A stretch of DNA of 64,000 nt, from assembly GCA_904063045.1 (NCBI GenBank), contig CAJFCJ010000014.1, positions 682,001 through 746,000 on the forward strand, in the 5' to 3' direction. Under the pieces are notes generated by a model. That model worked only from the letters and a program-made list of their open reading frames with translations, was not told the DNA's origin and searched no databases. Made by a program: the position numbers and the translations under genes. The stretch is from Dimorphilus gyrociliatus (Eukaryota; Animalia; Annelida). This document shows positions 1-64,000 of the stretch, one piece after another. Within the stretch, counting starts at the first letter, position 1, and every line of letters begins with the position of its first letter.

Positions 1-1147
1 TTCCATATAACAAATAGTTTTTCAGCAAAGAATTTTATAAACATTTCAACACAATTGCTCGGGTGGCTAACCTGTTTTTTTGTACACATTTTAAACATAC
101 TATACATAAATATGTACATATATGCTATATATATATATATATCTGAACAGTATATAAGTGCCTACAGCTGTTAAAATTAAAAATCTATAATATATAAATA
201 CTGTATATTATACTTTGTTAATAAAAATAAATACATTTACATAGATATATTAATTAATAAATTAACCACTTCTATAGCTAAACCGTTGATTTCCTCATTT
301 TCTATTACACATTTCCTCTCGTGATAGAACTTTTCCAAAGCATCATAAGAAGACGGTAGAGTAAGAGCGAAGCTAGAAACAAAAATAATTGAGTCTATTA
401 TTTATTCTATTTATAGCAATTATGTGAATTAAAAGAGAAGAAAAAATAATAAGAAGACAGGGAAAAGAGACAGAGAGAGCGAGGGAGAAAGAAATTAAAG
501 ACATATACCTTTACCTCTTTCTCTCATGTATATACAATATAATACATAGTTTATATATTCATTTAAATGGATGATTTGTACAGTAAACACTAGAATTCAG
601 GACAACTGATAAACATACCTAACTTGCTCGGTTAGAAATGGTAAATGTTCGTATAGTGAATTGTAATTTGCTGATAGGATTCCAACGCTTTTCATTCTAG
701 CACCACGTTCCAGTTCATTAGACACAGATAACTTTTCAAAACAGGCTAAGCCGAAAAAATTACCGTGTCGAAAGTAAACAAAGTCTGTCTTTAGGGTATG
801 AGCTCCGCTACACAATGCTTTAAATTCGATGCCTTTCAAATCAATATCATTAGGTTCTTGCCATTCTATAATGTTCCCTTTATTTATAAGAAGGTATCTA
901 TTAAATGGACAATATTCTTGTGTTCATTTATTGAATACAGACCGGCTTTTGTATCGAATGCAACAACAAATACGCAAACTATTCCACTGCTGCTTATTGA
1001 TGCTTTGTTGTGTATTAATTTATTTTTCGATAAACACTTCAGGACTTTATCATCTTCGAATAAACTCCTTAATTCTTCGCCATTCTCTAATATTTCACAA
1101 TTTTCGATAGGATCATTCAATAATGGTTCATTCTCTTCGGCAGCCAT
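1..1147 (-). CDS. DENND11: DENN domain protein 11 (LCHN/KIAA1147) ortholog, 5' part; runs off the window start
   Basis: Exons 1147-943, 877-619, 372-~267, 71-<1 splice in frame: [12 protein letters not shown]|[19 protein letters not shown]...[35 protein letters not shown]...|[23 protein letters not shown]. This closely follows the LCHN motifs [20 protein letters not shown] and HP..C...FIKFF. Confidence 0.92.
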
Positions 1148-1231
1148 ACTTTTACGCGCATGCGCAAGAGAGTTTTGGCGCCAAAACCGAAAATACAAAA
1201 AAATAAACAATATTCATCATTTATACTTTAT
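1148..1231 (-). promoter_or_regulatory. 84-bp intergenic spacer holding the upstream gene's poly(A) signal and NRF1-like and E2F-like palindromes
   Basis: CGCGCATGCGCA at 1155-1166 (NRF1 consensus); perfect palindrome TTTTGGCGCCAAAA at 1173-1186 (E2F TTTGGCGC on both strands); AATAAA on - at 1232-1227, overlapping the HSD stop codon. Confidence 0.6.
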
Positions 1232-2347
1232 TTATCGTATACTGTCAGCATAGTATTTACCAGAACGTCTTAAACTTTCTTCAAATGTATACAAAGGTTT
1301 ATAACCAAGGACTTTTTGGGCTTTTCTGTCGGTGAATGTTAGCACTCTGCTAATTGCTTTTAACATATTAGGTGATGGGGTAAGATTAATTCGGACGAAA
1401 GGTGAAAAACACAATGTAATTAATTGCAAAAATAAAGTGAAAACATACAAAATTCCCATAGGAATTTGAAAGGGGCAAATTCGAAGCGACATCTCGCGAA
1501 TGAAGTGCTGAAAGAAGCGATTAGTGTTTGAAAGCGGCGTATCGTCCAAGACAAAGTACGCCTCCCCTGCGGCTTTTTCGCCGTCCTTATCAAGACTCTG
1601 GTGGGCAACCAGGTGGGCCCAGGCCGCATTTCCTACATATGTATACTGGCACTTGCTCTCTTCTGGCACTGAGGGCTGGACAACGTAACCCAAAACGGGC
1701 TTAATTGCCTGTGGTATGACCTGATAATCGCCCTCACCGTACATAGGGGTAAGCCTGAGGGAAAGAGTCCTTAAAGATTTGTCATTGGCATTTAAGACGA
1801 GTCTTTCCGCTTCACTTTTTGTGTGTCCATAACCAGGGAAGATAAAAGACGATGGTGGTGTTGGCAAAGATTCGTCTCCGTCTACGATGTCGCCTCCATC
1901 ATGTAGTACAACGTTAATGGAACTTGTATAAATTAGTTTTTTCACTCCAGCCTCTTTGCAAGCGTTGATAACATTTTTCGTGCCCTCGATATTCACGCCA
2001 CGCATAGCTATCGAGCAAAGTCCGAACAAAGTACATTATTTTTTTTATGACAAGTATTTGGAAAACGATTAATTACCTTCATAATCCGGACTCGTTCCGT
2101 AACTAATGACGCTAGCCAAGTGGAAGACAACATCAGCTCCCTGGACGGCTGTTCTTACATCAATGAAACTACATACTGAACCGACAATTATTTCCATACG
2201 AAGTCGTTCGTCGTAATCTAGCCGTTTGCGGAACGGTTTCAGATCAAAAGCTCGAATAACATCATCCTCAGCGGTCCATCTACTATGCAGTAGCTCAAGA
2301 ACGTGCTGACCGAGAAAGCCACTAGCTCCTATTACAACAACGAGCAT
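1232..2347 (-). CDS. 3-beta-hydroxysteroid dehydrogenase/isomerase-family extended SDR
   Basis: Two exons (2347-2077, 2007-1232; 69-nt intron). Rossmann GASGFLG, VFHLAS, VNIEGTKNVINAC, LIYTSS, catalytic YGHTK (YxxxK), MYGEGD, YVGNAAWAH. Confidence 0.93.
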
Positions 2348-2934
2348 ATCGATCGTGATAGTCTTTGGCCAGCAATATATAGAAATCTTATAGATATATA
2401 TCGAAAGATCTGTATATAAGTATAAATTCATGTATAGGCTTAATTATCATTATTTTTCGTCTTTTGCACACTACACGTGTATTAAAAAAAAAAAAAACAA
2501 ATAAACAATGCGTGCAAAGCACCAAATTTTTATCCATATATATATAGTATATTATATATATATTATATATATCATATATATATACATATATATGTATAAT
2601 TCTCTTAAAAACGCCATGTAAAGTAAAACGCACGCACACTAAAACACGTACAGTTCTTAAAACGTCTATTACAAAGTTAACAGCTAACATTTTAATTTCT
2701 TAAGCCTTAAGTAAAACGTTAAAGCGGCACAGTTCAATTGTTTTTTTTTTTTTACACGATACATAACATAACATTTACATTTCTGGTTTTTTTTTTGTTT
2801 ATATGTTTGTTTTTGCTTTTTTTAGTAGAAAATAAAAAAAACTGTACCATGCAGATAATTAAAAGAATTTTTTTGGTTATACAAAAAAAAATTGTATATA
2901 ACTATATATATACATAAAATATACATACTAACAC

Positions 2935-2960
2935 ATATATATATATATATATATATATAT
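2935..2960. repeat. (AT)n microsatellite
   Basis: Uninterrupted AT run in the 3' region of PBX. Confidence 0.9.
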
Positions 2961-3135
2961 TAATGTATATATGAGTTAAATTGGCAACGACGCTCCGTAT
3001 TCTTCTTTTTTTCGATGATCATGCAAGAAAAAAAATAAATGACAAAAAAAAATAATAAAACAAAACATAAGAGAAATAAAACAAAGGTGAGATTTTGATT
3101 GTTCGCTGCAATACGGCAGAGAAGGTAAAGTTTTT

Positions 3136-5417
<2,282 letters not shown>

Positions 5418-6198
5418 CTACTACACAAAATGGCGGTCAATATTAAGGCGATATCCAATCACCGTTCAGTTTACATCGGTCGTTAATCATCATACATGCG
5501 CTAGCGCCATCTGAAGATCAAAATTATAGACATTGAGGTGCTCTTTAGGCCTAAGATTTCCTTTAAACAAAAACCATGAAATTTAATCTTCTTTTCAATA
5601 ATAAAATTTCTGGGAAAGCAGATGTCTTTACGGTCACAGCTGACCAGTTAAGACCTTATTTAAGCAGATTTTAATCAAATCTATACATCAAGCTAACAGC
5701 ACTATCCTGTAATCTGACCCGATACCCGCTTTGCGGTATTGCTGATTCCTACCGAACGATTTATACGCCTAGTGAGGGCATAAAATTATGTTTAAAATTC
5801 CTATGGGGATTGCGTGACAAAATCAATATGCTAAAAATGAAAAAGAATATCAAATAAGATAATTAGAATGAAAAAGGAGCAAGAAATCCTAGCAAATATT
5901 AATAATACAAAAGGATCTCTTTTTCCTTCTTATTCCCTATTCCGTAACTGTTTGTATAAACCATATATATGCTAAATTGTTTTTATGCTTCTTAATACAT
6001 TATTTTTTATTGAAAACATTTGGCAATATTGAAAACCTCTGTTGTTCATTTAAGCCTATAGTATGTTCTTTTCTATTTTTGTTTTTGGTCAAGTCGAAAG
6101 ATGGCGCTTTTTTATATTTATAGAATATTTAAATTTAAGTGAACTTTTAAAATTTCAAAATATATCTGTAAAACACTTTCAAAAATAAAAACAAAAAC

Positions 6199-6585
6199 AT
6201 GGTTAGAGGAGACACTATCCAGAAGCTGCATAGCTTTTCTCATAGTAGTTCTACCTCTAAACTCAATAAAAATGGTGAAAGATTAAACATTGATAGGAAT
6301 TTACTATCAAGTTCTAGCGATGCTGATAAACTGCAAAAAATCTGGAAACTAGGACAAAAGAGTCCGATACCTCTACAGTACAAAGCCACTTGGACAAGTG
6401 AATCTGATTTAACTTCACCTTTTAATGAAAGATACCCTAGAAGGTGCTCTTCAACTGATTCATCACTCCTTTATTCGCCTAATCCCAGCGAATCGGATAG
6501 CAACTCTATAGACACATTTTTTGTTCAGAGTACGACAATGCTTGAAACTATAGAAGAAGAAGGAGAGGATAAATCACATTTTTAG
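6199..6585 (+). CDS. Uncharacterised 128-aa Ser-rich single-exon protein
   Basis: Good start context (aaaaacATGg), 128 open codons in very AT-rich DNA, protein-like low-complexity composition (RRCSSTDS, LETIEEE). No family recognised. Confidence 0.55.
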   Translation: MVRGDTIQKLHSFSHSSSTSKLNKNGERLNIDRNLLSSSSDADKLQKIWKLGQKSPIPLQYKATWTSESDLTSPFNERYPRRCSSTDSSLLYSPNPSESDSNSIDTFFVQSTTMLETIEEEGEDKSHF

Positions 6586-6763
6586 ATTAAGGATGGTCAG
6601 TCTAACGAGTATTCTTGAGTTTCTTCGTATATAAATTTATTTAAAATCAGTTTATCTATTAATTATCATTAATTTTCCATACACTAAAAGCATAAAGCAA
6701 AGCTTATAAAATCTGTAGTTAATATTAAATATTTGAAAAAGGAAATATTCCATGCAGTTGCTC

Positions 6764-7234
6764 TCATACAGTTCCTACTTTTTGCTTAAATTTTTCAACT
6801 TCCCGTAGAACAACTTCTTCTACTTGTTTTTTATTGGCTTTTGGATTTTCTTGTATGAACTTAGCAATTTCCAAATAGCATTCCGTCTGTAAATTGATAA
6901 TATATTAACGAACAGTTGAATTAGAAACAGAATATGTAATTTCGCATACTCTATAGGTTTCGATCGTGTCTTGCTTCGAAATTCTTTTGTAAACTTCATA
7001 ACCTATTCTTGCTTTAGTTGTTATTTCAGCTAGCCATTTTCCATCGTCTCCTTTTTGCATCCACATAAGAGTACCTATCTGAATGACGCATACATTCCCA
7101 TTTATAAATTCTTGTATATTTTCTTTAAATTCGAATAATTTGAACGTTTAAACCATGGATCTTACCTGCTGTAGAAGATCTGGCGTTGATATGCGCCATT
7201 CATCAGAGTTAAATAAGGAGCTGGCAATGGACAT
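6764..7234 (-). CDS. Uncharacterised 106-aa helical protein, three exons, absent from the ORF track
   Basis: Exons 7234-7166, 7078-6950, 6886-6764, all phase 0, donors GTAAGA/GTATGC and CAG acceptors: MSIASSLFNSDEWRISTPDLLQQ|IGTLMWMQKGDDGKWLAEITTKARIGYEVYKRISKQDTIETYR|TECYLEIAKFIQENPKANKKQVEEVVLREVEKFKQKVGTV*. Confidence 0.8.
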
Positions 7235-7945
7235 TACTATATTATTATTATTATTGTTTAGATGTTACCAAATCTCAGTCAAATATAATACCAAAACAAA
7301 TTACGGTGTCCACAAGATAAAGCTAGTGTTGCCACCTTGCGCCCGGTAACGGAATTAATCACATTGCTAGGGTATATAATTAATTGTTTATTTAAGTCAC
7401 CTTTTGTTATATAAACAAAAGTTATATGAGGTTTTGCGATACAGACCTGTTGCTATATCGTTTTTCAATATTTATAACAGCTTCCGGGTGTGTCTTGTAG
7501 AATATATTATGCAAACTAAAACTATTAAGAGGTCTGCTTTTAGGGTCGAGAACTCTATTTATTCATAAATCTTATGGAAATAAGATAAGGATTTTGTGTT
7601 GGATTAGATAGGGGAAAGTGCGATTATTCTGTATTGTTATTTTTAATTTGTATTTGAATTATGAAAAATTCTCAAACAACAGGAACACGAATTACACAAC
7701 AGTAGCTTACTTATAAAAAGTGGCATAAATAAAAGATCTTGTTCTATTTGTTTAAGATCTTTTTTCGGTAGTAGAATGATTCTACCAACAATATAACGAT
7801 TATAAGAAAGAACATAAAAAGGAATATTAAAATTCATTTCCATTTGAGTAGAAAGAAAATAATAGTTCATGTTTTTCCTTGAGCTCTGTTAACATTTGCG
7901 TACATCTCACTAAGAAGATCGGTTAAACAAAAAAAGTTTTGGTTT

Positions 7946-9420
7946 TTAGTTTTCTGGCAATAGTTCAGAATCAAAAGTATCAGACCGGCTTAAATAGTCT
8001 GAGGAAGACGAGTCTTCATTTAACCTCGCTGATTCAGGCATCGATTTAGACGTTCTCATTTGATTGCATTCTCTCGTATTCTTCTCGAAATAACTCATAT
8101 ACTTGGCCGGTAAGCGTCTGGCTGTTGGCGGTTTGGGTCGTCTGGGCTGTGTTGATTAGTTGTTATTCAGATAAATAGATGTGGGATAGGGAAAATAAAA
8201 TTAAAATTACCGCTTTTAAAAGTGTATGCTGTTGAAGTACTGAGAGCTCCTCTTCGTCAACGCTATGCACGCCCTCATCCTCCTCTGACTCATTTTTCAT
8301 CTTTTCGTACAACTCCCTCTGAAATCAGCCCTAGATTAGTCTGATTTAGATTGTTTGTCGAGCGAATAGACTTTGCCAAAATTGCACTTAATCATTTTCA
8401 TAAAGGCAGTTAACCGTAAATTTTTGCGTAGGAGCTAGTGGATACAATATAACGTTTCTAATATTCCTCGCAGTACATACCTTCTTGTCTGCAGGTTGAA
8501 TTAGGTCGGATGTCTTAAGTAGCACCACTTGTTTTTCGTTACTGTAGAATATTTAAAAATCGATTAACCAATAGTATAATATTTTGAATTGATTTAGGAG
8601 GAATAAGTCGCTTGTCTTAATGACTCATGGCTGGTGCAAAAATAAGTATCTGAATTATTTCACGCTTATAAATATAACCTAAAATGTTAACTATGCTGCA
8701 TATGCCTTAAATAATCAATAAATATCAAACCTTAAACTTTAACATAGGGATTAATACATAAATAATATGTATAGTGTAAGTACATATGTACGTTCTGCAT
8801 ATATTGTATATTGAGTCAATAAAGAATGCTTATATATCATAGATATTTATATAAATATAAAATATACTTTATGTTTTTGTATCTTAGCGAAATGATATAG
8901 CTTATACATATTTTTCTATTTTTATACAAAAGTAAGCCTACGGCTAAGTTTTACATAAAACTTTGGCATTATCAGCCTGTTTTCACAATGACGACCTTAG
9001 CCTGATTGTATAAACTTACGCCAGAGGAAATGAATTATCAGTTCTTTTTAAGTGTTCGTTATCCGTTAGTTCATTCCCAATTTTTTGCCTGGGTCCTCTT
9101 CTATTCAACTTCCAACAGATGCATGCTATTATTATAGAAATAAGGACAATCATTCCTCCCAACGATGCACCAATAATGAAACCGAAAGATGAAATAAAAT
9201 CAGGATAGTTTTGCGTTAGCACTTCGTAATCAGTTGAAGGCGAGGTAGAAGAAATCATTGTCAATGTGTCTCCTTTAGTCGGAGTCGATGCTGTTGAGTA
9301 ATTTGCTTCCGGTGAGGTTGTTGAATTCTGAGTAGAATTCGACGTTGCGTTCGATTCAACGTCTAAAAAACTGAGGAATATGACTGTTAAACTGATTAGC
9401 GTCCGATAAGGCGATGGCAT
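7946..9420 (-). CDS. Type I single-pass membrane protein with short Ser/Thr-rich glycosylated ectodomain, ~256 aa
   Basis: Exons 9420-9020, 8541-8481, 8318-8211, 8146-7946 join in frame (phases 2,0,0). Signal-like N-terminus, sequons NAT/NST/NST/NYS, TM FGFIIGASLGGMIVLISIIIACICW followed by KLNRR, long cytoplasmic tail. Confidence 0.8.
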
Positions 9421-10984
9421 GCTGAAAAATATCCAATTTATTTCTTTCAAATTCTTGCCGGCTATCTTGTCCGTTTGAAAAGAAAACAAAAATGGAGGAA
9501 TGGAACGGCGGGAATTTTTTTCGGAAGATTTCCACAACAATAGAATGTTCTCTCTCGTCTGTTCTATTATTATTTTATATAAATAACCCAAATGCAAGTG
9601 TTCTTGCAATCGTTTTATTATTTTCGTTGATAGCGCATTGCGTACACTATTTCGTCTGCTCGTCGAATTTTTGAGATGTGACTAAAGCGACACCTGGTCA
9701 TCGATCGAACGTTGCTGGATTTTGCCGACGATGGATAGGCGATAGAATAAATGAACTCCTCTCCTTACCCTCCACGTTCTCTCTCCGACACGCTCTCTAT
9801 ATTTTTTATTGATTTTGTCTAACGAAACACCGGAAAGAGTGTGAGAATGAGTGAGAGAGTGAATTAGGCAGAGACGATGGCGGTGGGGGAGCGAGGTGTG
9901 AGGTAGGGGATGATATAGAGTATGAGAAAATGGAACAAAAATAATAAATATATATATGCATATTTGTAGATAGACAGAGGGGAACGAAAGAGTGAGCAAG
10001 AGATTGAGAGGGTGGGAGCAAAGGGAGGGTAAGAAAGAAAGAAAGAAAGAAAGAAAAAGAAATAAAGAGGGAGACAGATTGAAAGAGAAAGAGACAAGGG
10101 AGGAATTAATTTTCATTATTTCATCTTAATTTATAAAGGATTGCTAACGACAACTTGCGCTTTCGAAACTATTATATTCTAGATAAATTGATAAGATAGG
10201 AGAAAATAGTTGTTTAATAGCCTATAGACTGGTTATTTATTTAGTTAAGCAAATTTAGTCATAATAAAGTATAATCATCAACGACAAAATACAAATATAT
10301 ACATAGTTTTAATGATAAACTATGTAACCTTTATATTTTATCTATGAAAAAATTGATAAAAAAAATGGTACTTGGTTTGATTGCATTTTACGGTTAATTA
10401 GAAAGCAAGCTTTCCTACTTTTTTTCTGAGGCCTATGAATTAATCATCAAAGCGGCGGCGATCTCCGCTTCTGGCTTCGGTTAATCAGATTAGATGAATA
10501 TTTGCGTATGAGCCTGTTCCCTTTACAATTTAAAGAAGAGGGGGAAAATGTATTATAGGCCTATTTGAAGTTTTTATGAGAAAAAGAGTCGTCTATTGTT
10601 AGTACAAATTGATATAGATTCGTTATCTTGTAGTAAATAAAAGGGCGAAAAATATCAGTAGCGCCACGGACGTGCTTAGCAAACGAATGCGGCTGCAGAG
10701 TTGCAGTCGATAAAAGGTCAATTTCAAGCCATTTGCGTGCCGTTCACGTATTACTCCTGATGTATTATATAGACTTATGGATTGTGATACTGCATACGTA
10801 TTATGTCTATTTATCTTTTGCATTACGTACAATGTTGAATTTGCTTAACTCCCTTTCTAATTAATTATTCATTTATATATATTTCTCCATTAGGAAAGTG
10901 TCGTTAAGAGGGTTAGAAAAAGAATAATAGATCAACATAAACAATTTACACATGTACTATTGTTTCTTCATTTTAGGAAAATAT

Positions 10985-13900
10985 TTAATATATTCTTCTG
11001 CTGTATCTATATTTGCTGGACATTTGCCTGTAAATCATTTTAAAGTTCCTTTGATGTTCTTCTTCTAAATGCTCACCATTGCTTTCCAACTCGTCTTCAT
11101 CTTGATCTGATGCATTATCGACAATAGCATGACTTTCATTATTTGCTCTATAACAATCGGCGTAAACTTTTATAGCTTTTTTATATATTTTCTTGGCAGC
11201 CTTTCCATTTCCCCTCAGTTTTGTCATGGATAGAAGCTGTAGAAAAGTACCCCATCTGTGTTTTATCATACCGCATAGTTGTAGGATGAGAACCAAGGCG
11301 AAAAAGAGCATAAATGCTAAGCCGGCTGGTTGAAATTTATATCCTCCCCAAAGTGTGGGTCTAAGACTAGTATCAGCTTGAAGCATATAATTAAATAGGA
11401 CCCATAAGCCATTTGCCAACCACATACCGAATCCAACTTGGTTCCTTAAATCTAATAGTTCACTACGTACCCTCTCCGATTCTTCTTTAGTGGGATTCAA
11501 CGGCTTTAGATATTTTTCTATTAACTTGGTCCAAAAGATTTCCTCTTCTGTGTTCAACAGTTCCTTTTCGTTTTTACGTACATTGATCCATTTATTTTTC
11601 AAATGACCTGCAACTGGTGTTGCAGTATCATTTTTCTGATTATTCTTACTTGTATCTATATTCGTTTGGTCTTCTTCAACCGCTTCACCAGCTTTAACTA
11701 CTTCAGCTGCTTCACCTTCCTCTGCTTCTAATTTTTCTCGGGAATTCACCAGTCTTGGTAAGTCAGTTAACAAAGATTTCATGTCAGCATGTATGGAACT
11801 TAAAATGCCGATCATTTTACTTTGATTTTCGGCAGTTTTCGAGGTAAATAGTTGATTTATGATATCTTTAATATCATTTAGAACTGATACTCTTGAAAAT
11901 ATGCCAAAGAACTTTTTCTTCGATTGAGTCTTTACATCTTCTGTCCCTGTTTTCACCTCTGGTGTTTTGCTTTCTCTAGTTCCCCAGCTAGTCACATGTA
12001 GATTGCACATGGAGTATATAACGAGTATCAAATATCCAGAGGGTATGGTGAGGAAATATAAGATACCATGCGCTAAACAGTAAACCTCTTGAGGATGAAC
12101 AATGCCAGCAAAGATAAAAGCTACCGCAAACGCAACTATAAAAACTAATGAGGGGTTGATTTCTGACAATCTAGTTGCTGATTGTATAATTGAGACCAGA
12201 ACAATAAGCATAATACTTGTATAGAGAGTAGATAAAAGTCCTCCGATAAGAATTTGTGTGTCGTTCTTACACTTGAAACATACAGCAATATAGAATACTG
12301 CAGGGCCCAAAGCTACTCCATAGCATACCCAAAGGTCCCATTTCGGAAATACGGTCGTAAAAGCTGCTGCAATACTTAATAATATTGTCGAGGGTCCTAA
12401 TATAGTCGATATCATTAAAAAGAACTGGTATAATATGTAGAATGGGCTAATGTTTTGATTATTCGCCCTTACACTTTGAGAATCGGATAAAAGATCAAAA
12501 ATATTAGCCAATGTTGAAGGCATCCAGCGTCTTCTCTGGAGAAAGAATTCCTTGAAACTTTCGGGACAGAAAGTTAATGCATCAGAGGCAGCTGTGTAAT
12601 CTACTCGGAATCCTGCTTGAATAAGCAATGTACAGAGCCATCTATCTTCTCCTTGATCCCACTGAATGTGATGTACTGGTTCTTCGGCTACGGATGCGTA
12701 CTTTCTAAGCACATTGTTAGATAGCAGACTTGATCCTCTAAATAAAGAGAAACAGCCAGGAGAACAAAGAACACTACCTAGAACATGCTCTGTTGACTTT
12801 TGAAACCAATGACCAATAGCATACTCGAATATTTGATACCAGGTCATCGGACCACTTCCAATGGGATGTATACGCCCACAGGCTGCACCAGTTTTTTCAT
12901 TCTTCGTCATTCTATTTACCAGTAATGTAACGGCTTCGGGTTTAAAGTCTACATCTCCGTCTAAAGCCAATATAAAAGTTTGTTCTGCTTCATCTTTTTG
13001 TTCCGCAGTCATTTCACTTGGCAATCTCATATCTCTCCAATTCTGTCTTCCTTTGGACTCTTCATAATCATTTTCCACTCTAGCCGTATCTTCGTCATTT
13101 TTTAATCCACAGATTTTGAAACATAGTAGATAATACATATACATAACTTGCGACCAACGTTTCTTTCGCCTTATTTTATCTCTATCCTTTAAGTGGACAT
13201 AAATCATTGTTTTTCCAATAAGTTTATAAACCAATCGACCTCCGTAAGGTGTTTCAATTCTTTTGGGAGGTTCTAAAGGAACACTCGTCTCACAAACAGA
13301 ATTTTGGGCTTCCTTCATAACATCCATAAGTCTTACCACGTGTTCATTGAAGTCAATTTTTCCATCATCTGTCTTTTTCATGGCATCGTCGAATAATATG
13401 TGAGCTAAATAATGATTAAAATATTAGAAATGATAGAATCTTACTTAAAGCATGTTCTACTGACTTTCAAATTCATAGAAACTACTTTTTGGGTTTGCTT
13501 CCTCTTCTGAAGAAGTTTTCTTAGGCTTAGAAGTCCCTTGTTGATTTTGCCTTCTCTTCTTACATGCTTCCTCTCTTTTTATACTGAGATACTTGTCCAT
13601 CCTAAACACAGATTTCATTATTTGCATCATTTCATTCCTATTTTCGTGCCACATAGTTGCACAAGCATACACTTTTTTCACCCGCTGTCCTGGCTGCTGA
13701 GCTTGTTCTTCATTGAGTTGTGGAAGCTCATCTGTAGCACTCAAAAATCTTCGTCTTTTATTCTGATCTATTCCAGCAAAATGTTCTTCTTCTTCTGCTG
13801 TTGGATTTTTTTCTTTTTCGTTTGCGTTCTTTTTAAGTTTATCTAATTTATGATGATCTTCTCTTCTCTTGTTAAGTATTAGGTTAGAGTTGATTGTAAT

Positions 13901-16900
13901 CATATTGTAGAGCGGCAGAGCAAATATATCTTCCCTTTTCGCTAGAGGTGCCGTGTTTTTATGCCAAATGTGACGTCCAATCCATAATGTTGATATCCAT
14001 GCCACCAAAATGAATATGATAACAAGAGCAGTCTGCAAGCCTGTCATGTCGAAGTTTGTAAGTTTGATTTCGAATGAACCGCTTGATATAGCAGGAATGT
14101 ATCCATTGGTTTGCAGAATTACAAATACAACGAGTAACGGAGTAGCTATAGTTACAGGTACCGAATAAGAGACGTATTGCATTTTCGTCTTAATGGCCAA
14201 AGATCCTGTATAATAAGCTAGAGCTGCTCCAATACCCATTGATATTGCAGGTGTCCAAAATATTTCAACGTACGTCTTCGTATCAGCGAAAGGATGGAAG
14301 CTGAAGGATTTTACAATGCCAGGTCCCGTAAATTCAAACAAGATCCCAAAAGAAATCACAAAAGTAATGTGGCAAAGACATAACACCATATTGGAGATAT
14401 TTCTTTTAATTATAAGAGCACCACGTAGAGGGTCAAAAAAATCTACAAAGTTCTCCCATATTTTAAAAGAACAAAATAGTAGTGACACCAAAGGCATCCA
14501 TATATTAGCTAGATTGTCTGCATCCACAGCGAAATCTAATTGTAGACCAATAGATATCAATGGAAAAATAGTGCATAGTAATTGTCCCATAAATGCCAAT
14601 ATGTCAAAAGCCTTATAAATTTTAACACGTAAATTAACTCTGTTATTATCACCATCATTATGTAATTGAGGCGATTGAGAGTTTTTGCTGCATTTCAGAA
14701 TCGGTAAAATTTTTAGAAAGGATGGAAAAAGTGAAACCGAATATAAAAGTCCTATACCAGATAAACTGCTAAAGATTGGTAGTATCCTAGTTGCTAACAG
14801 AACTTGACCAACAGCATCCAACAGTTCCAAACAGACAAGGAAAAGTAAAACTTTAATTTTCGGTCTGCTCTTATCTCCAAAAAGAAAAAATGCGAAGCTT
14901 ATTAAGCCAGAAAAAAATGGAGGAATGCATAAGAATAATAGCAGCTGAGACCAAGTTCTTTCGTATTCAATTTTAGCTTCGTCAGAGGCAATAGAGTCAT
15001 TTATGAGTTTTAAGTTTTTATTCAAATTGGAAGTCATCCATAGTAATCCCAGACTGCTCCAGATAATTCCACCTAATGTACAAATAAATAAAAGAACATA
15101 CATAACTACTTTGAGTCCTTTTAGCGCAATATTAAAGTTTTCACTAGCTGAGGTTCGTTCAGACTGTATTATGTCCGCTTTGTCCCATGGGCTATATAAA
15201 TAGATACAAAAGTTATAATGTATATACTATATAATGTAACATACAGTTTTTCATTCTTCGCTTCACATTCATCTTTTGACGTATTTGCTAACGTTGGCTC
15301 AGCTATATTATTCAATTTATCCAGCATTGATTCAGTTTCTTCATCTATTCTATCTCTGTTGTCAATGTTTCTCGCGTTTCTTGCTCTCTTAGTTCTCCTC
15401 CTAAAAGATGAACGCTTCTTTGCAACTATTAGTCTGTTTAAAAATAAATGGTAATGTGATCGTTAAATCGGAAGATACGAAGCAAAAAAGAGATCATACC
15501 TTGTCTGTTCAGTCGTTTTACGATTAGTTAATCTTCTGGATATCAAGTGCGTAGTTCTACTCGATGGCCCATTTCTCCTTTCATAGCTGTGCAAAAGGGT
15601 CTCCAAAATTGTATATGCAGAAGTTTGCAAATAAACTCTCTTCCTTCCTAACCAGTAGTCGTTTTTATCTAATTCTCCTCTTTGCTCTAAGTAGCTCATA
15701 CAATCTTTTGTGAAAGCTTTTTCATCTTTTCCAGAATTCTCAAAATTTTCAGCTAACTCTTCTTCCATGTGATGATACCTTTTGCTAAAGTTAATAAAGC
15801 TAAAGCTAATAGGACATATCTGTTGATACAATTTATCAATATCCCTTATTAAACTATCTTTCAATTGACGATCTACTACTCCTTCATCATACATCTCTGA
15901 TTCGCCTGTATCATTTGTTTTTATACATTTGACAAAGTATGGATTTGAAATTTTTAACAGTTTCATTATTTCTGCTATTGAATTACTGAATTGATTGCCA
16001 ATAGTTAGATTGTTATCATTATCATTCTCGCTTGAGTATTTCAGTATGCTTTTTCCCATTGGTGCCAAAGACAATTTACCGGTATTGGAAACTTCCATTT
16101 TCATACTACGTATATTCTCAATTTTGATATTACCAGTATCTTCAATAGGAACTGTAAAAATATCTTGTATAAAGGGATTATTAGATTCTTCGAATATTCC
16201 CTTTATCGTCCTACATTTGTAATCAACGTTTTTGAGGAGGTATCCTTCCGCATCGTAAAGTACCTCTCCAAAATGATGTAAGATTGTAAATGACGTTTTA
16301 ACTGGCCTTTTAACTGTAAAATAATTTTGACGGGGAAAAGCACTAGCTTTCGAGATCATTTGACGAATAAGATCATAATCATCTTTCAATCCTTGATCAT
16401 GGTTATTCACTATAAGCCAAAACATTTGCAGCAAATGTAAAGCTTTCAGTTTGCCATCGACAATTCTTTCACTTGGATTATATATCTCTCTGTCTTCTTC
16501 ATATTGACGTTTCTTATCTTCTATAAGGCTTTCAGTATAGAACGAATGAAGTTCTTCGTTCAGAGAATTACATATCAATTGTTCAAATCCATTTTTTTCT
16601 CCTTTTCCATCTCTGCTAGGTAAATTGAATAGTGAAATCATATTTGGACGAGTTTCCGTCAATTTCCCAGAAATCTTTTCTATTAAGTCTTCTTCCATTG
16701 CCATAACTGAATTTACCCTATTAACTATCCAATCAAATAGACTGCAATATATTGTTTTGGCTAAGGAGTCTCTGCTATATTCGGCCATTTCTAATGTATT
16801 TTTGAAAAATAGAGATGGATTATGGAGAGAAATATCAGCCAAGAGAACTTTGCGAAGCATTGCTATTGAAATTCCTAAAAGATTGGCCGCATTCCTAAAG

Positions 16901-18265
16901 TATTTATTATTGCAAACCGTTAAATCGCTGCTACCATTTTTGTTTTTCATTTCAAATTTAATATTTGTCAGATTTAATACGGCGGAGATCATCGCAAAGA
17001 TTGTTCCCTTATCCTGAAAGAATATAAAAAAAAGTACAGTAGAGCAATGCAGTATTATTTAATATGGATTAAAAGAGACAAGATATCTTTACATCATCGT
17101 CCAAATTCAGGATTTTCATTGTTTCTATTAAATGGTTAAATTTGCCTTTAAGAAATTTCTCCTCCTCTGTGCTTAACGTTTGAGGCTGATCTTCAAAATT
17201 TTGAAGAATCCTTTAGAAATGGAATAATTAGAAAAAAAGGGGGGATTAGAAAGCTGTAATACTTATTGTTGCAATTGATAAAGACATTTTCCTCACCTAT
17301 AGTTTTTAATTTCTTCTAAGTGAAAATTTTCTTTTTCCTCATCACTTAATCCTGCCAGGATCCAATAGAAGATGTGAAAGTTAAAATGACCCTCTTCCCT
17401 CTCGATCAATCGTGACTTTTCAAGAAGGTACACATTCAGAAATGATCCCTTAATTAATCCTTCTCCATCGACGAAAACATTAAACATTTTCGTAAATCTA
17501 GTGGAATTTTTATTCTTAGGTGTCTTAGCAGTACCAAAAACATCAACTAATTCATTAGCTTTTAACATTAATTGCCTTAAATTTCTAGTTTGACGGATGT
17601 TTCTAAAATCCTGCTTAGATGCAATATAGTTTAACTGATTGATTATTTTCTGAAAAATTTCGCCTTTGCCAGAGCCGGATTCCCCAGAAATAACAATTGA
17701 TTGATTCTCTTTGCTCTCCAATAGAGTTTTTAAGGATCTTGCTACAATAAGATTGATATGGTCTGGTTCACGTTCAAAATTGCCGCCAATCAAATAACGA
17801 TCATCATTATTCTAATAGAGGAAACAAGGGATAAATTTATGAAAAAATGTAAATATTTATTATGTCAATCAATTGATTTGGAATAGTTTTACCTCTTTAA
17901 ATTCGATATCAATGAATGGATTCGTAAAAATAAGAAGGTCGTTTAGGCATTCCTGAAAGAACATTTATTATAAAAGGATCTATTTCTTATACAGAGAATT
18001 TTGTTTAGTCCAATTCACTTCCGCAATAAAGTAACGAAGTATTTAAAAAGTGAAAATAAGAAAGGAAGAGTAGAGGATAAAGAAGAAAGGAAAAGAAGAA
18101 GAAAAAGAAGAAAGGAATAGGTATTAAAAAATATTAATTATACATAGATACATAGTCATATTATAAATAATACTATTATAAGCTTACATAATAATTGCCA
18201 TCTTGAAAATTTTGAGCCAGCCTATTGTTAATATCCCTTTCTTCGTATCCCAAACTTTGCGACAT
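10985..18265 (-). CDS. Chitin synthase with N-terminal myosin motor domain
   Basis: Exons 18265-18188, 17952-17893, 17811-17297, ~17210-17091, ~17013-15500, 15433-15245, 15191-13465, 13404-10985. Myosin: LLIFTNPF, QSIVISGESGSGK, YLLEKSR, FHIFYWILAGL, LAKTIYCSLFDWIVNRVN, FTILHHFGEVLYDAEGYLLKN, PYFVKCIKTN. GT2 synthase: ACATMWHE, HILFDDA, LALDGDVDF, CSPGCFSLFR, DQGEDRWLCTLL, QRRRW, SWGTRE. Confidence 0.96.
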
Positions 18266-21235
18266 ATTTATCTTGGTTTTGTCTTATTAAAATACTAATA
18301 AAGTAGTTATTTCTTTCATCATAAACAGTAGCTTTAACGATATAGAAAAGGAAGAATATTTCGTAAAGTTACCGCGAAGAGTGCTTGAATAGACACATTT
18401 TCTATATAAAAGGGTGTTGGTAAGCCTAGTTGTCATTTTAATAGAATTAGGTTGATAGGATATACAGTATACCATATATTTAAACACGATTATGTCGTAT
18501 AAACATATTAGAAAGATCAATAACACAGATTTACTATATTACTTGTATTATTAATTAAAAGATAATTATACTATCCTTTCTCTTCTTATGTAAAGAGCTT
18601 TGTTAAATTCTTTCTCTTTTTCGAAAATATATTATATATTAGTATATAGAATTCCCCCTCCTCTCTCTCCCGGCATGCAATCTATGATAATAGACAAAAC
18701 TTTTCTTTAACCTTCCTGATCTAGAATTTTTAATGTGAACAGCAAACCCTCTTTCTAATGCTCGGTAAAGAATACAAACTGAAGGATATTTATCCCACAA
18801 GATTTAATTCGCTTGAGTGACGCGCAGAACGAAAGATAATTGATGTCTAATAACGCTATTGTCAAGCTATTTCAAATGTATTTCATCTCATTTTCCTTTC
18901 ATTTCTATGCAATAATATATTTTTTAATCAAATATTTAAGAGAAAAGGAAGAAAAAATATAATATTTTTTTACAAGTAATGAACGATAATAGGTTAATTA
19001 AATATATTTCATATAATTTTAAGAATATTAAATAAAATATTCATATTGAAAATTGCCCTTTTTAACCAAACCGAAACTAAAAATAAGCTTTCAGACTAAT
19101 AAATGTATTTCCCGCTTGAAAGAGTGATTTTAAACGATTAGTTATGGTAAATGTTCTTCATGTTGAGGGATTAGTAATTAACAATTCATTTTCATTAATT
19201 AAATATCAATATACAGTATAGTACTAGAGCTGCATAGTTTTTATATATATAAATAGATTATTTCACTTAATTACTAATTGGATAAAAGTTTAATTAACGA
19301 TAAAAAATCTTTACTTTTTATCTAAAAAAGCTTTTAAAACATTGTAAATTCAAGTTTCGTTTTTCAATAAACCAAAATCGATGTGAGAATAATTAGCTTC
19401 TTTTTTTTTTGAAGCTATTAACAAAGCTATTTATAGATTATCTACTTAGCATATAAAGTGGAAACGTATAAGGGAGGGGAGGGCGCCCTTGTATGGAAAA
19501 ACGAGAAGGGAAGAGAGACAGAAAAAAAGAAAGATAGAGGGAGGGAGAGAGGGAGAAAGAAAAAGAGGCAATAATAATAGTTTTTTCAATATCCAGCCTA
19601 GGGAATTGAAGTGATAATATACGATATTAATGAGAAATTAATTGCCCTGGTGAATTATTGATTTTAAACTTATGAAAGAAATCAGCATTCACAATTTAAA
19701 TCATTTCTATAGTTCGATATAATATATCAATAGGGAGAGGTAAGAGGGAATAAGAGAGAAGGGAAAATGTAATTCACGTAGAGCTTTTCTAAGATTGTTA
19801 TCTATTTACTCGAGTCATTTTCCCAAAGTAATTAGAAAGGGCATTAAATATATCTCATTCAAAAATTGTTCTCCTCCCGTAGTAGAAATATATGGAGAGA
19901 GAGAGAGAGAGAAAGGAAGGGAAAAAATTGGAAAGAAAAAGAAATATAGAACGAGTCTGCATAGATAGACTAGGACATAGATAGGCAGACGCACATACAC
20001 TAAGATACTCCAATATATATTTTTTTTTTACTTCCTCTCTAAAGAATATAATAGTTGTAGGCTCAATTATGTCATAATCCTACACTAAGGAAGATAGAAG
20101 AGGTGAAAGTATGACATGTAACACTTCTTTTTAACCAGCTAATTTATATGTATGAAAAGTGTAAGATGTGGGTGGATTTAAGGATAGGGGGAGGAGACAA
20201 TAAAGGTGTCGTTGTTCTCCTATAATTATATACAAGCCTCTTCCACCGTTACGTTCGATTGTGTAAGGGGGTCTGTAAAAAAAGAAAAAAAAAAGAAAAA
20301 GTTGCCTAATAACGCCATCTAGCGAAACAAAATAAAAGACTTTTAAATGTATATGAATCAAATATAAGATATCAAGTATTTTATTTATGAATATATAAAT
20401 ATATATTTGTAACATTTATTATGATATCTTATATAATATATCACATTTCTGCAACAATCTTTCTCTATCTTTCCATATCTCTCTCACACCCTTTCCCTCT
20501 CTCTCTCTCCCTCTCTCTCTCTTACTTCGTCAACTTTTATAGTTTTAACTTGTATTTGACTTTTTTCCCAATCGTACATAAGCGAAACATAAGGATTAGA
20601 CAAAAATATTATCAACTACATTATGCTATAAAGTCTATACAGCAAGAAAATAAATAGTATTCAGGACAAAATAACCTTTATTACGTAATCCTTAATCCTT
20701 CTTTTATAATTTCCCATTATTTAGAAATAACAATAACGAAAGCAGAAGAAAAAACAAAACACTATACAGTATATTTGTATATATATATGTAGACAGTATA
20801 TACAATTAGTGGACATACAATTTTAAAATAAACATTATTTTCGAAGGCCTATTTATTCCTTTAATAAACTTATATATGTCGTACAATAACTCATCAAGCT
20901 TTCTATTAAAAGTTTAATAATAGGCTTAATTTAAATCCTCTATGTGTAACTACGATATATAAATATACAGTATATAGATATATATATATAGTATTTTTTG
21001 AGAGAGTATTATTTAGACCATATGGAAGGTAACTTTTTCATGATTTTGTTTTTTATATAAACAGATTTTTGCAAATAGAATAGAATATAAAGATTAAAAA
21101 TTGAAAAAAGTAGGCCTATAGTTTATCTATTCTTCTTCCCTCCCTTTCAGTATTATCGTATTTTTTCTCTCCCTCTCTCTCCTTGACCCATTCGTTTTTA
21201 TTCTATTCAATTGATTCCACAACTTGCCTTTTTTG

Positions 21236-21281
21236 TATATATATATATATATATATATATATTAGTATATATATATATATA
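21236..21281. repeat. Interrupted (TA)n microsatellite
   Basis: Directly visible TA run with one short interruption. Confidence 0.85.
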
Positions 21282-22026
21282 CAGGTGTCAGTTTAATAGT
21301 TTTATTTGTATATTTTATAATCTATTGAAAATAACAATAACCAACTAGTTATTAGACTTTTTACAAGGGGTAATATAACTAATTTAAAACTGTTGACGAA
21401 TACTCCATCTATCGTTGGAAAATATATAGATATATATATCTATATATACAGTATATAGATATCTTTCCTTTTCTCTATTATTGCATATATTTATTGAATG
21501 ACTCCAATACTCTAATAAATCTAACACTCAAACGCCAATTAGGTCTAAATAAAGTGACTTTGAATTATAGTATGAATGGAAAAATGGTATAAACGATATG
21601 AAAAAGTCTAAAGAGATAAATAGGGATATAAAAGTAATAATTTACTCGTAAAAACTTTTTATCTAATATTTCTTAAACTCTTTCCCCTTTATCTCTCTCT
21701 TTCTCTCTCTCTCTCTCTCTTTCTTCTGACAGTCGAATATTCCCATTTCAATTTGACAAATATCTTTATTGCATTTAATAAGGCGGGAAGGTAAAATACT
21801 GAGAAAAGGTTAAAAAAAATCAAATCAAATCACTATCGTTTTATTTTTATAACTGATAAGAATCTCTTTTATTTTCAGAGTAATTACTGAATAGAAGAAT
21901 CAAGAATGAAAATCTTTTAGGCGATTTGTAAAACTGTCTTAAGTTTGAATAGAAAGGGGTTGAACCAGGGGTACTCAGAGATGTTTATCTCTCCACCTTT
22001 TTTCGGATTTTTTTTTTAAATAAATA

Positions 22027-22041
22027 GAGCGCCATCTACTG
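22027..22041 (-). promoter_or_regulatory. CTCF-like motif
   Basis: Minus strand CAGTAGATGGCGCTC resembles the CTCF core CCASYAGRKGGCRS. Related copies at 5502, 20311, 28383, 33512 and 39953. Confidence 0.45.
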
Positions 22042-24357
22042 AATAGTTTTGGGCGTGGTAAAAGTTTTTTATTTTCTTTTTTTCTCTCTCTTACTTGGTT
22101 TAATCCAGCACCTCAGCTTTACGTCTATTTACCCCTATTTACCCTCAATTCTTTTCGCCCTGTTTTTTACCGCCCCCTTTTCTCCCTTCCTCTTTCTTTC
22201 AACGATAATGAGTTCGACTATCCGTATCCTGGATATTTATTAATTCCAGTAGGCAGGTTCTAGCAATTTGGCCGACGTTCGTATCCGAGCAGTTTGTAAC
22301 TTTCTGATTATAAATAGGCGATAAAATTTGATTAAATAGAGTCAGAATCATTCTTGAAATATCAACATAATTTGATAGCCTTCTGTTAATAGATATGTTA
22401 TGGATGGAAAGAAAGCGGGGAAAGGGCGGAGAGTGGAAAAGAGAAGGTTAGGTAAGAAAGAGTAAGAGAGAGAGATATAGAGATAGGAATAGGGAGGGGA
22501 GAGGGGAAAAACTAGAAAGAAAAAGGGGAAGGAGGCAAAGGGTGAAAAAAGTGAAGGGATACATCTTCAATCACCCAGGGTGAGTTTATTGTAAATTTAA
22601 CCCAAATAAATAAGATTGCCGTAGTACCCTGGTATCAGAAAATAAACTTTATTAGCACGTCCGAATCAACAGGTTAGCGTCTTAGCGGGTTCTTTTTTAT
22701 TATTATTATTATTATTTACATTACTCACAACCCTTTTTTTTTTTCTTCTAAAGAGTACCCTATCTTCCCATATTACTAAGTCTTCGTTCGCTTGATTAAT
22801 TTTGTCAGCTGGATATTAGGTTCTAGTCTGAAGAACAATTTCCTCTTCAAAACTTTTCTAGTTGTAAAAGTTCAAAATCTTTAAAAAAAATAAAAAATAA
22901 AGCTTAAAAAACCTAACCCCCACACGGAGAGCAGTCTCTCTTCAAAATGTCGAGTAGGTTTTAAAGACGTAACTGACCTTAACTAGGCTTAATGTAAAAG
23001 AAGAAGAAATCTCTTAATTAAGACCATTTCTATTGAAAATGCACAAACATTTATGAGATTATTAAAGTATGAAATGAGCTATTATTAAACATACTTAAAC
23101 AGAGCAAAAAAATCGTAGTGTCAACAAGATAAAAACGTTTAGATAAGCAGAAGGACAAAGTTAAAAAAAAATGCGGTTAGGAAAACTATTCGTGGCACTC
23201 CTAAAAACACGCCGCCCACTTTGCTCTCTTTCTCTCTCTCTCTCTCTCTCTTTTACTTACTCTACAACTCTCTAGCTTTCTTGTACTAGACTAAATCCCT
23301 AGCAATTATAGGCCTAAAGAGCGACGAAAAGTTTTTTCTTTCGCATCCGATTACACGTGACTAACAATGCTTCAAAGGAATTAAGTAATAAAAACAACTA
23401 TTGAGTAATACCTTTAAACAAAAATCCTTTGAGGATTAAACAATCCAAAGAATCTATTAAATTCTCCTTGTTATTTTCTTTATTTTAAGTCTTTTTTATT
23501 CATTTTTTAAGTATAAATATATATATATACACACAATCGGTGAGATCAAACGTTGCAAGAGTTTTCCATATATATAAATATATTAATATATGCATAAAAT
23601 CTATTTGCATATATAATATATTCTATATATATATATAACATTGAGGAAATGAAAGAATTTAGATTATATATAAAATAACTATTACGTTATTCATATTTAT
23701 AGATTCATTGTTTATATATATATATATCTATATATATGTAATAAATCAGCAAGAAATTAGTGTGAACGAGAGTATCTACGAACACATTCAACAAAAAAAA
23801 ACTGAATAGAACAAAGTAATATCTTCTTTTCTAGTTTTCCATCCAACAAAAAAATAATAAACGAACAAAAATAAACAGGTAAAACATTTTTTTTTTAAAA
23901 AAAATGGCAAACAAATTATTCATTTTCTTTTCTTTCTTTCGTTTGTTTGTTTGTTTGTTTGTTTGCGTTAAAGAGAGAGAGAGAGAGAGAGATTTCCCTT
24001 TTCTTTTCTTTGTTTTTTAAAAAAAAATCACAAGATTTTTGGCAATCATTAAAATATTCCTATCCGTAAGTAATATCAGTTGGTTAGCTAATCTTCTTTT
24101 ATCTGTTCATCATCTTTGTCTTTTCTATATCCGCCTTTGTGTTTTTCCCACATAGATAGAGAGATGTTTTGTTTGTTTTTATAATTTTAAATACAAAAAA
24201 TTAATACAAACGAATAAAATAATAATAAAACAAAAGGAGAGACTAGTTTTTTGGTTGCTTTTTTTCCCTCGAAAACTAAAGAAACAAAAATGTTTTTGTA
24301 ATGAGATTGTCCATAAATTTTGAGTGGAAGAGCAGTATACAATGAGAGAAGGAGAGA

Positions 24358-24359
<2 letters not shown>

Positions 24360-24392
<33 letters not shown>
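24360..24392. repeat. (GA)n microsatellite
   Basis: Pure GA run. Confidence 0.9.
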
Positions 24393-24399
<7 letters not shown>

Positions 24400-24545
24400 T
24401 TAGGGAGAAGATGTAAAATGGAGTGAGTACAAGTCTTTTGTGGAGTGACTTGTAAAAGGAAGAGGTCTTCTTTTTCTTCTCTTTCTCTTTCCAAGTTTGT
24501 CTTTCAGCAAGTTTTCTGGTTTATTTATACAGAGTCGTCTTACGT

Positions 24546-27500
24546 CTAAACGTGAGAATGAGGAGATTGATTAGACGGAGCGGTTATAGGCTGAAAACCG
24601 TTCGAGGAGGACGATTTAAAAACTTCTGGTATGGGTATTTTCGAAGAATTACCACCTGCGATAAAAAAGATAAGTAGATAAAAAATGGTATTAGATTGCA
24701 ATTAGCGTCGGTTTTAATTACATACCATGAAAAGGGATAGGATAATCGGGCTGAATACGACTACAGCTGGTGAAACTGTTAGCGTCCTGAGCCTGTTGAG
24801 GTGATGAATGAGGAGTTGCAGATCTGGATGTGTAAGTCGAACAGCTCGAACATTTTGTACTCGTAGAAGCATAATATTCGGAGTGGGGTGACGGGTGGCT
24901 AGGTGGTTGCGACGGACAATTCGACTCCAAGTCTTTTTTATCCTTTCCTTTCATCTTATATACGCAAACTACCGTGACAACAACGGCTATAGTTACCACG
25001 ATTACTGTCAAGCAGATGATCAAAGTCAGTTGTATCTCGTCACTGAACTTGGGGGATTCGGGGTTTGATGGCGGGGTAGATAAAGTTGTTGAAGGGAAAT
25101 ACTGATTCCCTTTAGTAGTCCTTGTCAACCTTTCAGTTCGTGGTAATGTAGGACTAGCTGTTGAACACAACAAAAAGCATGATAATTTGAATGTATTCTT
25201 TAGATTGCATTTTCATTTAACAGAAAAATGACTACGTGATGAGCATGAAAAGAGAATACCCGCATAATATTTGCATTATTGCGTCCTTCTAAAATGAAGG
25301 TATGAAAGGGCGCCAGCGGGCATTAAAATGTTACCCGATCAGGGACCATTCATACTCCCCAGGGAGTGATAAAATGCCATATACCCGGATAACAGATATC
25401 TTGGGTGCTAATTGTATGTTTATCCTCCTACGCCTCATAGCCAGTTCAAGCTTTTTCGCATTCCACAATTACGTCGTTCAAATAGCTTTGTTGGCTGTTC
25501 AAACAAAAGATCTATTCGGCCCGCCGAAGGGTAAGGGGAGTTGTTTTTGGGTTATTTTTCTAAAGCACTCCTATCAATTTCTATTTTGGTTGTTTTATAT
25601 AAGAAAGAATTCATTTGGGATTTTAGAGCTGGCAACAGGGTAAAAAAACTAAAACTTTTACTCTAGCCTTTTATCAATACCGCCCTACCCCCTACCCTTC
25701 ACCCTCCCCCCTTTCCTTCTCCCCTCATATTCTAATTCACCGGAAGCTGATGCACGAAACATCTGCTCAAGAGAGAACGGCAACTTGAATACACGTAGGA
25801 TATCGAATATCGGTGCCCGATATACTCTCAACTCCTCCCTTCTTTTTGATAAGAGAAATATTTTCTATTAAAAAACCGCCAATGAGGGTACTTCGATTAT
25901 ATCCTATAGTTGTAAGTATGAAAAAACTGAATGGAGCCAAAAGATTGAATTTTATCTACAAACTTATTCAACTAAGAGTTCTTTCAAGAAAGGATAAACG
26001 AATTTGAAATGCGGGTATTGGGGAGAGTTGAGAACATTGAAATAAAATATTAATTTACTTACCAGTTGAATGTTGAACTTTAACGTAGAATTCTATCCTC
26101 TTATCCGGTTCTGATAGTAATTCAAATCTATATAGACCAGTGTCGCTTTCTTTGATGCTCTTTAGTGAAAGTGTGACCTTTTGACTAGATATGGATAAAG
26201 TTATTCTATCGTCGATTTGAGGTCCGTTAGTGATTCCTCCATTTCGGACGATAAAAAGCACACTTTTAACTTCGCCTCTTTCATGCCAGACTACGAAGTT
26301 CTGATGATAAAGGTCTTTAGGTGGTTCTAATATTAGTTCAGCACCCAATATTGCTGTATAAGTCTCCCGGCAATTCACCCCTGAAATAAAAACAAAATTT
26401 TACATTCTTAAGCCTATATATCTTTCTAAACTGTTATCTTTCCTACTCAAAGTTTGCCTAGCAAACGAGGGCGGCCGGTGCAAATTGGTTAGAAACCACA
26501 TTCACATATACATTTTTTGCCAGATATATAATATTTAAAGGAAAACGGGAAAAAGATAATAAACAATTCTTAACACTTTATATCACCTCTATAACCTTTG
26601 TTCTACGTTCATAAACGCCCCACCCATCGGATCGTCTAACCCCCCCTCCCTCTCTCCTTTCCCCTGTAGAACTGGCTGATAGAAAAGAATCCCACCCATT
26701 TGTAAATCCACTAGATTTTACCTTTCTAACAAGATTAACGAACCAAGCGCATCGAATCGCATTATGAAAGAAAAAAAAGAGAGAATATAAACGATTTCAT
26801 ACACAACACCTGGGCGGTAGGTTTTCTTTTTCCCTTCTTTAAATATATAACGCAGGTGTATAGTGCCACTCTCCTAAAACACTTGACACTGTGGGTGCAA
26901 AGGCGGACGAAGGTTTAATGGAGACGAAAGGGGGGGTGTGCTTAGCAAGAGGGGTGAAGTAGACAGAACGGGGTAGAGAGAGAAAGATAGATAGATACGT
27001 ATTCATATATATTCAATGTTAAAAGTACACAAAGCTTTTATCTAATCTCTTCATTCTAATTACATCTGACAACAAAACCCTTTCTGTGTTTTATTTAGGT
27101 ATAAACGCAATAAAATGAAATTTAAGAAGAAATAAAAGAAGAAGAAAACTAAAGCGGGAAAACGTTAATAAAGAAGAAAAAGTTAAAAGGTAACGTTTTT
27201 CCTTTTTATCCCTTTACTCTCTCTTTCTATCTCTCTTTTTTTTCTTCAAGTATGATTTATGGCCCTCTGAATAATAGGGCTTGTGAAAAATGAGTTAAAC
27301 ATGTCGATGGGTTTATAGTATTAAATAATTGCCTCCGTTTCTGGAGAAATCTTGTTTTTCCTATAGTTTTTATGCTGTACAGTATAAAGTTTTATCTCAT
27401 TTGATAGGCAACAGACCAACCCAACACGCACACACATTTATATATATATATATATGAAACTCCTTGTTTTTTTTACAGTTCTTGTTAGCTAGTTTGGTTA

Positions 27501-27961
27501 TTATCTAAAACAAGATTAACCTATAAACTTATTGAAATACTATCGAGAGAAATCGAAGAGTCAACTATATAACTCGGAAAGATTGAAGAAAAGATTGAGA
27601 GAAGCGCGGAAGGCAACAATAGACGAAAAAGGGGAATAGATAAAAGAAAGTGAAAAATGGAGAAAGAGAAAAGTATGTTTGAATAGCGCAACACTTGTAT
27701 CTAGTTAAATGACAATTCCAGAATAGAACAAGTTATTCTTTATAGCTTTGTCTATCTATATGTTTTACTCTTTCTTTTTTTTTTCTCCACCCCCTCTATC
27801 TATCTCTTTCTCTTTCTATCTCTCCTATTGTGATTTTTTATCTCATGTTAAAGAATTACACACTTTAATAAATGTACGCCTATACAGAAATATTTCCTAA
27901 TATTTAAAATAAAGGGCTTACCAGTCAATAGAAGGCACAATAGTATAACCGCTGATGTCAT
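24546..27961 (-). CDS. Single IgV-like domain type I membrane protein lacking the canonical disulfide, 299 aa
   Basis: Exons 27961-27922 (signal MTSAVILLCLLLTG), 26380-26063 (VNC/RETY...VVWH...DDRITL...VTLSLKSIKESDTGLYRFEL), 25157-24726 (Thr/Pro stalk, TM IQLTLIICLTVIVVTIAVVVTVVCVY, tail), 24655-24546. All junctions are phase 1, as typical of Ig genes. Ends ...PHSHV*. Confidence 0.85.
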
Positions 27962-28382
27962 TCTTTAATATTTCTGTTAATCTTTCTCGAATAGAAATTA
28001 AAAGCTGTGATTTACAAGAAAATTCTCTGAAGAGGAATGAAGAGTTTTTCTTTCTTTCAAGAAAAAAAACCACTAAGCTTTCGGTTTTTTTTCAATTTGT
28101 CATAAGAAAAACAGTAGAGATTGAGAAAAAGTTGACAAAATCGATCCGTTAAGTTTCTGTCTGTTGTTTCTTTGTAGTAAATTGTAGTCTCCACAAAAAT
28201 AAAACAAAATATCTTCAATGAATTCAGTCCGAATAGTAACAAACACTAATTATTCAAATAGTAGTTAAGTCTTGGTTAAAGTATTGGAAAGAGAGTATAT
28301 TCTTTCGCGTTGTTGTAAGTTAACTGTCTTACCGGTGAATGAGTAAATTGAAAAGGCATCGGCCCTTATAATCCTTTTACCG

Positions 28383-28397
28383 CAGCGCCACCTAGCC
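28383..28397 (-). promoter_or_regulatory. CTCF-like motif
   Basis: Minus strand GGCTAGGTGGCGCTG. Confidence 0.45.
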
Positions 28398-29222
28398 GTG
28401 GAGTTGTAAAATCTCCCAACAGTGATTGGTCATGGGTAACGGAACACTGACAAAATATTATCAAAAGATATTCCTTGAAAGAAAAGTCCTTATTTAGAAT
28501 ATAATAGGAAAGGGCCTTTTTTCTGAATAATTGAATCCCTTGCGAAAACATTTAATAATAAACTATTGGAACGTTGATCGCAAATGTACACAAATTTCTA
28601 TCCAACCTTACCACATCGGATGTTCTTTAAAATGGTTTGTATTGTTGCCCCGTTTTATAGTTATTAATAGTTCACGAGCCGCAAAAATTGCTTAAGAACG
28701 GTGCCCCAAATTCAATCTTACGACTTTTTAATAGCAAAGCAATGTTAAATTGAATAAAAAAAATGACACGGTATTCAAATTACCAATATACTTTTGCATT
28801 GATATGTATTTTTTTTTTAAAAAAAAAAAAGTTAACCGATTTACATAACTAAAGTTATATTTTTACTTTTTCTAATTCGTAGCAAAATTCTAGACATAAC
28901 AATAGAACAATTAAGTAGACAAAAAATCATCAATTCAGATTTGACGCGTGCGTTTAACGAGTGAAAGTCTCTTGAAAATGATTCAGCTTACGGGCATGTC
29001 AAGACAGTAGCGATTGCGCAACACCTACCAAAAGCCTAATTACGACATAAAATCATTTCTCCATTTTCTTGGCCGAAGGGCATACATTAAACAATGTCTT
29101 GTGTCAGATAGTAATGTCGTAGTTTATAGATATCAATTTTTGGCAGGTGTAAACAGGTCATTCAATTTAGAGTAAGCGAAAAAACATTAAACTGTATTAA
29201 AGAAAATATTAGGCTAGATCTT

Positions 29223-30960
<1,738 letters not shown>

Positions 30961-31193
30961 TTTGTTGGAGTAAAGATTTCGGAAAATATACTATTAACCA
31001 AAAAGTCTGTATGCAGCAGATACTTGCAATTAAGAGGTATACAGCCTAAAAAATTTAACATTTAGCAGAAGTTTATGGTATTTCAAGCACGAATTTTATA
31101 TACTATCTAAGAAGAGTGAAATTAGTAGATCTTTCTGATCAAGTAATTGAATTTAAAGCATTCTGAGCGAAATTAAGGATATTCTCTTTCGTA
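30961..31193. promoter_or_regulatory. Likely bidirectional promoter PSMC6/RABGGTB
   Basis: Divergent ATGs separated by 233 bp; YY1-like AAATGGCGG overlaps the PSMC6 start. Confidence 0.6.
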
Positions 31194-32570
31194 ATGGTCA
31201 GTTGATGACAATGAGTAGTTTTCTTAACAGTTTAAATAACATGTAATTGTCAATTTAAGGGTTCCGTTATAAAAGACGTTACAATTACCGATGATCACCC
31301 TTCAAATTTTCTAAAAGAAAAGCATTCCGATTATATAGAACATTACGGTTCAAAACATGATGTATACGTAAGTGAAAAACATAAGTCATATTTTCCTCCA
31401 AAAACTATTCCCCTACATATAAATATATAGGAATACAAAATGTCCGAATATTTACGTATGTGCGGTTTGTACTGGGGTTTAACTGCCATGGATCTTTTAG
31501 GCAATTTAAATAAAATGAGTAGGGAAGATGTGAAACGCTTTGTATTGACATGTCAAAACGATGACGGAGGATTTGGAGCTTGTAAGGATCACGATTCTCA
31601 CATTCTGCATACATTAAGCGCTATTCAGGTATGAGAAAAGTAAAGATTTATGTTGTATAGAGTTTCGAAAATGAAACCTTAACATCCGTATCATCTAGAT
31701 TTCTATGATGTATGACTTAAAAGATGAAATCAATGTTGAGAAGACTGTTGAATATATTTGCCGTCTTATTCAAGATGATGGAAGTGTTATGGGAGACGAA
31801 TGGGGAGAAATTGACACCAGATTTAATTTTTGTGCTGTCGCCTCTTTGGCATTATTGGTACGGTTCGTTTAATATTTTTCTTCCATTCTTATTAAAATAA
31901 CATACTACTATAGGGCTGTTTGAACAAGATTGAATCTAAAAAAGAAGCTATTATCAACTACGTCTTATCTTGTATGAACTTTGACGGAGGGTTTGGTGTT
32001 AGGCCCGGAAGTGAATCGCATGCTGGACAAATATACTGTTGTTTGGGCTGTTTATCTATTTTAGGTGCTTTGGAGCATGTCGATAGAGAATCTTTAGGGT
32101 GGTGGCTAGCCGAACGGCAATTACCGTCAGGCGGCTTGAATGGTAATTATGTTTATTTTGTTATGTAATTGATTTAAATTAACGTTTCATTTAGGCCGTC
32201 CGGAGAAATTACCTGATCTCTGCTATTCGTGGTGGGTCGTGGCTTCTCTTAAGATTATTGGAAAGGTCCAGTGGATTGATAAAGTAGGAAAGAAAAACAT
32301 TTACTTTATTTTTATCAGAATACTGTGAAAAGTACTTATCCCTGACAGGAAAAGTTAACTAGATTTATTTTGGCTTGCCAAGACGAAGAAACCGGCGGCT
32401 TCGCCGATCGACCCGGTGATATGGTTGATCCTTTCCATACACTTTTTGGAATTGCCGGTCTATCTCTTTTGAAAAGTACCGACAATGACGTAAGAGACGT
32501 TAATCCCGTATTTTGTATGAGTCAAGACCTTTTGAACAATTTAGGTGTAAAATCGTCGATAATATCTTGA
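31194..32570 (+). CDS. RABGGTB: Rab geranylgeranyltransferase beta subunit
   Basis: ATG-only first coding exon (31194-31196), then GSVIKDVTI...; [107 protein letters not shown]. Confidence 0.97.
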
Positions 32571-32673
32571 CACCATTGCGTAATTTATACAAATAATTAG
32601 ACGCCTTAATTAATTTATTTGTTCTCGTTGAATGTTTTAAATGATAATAGTCAGTTGATGAACACACTGTAAA

Positions 32674-33476
<803 letters not shown>

Positions 33477-33494
33477 CTTTACTCTGTATGAATA

Positions 33495-33508
33495 ATTGCT
33501 ATGGTAAT
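33495..33508. promoter_or_regulatory. X-box-like motif just upstream of MORN5
   Basis: ATTACCATAGCAAT on - (variant of GTTACCATAGCAAC), ~20 nt before the ATG of a motile-cilia gene. Confidence 0.5.
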
Positions 33509-34091
33509 GAACGGTAGATGGCGTTATTATATATATACTGTATATGTATACAGTATACAGTATATTGATACACTTTTGCTCTTTAATAATATTTGATAAA
33601 GGAATTCTTTTGTTGATTCATTTCTATTTATTTATTGCAAAGTCATATTAAATGTATTTAATTTTCATAGAAGCAGACATATTTTACTCTCTTCTGGCAT
33701 AATTTGCAACAAAAGTATATTCATTAGATCATTTCGAAATTATAATCTTTCTAAAGCAAGAACGAACGAGCGAACAACACGAAGATATTCTTTCAAAATA
33801 CTCTCCATAAAGCGGACTAGCCAATAAACAAAAACAAAACGAAACACAATTTGACAAAGCTCAAAAAATGTCTTACAAACAATTTTCTTAAAGATTTTAC
33901 TCTTGCATTCATGTAATTACTTTTTTTCGATTTTTCGCCTATCTATTACTTTTGGAAATGTATCACAATCCAAATAAAGCCGGTGGTCATATCCAATTGC
34001 TCTTATCACAGTTTTTGTCGCATCATTCGAATTGTCAGGCATTTGCTCAGAAAACGTCATAGCAAATGTAAAATGAAGAAAAAGAGGAGAG

Positions 34092-34098
<7 letters not shown>

Positions 34099-34132
<34 letters not shown>
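34099..34132. repeat. (GA)n microsatellite
   Basis: Pure GA run downstream of AFF. Confidence 0.85.
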
Positions 34133-34147
<15 letters not shown>

Positions 34148-34449
34148 ACAAAGATAACAGTTTGTATACCTATATATGTATATATTCACATATACATATA
34201 TACATACAGATCATATATATAGAAAGAGAGATAGAGAGAGAAAGTAAAGAAATATTTAGAGAGAAAAAATATAATAATAATAAATACGTTAGAATTATAT
34301 AGTTAAAGCGATCAACTCAAACGAGCGTTTAAGAATGTAGGTTAAATACAAATAAAGTTTTTAAAAACGTTGTTTTTTTTGCATTTTTCAACCAGGTCCG
34401 TAATTTATTTTTCTGTGTTTTTCTTCGTTCCTTGAAGAGGAAGACTGGG

Positions 34450-35491
34450 CTAGGAGTTGGCCAAGTCAGTTAGGCCTATTCGCATATATGAAACTAACTC
34501 TTCTATCGATGAATGAATACTTAATGGTTTTTTACATTTTGAGTCCAATTTCGCAAAGAACTCTATTAAATAGGAAGAAAGGAAGGCAATTATTATTTTA
34601 TTGTTATCTAAAGCGCCATCTTGTGTTAAAATACAGACCTTGATAGGGTTTAGCGCGATAGTCAGCATGGTTCCAGAATTCATGAGCCTCGAACAAATAA
34701 GACACATCGGACATGTAATTTTGCGTTATTTGGTGCAAGTTTGCTGGTACAGATACTGTGCCACCAGTAGGTACGGGTTGTGGGCTAGGAGTTGCTCCTC
34801 CTGGTGTGACACTTCCCGGTGTTTTAGGAGACGGTGTCGGTCCTTTCGGCGCACTATGGTCATCTATATAACGTTTTAAGCGCTTGGCGTCTCCACGCCG
34901 GAAAGTAAATAGCTTGAAACAGAGTATCGATTGAATTCTTAAGCTAGAAATAACAAAACAAAAAAAAACCAATATAAAAATCGGCAGTCAGATTAGAGAA
35001 AGAAAGAAAAGAAAAAACAAATTATACGAAAATAAAGCTCACTTCAGAACATATAACTTGCGTTCTCTCTCCGAACACTTTGTTATGTCTTGACCGTCGA
35101 ACGAGTTAATTTTCCTAAAGATTAAAAAGAAATATGTAAATAGAATCCTTTCGTCTTTCGCTTGGTAATATAAATTATTCTATTACTTGACTAGAGGTAG
35201 AGTTTCACGGTAATTAGTAAAGATTGTTTTTGGGTCACTGGAACGTTCTTTTGCTTGAGCCCATTCAAGGAAGTGGAGAACTGCTTCCATGTACTTAGTC
35301 GACTTTCGCCAATTATCGTTTTTCTATTAGGAGAGTGAAAACTCAGAGTTAAGGGAAAAATTACAAAAAAAATGCTTTAAAGGGAAAAAGAGAGAGAGAG
35401 AGAGGGAGAAAGAAAGAAAAGGGAATAAAAGGAAACTAATATGCTTCTATTACAATATAAATAGTTACATATATATATATATATATTACTA

Positions 35492-35522
<31 letters not shown>

Positions 35523-38500
35523 CTGTATATATGAAAGGAAATCTAAAGTACAAAAAAGAAGGTTTAAAAATTGTAATAAAATAGATACAATCTTTGATAA
35601 TATATTATCTTATCAGAGTTTTTTCCCTAAGTAGAAATTTAAATAATAATAAAAGATAAAAATTATATACATAAGTATATATAAGATTTAATATACTGTA
35701 TATATATTATACTGTATATTTTACAGCGTTAGCTCTTATCAACAAAATATATCTTAAAGAAATTTTGGTTTATCTCAAATGAAAAAAATCTTGAAAAATT
35801 GTAGAATATAAAAGAGAGAGAGTGAGAGAAAGAGAGTGTGTGATGGAGTGAGTCAGTGAAAAAAAGAAATAAATAAAAACTTACAACGTTATCAGCTTCT
35901 CTCTTGCATTCTTTAGCAGCTTGCATAAGATAATAATCAGGATTATGTGTCGAAGAACTGGTTGATTGCTCGACTGGTTCCCTATTTGAGGACAAAAGGA
36001 AAGAAAATCGGATGTAAATGATTATCTTTGGAAAGGGAAATAGCGCTATATTAATTAATACAAACTTCTTTATTCGCTTTTCCCCTCGATCTTTAGTTTC
36101 ATTTGGACTTTTCTTTCTTTTCCTTTCACGAGAAGATGTGGGAGGAATAGTACTGTTACTCCTTGGTATTGAAACGCCAACACTCCTCAACAATTCCAAT
36201 GATAGGGAGACAACTGTAGAATGCCTACCATGAACTTGAGATGCACCCACGGGCGCCACCCCGGCATTAATATTAGGGTTATTAGTCGGCATTTCGGTAA
36301 TGCTGTTCGGATTCGAAGGGGTTGTAGAATTTAAGGGCGTTATTACAGCCATCGGTTTGCGTTTTTGTGAATTTGAATTGTAATAGGGTTGTATGTTTAG
36401 TTTGGTTTCTTCTGACTTTTCGTCTTGGGCGTTGGGTCCATTAGAAATATCTTCAAAAGATGAATCACTATCGCTGCTTGGTACAGTTATGGGTTTGAAA
36501 GGTTTGGTTATTTTTGATTTTGTAGGTGATTTTTTGTTTGTCGGTTGTTTCCTTTTTCTATTGGGTTGTCTCTTACTGCCTGGAGAGTGTGATTGAGCAG
36601 GTTCGAAGTCTTCATCGCCAGAATCATCGCTACCGCTCGAGGTGTATACTGCCTTTTTCTTCGCTTGACGGACTGGTTGCACCGGTCCGTAGGGATAGTT
36701 GTCTGATTGGTCCGTCTTTTTCTTACCATTTGTGGTCGACGACTCTTGCGAATTAGAAACATTTGGAATATTTCCAATAAAATCTGCAATTTTCCAAGTA
36801 TCCTGCGCCACTGGTGCTGGTTGATTCAGCATAGGATCAATATCAGCCTGGGGAGAAGCTATTTTTTTCTCATCGTCCGAACTAGACGCCTCGCTGTCGG
36901 ATGACGAACTCGATGATGATGAACTTTCATCAGAAGTATTCGTTTTCATCGGTGGCCTAGAAATAAGAAGGGAAAAAAAAATCAATAAAGACGGTAACTG
37001 GCAAATCGTTAACGGACGTTCGCGCAAATACTAAGCGTTAACATACACTTTTGAGCCGTTGTCAAGGCGGGCGTTGAGAGTTTCTAATAGGGTCACCACA
37101 CAAATTTAAAGACATAACTCTACAATCACATCCCTGATAATTGTAAACGTATAGAAAAATCTTTCTTATACCAATATATAATAAAGATTAATAATAATTA
37201 CAGGCATATTATCGTGTTCTAAATTTGGTATTTATGACGAAATAGACAACATTAGAATAATAGCAGTAGTAAAACATAAAAAATAATACAAAAAAATGAC
37301 GTCAACTGTCCCTTTATAATTCATTAATTAACTATTATCTAAGGGAAATAAAAAACGTCTGCGATTATTCGATTTTTTTAACTCTAAAAACAGAAAAAGT
37401 ATAGGAAAGCTATTATCCCATAATAGACTAGAGTTGAATTAAATAATAGGAAAAGAGAGAGAAAGATATGGGGTGACTGCCTAGAAGGGAGAGAAGAGGT
37501 AGGGGAGGGAGAAAATGAGAACAAACAAAAACATAGAGTAATGAATAGAAAAATACTAAAAAGTTCACCCGAAATAAAATATTAAAAGTTATAGTAAGAA
37601 CTTATACAAAAGGAAAAGAAAGACCTCTACGTAGGCGTTTAAGAAGAACGATAAGTCATATTTTTTGCTTCTTACATTCCTTGTTGTTTGATTGATTATA
37701 AAATAAGATTAATCCACTAGTTTCAAAAATAGAAAGCAGTTGTAAACATTAAATTGCTTTCAAATATCCTATTAAAATAAACTAAATCAATATTGTATAG
37801 GTACAGGAGATGCAATAGAAAAAGAGGAGGTGGAAGACGGAAAATGAATGAATGCAAAATTAAGAAAATACAAAAAAAAAAAAAAACAATACGCCAAGAA
37901 GGAAAGATAATAGGGGTATTTTTCAGAAGAGACAGAGAGAGAGAGAGAGAGAGATTTACTAAACATGTACGTTACGAGTTTGACGTTAAATAATATAAAG
38001 TAGTAACAACGGTAACAATAGTCGTTTCTTATAATAAATAACAGGAAGGAGTATATAGAGCATCCAAGGAGTAATCTCTTTAGACTATCCTTAGTAAAAA
38101 CGCAACATATGCTTATTAGTAATAAAATATCGATTCTACTACTGCTAAAACTTACATTAATAAATCATATAAACTATTGTTTATACATAGTTAATAGCTT
38201 TTAGATAACAATTTATAACTAGTATATTTGCTATTGTCGTTGTCAGTGGTTTTTTTTTAATAAAACAATATTTCCCGTTTAGTTAATTTAAACATTCGAA
38301 TGTTCCTTCATCAGTAACGTTACTGATCTGAATATACTGTATATGTTTTATGTAGTATCAATAGAATTATTAAATTTTAATAAACGTCGATTTACTAATA
38401 ATATTAAGATATTAAATTATTAGATTTAGCTTTGGGCAAAGTGAATTTTATACTTTTAAAAAGAAAAAATAAAAAGGTAAGCTTTTTTTTTTTTAAAAAA

Positions 38501-41500
38501 AAAAATTCAATCTTTTTTTCCTTAAAAAACATTTTTGCTTCGTTGTAAACTAATATAATAAAATTTTTCAATAAAACAAACAACAGTTATAACGCAATCG
38601 ACAAATACCAATCGATATCGTGTCGGTTTCATCCCTTTATATACTCTATATCTACAGTATTTAAATTAATCTTTATAACGTTATATATGTATACAAATTT
38701 ATAAAGATATTTGTCTACTTTTACTTACTAAAGCTTCAAGATTAAACTCATTACAGATACCGTGTTCTACCGTTCAGAAAAGACTGCATTTACGCCATCG
38801 ATTGCGTCACGACTATATTAAATAAAAAATGACTTGGAAGGATATATAGATTTTTTTAATACATGGTACAAAACATTAATGAACGCTGTTTGTTACCTGA
38901 GTTTAGACGCTTTGAGCGTTACAGAAACCATAGCTTTTTGTTACGTAATCCGTAAATCATCTTCAAAATTCTGGCCTATCGAGGCCATGTTATTTTTTTT
39001 CCGAGAAAAAAAATTTTATAGCGAAGGCGTAGATTAGAGTGGAAAAAAGTAAAAAAGCGACGAAGTAAAGACGATTCGTAAAATCTACGGCATTCCTCAA
39101 TCCGGGAATAATATTACAGTCATAGCTAGCCGAAATGCACCAGCTGCATTATTATTCATCCAGTTGAGTTTTTTAGACTGGCGCAGCGTTTGGTATAATG
39201 CGGAACTCGTATCTCGACTATCTGCTTGTTTTAAGAAGCGATCGATAACTTACCGAGTATCGTCATTTTCTTTTAAGTTGTTAGAATTGATGTCAGACTT
39301 CTTAGAGCATTCCTCCTAAAAATTCAATTAAAGTGATTTACACCAATGAATTAACATTTGTATATAGAGAAAAAAGAAGAAGCTACAAGCGAAAAAATTG
39401 TTTGCTGTTGAATCTTTCGCTTCTGCTTTCATGTTTTTTTATCACCTTTTTTCCTTCTTTACTAATTTACTTAATTGTTTAAGCAGACAATGGAAAATTA
39501 TTATCAAATATATAAGGTGTTTCTTCTAAATATGTTTTATAGCAATATATATATATACTGTATATATTATAAATTGTTCTATTTATTTATGCACTTTTGC
39601 AAAATCGGCAATTTAACAAGTAAAAAAAATGATCTAGATTTTATGCATACCTTGTCGTCGTTATCTTCGTTATCTGACGAATCACTCAATGAGTTAGAAT
39701 TACCATGGCTTTTTTGTTGTTCACTTCTGTTAGAATAGAAATAATTGTTATAATGATATTATTTATATAACAACTTATTTAGAGCATACAAGATATAAAA
39801 ACACCTAAAGAATACTTACATATAGTATATATATATATATAGTAAATTCTATATATAAACTATTATTAAACTTATTTATAAATTGATAGTTGAACTCTTA
39901 TTATCCTTATTCAATTTTGTAATTAGGTTTCAAATTAAATCAAAATATAGAATACGCCATCTACCGATCGAATAGCTATTATTATATTGTAAATAAAATT
40001 GTTTGCTAACCTAGTACTGTTGGAATTCGTTGCGTGGCCTTGGATTTTTTCCTGATCTGGTAAATTTTCTATGGAGAAAAACATGTTTAGGAATTTGTGA
40101 AAAGATAGGGAAAGAGATTAAAGAGGGAGAAATTTGAAAAGAAAAAGAAAACAAGTATAATAAAATAACTTAATGATAAGAAAAGAATTTTTGCATTAGT
40201 ATAAAAAGAGAGAGAAAAAAAAACTTTTAGAAATAGAGATAAATAAAAACAAAAAAAAGTTTAACTTACGTTGAACTTTGGTCTGAATCTGTTAAGTGAA
40301 AAAGAAAACGGGCAAATTTAGTAAATAAGGAGATACGAAAGCTTTTCGAAATCGATCAAAGAAGCCTCGAGGCAATTGAAACGCGAAAAGCGACACTGAC
40401 GCCATAGGTAGACGTCAGAGAGAAGTATCACCATGGTAACAACAGAGAGAAACCGGAATTGAACACCTACCGAGTTTTTTACGGGGAATGCGAACTTGCT
40501 TGCAGGTTCGATAGATGAAAGTGGTGTTACAAGCGTCATTTCCTGAAATATGATACTTGATATCTTTATCAAGAAAAAGCCCAATATTGCGACAATTTTA
40601 CCTTAATTATTTCTTGAACTTTCTTATTCTTTTCTTCATCGTTGTTGACAAGCTAAAAGTGGATAATACATTATGTGGGTCATTTTAAAAGTGTAATTGT
40701 AATAAGGGGATACAGGCGTCAATTTACTCCCTCACTTGACGCTCAGCGTGCTGATAAAATAGACGCTAACCTCATTCGTCGTCGGTAAGGCCAAATGCCG
40801 CATGGACTTATTCTTCCTCTCTTTCGTATGTTTTGGAGTAGACGTATAGGTCTTAACAGAATCGCGACCAGGAAATTTCACAGTAGCAGTGGTTACAGGT
40901 GTTGATGGTTGAGAATTGACCCCATATAGACTATGTGGATTGTTACTTTTGGTCTCAAAAGTTTTCATAAAAGTGTCATGAGAGCATAGAGAGTTATTTA
41001 TACGAGCTTTAACCGAATCGTCACGTTCAATCTAATAGTGAAAGAGAATTCATAAACATCTTTTTCGAAAGAAATGATTATAAAAAACTAGAACATTTTC
41101 CTAATATAGCTCAAATCATTTCCTAGCTTACTACAGTTACATGCTACCATTCTAGAAATACTATCCAGTTTTTAGATGAGGATAAAATTAATCAGCAATA
41201 TAAACATCGTTGTAATAAAGATCTTACTTAATGATCTTTTTGCTTTTTTTATCTCTCACAATGGATCATTAGTTTGTAATTTCAATTGAGGAAACAAACT
41301 TTTTACATAAACTATTTAATGAGCAGTAGAATGAAAACAAAGTAGATAGCAGTGTCTTTTAAGAAATTGCTTCAAGGTTAATCTACTCTTAGCTTTCGTA
41401 TAACAACAAAATTTTTATAAAAGTTTTCTCAACACGATAAACTGTACTCTTATTACCTTAACAGGTGCGCCAAAGAGGGATTTTTTAGTTGCAGGTGTTT

Positions 41501-42517
41501 CTATAAGATTTGTGCGTTGTGATTTGTCTCTTTGTTTCTTCGATTCCATACGTTCCTTTTCGGACAAGCTGAAATAGTATACATGTATTTATATGTTACA
41601 TATGCAAACTAAAAACCAAACAATAATGAGTTTTTTTTTTCAAGATAGCTTTTAATGGAAGACAGAGAGATGACAAAGAGAGAGAGAGAGATAGATAGAT
41701 AAATAGAGAGAGAGTGAAGGATAAAAAAAATTTGATACAACAAAAATGAAACAATTTACTTTTTTGTAATAATTCTAAAAGAAAAAAACAAGAAAAAAAA
41801 GTTATTTTAGTAATCTTAATCAGTTGACGATATATATCAAATAAAGAATTTTTTTTTGTTTTATCCTATAGAATTGTGTTTTAAATGCGATCTTTTCCAC
41901 CGAAACTATAAGCCTAAAATATTTACACAGATGTACTACAGGAAAGAAAGAACAATGACACGTTTAAAAATATACGATCAATAAAATATGACAGTTATAT
42001 AGGAGTTTCGGTTTATATGTATAACAGAAACGGGACAATTCTAATTTCATAATATTTCGTTTTATTATTTATAGGCCTTTTTAGAAATCTATTTGGCATC
42101 GATTCAATAAATATGACCTTAAAAAAATGTTTAACTGTTCATAACAAGCGTAGGACAGACATTAACACTTCTTTAAAAAACTATCTGATTACTTATAAAT
42201 TGTAGGGGAATGCTGCTTTCTAATAATAAATTTGGATTATTTTTATTTTACGATCGATACTTTTTTAATCCATTTTAACCGACCTGTTTAGCTGCTCTAA
42301 CATATGATACATATTTTCGTATGAATTTTTGAGTTTCACTGGAAGTGATGGTATCGAAAATTGAATCCGTTAATTATATCTTAATTATGTCAGCTGTTTC
42401 AATTGAAGTTTAGCGAATCGAAATTTTTCTTCTTCTAACACATTACATAAAACTGATCCCTACGAATAAACAAGTACGATTGATAAAAGAGACTTACCTT
42501 TTTCCATTACTAGCCAT
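34450..42517 (-). CDS. AFF4: AF4/FMR2 family (AFF, lilliputian) super elongation complex scaffold
   Basis: About 14 exons that splice in frame: MASNGK|SLSEKERME...SLFGAPVK|IERDDSVKARINNSL; KVQEIIK|EMTLVTPLSSIEPASKFAFP (ELL/SIAH region); Ser tract; WKIADFI; VVSLSLELLRSV (AF9/ENL-binding-like); C-terminal homology domain DYYLMQAAKECKREAD...YMEAVLHFLE...EFFAKLD...LVSYMRIGL*. The single invertebrate gene is co-orthologous to AFF1-4. Confidence 0.9.
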
Positions 42518-43395
42518 TTTCTTCAAAGAGCAGAAAATCAGGAAGGTTTAGACAAGCCACTACATAGTACACGGCTTAAAAAAGGGATGCTTTTAAAAAG
42601 GCGATTCCTTCAATTTATAAGCTAAATTTTCCTGGTTATTACAGTCCAATATTTATTAAATAGTTAGAATAGATTTTAAAATTTCGATAAGTTTCCGAAG
42701 TCTATGATCAAGCAGCTTTTTTCTTTCGCATTTGTTCTGCTTGTCAATGAAGCTATCACTCTTTCGTATTTTTCCTGGATAAACATATAAATAAAATTCC
42801 TATTATAAATTAGATAATATTCAATAATTTTTTGCTACAAACACATTTTACGTCTTAAAAATATTAGACGTTAGTACGAAAATAATGGGATGGACTCGGA
42901 CTTTCTGAAGCGGTTAAGACGTCATAGTCTCGTTTTGGCACAGGAACTGGAACCAGTCAATCGCGTGTTTATATTACATTTTCGCGCTTTAAAATTCAAA
43001 CGGGCAAAAAACAACTATTTCCCTTAGATCCGTGTTTATTTAAGTCAAAAATGAAGACATAAGCAAGAATTTTAAAATACATTTTTCGCTTTTTTCACAA
43101 ATTTGAAACGACAGATTCAGCTGCAAGAAAACAAAAGGAATAGCAAAATAATTTTTAACACAGCACAAGTTTCACAACCATTTTTTCGAGATTTGGCGAA
43201 TAACAGACAGTAGATAATAATTATATCATTAAAAAAAATATGTTCTCTCATTTTTTTGCTTTAATCAGAACACCTGACGTTGGGAAGGGATGGAAAGAAC
43301 ACATTATGTGTCATGAGTAAGGTTGTTCATCTTATCAAAAATAACAGAGAAAAATGTTTCAGAGAGCATTATGAAATTTTTCTTTTTTTGCTTTG

Positions 43396-45361
43396 TTACA
43401 TTTTTGTATCTTGTTCCTGCTCTATACACTTAAATTCGCTTGTTCCTTTAAATGCAATAGCTTCTTCACCCGCTTGTTGCCTTTCCAGTTTCAAATGTTC
43501 CTTTTGTTCCTAAAAAGTTACAATGTAAAATTAAATAAAAAAAACTCTCTATAAAAAGTAATCTTTTTTTGTCTGTTTTTTTTCTATCAATGCAATATTT
43601 TTGTTTAACACGTATATTCTTACCCGTTTATTTTTCCAGATTATTAATCCCCAAACACACCAGTAAACTAAAAATCCAAAACCTTTGACAACTCCTCCCA
43701 AACCAATATAATTTTTTCGAAAATGCAAATTATCGTAAAAAAGGCACTTTCCCCATGAACCACAGGCTCCCCTCCACTTTAAACAAGACCTGTCAATTAG
43801 GCCGGCAAATGCTAGCGGAGAAGGTACATTTCCTAACAAACGCAAAAATATCAATTGAACGCCTAATGCGAGTGAACGTTCAGCATCTTTAACACTTCTG
43901 TTGGATAGAATAGAAAACATTTTTAGTAAAAGAGTAAATATAACTCGGTTTGAAGGCAAAGAAATTCTACCTTAGAGAGATCATCAGCAATGGCATTTGA
44001 GTGATACCGACCAGTAAAGTCAAACCAAACAGCATGATCACATATACAGGAAAACTGCTGCATTGTCTTTTACAGGGACTATCCTGGACCAATGCTGTTA
44101 AATTACTTAATTGATGTCCTTTATGATTAAGATCCTTTATAACACATTCACAATCGGTGTAGTTGAATTTACATCCAGCATGACACGGTGAAAAATACGT
44201 TAAACCATTTGCTCCACAGACAAAATTAAGATGATTATCGGAGCACCTACAATGATCATTGCAAGAAGCAGTCAAGTTTGGTAAATTTTGCGTGAAATCA
44301 GACGAGTTGCTTTGAAAATATCGAGATGTTATGCCAGCTAAATTCGGATTATCGCAGCCTAACGTAAAAAGAACAAGAAAGCCCATTAAGATAACGATAT
44401 TGACAGCTAGAGTGAGTTGGATGGCGCCTTTTGCTTGCAATTGAAACCTCCGGAGAATGTACCCTCCTATTAGAATACCAAACATACACCCGGGAACAGG
44501 TATTAACCCAGTTAAGAGATTTGCTTGCGATTGACTCAAAAGAAATTGGTTTTCCATGTATTTAGGTGTGAATTGAATAAATCCTATAACGACAAAAATT
44601 TCCGTTGTTATTCCTATAGTTGTCACCATGAAAAGAGCATTTTTCACAATAGATAAAACAGCTCTCGGAAGCTGTCTTAAGCTAGTTCCGTACGATGCTC
44701 CATCATTATCTTCATCTTTTCCTCCAGTGCTCTCGTTAAGAGGCTCTTCAAGTTCTCCTTTACCTTTCTCTTCACTTTCTGTATCTATCTCTCGCCGGCT
44801 TAGCATTTTTGGGAAACTATACATAGGTATAGTTAGGCAAATAAGGAGACCTCCTAAAATCAAATAACCTCCCCACCAAGCTCCAACCCACTGGGAGTCC
44901 GTTGAATGCATATTCAACTGTTTAGTGTCAGCTGATAGAAAGTCAACATGGAATGTTAACACTAAAGAGCCAACTGCAAAGCCGATTACTGGACCGACAC
45001 TTCCAAATGCGTACAGGAAACTTATGAAACTAGGAGCCCTATCTTTTGACACATGATTGTCTATGTATAATGGACCAAGTGTAAGAATAGGAGTTGATCC
45101 AATACCCATCATCATTTGGGCACAACAAAGAACTGCGATGGCAAATATGCTACTATCGAATTTATCGCACCTCCCTTTGTCGATTACGTCACTTAGAACC
45201 TGGTAAGAGAAAATAATTTTTTAGATATTGTACAATGTTATATTAATGTTTATGAAATTTGTTAAACAGATGAGAGATGTGAGAGAAAACTCAAAAAAGC
45301 ATATGTTTTAATGCACCAGTTCAACACCGAAAAAATTAAACATACTGTTAAGTTGTTGTTA

Positions 45362-45395
<34 letters not shown>

Positions 45396-46044
45396 TGGTT
45401 GATAGTAGATATTTATAATCTTATATATGTTATGTTTGTTATTTTATATTTTACCTCTGATTCTCCCTGTTTACAATACATAAAGTTTTATATATAAATG
45501 TTCTGTATTCATACAATTTATTTAATAATTTATTATTAATAAGTATAAAACAAACCTTTTTAATCGGATTACAAAAATTCTCTTCTGTAACGTTGTCCAA
45601 ACTGTATCTTAAGGAATAAGGTTTAACAAACAAATGTGGAGTTACCATAACAAATGAACCACAAGCCATTATAAGTACTCCAGATGCGATCCAGAATGGT
45701 ATATGACGCTTTGCACCTAAGAAACTAACTATACTCAAGAATCCTACTGCTGCAGTTTCGTAAGCGGCCGTTAATAGAGATGCCTTAGAAGATGAGACAT
45801 CAAAACGCGTCTCAATTGTTGTCAAAACGGCCGAATTGTAGCCGGCTGTGAGAGCCGATGAGAACATTGCCAACATACTTGTACAAGCTATAAAAATTTT
45901 TATAGATGCACACTTTTGCAAACACTGGGGTCTATATTTGCCCCATCCCATTTCTGCCTTAGCGACAGCCATGGTTTCGTCTATTTTTCTGGAGTCATTT
46001 CCATCCGTTTCCGGTTTTATAGCATCGTTTTCGACGCTTTCCAT
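43396..46044 (-). CDS. Organic anion transporting polypeptide (OATP/SLCO), SLCO3/5-like
   Basis: Exons 46044-45556, 45199-43971, 43897-43624, 43509-43396. LTTIETRF, GIGSTPILTLGPLYIDNHV, WVGAWWGGY, FTPKYMENQF, Kazal-like CNDHCRCS..VCGANGLTYFSPCHAGC, LIDRSCLKW...CGSWGKCLFYD. Confidence 0.95.
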
Positions 46045-46381
46045 CCTATATATTTTTTGATTTTCTTTTTAAAACTCACGCTTGTTTTTGCATCTTGTCG
46101 TTGCACTGAAACTTTTTTTAGAGAAAATAAACGCAAACAGAAAAATTTAGGAGGATATTGGATCGATATAGACAAAAAGATTTCTAACCGTAAATCAACG
46201 CTAGGCCTACTTAAAAAAAACTCGAATCGATTCCCTATAAAAGAACGCCAACTGCATTTGACAGAAATCCATAACCTCAAAATTTACGTAATTCGTATTC
46301 CCTTTTTTTTTTACTTGATTTATTTAGACGTACAAAAAAAATTTTTTTGCAAAAAATCTTTCCCTTTTAAAAGTAATTAAT

Positions 46382-47688
46382 TTATTTGATTTTCTTGGAA
46401 TCATCAACCTTAAATGTTAATATGCCATTGGGAAAATATACAAGAAAAATTACGCCGTGAAATAGGATATTGGACCAAACGACTATATATTCAGCAGCCG
46501 CGAAATATGTGTAAACTGAAAAATAAAGGAAGAAAATTGTTTTAAATCATTTGCTTTTGGGGGAAAAAATTAATTCTTTAAAAAATTCCTACTTCCTGGT
46601 TCGCAATAGGCATTATGCCTAAAGAAAAAGTAGAGAGAAACCAAAAAGGACGTTAAGTTGAATAAGAATAAACCGGTTATTTGTAGGAAATTTTTCTTTT
46701 CCTGAAAGAAATAAGTCGTCTAGAAATTTCTTTTTTTTTCTTTATATCATGAGTCCGAGAACACCAAGACGCTAAGCGTCAAGCGCATCATCAATTTTTT
46801 ACGCCAAAGACAGAAAAAGGGGGTATCAAACGTCTTTAGCTTTGTATACACTCGATCGCTTCCGATTAATTCGGTCGAATGCCATTTCGAAAAAGTGAAA
46901 ACAAATAGAGTTGCATATAAAGACTTAGAAATTATTAAAATGGCATTAAAAAAGGCTTAGATTTCGTAAACGCATATTCTTCAAAAACTACTAAAGAACT
47001 CACTTTCTCTTTCCAACCCTCTGAATTGGAGGAAGTCACGTAGCACAAGACGCATGCAAATAACATATAGAACAAGGAACACACCATGAATCCAATAAAA
47101 CTAAACTCGTGAACCCCTGCGTAAGATAACAAAGGTTTTTCTAGTAATGTTAAAAATAAATAACATTTTATCACCAGCATTCTCCGTGGACGAGATCATC
47201 GACAAAGTCATGAGAAAGATATTCTCTAGGGCATGCAAAATCGGCGACAACGTCGCCAAAATTCTATATGGAGCGCTTTCGGAAAATAGGTTTTTTGAGC
47301 TGCAGGAAATCGACATTTTGCCTTTAATTGGTAGTTTTAATTAAAGAGAATTCTAAACGAACCGATAGAATTCATAGTACATCACGCATATACTCAGTCT
47401 TTGCATGGAATGAAAACCTATACAAATCCTCCAAATATATTTTTGCGGAGCGAATCCACCAATTGCCGAACTAATACTTGGAAGGTAATTTGGTACCTGT
47501 GCATATCGTAATAGGTAATTTTATTTTTTCAGCTTAACAAACCAGATCCTTACTCGGCAATGTGTTGCTGTAGACGCTTCAAAATCTTTCAATAGGCTTA
47601 AACCTATACAAATGATGCTCCCAAGTAATGGTAGAGAACAATTAATGAGAGCTATCGCTTTTGCGCTTTGATGAAAGTAGATCGCCAT
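46382..47688 (-). CDS. PGAP2: Post-GPI attachment to proteins factor 2 (Frag1/DRAM family)
   Basis: Six exons (47688-47554, 47496-47363, 47299-47175, 47116-47004, 46701-46593, 46515-46382) splice in frame: STATHCR|VPNYLPSISSAIGG..PQKYIWRICIGFH, LENIFLMTLSMISSTEN.GVHEFSFIGF, YFFFRHNAYCEPG|IYTYFAAAEYIVVWSNILFH; ends KKIK*. Confidence 0.93.
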
Positions 47689-50484
47689 GCTTAATTTAAT
47701 TTCTTTTCGGATAAATGGTTGATTGATAAACAAAGAAAAAATATAATAAAAATAGGAACAAAATTAAAAAAATCTGAATAAGACCATTGCTATTGAAATA
47801 GAATTGGCAACAGGTGATTATTTATTCCACTTTTGTACAGAGAATGATACTAATCATTTCCTAAAACGACAGTTTTGTCGACGATAACACGGGAAGCATC
47901 GACCAATTACTTCAAACTTTGTCTTGACATTTCTAATAATTACTTTGGTAAAATGTCACAATCGAATCATTTGCATATATTTTTTACATTTTAGAAGATG
48001 TCAAAAGCAGGTGCGTTCTATCAATTAAAACGATTTTAATTGATTTACCATATTATTTTGTAATAGTTGTAGTACAAAAGATAGACCTAGCGCTTTTGAT
48101 ATGGGATAATTTAATTTAGGATAGCAATGAACAGACTTACTTTACTTTCTTCGTTTGAGGCAGAAGTGTCTTTCCTTTCTAACAACCTATTTAGATGAAA
48201 AAAAAGAAATAAATAAAAATAAAGTTCGCTTAAATAAGACTCAGACTATCTTTGACAAGTTAGTCAACAGGGAAATCGATCTAACGAGATTGTGCGGCTA
48301 TCGAAAAATTTTGGGCATCATCAATCATATTTTATAGAAAACATTCTTTCCATTATTCCTTTTATGTGCCAGATGCTGGCGATTCTTGCGTTAGCCAATA
48401 ATATCTAACACTTTTAATATCACGGTAACGAATTATTTACGTGCTATATAATACAAAATAGAACGTAAAAACAATGAAACGTAACACCAAATTAATAATG
48501 GGTCTGCGTTTGTTACTTAGGTTTGTCAAGTGTCGCATTTGCAGGCTAGGACAATGCTTTTCGCTCTTTGAATTATATTTCGTTTGTGCATTTGTTCTTA
48601 ACCAATTTCAATTTTGTCTTCTTTTCAGTCTGTTATTGTTTCGATGAAGAAAGAAATAAAGAGAGTGGTTGAGAAATATTGTAGGAGGGAGGGAGGGGGG
48701 GGAGAAGTTTATTTTGAGTACATGTCAGTATAATGTTGTTATAAAGAACTGGTCTTAGGCGTAAACCAGAATTTTATTTATTAATTTTATTGCTTTGAGA
48801 AAACTATTCCTTTTTTTCTTCGCTCTAGTCAGCTTTCAAGCCCCTCTTAGTTTTTACAGCTTCATCCTGGCTTTTTATTAGATACTATTTGTTTAGACAG
48901 TCGTTAAAGACATAGTTTATGGCAATATTATTCCGAATGCTCTGAATTATTCAGTCAACGTAATGGCTTACTTATAAACAGGTGAAATAACATATTTCTT
49001 CTCTACCGATATCTATTTGTCGCTTTTAAAGTTGGATATTTACAGTTCAGGACTCCCAGCCAAATGACAAAAAATTATACAAAGTTATTTAATCTTCCCG
49101 TTGGCATATTTACACACTCTTAGATAAGAAATTGGCATTTCCATTAGAATGTTAAGCACAAATTGACATCAAAATCTCTACAGTCTTTCAATTTGATTCT
49201 CAATGAAACTCGTGAAGCAAACCGAAATAAACCATCAATTACCATAGAAACACTAAATTTACATAAATCCATTTCGATGGATTACCAACCTAATCCAACC
49301 CTACGTATTAGTTGCACATTCGTACAAGAACATAAAAGTTTTACTCGTCTCCGCGAAAGTAAGGCATTGGGGTTAACGCTCTATAAATCAGTGTTTAATA
49401 TAAACACATGATCTGGCGGTAGAAAATGTGTACATCCCAGGAGCGTGGCTCGCTGAATCATAAAAAATAAACAGGAATCGCCAAAACGTCGACGAAAACT
49501 AAAATACCGCTATTTAACCATTCTATAGAATGGCTAAAAAGGCAAAAGCGTAAGTGATAGGAAAAAAACAGTTCTTACAAACCTCTCTTTGACTTTTCTA
49601 CGAAAACTACAAAATGAATAGACCCGCACTGAATATAGAGCGTACATTATATTTTTTTTATATTAAATATATTTTTTAAAATACCACCTTAAAATCATAG
49701 ATATTTTTAAATTTAATATAAACAATAAATAATATTTTTTTTAGCACTCTGCATATTATAATTAAATACATGAAGTAAATACATGATCCATTACTTCCTA
49801 GCGGCTGAATTAGAGTCTTAAATGCTTAAAATCTCTGAAAGAATACACTTATTTCAATGTTCCTTTGCAAAATTAATTAGGAATATGAAGAATACATTTT
49901 TTTTTAGTTTTTCATGAGTTTCTATAAAACTATCAAACTTTTTTAATGTTTCATGAAACATTTAATCTATAAAGTTCTTTTACCGAAACTGAAGACAACT
50001 CAGGTAGACTTAGACAACAATAACAAGACAACTTTTAAAACTCTTTAAAAGCAGAGTATAATTTATATTTTTCTATCAGCCGTATCGTGTTAAAATTCAC
50101 CTATATAGACGCAGTTAAATTGACTATTAGAAGATACTTAACTTAAAATAGAGATTTAATGCTATTAGGATTTTTAAAAAGGATTTATGCAGTTTAGTAA
50201 TATTAGTTTTTGCTTATAATTATAGGCTTAACTATTGATAATAAAAGAAAGTTTTCACTCTCGTTTTATGCAATTTATAAAAGTAAACTTTTCCTATTTT
50301 TTTTATTAAAAAAAACGCAAAAAATATTGAAAACAGCTCAGTTGGATGACTCAAAGTCTGATTGTTGGTGAATTTTTTTATAAGTATTAACTTCATTAGC
50401 AGACTATACGTCATATACATTTTTTCTTTGAGACTAAGAAAGAGTTTTTAACATAAGTCTATGTAAAGCTTTCTTTGTCAGGAG

Positions 50485-51473
50485 ATGGATAATGATGATA
50501 GAATACAGCGTATAAGAGAAGCGCCTATATTGATTACGATATCCATCGATAAACGCCAAAAAAAATTTGCGAAAGATAGTGGAGAAGCTTCGAACAGGAC
50601 TTTTTCGCAGTCAAGAAGGAATTCTTTTAAAAATGCTCTTCCTACTTATCCTAAACCTGTGGATGCAACTGCTTCATTCGAAAGAACACTGTATAGAAAA
50701 GTATCTTTGGTAACGGAAGTAGAATATAATCTGTCCAATCACAACGGTAATGCACAATTAAAACGGGATATTGGAGAGAACTTCCCTTGTTCCTTTTTTG
50801 GCTTTCTCGATCTACAATTTTTGAATAGATTCCGTAGTCCTATAGCAGTTCTGACATGCTTGTGCATAGCCAGTGGATTACAAGGATTCATAGTTAATGG
50901 ATTAATTCCGGTTGTTTTAAGCAGTCTAGAGGTTAGGTTCGGACTGTCGAGTACTGATAGCGGAATTATACCTGCAACGTATGATACGGCTGTTGTCGTT
51001 TTTCTTATACCTATATCGTATTTTGGAGGAGTTGGTCACAAACCACGTTGGTTAGGTCTGGGAGTTTTAATAATGGGCCTTGGGGCTTTTTTATTTAGCT
51101 TTCCACATTTTATAACATCGGAATACGTCGATACGGATAATAGTGGAACATCTCCTTTCTCTTGCAATTTAAATAGCACGAATCTAAACGATGATTGTTC
51201 AAAGCCCTTCACTTCACTTAATAATTTTAAATATTTATTCTATTTTGCTAATTTTCTTCACGGCGTCGGTGCAGCTCCTCTGTTTACACTTGGCGTCACT
51301 TATCTAGATGAAAATTTGACGGTTGAGAAAAGCTCTATGTATATGGGTATTTTTTATTCCACTTCTCTCTTAGGCCCCGCTATTGGGTATCTATTGGGTG
51401 GCCATTTCCTGTCATATCACACAGATATCAATAGAGGCATTAATATCTCGAATGACATAAATGATCCTAGGTA

Positions 51474-51506
<33 letters not shown>

Positions 51507-52926
51507 GTACTGTAGAGATAAAATTCCAAGCTATTAATTACAATTTACACAGTAAACCATTAATAAACTTGCAATGCATTATATTTTATTTAGATGGGTC
51601 GGAGCCTGGTGGATTGGTTTTATCATTGCAGGAATAATATGCATAATCATTTCCTTGCCAATAATTTGTTTCCCAAAAGTCCTTCCTGGTAAATTAATAA
51701 TTTTATTGAATTAGTAAGATTTCTAATATATATTTACATATATATGTATATACTTTTTAAAATTAGGAGCGGTAAAAATTCAACAAAAGAGATTAGATGA
51801 AACAACTGCAGGAGCTAAGTGTTCAGTTGTTGTTTGTTCGTCGGATTCAACAAGAGATTTTTTAAAAAATGTTCCAAAATTAATAAAGGATTTATTATGT
51901 AATGGACCATTCGTTTTGCTATGCCTTGCTGGAGCTGCAGATGGTTTCGTTCTTAGTGGTTGCGGAGCATTCCTACCAAAGTTTATGGAAAACCAATTTG
52001 CTCTTACGGCAAGTTGGTCTGCAATGTTGGCGGGATTCATTTTTGTTCCTTGTGGAGGAGGAGGAACTTTTACAGGTGGTTTCATCGTCAGATTTTTTGA
52101 GTTGAAATGTAAATCTATCTTGAAAATATGCCTAATCTTCTCCGGGTTAGCAACATTAACTTATTTTGGAATATTGGTTGATTGCGACCAAGAACATGTT
52201 GCTGGTATCAATTATCCATATGCTAATCACACGTCCATGAAACAGCTAACAGTCGATTGCAACCGCAATTGTTTCTGTTCTGACAGTCATTTAGATATGG
52301 TTTGCGACCCACTAGAACAACTAAACTTTGTCTCCCCTTGTTACGCTGGTTGTTCTAAGGTCAAGGACGAGAACACTTGGATAAATTGCTCATGTGTACC
52401 ATCTGGTGCAGTGAAGAAAGGAAGATGCCAAAATACTTGCTATTTCCTTAAAATTTTCCTACCAATTATAGCGTGCCTACTCTTTCTTACTTTTATAACA
52501 TCGATACCAGCCTTATCGGGGACTCTGAGATGCGTTGTAGAAGAAACAAAAAGTTTTGCTTTGGGCATTCAATGGATGATAGTTCGTTGTCTCGGTACAA
52601 TACCAGCACCAATAATTCTTGGTAACGTTTTTGATTCGAAATGTCAATACTGGAAAAAGGATTGCGGACTTAAGAAAAATTGCTTTATCTATCAAAATTG
52701 GGGCATGGCTCGAGATTTGACTATTATTACCCTCTCGACAAAATTTCTAACAACATTGTTCTTTTTTGGAGCTTTCTTGCTCTATCGTACTGACCAGAGC
52801 AAAAGGGGAATAGATGATCCGCCCAGCGTCAACGATGAGGATAAAAGCGATAGTGTTATGCGAAGGATTACTCCAGTGGAATCACTAGACGAATCTAAAC
52901 CCATGCTTAGAGAAACCGCCTTGTAA
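50485..52926 (+). CDS. Organic anion transporting polypeptide, SLCO4A1/4C1-like
   Basis: Exons 50485-51470, 51594-51688, 51767-52926. LQGFIVNG, SLEVRFGL, HKPRWLGLGVLIMG, FTLGVTYLDEN, GPAIGYLLGG, R|WVGAWWIGF, FLPKFMENQF, FVSPCYAGC, LGIQWMIVRCLGTIPAPIILG. Confidence 0.95.
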
Positions 52927-53079
52927 TATGAATAACATTCTTTTCTTTTTTTTACAGTAGCATTTTGTTCTTAACATTAAGTTCTAATCAGTTCACTTGA
53001 AAAAAGTTATATATGGAATTTTTTTTAGATTTATATTTAAAGAAATATTTTTATTTTATACACATTTAAAAAAATTACT

Positions 53080-53280
53080 TTAAAGCCTATATGAATCGTT
53101 CGGAGGTGCTGATCTAGAATTTTCCAATTTCTTTACTTTTTCACTTATCATGTCTCGGGCTTCTTCTGATTTGGGTGTTCTAAATGGTAGGGTTGATAGG
53201 AACACTGCTGAAAATATAGTTAGTAAACTAACGACTTTATTTTGCCCAGCCCATAGGGAAACAGTTCGAAATATTTGCAT
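53080..53280 (-). CDS. 66-aa single-TM microprotein resembling MKKS upstream ORF2 (uMKKS2)
   Basis: MQIFRTVSLWAGQNKVVSLLTIFSAVFLSTLPFRTPKSEEARDMISEKVKKLENSRSAPPNDSYRL*. The pattern W-x3-N-x8-F-x2-V-x-L-x-T is shared with human uMKKS2 as I recall it. AATAAA at 53055-53050 follows the stop. Confidence 0.6.
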   Translation of the reverse strand: MQIFRTVSLWAGQNKVVSLLTIFSAVFLSTLPFRTPKSEEARDMISEKVKKLENSRSAPPNDSYRL

Positions 53281-53295
53281 GACTTGAATGTTCTT

Positions 53296-53472
53296 TTATT
53301 CTTTATCAGCTTTTGGAGGGTCAATCAAAACTCCGGCTAATTTTATATGTTTCCTTTCGTGTTCTGGTACAAAGTCGTCGTTAAACTGAAGACGATACCA
53401 AACGTAATGAATAATGCCAATTGATGGAATAGTAGCAAGTAAAACTTGGTATTTTCTTAAAAAATTCAACAT
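53296..53472 (-). CDS. 58-aa single-TM microprotein resembling MKKS upstream ORF1 (uMKKS1); below the ORF-track cutoff
   Basis: MLNFLRKYQVLLATIPSIGIIHYVWYRLQFNDDFVPEHERKHIKLAGVLIDPPKADKE*. 12 of 27 ungapped positions are identical to the recalled human uMKKS1 segment NLWRDYKVLVVMVPLVGLIHLGWYRIK. Confidence 0.75.
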   Translation of the reverse strand: MLNFLRKYQVLLATIPSIGIIHYVWYRLQFNDDFVPEHERKHIKLAGVLIDPPKADKE

Positions 53473-54281
53473 TTGCCTAAAGCTACCATGAAGTTGATGT
53501 CAAGGTTATAGCCTGGTTCCGAACCCCGTACTTGAGCGTGGAACATCGTTCCGTCTTCAAAGGTGAATTACATAAAAGACATTCCTCTTTTCTCAAAGGT
53601 TTAATCCGTACTAATGATGTGATATTTAATTAATTATCCGAGAGAGTGCATATACTCGTATTGCACTTACAGCAGGTTCAAAAAGAAATTAACAGTAGAT
53701 CTTGTTTGTTCTGTTGATTTGTAGAAATTTAAACTTTAATCCACATTTATTGAATGTAAATGTTGCACAAAATGAGTCAAATTCGTTAAAACTCCTTAAA
53801 AAAGTATGATATTCTGTCAGTAAAAGCTTTTTGAAGTTGAAAATTCCAGCAGGATTTGCAGAATATTTTTGTATACAGAAAAATTATTTCCAGAGTAAAT
53901 AAAAAGTATATACATATATCTATATTGACCTTTGTTTGTCCAATATACAGTCATCCATTTAGTCAAAGAAATCTGACGATGGAAAGAAACAATGTATATT
54001 CTTAAAGTTTAGCTACCAATTGCACTTAGACACATCAAAAAGGATAAAGCATCTGAAGATATGAAAGAGAAAAGATGCAAAAGGAAAAAGTATCCTTTTC
54101 AATTATATTTTTATGAAAACGAAACGTAAAGGACTTGAAGAAATCTTGTAAGTGTTTCGTTAATGCTAAAAGCTACAACATAAATTATCAATAAATAAAC
54201 TAGCTTTGTATTTTATAGAACTATTTTAATAATTTTGCAGTTGATCTAATGCTGTAGTTTAATTGCAATAATTTGGAAGTT

Positions 54282-56925
54282 TCACGAAACAGGAAGAACT
54301 GTATTACTGCGATTACTTTTTATTTGAGATGAGAATTTTTTTCTCGAAATATCGCTTCTTTCATCCTCAGTTGGGAAAGGAGCTGTAACAGGTGGAAGTA
54401 CATCGGATATTGTATTCTGTCTGTTTTTCAACTTTTGCACTCGATCTCTCGCTTCACCTAGACGGCTGTTGGCCTCTTGTAGCATTTTGGCATCGATATT
54501 AGCCCTGGAAAGTGCTCGGTCATTCTGTAATAATAATTGCCTGTGTTCCAAGTATCTTTGTACAATGGCAGCCTGCTCAGCAGTCTGCTGCCTGTATGCT
54601 GATACCATTTCAGATTTGCTGTGAAGTTGATCTTCCTTAACAGTTGAGCGATCATGCTTCATTAAAGCGTTTGACACAGATGTATTCTGGACGGCAAAAT
54701 CACTCACAAACGTCCTTTCTCGCTGTCTAAATCTAGAGATTGCAGTTGACTTAGAACGATGGGCTGTTGCACGCATTAAGGCAGTTCTATGAAGTTCCTG
54801 CCTCTTTTGCAATGATTCTTGTAGGCTTTTTAGCTCTCTCTCACGCCATATAAGGGCATTCGTCCTTTTTTGCTCTTGAGCTGCCTTTACCCTTCGTCTA
54901 GCAGCTTCCCTCTCTTCTTTCATACTCATAACGACCTCAAGTTGATGAGCTAGCTTCTCGGCTTTCTGTCGATCGGAATAGGCCGTGTGAACGGCTCTAA
55001 GGCAAGAAAAACTTGAATCTTCAAACAGCTTCTTTACCATTTGAGAACTCTCCCCACTTTTCTGCTTTTTCTTGGAAACAGGTTTAATAAATAACTTCTT
55101 ATCTATAGCCTCATGAGCTTCACTCATGCCGTGGCGAACGTCTAAACCCGCATTTCTTTTATCAATCAATAATTGGGCTGTTGGGTTAAGTTTATTTCTG
55201 ACAGGTTTAAAACCCCTTAATCGAAAATTGGTGTTCTCCGGGGCATCGTCCTCGTCTTCGGCTTCCGGTGAATTTGGCGGGTTGACAACCGGACCAAAGA
55301 AGTGCCTAACACTGGGCCTTTGAACTCTTTTCTTCTCCTCAGCAGTGGGTGGAGGAGGTTTCACGGAACGTTTTGACCTTCCCCTGGAAGGTAATTTAAC
55401 GGTTGTCTCTTCTCCCAAATATGCATCTACTTCGTCATTTTTCTTGGAGAATTTTAACAATAGACCACCATCTTCCAATTGAGATTTTGATACGCATATA
55501 CCCTTGAAAGCTATGGAACTCTTGACCGATACAGCACTACCGACAGATCTATTTCGAGACTCTGCCCGATCTGTAACGATCGAATTGGCAGAGCGTAAAC
55601 GCTTTCCAGATTGCTGGCGAGATGTTTCAACAGTACCAGATCCTGGCCGTCTATTTGCTAAATACATATCATAATCCATTCTTGTAGTGTCCATCTGAGA
55701 TCCCATTACTTTTACATTTTTAAATAACCTACAACAAATGTAGATATCAGAATATGATACATAAATACACAGAGTATAGCTTAGAGTACATAGTTTGACA
55801 TAACAAACCTGTTAGGTTTCATATGCAGGTGCTTTCTCGTCAAGTACCCTCTAAAAATTCGTTGCAAGAGAAGGACTGGTGAATAGTGAGCCAAGCACTT
55901 ATTAGTTTTATTAATAATCTCACAAAATATCTTCATTTCATCTTCATAGCTGGCGTTCTATCAGAATAATATATCATAAATAAAATTACGCAGTATATAT
56001 ACATTTATTACAAATATTTGGATCATTTACCTGACTTGCATTCTCATATAGATTTATCCTAAAGTTATTAGAAAACATGGCGAATCGACCACCGAATTTG
56101 GCATCTTCTATAATTTCTTCGTCGCTAATTACGTGATGATCTAGCGCTTTCAAAGACCATAAACTATTTACAACATGATGTCGATAATTACGTTTTAAAC
56201 TCAATGGAGTATCATAGAGTGTTAGGATAGTAATAGAATCCAGAGCCCCCAATGATTTTATATGTTCTATCGAGCCTATCGGATTGTCGTGCAGATGTAA
56301 TATTCTTAGATCTGTGAAATTTTCCCAGAAATGAAATCCAGGAATATTTTTAATCTAATTAAGCAAAAACAACTGTAATTCAATATTATTCTAACAGCGT
56401 TTTGAATGATATACTTACTAAATTAGAGCTAACGTCTAATTTAATTAATTTTGTACAACTTTGTAAGCCTTTTATATCCTCAATGTAGTTATTTGCCAAA
56501 GAACATATACGTAAATTAGTAAGTATACCTAAATCTCCTACACCTCTTAACCTAACACCAATCAACTTTACCAAACGAATGTTTGATAATTCATTATTTC
56601 TCTTCTGTCTAAATATTTCAAATCTTTTCCATGGTTGCTTTTCAAGAACTTCTTTATCAACTGGTTCAAACTGTTCTTCTTCTGGGAAGAATTGAGATGA
56701 TATAAATTCTTTTGCTGGAATAAGAAAGTATCCATTCGCTTCGGCCTCTCTGATTATTTCTTCCTATGATTTTAGTTTCAAAATGTTTGTTATTGCGAAA
56801 TAATTCATTTAATTTTACTTTTGAACCTGTCTAAATTCATCTGCAGTTTTAACTGGAGCCAAATGTTCCTCTTTTGCAAATTGCTGTTGCCCTCGAACCC
56901 TTTGCCAGCTGGGTATGCTTACCAT
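54282..56925 (-). CDS. LRRIQ3: Leucine-rich repeat and IQ domain-containing protein 3
   Basis: Exons 56925-56827, 56763-56419, 56354-56031, 55957-55809, 55728-54282. LQSCTKLIKLD, LRILHLHDN, PLSLKRNYRHHVVNSLWSLKALDHHVISDEEII, IQ motif LQRIFRGYLTRK, long coiled-coil C-terminus. Confidence 0.9.
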
Positions 56926-57003
56926 TATCTTTTTATGGGTTACTTAAATTAATCTGTTTACTTGTCAATTAAATTCAATAACGACCGCTCATAATTGGAT
57001 TGG

Positions 57004-57016
57004 GTTGCTAGGCAAG
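57004..57016. promoter_or_regulatory. X-box-like motif in the LRRIQ3/DHX35 divergent promoter
   Basis: GTTGCTAGGCAAG, one mismatch from GTTGCTAGGCAAC, ~80 bp upstream of the LRRIQ3 ATG. Confidence 0.45.
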
Positions 57017-57503
57017 CATGAGCGATACTTAAATACGTACTATTTTGTATACTATATTTTGCCGGGTGTTCACAGGAAAAACTGGTTACTTCTCTTTGAA
57101 ATTAATTTCAATCTTTTGCTACTAACCCCATTGTACGATCGACAAATTTTTATGGTTTATTGTGTGGTATATTTTCACAGACAATTACAAAAAAACAGAT
57201 TGATATAGTATTGCGCTAACTCTGATGATATATAAAAAAATGTCTTTTTGAACGATATTACCAACATTTCAAGTAATTTCTATTTTCTTAAAGCTTCAAA
57301 AAAACTCAATGCGAATAGTTAAAGTGACAACTTAGAATCCTAATTAAAATTCATCTCCTTGAATTCGAAATTTGTTTATTTTTGGTTTTCATCTTTCCTA
57401 ATCAAAGTGATCAACCGATTTAAAACGTTGAGATAACGTTTTCCGGCCCACCATCTCCAAGGATAGTTTGAATTTTTGAAAGGGATCAAGAAGATTGCTG
57501 ATA

Positions 57504-59612
57504 ATGTCAGCTAAATTTTGGAAACCTGGAACAGAAAAACCAGGAGCCCACCTTAACGATGAAAGAAAAGGGGATAGCGAATTTCGTTTTGTATCATATA
57601 ATAAACATAGACATTTATCAATACAACAACAGCGTCAACATTTGCCAATATTTAAAAGAAGAAATGAAATATTATATATGATAGACAGATATAAAGTGGT
57701 TGTAATTGTCGGCGAAACTGGAAGCGGAAAATCAACCCAAATACCACAATACTTATTGGAAGCTGGATGGGCTGCTGATTCAAAGAGTATCCTTGTAACT
57801 CAACCACGTCGGGTAGCAGCAGTTTCCCTCGCTTCCAGAGTTGCAGACGAAAGAGGAACGATACTTGGCCAAGAAATTGGATATATTATACGGTTTGAAG
57901 ATTGCTCCGATGACAGAACAAAAGTTAAATTTATGACGGACGGCATGCTAATCAGAACTTTAATGAGAGATCCACTGTTAGAAGGATATTCAGTTATTGT
58001 TATGGATGAAGCTCATGAACGTTCTGTCCAAACGGATTTGGCATTAGGCCTCTTGAAGAAAATTATAGCTAAACGTCCTGATTTGAAGGTTATTATATCC
58101 TCTGCAACTCTGGATGCGGAAGCTATGAAAAATTTCTATAACACAAACTTAACGGACGATGATAGACTAGATACAGCTGCAATCTTGACAGTTGAAGGAC
58201 GAATGTGGCCGGTTGATATCTTTTTCTCAACTAATCCAGTTCCAGATTACCTTGAGGCAACCGTTCAAACTGTATGCAAAATTCATGTTGGACAACCAGA
58301 TGGCGATATTTTAGTATTTTTAACCGGAATGGAGGAAGTTCAACACGTTGTAAGAGAATTAATCGAAAAAGCGCGGGCTATGTTAAAGAAAAGCGATATC
58401 AAACTGAAGATGAAAATAGTACCATTATACGCAGGTTTACCAGGGGCTGATCAGTTCAAAGTATTTGAGAGGACGCCCAAAGGTATGAGAAAAGTTGTTA
58501 TCGCAACAAATATTGCAGAAACCAGCGTTACCATAGACAGAATATGTTATATTATAGACTGTGGCTTTGTTAAACTAAGAGCATATAGTTGTAGAACGGA
58601 TGCATTAGTAGTTATACCAATTTCTCAGGCATCAGCAAAACAAAGATGCGGTAGAGCTGGGCGTGTTAGATCCGGATGTGCTTACAGATTATATACTCAG
58701 GACTCTTACGAGGAGATGAATGAAAACAATGTGCCTGAAATTCAGCGCTGTAGTTTACCATCAGTCATTCTACAACTGAAAGCCTTGGGTGTGTCAAATA
58801 TCGTAAGATTTCCCTTGGTATCACCCCCTCCGGCCCAAAATCTATTAACTGGTGCAGAATTATTGTACGCATTGGGTGCTATTGACAAGTCCTGTCAATT
58901 AACCGAATTAGGAATGAAAATGGCCGAATTACCTGTACCACCTATGTTTTCAGCTATGCTATTAAAAGCTCCAGAGTTTAATTGTAGTCAAGAAATTTTA
59001 ACTATCGTTGCCATGGCTCAAGTAAGAAATGTCTTCGTCGTACCACCAAAACAGAAGAGAGAGGCAGAGAAGCATAGGAGAGTTTTTGCAGTTGCTGAGG
59101 GTGACCTTATATCTCTTTTGAATGTGTATAGGTCGTTTTGCGAGAATGAGCAATCGTCTAGTTGGTGTCAAAAAAATTGGCTTCATTATAAGTGCTTGAA
59201 AAGAGCAATTGAAATACGTGATCAGTTGGAAAGGTGCTTGAAAAAGCTTAAAATTAATACTCGATCCTCAACAGATGACGTTGAAGCAGTTACGAGATGT
59301 CTCGTAACCGGTTTATTTTCTAATGCTGCAAAACTTTATCCAACAGGCGAATATAGAACAATAAGAGACAATGAAGTTTTGCATATACATCCAACATCTA
59401 TCATTTATCCTGTGCGACCTCCACCGGCCTATGTAATTTTCGGAGAATTGATTATGACATCTCAAAATTATATGAGAGACGTAACGGCTATTGAAGGAAA
59501 ATGGTTACACGAATTGGCCGAACATTATTATGATTTTGGCACTGAAAGAGAATTATCAATTAAAAGAAATAGACTGGACGAGGAAAGTTTGACGGATGTA
59601 TTACAGTTCTGA
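57504..59612 (+). CDS. DHX35: DEAH-box RNA helicase 35, intronless CDS
   Basis: Signature N-terminus KFWKPGTE...SIQQQRQHLPIF, GETGSGKSTQ, TQPRRVAA, DEAHER, SAT, ATNIAETSVT, QRCGRAGRV. Confidence 0.95.
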   Translation: MSAKFWKPGTEKPGAHLNDERKGDSEFRFVSYNKHRHLSIQQQRQHLPIFKRRNEILYMIDRYKVVVIVGETGSGKSTQIPQYLLEAGWAADSKSILVTQPRRVAAVSLASRVADERGTILGQEIGYIIRFEDCSDDRTKVKFMTDGMLIRTLMRDPLLEGYSVIVMDEAHERSVQTDLALGLLKKIIAKRPDLKVIISSATLDAEAMKNFYNTNLTDDDRLDTAAILTVEGRMWPVDIFFSTNPVPDYLEATVQTVCKIHVGQPDGDILVFLTGMEEVQHVVRELIEKARAMLKKSDIKLKMKIVPLYAGLPGADQFKVFERTPKGMRKVVIATNIAETSVTIDRICYIIDCGFVKLRAYSCRTDALVVIPISQASAKQRCGRAGRVRSGCAYRLYTQDSYEEMNENNVPEIQRCSLPSVILQLKALGVSNIVRFPLVSPPPAQNLLTGAELLYALGAIDKSCQLTELGMKMAELPVPPMFSAMLLKAPEFNCSQEILTIVAMAQVRNVFVVPPKQKREAEKHRRVFAVAEGDLISLLNVYRSFCENEQSSSWCQKNWLHYKCLKRAIEIRDQLERCLKKLKINTRSSTDDVEAVTRCLVTGLFSNAAKLYPTGEYRTIRDNEVLHIHPTSIIYPVRPPPAYVIFGELIMTSQNYMRDVTAIEGKWLHELAEHYYDFGTERELSIKRNRLDEESLTDVLQF

Positions 59613-60275
59613 CGGAAGATAATGACATAGTTATATACAGTATAAGAATAATAAATCTTTACGTTTTTATTAAATATTTACTATTTTAAATCATTAGCTT
59701 TCCTGATCATTCCCAACTGGTTTGAGGACCGATTTGTTTAACTCTATGGAATCTAACTGTTTATTCGCTTATCTAAGAGATCTACTTGGAAAGTGATACA
59801 TTACTTTATGAGAGATCATTGTTTAAAAATTTCAAATTAGTTTAATCTAGTCTTATCTAAGAAAACACATTCCAACTTTTTTCAACTTAGCTTCTCTCTA
59901 GCGTTTCTTTGGAAACATTTTACTTCTATTCTAAATTGCTGTTAGGCGTATATAAATTATTTACTTTTAAATAGAATTAATTAGCTATTTTAATTAAACT
60001 TCTTTTGAAGATTGTAATAGGGAAAGTAATTATTCTAAATTTTCTCTTTTATATATCCATTTTTTAGGGAAATAAGATCCCACAAGGCATATATTTGTCG
60101 CATAACTTGTTAAATATTTCTTTATAAGTTTTCTTTTTGTTGAATTATATACAAGTGAATAAAGATTTAAATTGGTAGGTTTTTAAAAGATACGAAACTG
60201 CGCATTAATAGCCTTTTCCGCTTCCGCGTTTTTCAGCGAAAAAGACTTAGCAACGAAAACGTTATCGTTGTTAAG

Positions 60276-61319
60276 ATGTCTGATGAGCCTAAGGAACGAC
60301 CAAAGCGACGTAGAAAACTTCGAAAGTTAGATGGTGAGGCGGATGGAGATGTTCAACCCATAGAAGATAGTGTTGATCATCAAGATCCTTTAACTGTTAA
60401 AAAGAAGAGAAAACGCAGAAAGAAGAAGGCAGTTGGAGATCTACCTCAACCAACTGACCAACCGATCGGCATTGAAACAGAATTGCGTGACTTGAACGAA
60501 GATATAGTAGAATGTGATCCTAATTGGCAGATTACAAATACAAAAGGTCAAGGAACAATGAAATCTGAGTTGACAGACAAAATATTTATAGAGAAGAAAT
60601 CAGGATTTCAATCGACTACCAAAGCCAAACTGGAGAAAAGAGAACGAATCGACATAATAAATAATAGAGAAAATGTACAAGCTGAAAATCACCAAAAAAA
60701 CACAATGGACTTTGCTATATCCACCCAAAAAGTAATAAAAATGTTCTCAACATTCTGTATTGGATTACTCGGAGGTGTTGGTTTTTGGCACATTATGACA
60801 TCGTTCATTATGTATAGTGACCTTACAAATGACGAATTCTTAAAAGGTTCAACGAGATTAGCATCTCCTGGACAAAGTTTCTATTATCTTATGTTTGCAA
60901 TATGTACGATATCAGTCTGTGATAGATTTGACTTAGGCCGACCTACATCGGTTTGCATGCTAACCCATAAATCAGGAGTATTCGCAATTATTGTCTACGT
61001 GATAGGACTTGTTATATCTTTATCTATGGCTGCAATAGAACAAAAAATGTCAGCCTGGAATGACAAAAAAGACGTTTGGTCAACAGTTAAAGACAGGGAT
61101 GACGATCTGAGTCTTTGGTTAAAGCTAAATACTGCAAGAGGAACAATGGCAATAATAGGGTGGTTTGTGATTAGTTTACAAACAAGAACTGATAGATTGA
61201 GTGATAATTTAATTATTGCTAATGAAGATATAATGAATGACATGTCTATGCCATCATTCGAAAAGAATAATGTAACAAGTCATGGAGTTACTAACAGGGC
61301 TTTCAGTAGTATGGCTTAA
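60276..61319 (+). CDS. TMEM237: Transmembrane protein 237, ciliary transition zone, intronless CDS
   Basis: Basic disordered N-terminus, KIFIEKKSGF, FCIGLLGGVGFWHI, TISVCDRFD, four TM segments. RFX half-site CTTAGCAAC at 60246-60254. Confidence 0.85.
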   Translation: MSDEPKERPKRRRKLRKLDGEADGDVQPIEDSVDHQDPLTVKKKRKRRKKKAVGDLPQPTDQPIGIETELRDLNEDIVECDPNWQITNTKGQGTMKSELTDKIFIEKKSGFQSTTKAKLEKRERIDIINNRENVQAENHQKNTMDFAISTQKVIKMFSTFCIGLLGGVGFWHIMTSFIMYSDLTNDEFLKGSTRLASPGQSFYYLMFAICTISVCDRFDLGRPTSVCMLTHKSGVFAIIVYVIGLVISLSMAAIEQKMSAWNDKKDVWSTVKDRDDDLSLWLKLNTARGTMAIIGWFVISLQTRTDRLSDNLIIANEDIMNDMSMPSFEKNNVTSHGVTNRAFSSMA

Positions 61320-61973
61320 AACTAGAATTTTAGACTGATTAGCATATTTTTTTAAAGAAAATACAACTTTTTGCTACTATTTATAAATAAATACAGTATT
61401 CAATTTATCCTGTAAGGACTGTATCATAAACCAATTTTTACAAATACAGCATACATGTTCAAGATGTACTTCTATTTTTAAGAACGAAGGAGAAATTTGA
61501 AACAAAAGACAAGTGTTTTTTTTTATTATATTACAACTAAACACAAAAACTTTTGTAAAATTTCTTGTATTTAAACAAGAGAATTATAAAACAAAGACAT
61601 GAACAATAGAAAGATAGGGAAAAAAGTTTGTTTAACTGAACAGACTTTTAGCAAAATATGAGGAGCTGTGTTGGCTGTTTCTTTTTATTAGTAAAATCAA
61701 AGGTTTGTCCCTGAGCATTTAGATCTAGGTATTCATCAACTTTTAAACTGAATAGCTAAAGTTATTTTCAAACTGACATAAAGCAGCCGACTTAAATATG
61801 TAAAAAATGTTTATAAGGAATTTTCTTTATTAACAAAGTTTATCTCAACCGAATAAAAGTTCAACATGCATCTCTAGTTAACATAACTCCCCATTTACTA
61901 TTTAAATATGTTCAGTTTTTACAATCTGCCAGAACCTTCACACTTTTCTGTTTCTTCCAAAGTTTAATTATAT

Positions 61974-63553
61974 TTAAATCAAATCCGCAACTGAAAATAA
62001 TTATGAATATTAAAAAGATATGAGTTTGGAGAAAAGAAATCTTACCATTCATAGGCATTTCATCGATCTGTGTTGAATAATATTGTTCAATATCACGAAG
62101 AATACGGATATCGTCATTTTTCACGAAATTAATCGCCACACCCTTACGTCCGAAACGACCAGAACGACCGATTCTGTACAGAAATTATTATTTTAGCTAT
62201 TTTTTTCAAATAAAGAATAATTTTTACACACCTGTGAATGTACAATTCTCTGTTGTTGGGCAAGTCGTAGTTGATGACAAGGGAGACCTGTTGAACATCT
62301 ATTCCTCTAGCCCAAACATCAGTTGTAATTAAAACTCTTGTCGCTCCACCTCTAAATTCTTTCATGATTGCATCTCTTTCTGGTTGCTTCATATCACCGT
62401 GCATCTTAGAGACTGTAAAGTTGGCATCAAGCATTTTTTCTGTGAGCCAGTCAACCTTTCTCTTAGTATTACAAAAAATTACAGCTTGAGTAATTGTGAG
62501 GGTATCGTACAAGTCGCATAATGTGTCGAATTTCCATTCTTCTCTTTCAACAGCAACAAAAAATTGTTTAATTCCTTCCAACGTAAGTTCATCACTATTT
62601 ATGGAAAATTATACTCTTAATGGATAATCAATTTCAGATTAATAAATGCCTACCGTTTAACCAATATACGAATTGGATCTGTCATAAATTTACTGGTCAT
62701 TTCCAAAATTTCATGGGGTAATGTGGCAGAGATAAGAATAACTTGTAGTCCAGGAGGTAAGTAACGATAGACATCATAAATTTGCTCTTTGAATCCTTTA
62801 TTTAACATTTCATCAGCTTCGTCAAGAACAAGCATTTTTATAGAACGGGTTCTCAAATTACGTCTTTGAATCATATCTAATAATTTTAAAGTTTGAATAT
62901 AGTAGAGATCAGAATTATTCAAGTTACAAAAATACGAACCAAATACTCGACCAGGAGTTCCTGAAACAATATGTTGGCCATAATCCAATTTACGAATATC
63001 TTCTCCGATATTTGTACCGCCAATACAAGCATGGCATTGAACATTCATATAATCGCCCAAGGCAAGGATAACCTTTTGAATTTGAACTGCCAATTCTCTT
63101 GTAGGTGACAGAACAAGAGCTTGAGTTTCTCTTACTTGTGTATCAACTGTTTGCAAAATTGAGATGGAAAAAGTCGCCGTTTTACCAGTTCCAGATTGAG
63201 CTCTAAAAGAATTCCACTTTAGATATTTGAATTGTAATCAGGTTTCAAAACTTACTGGGCAATGACATCCCTTCCTTTAACAATTGGTTCAATAGCTCTT
63301 TGTTGAATAGCGGATGGTTTCGAGAAGCCTGAACAAAAATATTTTGTATTTTGAGCAAAATACGCATCGATAACGTTTCGTGCCGGCGTGAAAAAAAAGA
63401 AAATATACTACCATAAGCGTAAATTCCTCGTAACAGCTCCTGTCTTAATCCTAGTTCATCAAAAGTTGGTACAGGATTAACTTCTTCGCTAGTTTCAAAT
63501 TCTAAATGCTTTAAATCGTCAGTCAATCCTCGAGATCCTGAAGAAGACGCCAT
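61974..63553 (-). CDS. EIF4A3: Eukaryotic initiation factor 4A-III, exon junction complex helicase
   Basis: [108 protein letters not shown]; last exon completes MPMN|VADLI*. Confidence 0.98.
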
Positions 63554-63597
63554 TTTACGCAGATCTATCCCGGAAGTTGATAGATTCCAACTTCCGG
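63546..63597. promoter_or_regulatory. EIF4A3 promoter with YY1-like site at the start codon and inverted ETS pair
   Basis: AAAATGGCG over the ATG; CCGGAAGT at 63570-63577 and ACTTCCGG at 63590-63597. Confidence 0.55.
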
Positions 63598-64000
63598 TTA
63601 GGTTGCGGCTGTTAACAAACCCAGTCGGCCAACTAAAAGTTATTAAAATATATCATTAGAAAAATTTTTATAATTATTTATAGCAGGTTAAATAAGTTTT
63701 TTAAGTTAGTTTACTATAACTTAATTCGATGGCATTTTTTTCGGTAAAAAATTGGCCTATACATTTCATATATTTATAATTTAAGCAAGAAAATTTATTT
63801 AGGTGGTATTTGAGTAATTATGAACTTATACTTGGAAATAAAATAATTCAAAAGAGAATCTTCACATAAAAAAAGTATAACCGGTAGCTTACCGGTAAAT
63901 TTGCACATTTCACCAAATCGAGAATTATTTTTCTGCAAGTTCATCTGATACAAAAGTATAGTTAAAAAACATTCTTTCTTTTTGGAACGTAAATTGTACA

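Follow-up and report, generated by a model that had tools for sequence, protein, structure and literature searches.

Two short open reading frames (ORFs) in the window, the whole 64-kb stretch of DNA analysed, probably constitute a stand-alone bicistronic gene that encodes two microproteins, each crossing the membrane once, and that descends from the leader of an mRNA for an MKKS-type (BBS-class) chaperonin. The features of the locus and of its immediate neighbors are given below.

53296..53472, minus strand: ORF1, 58 aa (ATG at 53472, stop at 53296); predicted single-pass membrane microprotein assigned to the uMKKS1 family, first cistron
53080..53280, minus strand: ORF2, 66 aa (ATG at 53280, stop at 53080); predicted single-pass membrane microprotein, second cistron
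53281..53295, minus strand: 15-nt intercistronic spacer between the ORF1 stop and the ORF2 start
53395..53445, minus strand: ORF1 hydrophobic helix predicted by hydropathy, aa 10-26, with the basic N-flank before it
53182..53235, minus strand: ORF2 hydrophobic helix predicted by hydropathy, aa 16-33; this block is conserved in alignment A1
53368..53409, minus strand: ORF1 family signature H-Y-x-W-Y-x-L-Q-F-N-x-x-F-V, aa 22-35, from the helix end onward (alignment A3)
53050..53055, minus strand: AATAAA hexamer, putative poly(A) signal for ORF1 and ORF2, also kept in L001 and L005 and presumably used
52927..53079, no strand: 153-nt inter-stop region, highly conserved in three species with long invariant runs (alignment A2)
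51916..52926, plus strand: last coding exon of a convergent OATP/SLCO gene (Pfam OATP E=4.3e-64), which bounds the locus
54282..55706, minus strand: 474-aa low-complexity ORF, the upstream neighbor and a possible source of a read-through transcript

Layout and conservation of the locus

A sequence-only reading of this DNA had described two ORFs of 58 and 66 aa on the same strand, 15 nt apart, each with a basic N-terminus and one transmembrane (TM) segment. Coordinates and hydropathy confirm this description. The N-flank has a net charge of +2 in both ORF1 and ORF2, and one hydrophobic segment follows it in each. An AATAAA hexamer had also been noted shortly after ORF2. It lies 24 nt past the stop codon and is kept in two related species, represented by L001 and L005. 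By itself the hexamer at 53055-53050 has little meaning because the window, whose DNA is 33% GC, holds 237 copies of AATAAA versus 205 expected.

The convergent SLCO gene, said to leave no room for a main ORF, was borne out by the OATP exon. Since this exon ends at 52926, only 153 nt separate the convergent stop codons. The 3' ends of the pair and of the OATP gene presumably fall within this inter-stop region. No chaperonin or J-domain coding sequence was found in the 64-kb window. For both, tblastn returned nothing below an E value of about 2, and the best score in a profile search of all six frames was 5.5 bits.

On the other side of the pair, the 474-aa ORF ends 810 nt upstream of ORF1 on the same strand. 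A 470-aa ORF occupies the corresponding position in L001-L003. ATTAAA/AATAAA signals are located at 54263, 54230 and 53751, between the 474-aa ORF and ORF1. A Pfam search assigned the 474-aa ORF to no family. It was considered as a degenerate chaperonin on the basis of a weak tblastn match (E=4.8) and rejected, as it had neither a profile match nor a Pfam match. Elsewhere in the window, a myosin-head ORF is followed immediately, on the same strand, by a chitin-synthase ORF. A fusion of these two parts is characteristic of lophotrochozoans, molluscs among them. The source animal is thus an invertebrate, probably related to the cephalopod at the phylum or superphylum level.

Two close relatives of ORF2 are present in public assemblies. 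At L001-L005 an orthologue of ORF1 is followed, after 11-12 nt, by an orthologue of ORF2, and the OATP gene again converges on the pair. L001 and L004 have a spacer of 12 nt and L005 one of 11 nt, so that its length spans 11-15 nt across three species. Substitution rates were compared among the three species by the Nei-Gojobori method. dN/dS was 0.09-0.19 for ORF1 (dS 0.57-0.94) and 0.12-0.14 for ORF2 (dS 0.77-1.26). Synonymous changes exceed non-synonymous changes in both ORFs (Fisher p=2e-5 and p=2e-9, respectively). Because the same order is kept in two related species and dN/dS is 0.09-0.19, ORF1 and ORF2 are clearly coding and under strong purifying selection.

Identity of the two peptides

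An exhaustive phmmer search of 1.8 billion representatives identified 30 proteins homologous to ORF1 (E<1e-3). The majority have lengths of 54-93 aa and carry the common motif F-L-R-R-N-x-V-L ... P ... H-Y-G-W-Y-x-L-Q-F-N-x-x-F-V. W25 and Q29 are invariant in the 26 family members of alignment A3, and H22, Y26, F34 and V35 are at least 90% conserved. Pfam has no family for ORF1, ORF2 or any of these 26 members, and a word-indexed protein search returned no match for ORF1. In the Atlas, the nearest clusters to ORF1 are an arthropod 58-aa cluster and two chordate 63-64-aa clusters (scores 0.93-0.94, with the chordate clusters at 0.93), which have 206-212 of 256 features in common with it. An AlphaFold model of ORF1 based on the 26-sequence alignment consists of one helix at residues 2-28, with block-mean pLDDT of 89-97 over residues 1-30. 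Beyond the helix comes a non-helical stretch, after which confidence drops; in the final 18 residues the block means are 66 and 58.

The sequence-only reading had matched ORF1 to a motif of human uMKKS1. This match was reproduced with the published human sequence. Human uMKKS1 and uMKKS2 were taken from the supplement of PMC7066179. In a single BLASTP comparison, ORF1 and human uMKKS1 aligned with 35 bits and 15/44 identities (E=1e-9). Human uMKKS1 scored 39.4 bits (E=1.3e-10) on a 28-member ORF1-family profile built without the human sequence. In comparison, 6000 plain shuffles reached at most 8.3 bits, and 5000 segment-preserving shuffles, which keep the N-flank, helix and tail blocks, at most 17.8 bits. 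ORF1 and human uMKKS1 have in common the core N-x2-R-x-Y-x-V-L ... P-x2-G-x-I-H-x2-W-Y-R, whereas the human peptide is largely without the L-Q-F-N-x-x-F-V motif that the ORF1 family carries after the helix.

The architecture expected of a uMKKS1-family peptide is a length of about 55-70 aa, with a short basic N-flank and one near-N-terminal TM helix. ORF1, with 58 aa, has this architecture. The expected gene context is the first conserved ORF in the leader of the mRNA for MKKS, a BBS-type chaperonin. Homologues in Sepia, at L013/L014 and on the P0018 contig are found in such a leader; the window pair is not. Leader position is a feature of the gene context and not of the uMKKS1-family protein. 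On the evidence of these alignments and profiles, ORF1 is a member of the uMKKS1 (micro-MKKS63) family, and it is probably the orthologue of human uMKKS1/micro-MKKS63.

ORF2 had been matched weakly to uMKKS2 at 6/21 positions, and this similarity does not rise above chance. BLASTP of ORF2 versus human uMKKS2 produced no alignment at E<=100. Human uMKKS2 scored 2.6 bits on an ORF2 profile, ranking 78/6002, with p=0.11 under segment-preserving shuffles, and Smith-Waterman p values for similarity to human uMKKS2 ranged from 0.03 to 0.5. For the comparison with Sepia, an ORF2 profile was built from five sequences (window, L001, L005, L008 and L013), and the Sepia sequence was left out. On this profile Sepia uORF2 scored 36 bits (E=6e-11). 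A word-indexed protein search with ORF2 returned only close relatives, also when the alignment was used as query, and the Atlas contained no credible neighbor for ORF2.

Judged by its profile match, ORF2 is a homologue of the second leader ORF in a cephalopod chaperonin mRNA. Homology with Sepia uORF2 therefore places ORF2 in the uMKKS2 position. ORF2 has the traits of that slot, being the second small ORF after a uMKKS1 homologue and encoding a single-pass peptide in the range of about 50-66 aa. Sepia, L013 and the P0018 contig likewise have this slot filled. The link between ORF2 and uMKKS2 is positional only, and their sequence similarity is not significant. For this reason, it is position that speaks for a leader with two peptides in the common ancestor of bilaterians. 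The sequence-only reading had proposed an ancient bilaterian pair; its uMKKS1 half stands, while its uMKKS2 half is reduced to a common position.

Human uMKKS2 scored 10.4 bits on the ORF1-family profile, higher than all 6000 plain shuffles (p=0.0012 with segment-preserving shuffles), and reached z=4-6 versus most individual ORF1 members. Because of this profile score, human uMKKS2 may be a diverged tandem copy of uMKKS1. ORF2 and vertebrate uMKKS2 could then be unrelated, with uMKKS2 a tandem duplicate of uMKKS1 and ORF2 either a separate invention or a far older duplicate. This explanation falls just short of an even chance. It agrees with the higher score of uMKKS2 on the ORF1 profile than on the ORF2 profile (10.4 versus 2.6 bits), and with hhalign, which detected no relation between the ORF1 family and the ORF2 family. 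However, both second peptides are single-pass and 50-66 aa long, and they belong to one slot, after a uMKKS1 homologue and ahead of a chaperonin ORF. Detectable similarity is also lost fast in short TM peptides, and the ORF2 profile has only six sequences in all. If ORF2 and uMKKS2 are unrelated, only ORF1 is common to bilaterians, which is compatible with descent of the window pair from a chaperonin leader. Duplication of ORF1 is not put forward here as the origin of ORF2, as hhalign detected no relation between the two families.

Downstream genes, expression and direction of change

A 58-aa homologue of ORF1, P0023, is present on 24 contigs of 2-5 kb from several RNA-seq runs. It was assigned to Sepia esculenta from three of the six P0023 contigs examined, which come from runs SRR23936182, SRR25097173 and SRR31864756 of S. 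esculenta transcriptome papers. On the 3-kb Sepia contig L016, an ORF1-like frame (94-270) is followed by a 50-aa single-pass ORF (325-477) and by a Cpn60_TCP1 ORF of 595 aa (629-2416; Pfam E=6e-46). Chaperonin length on the Sepia contigs L015-L020 is 589-595 aa. Besides Sepia, three loci have Cpn60_TCP1 downstream of an ORF1 homologue, and a small ORF lies between them in 2/3. At L013/L014 the ORF1 homologue (6001-6246) precedes an ORF2-like frame (6506-6703) and Cpn60_TCP1 (6984-8180). The P0018 contig has the same order of ORF1, small ORF and Cpn60_TCP1. At the P0015 locus, a Cpn60_TCP1 gene is located 2.4 kb downstream of the ORF1 homologue.

The L013 chaperonin matched CCT and thermosomes in the PDB only distantly (E about 1e-4). 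Its nearest Atlas cluster is labelled BBS10, and it matches the Sepia protein at E=4.5e-35. Because they are remote from CCT and thermosomes, have a BBS10-labelled neighbor and match each other, the Sepia and L013 proteins are classified by similarity as BBS-type chaperonin-like, a class within which MKKS/BBS6, BBS10 and BBS12 are not separated. The length of 589-595 aa and the shared leader favor MKKS.

In four places, ORF1 homologues lie immediately upstream of a J-domain protein of about 230-275 aa with a C-terminal TM segment. These are L009, L010/L011, L021 and the leech Helobdella robusta. At L010/L011 a gap of 45 nt separates the ORF1 homologue from the J-protein (Pfam DnaJ E=3.5e-22). 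L021, with ORF1 and the J-protein, is one locus from a metagenome scan with a five-sequence alignment. In the public gene model T1ESC1 of H. robusta, the ORF1 homologue and the J-protein are fused. The J-protein may resemble DNAJC4. Downstream of the uMKKS1-family peptide, cephalopods and vertebrates have a BBS-type chaperonin, and the leech and at least three other taxa have a membrane-anchored J-protein. A tree of the ORF1 family, in which the sequences are short, gave no resolution and did not separate chaperonin-linked from J-protein-linked copies. Because the ORF1 homologue is followed by a J-protein in these taxa, the ancestral downstream partner is uncertain.

On a broader and more speculative reading, the uMKKS1 family would represent a leader cistron of ancient animal origin, one that moves together with genes of the chaperone type and is able to persist alone with a partner peptide after the main ORF has disappeared. 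It would have an autonomous function in the mitochondrial membrane, and cis-repression of MKKS would be secondary. uMKKS2 would be a tandem copy of uMKKS1 and not the counterpart of the lophotrochozoan ORF2. We consider this combination of claims doubtful but possible. Were it true, the conserved function of the peptide might be tied to chaperone biology.

In three species the two ORFs are spaced by 11-15 nt, and in Sepia both homologues are carried on a single RNA contig, which suggests that ORF1 and ORF2 are expressed from one short bicistronic mRNA. The AUG of ORF1 is in a weak context, with C at -3 and U at +4. For the AUG of ORF2, position -3 is a purine in each of the three species. The window, L001 and L005 all lack an AUG between the two starts, whatever the frame; this avoidance is significant for the window sequence only (P=0.007), as P is about 0.35 for L001 and for L005. 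The start contexts and the absence of internal AUGs fit leaky scanning, and ribosomes might also reinitiate across the spacer of 11-15 nt. ORF2 might thus be reached by leaky scanning, by reinitiation across the 15 nt of the window spacer, or by both. Fusion of ORF1 and ORF2 by stop-codon read-through was rejected as not conserved, since the two are in a common frame in the window, L001 and Sepia and not in L005 or L013. Translation of both ORFs is presumed, with purifying selection (dN/dS 0.09-0.19) as its proxy. By homology to human uMKKS1, ORF1 would be a signal-anchored mitochondrial membrane protein. In RNA runs 16-20% of sampled words were present, a figure that is not interpretable without the read layout.

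The pair would not be an independent gene if ORF1 and ORF2 were 3' UTR ORFs of the upstream 474-aa gene, or if they belonged to 5' exons of a chaperonin gene beyond the window. The 474-aa ORF is on the same strand, 810 nt away, in an arrangement kept in L001-L003. Poly(A) hexamers are uninformative at 33% GC, and a promoter or transcription start is not definable. However, several ATTAAA/AATAAA signals intervene between the 474-aa ORF and ORF1, and the OATP gene converges 153 nt past ORF2. A chaperonin-like exon was not found in the 53 kb downstream. Both peptides are selected by the dN/dS criterion, whatever the transcript. We regard a dependent origin of the transcript as unlikely.

The order uORF1, uORF2, chaperonin is found in both Sepia and humans, and the linkage therefore predates the split between molluscs and vertebrates. 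The sequence-only reading had treated the position as MKKS uORFs as a lineage-specific arrangement; with the three-ORF order already present in Sepia esculenta, that evolutionary inference is reversed. As to order, spacing and MKKS linkage in other genomes, L001-L005 repeat the order with 11-12 nt between the ORFs, and linkage to a chaperonin is seen in Sepia, at L013/L014, on the P0018 contig and at the P0015 locus.

It is conceivable, though very unlikely, that the stand-alone pair is the ancestral bilaterian state and that attachment to MKKS came later in particular lineages. Stand-alone or ORF1-only contexts do occur in the window, L001-L005, L006 and L008, and the J-protein as another downstream partner in further taxa implies that the leader is mobile. 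However, ORF1-like, ORF2-like and Cpn60_TCP1 frames follow one another in both the Sepia esculenta mRNA and the human one. A single loss is by far the more parsimonious account when set beside independent capture, once in molluscs and once in vertebrates, of two identical peptide types in this order by one kind of gene. Because one origin followed by loss or relocation is far more parsimonious than the reverse scenario, we infer that the stand-alone pair is a derived state, an orphaned leader. The ancestral mRNA would have carried uORF1, uORF2 and the chaperonin, an order retained in Sepia and vertebrates. In this clade the chaperonin ORF would have ceased to lie behind the leader, through loss or relocation, and the OATP gene now converges 153 nt past ORF2.

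From the absence of a Pfam family and the blank word-based protein search for ORF1, one might argue that ORF1 and ORF2 are open by chance or mark a conserved element that is non-coding or acts as RNA, but this is already refuted by the mostly synonymous substitutions (dN/dS 0.09-0.19), the 30 ORF1 homologues from the exhaustive search, the profile match of ORF2 to Sepia uORF2 and the confident AlphaFold helix in ORF1.

Comparison with known systems

Human uMKKS1 (Q9HB66, micro-MKKS63) has 63 aa and uMKKS2 (V9GZ13) has 50 aa (sequences from PMC7066179). uMKKS1 is found in mitochondrial membrane fractions and by outer-membrane proximity labelling (PMC11837024, PMC13577902; location also PMC7066179). 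This suggests, through homology, that ORF1 is mitochondrial. Knockout of uMKKS1 lowers oxidative phosphorylation in human microglial cells (PMC13577902). Within the family, such a location and respiratory effect are known for the human protein only (PMC13577902, PMC7066179). The 63-aa peptide was described in a 2026 study as the dominant product of the MKKS locus, needed for normal respiration (PMC13577902).

In the literature uMKKS1 and uMKKS2 are treated as MKKS uORFs conserved in mammals or vertebrates. Our search found no description of invertebrate homologues, of a stand-alone version or of the J-protein context, although such absence is not proof; the sequence-only reading had likewise known of no invertebrate case. 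The present results extend the uMKKS1 family from mammals and vertebrates to molluscs and annelids, and indicate that the three-ORF arrangement is old. They also bring to light another context that recurs, namely the position ahead of a J-protein gene. In the human case, debate continues on whether the MKKS leader ORFs are important because they repress MKKS translation or because of the proteins they encode. The locus offers a natural experiment, as the main ORF appears to have been detached in one invertebrate clade and both leader peptides are under strong purifying selection. Because this selection persists without the chaperonin, both ORFs would function as proteins and not only as translational brakes. 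Retention of the peptides without the main ORF argues for a protein-level function independent of MKKS control. Tractable non-vertebrate systems are thereby provided, together with a conserved motif, H-Y-G-W-Y-x-L-Q-F-N-x-x-F-V, to mutate.

The human MKKS leader resembles the window pair in having two consecutive small ORFs in the same order, each with a basic N-flank and one TM helix. The MKKS main ORF follows in the human mRNA, whereas the window pair, with its 15-nt spacer, has no main ORF. In humans, alternative polyadenylation within the 5' UTR gives rise to short uORF-only MKKS mRNAs (Akimoto et al. 2013, as cited in PMC11837024), and three uORF-only MKKS isoforms have been noted (PMC13577902). 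Like the presumed window transcript, such an mRNA has the leader peptides only and ends at a poly(A) signal just after them. In humans, however, it reflects isoform choice at a locus that bears MKKS, while the state in the window is fixed in the genome. By analogy, the window locus is the genomic equivalent of the human short uORF-only MKKS mRNAs.

The chaperonin mRNA of Sepia esculenta, which like the window animal is probably lophotrochozoan in origin, carries the ORF1 and ORF2 homologues in the same order. It differs in that a Cpn60_TCP1 protein of 589-595 aa follows, ORF2 has 50 aa and the spacer is 54 nt; in the window there is no chaperonin, ORF2 has 66 aa and the spacer is 15 nt.

The MIEF1 uORF and the SLC35A4 uORF are likewise conserved in leaders, and the peptides they encode have mitochondrial roles that do not depend on the main ORF (PMC7530721, PMC11837024). 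These peptides have no sequence relationship to ORF1 or ORF2. To our knowledge, no leader microprotein of the MIEF1/SLC35A4 type occurs as an orphaned stand-alone gene. Short polycistronic smORF mRNAs without a long main ORF are familiar from the insect genes tarsal-less/pri and sarcolamban. The insect smORF genes repeat one peptide type, whereas the two window peptides differ from one another and the unit appears to be derived from a leader.

Association with J-protein genes

J-protein linkage is a second recurrent bicistronic context of the uMKKS1-family microprotein. At four or five independent loci, the gene directly downstream of a uMKKS1-family ORF encodes a J-domain protein whose C terminus carries a transmembrane segment.

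Loci with a uMKKS1-family ORF followed by a J-protein gene
L009:23-1397
L010:86-1153
L011:56-928
L021:18-1021
L012:5907-7860

The leech Helobdella robusta is represented among these loci, and its gene model T1ESC1 joins the uMKKS1-family ORF and the J-protein in one.

Spacing, frame and flanking DNA of the pair

ORF1, the uMKKS1-family ORF of the window, is separated from ORF2, the second ORF of the pair, by TAA and five codons (53281-53298), and both occupy the same reading frame. Frame sharing was also found in L001, a contig of a related species, and in Sepia. Some species could thus in principle make a read-through fusion of ORF1 and ORF2, but this option is not conserved: the frames differ in L005, a second related contig, and in L013, where the ORFs precede Cpn60_TCP1. 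In metagenome contig L008 (171-1471), the distance between the ORF1 and ORF2 homologues is approximately 890 nt instead of 11–54 nt, and no chaperonin was found within the 2.4 kb read downstream.

ORF2 and the OATP gene end at convergent stop codons 153 nt apart. The intervening sequence (52927-53079) is near-invariant in three species, although synonymous sites are near saturation among them. The 3' ends of the two genes must overlap or share signals. Upstream of ORF1, two short blocks, TAACCTTGACAT (53497-53508) and ACCTTTGAAGA (about 53560-53570), are retained between the window and L001 in otherwise diverged sequence. Both blocks are candidates for promoter or initiator elements that serve the ORF1-ORF2 pair.

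Neighbouring genes in the window

Other ORFs in the window
54282-55706, minus strand, 474-aa single-exon ORF, coiled-coil-like, with a high content of K, R, E, S and Q
57495-59612, plus strand, 705-aa DEAH-box helicase ORF (DEAD, Helicase_C, HA2, OB_NTP_bind)
15463-16992, minus strand, myosin-head ORF
10985-13381, minus strand, chitin-synthase ORF

No Pfam family was found for the 474-aa ORF; its counterpart is a 470-aa ORF at the matching position in L001-L003. The helicase ORF is a single unbroken frame, divergent from the 474-aa gene, and a DEAH-box helicase also neighbors the locus in L001. The myosin-head ORF lies upstream of the chitin-synthase ORF on the same strand, and together they (10985-16992) are a lophotrochozoan-type myosin-chitin synthase gene.

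Relation of human uMKKS2

Human uMKKS2, an MKKS leader peptide whose sequence is given in PMC7066179, matched the uMKKS1/ORF1 family with 10.4 bits (p=0.0012), sharing G-x-H-L-G-x-Y, and is nearer to that family than to the lophotrochozoan ORF2 family. Human uMKKS2 may have arisen from uMKKS1 by tandem duplication.
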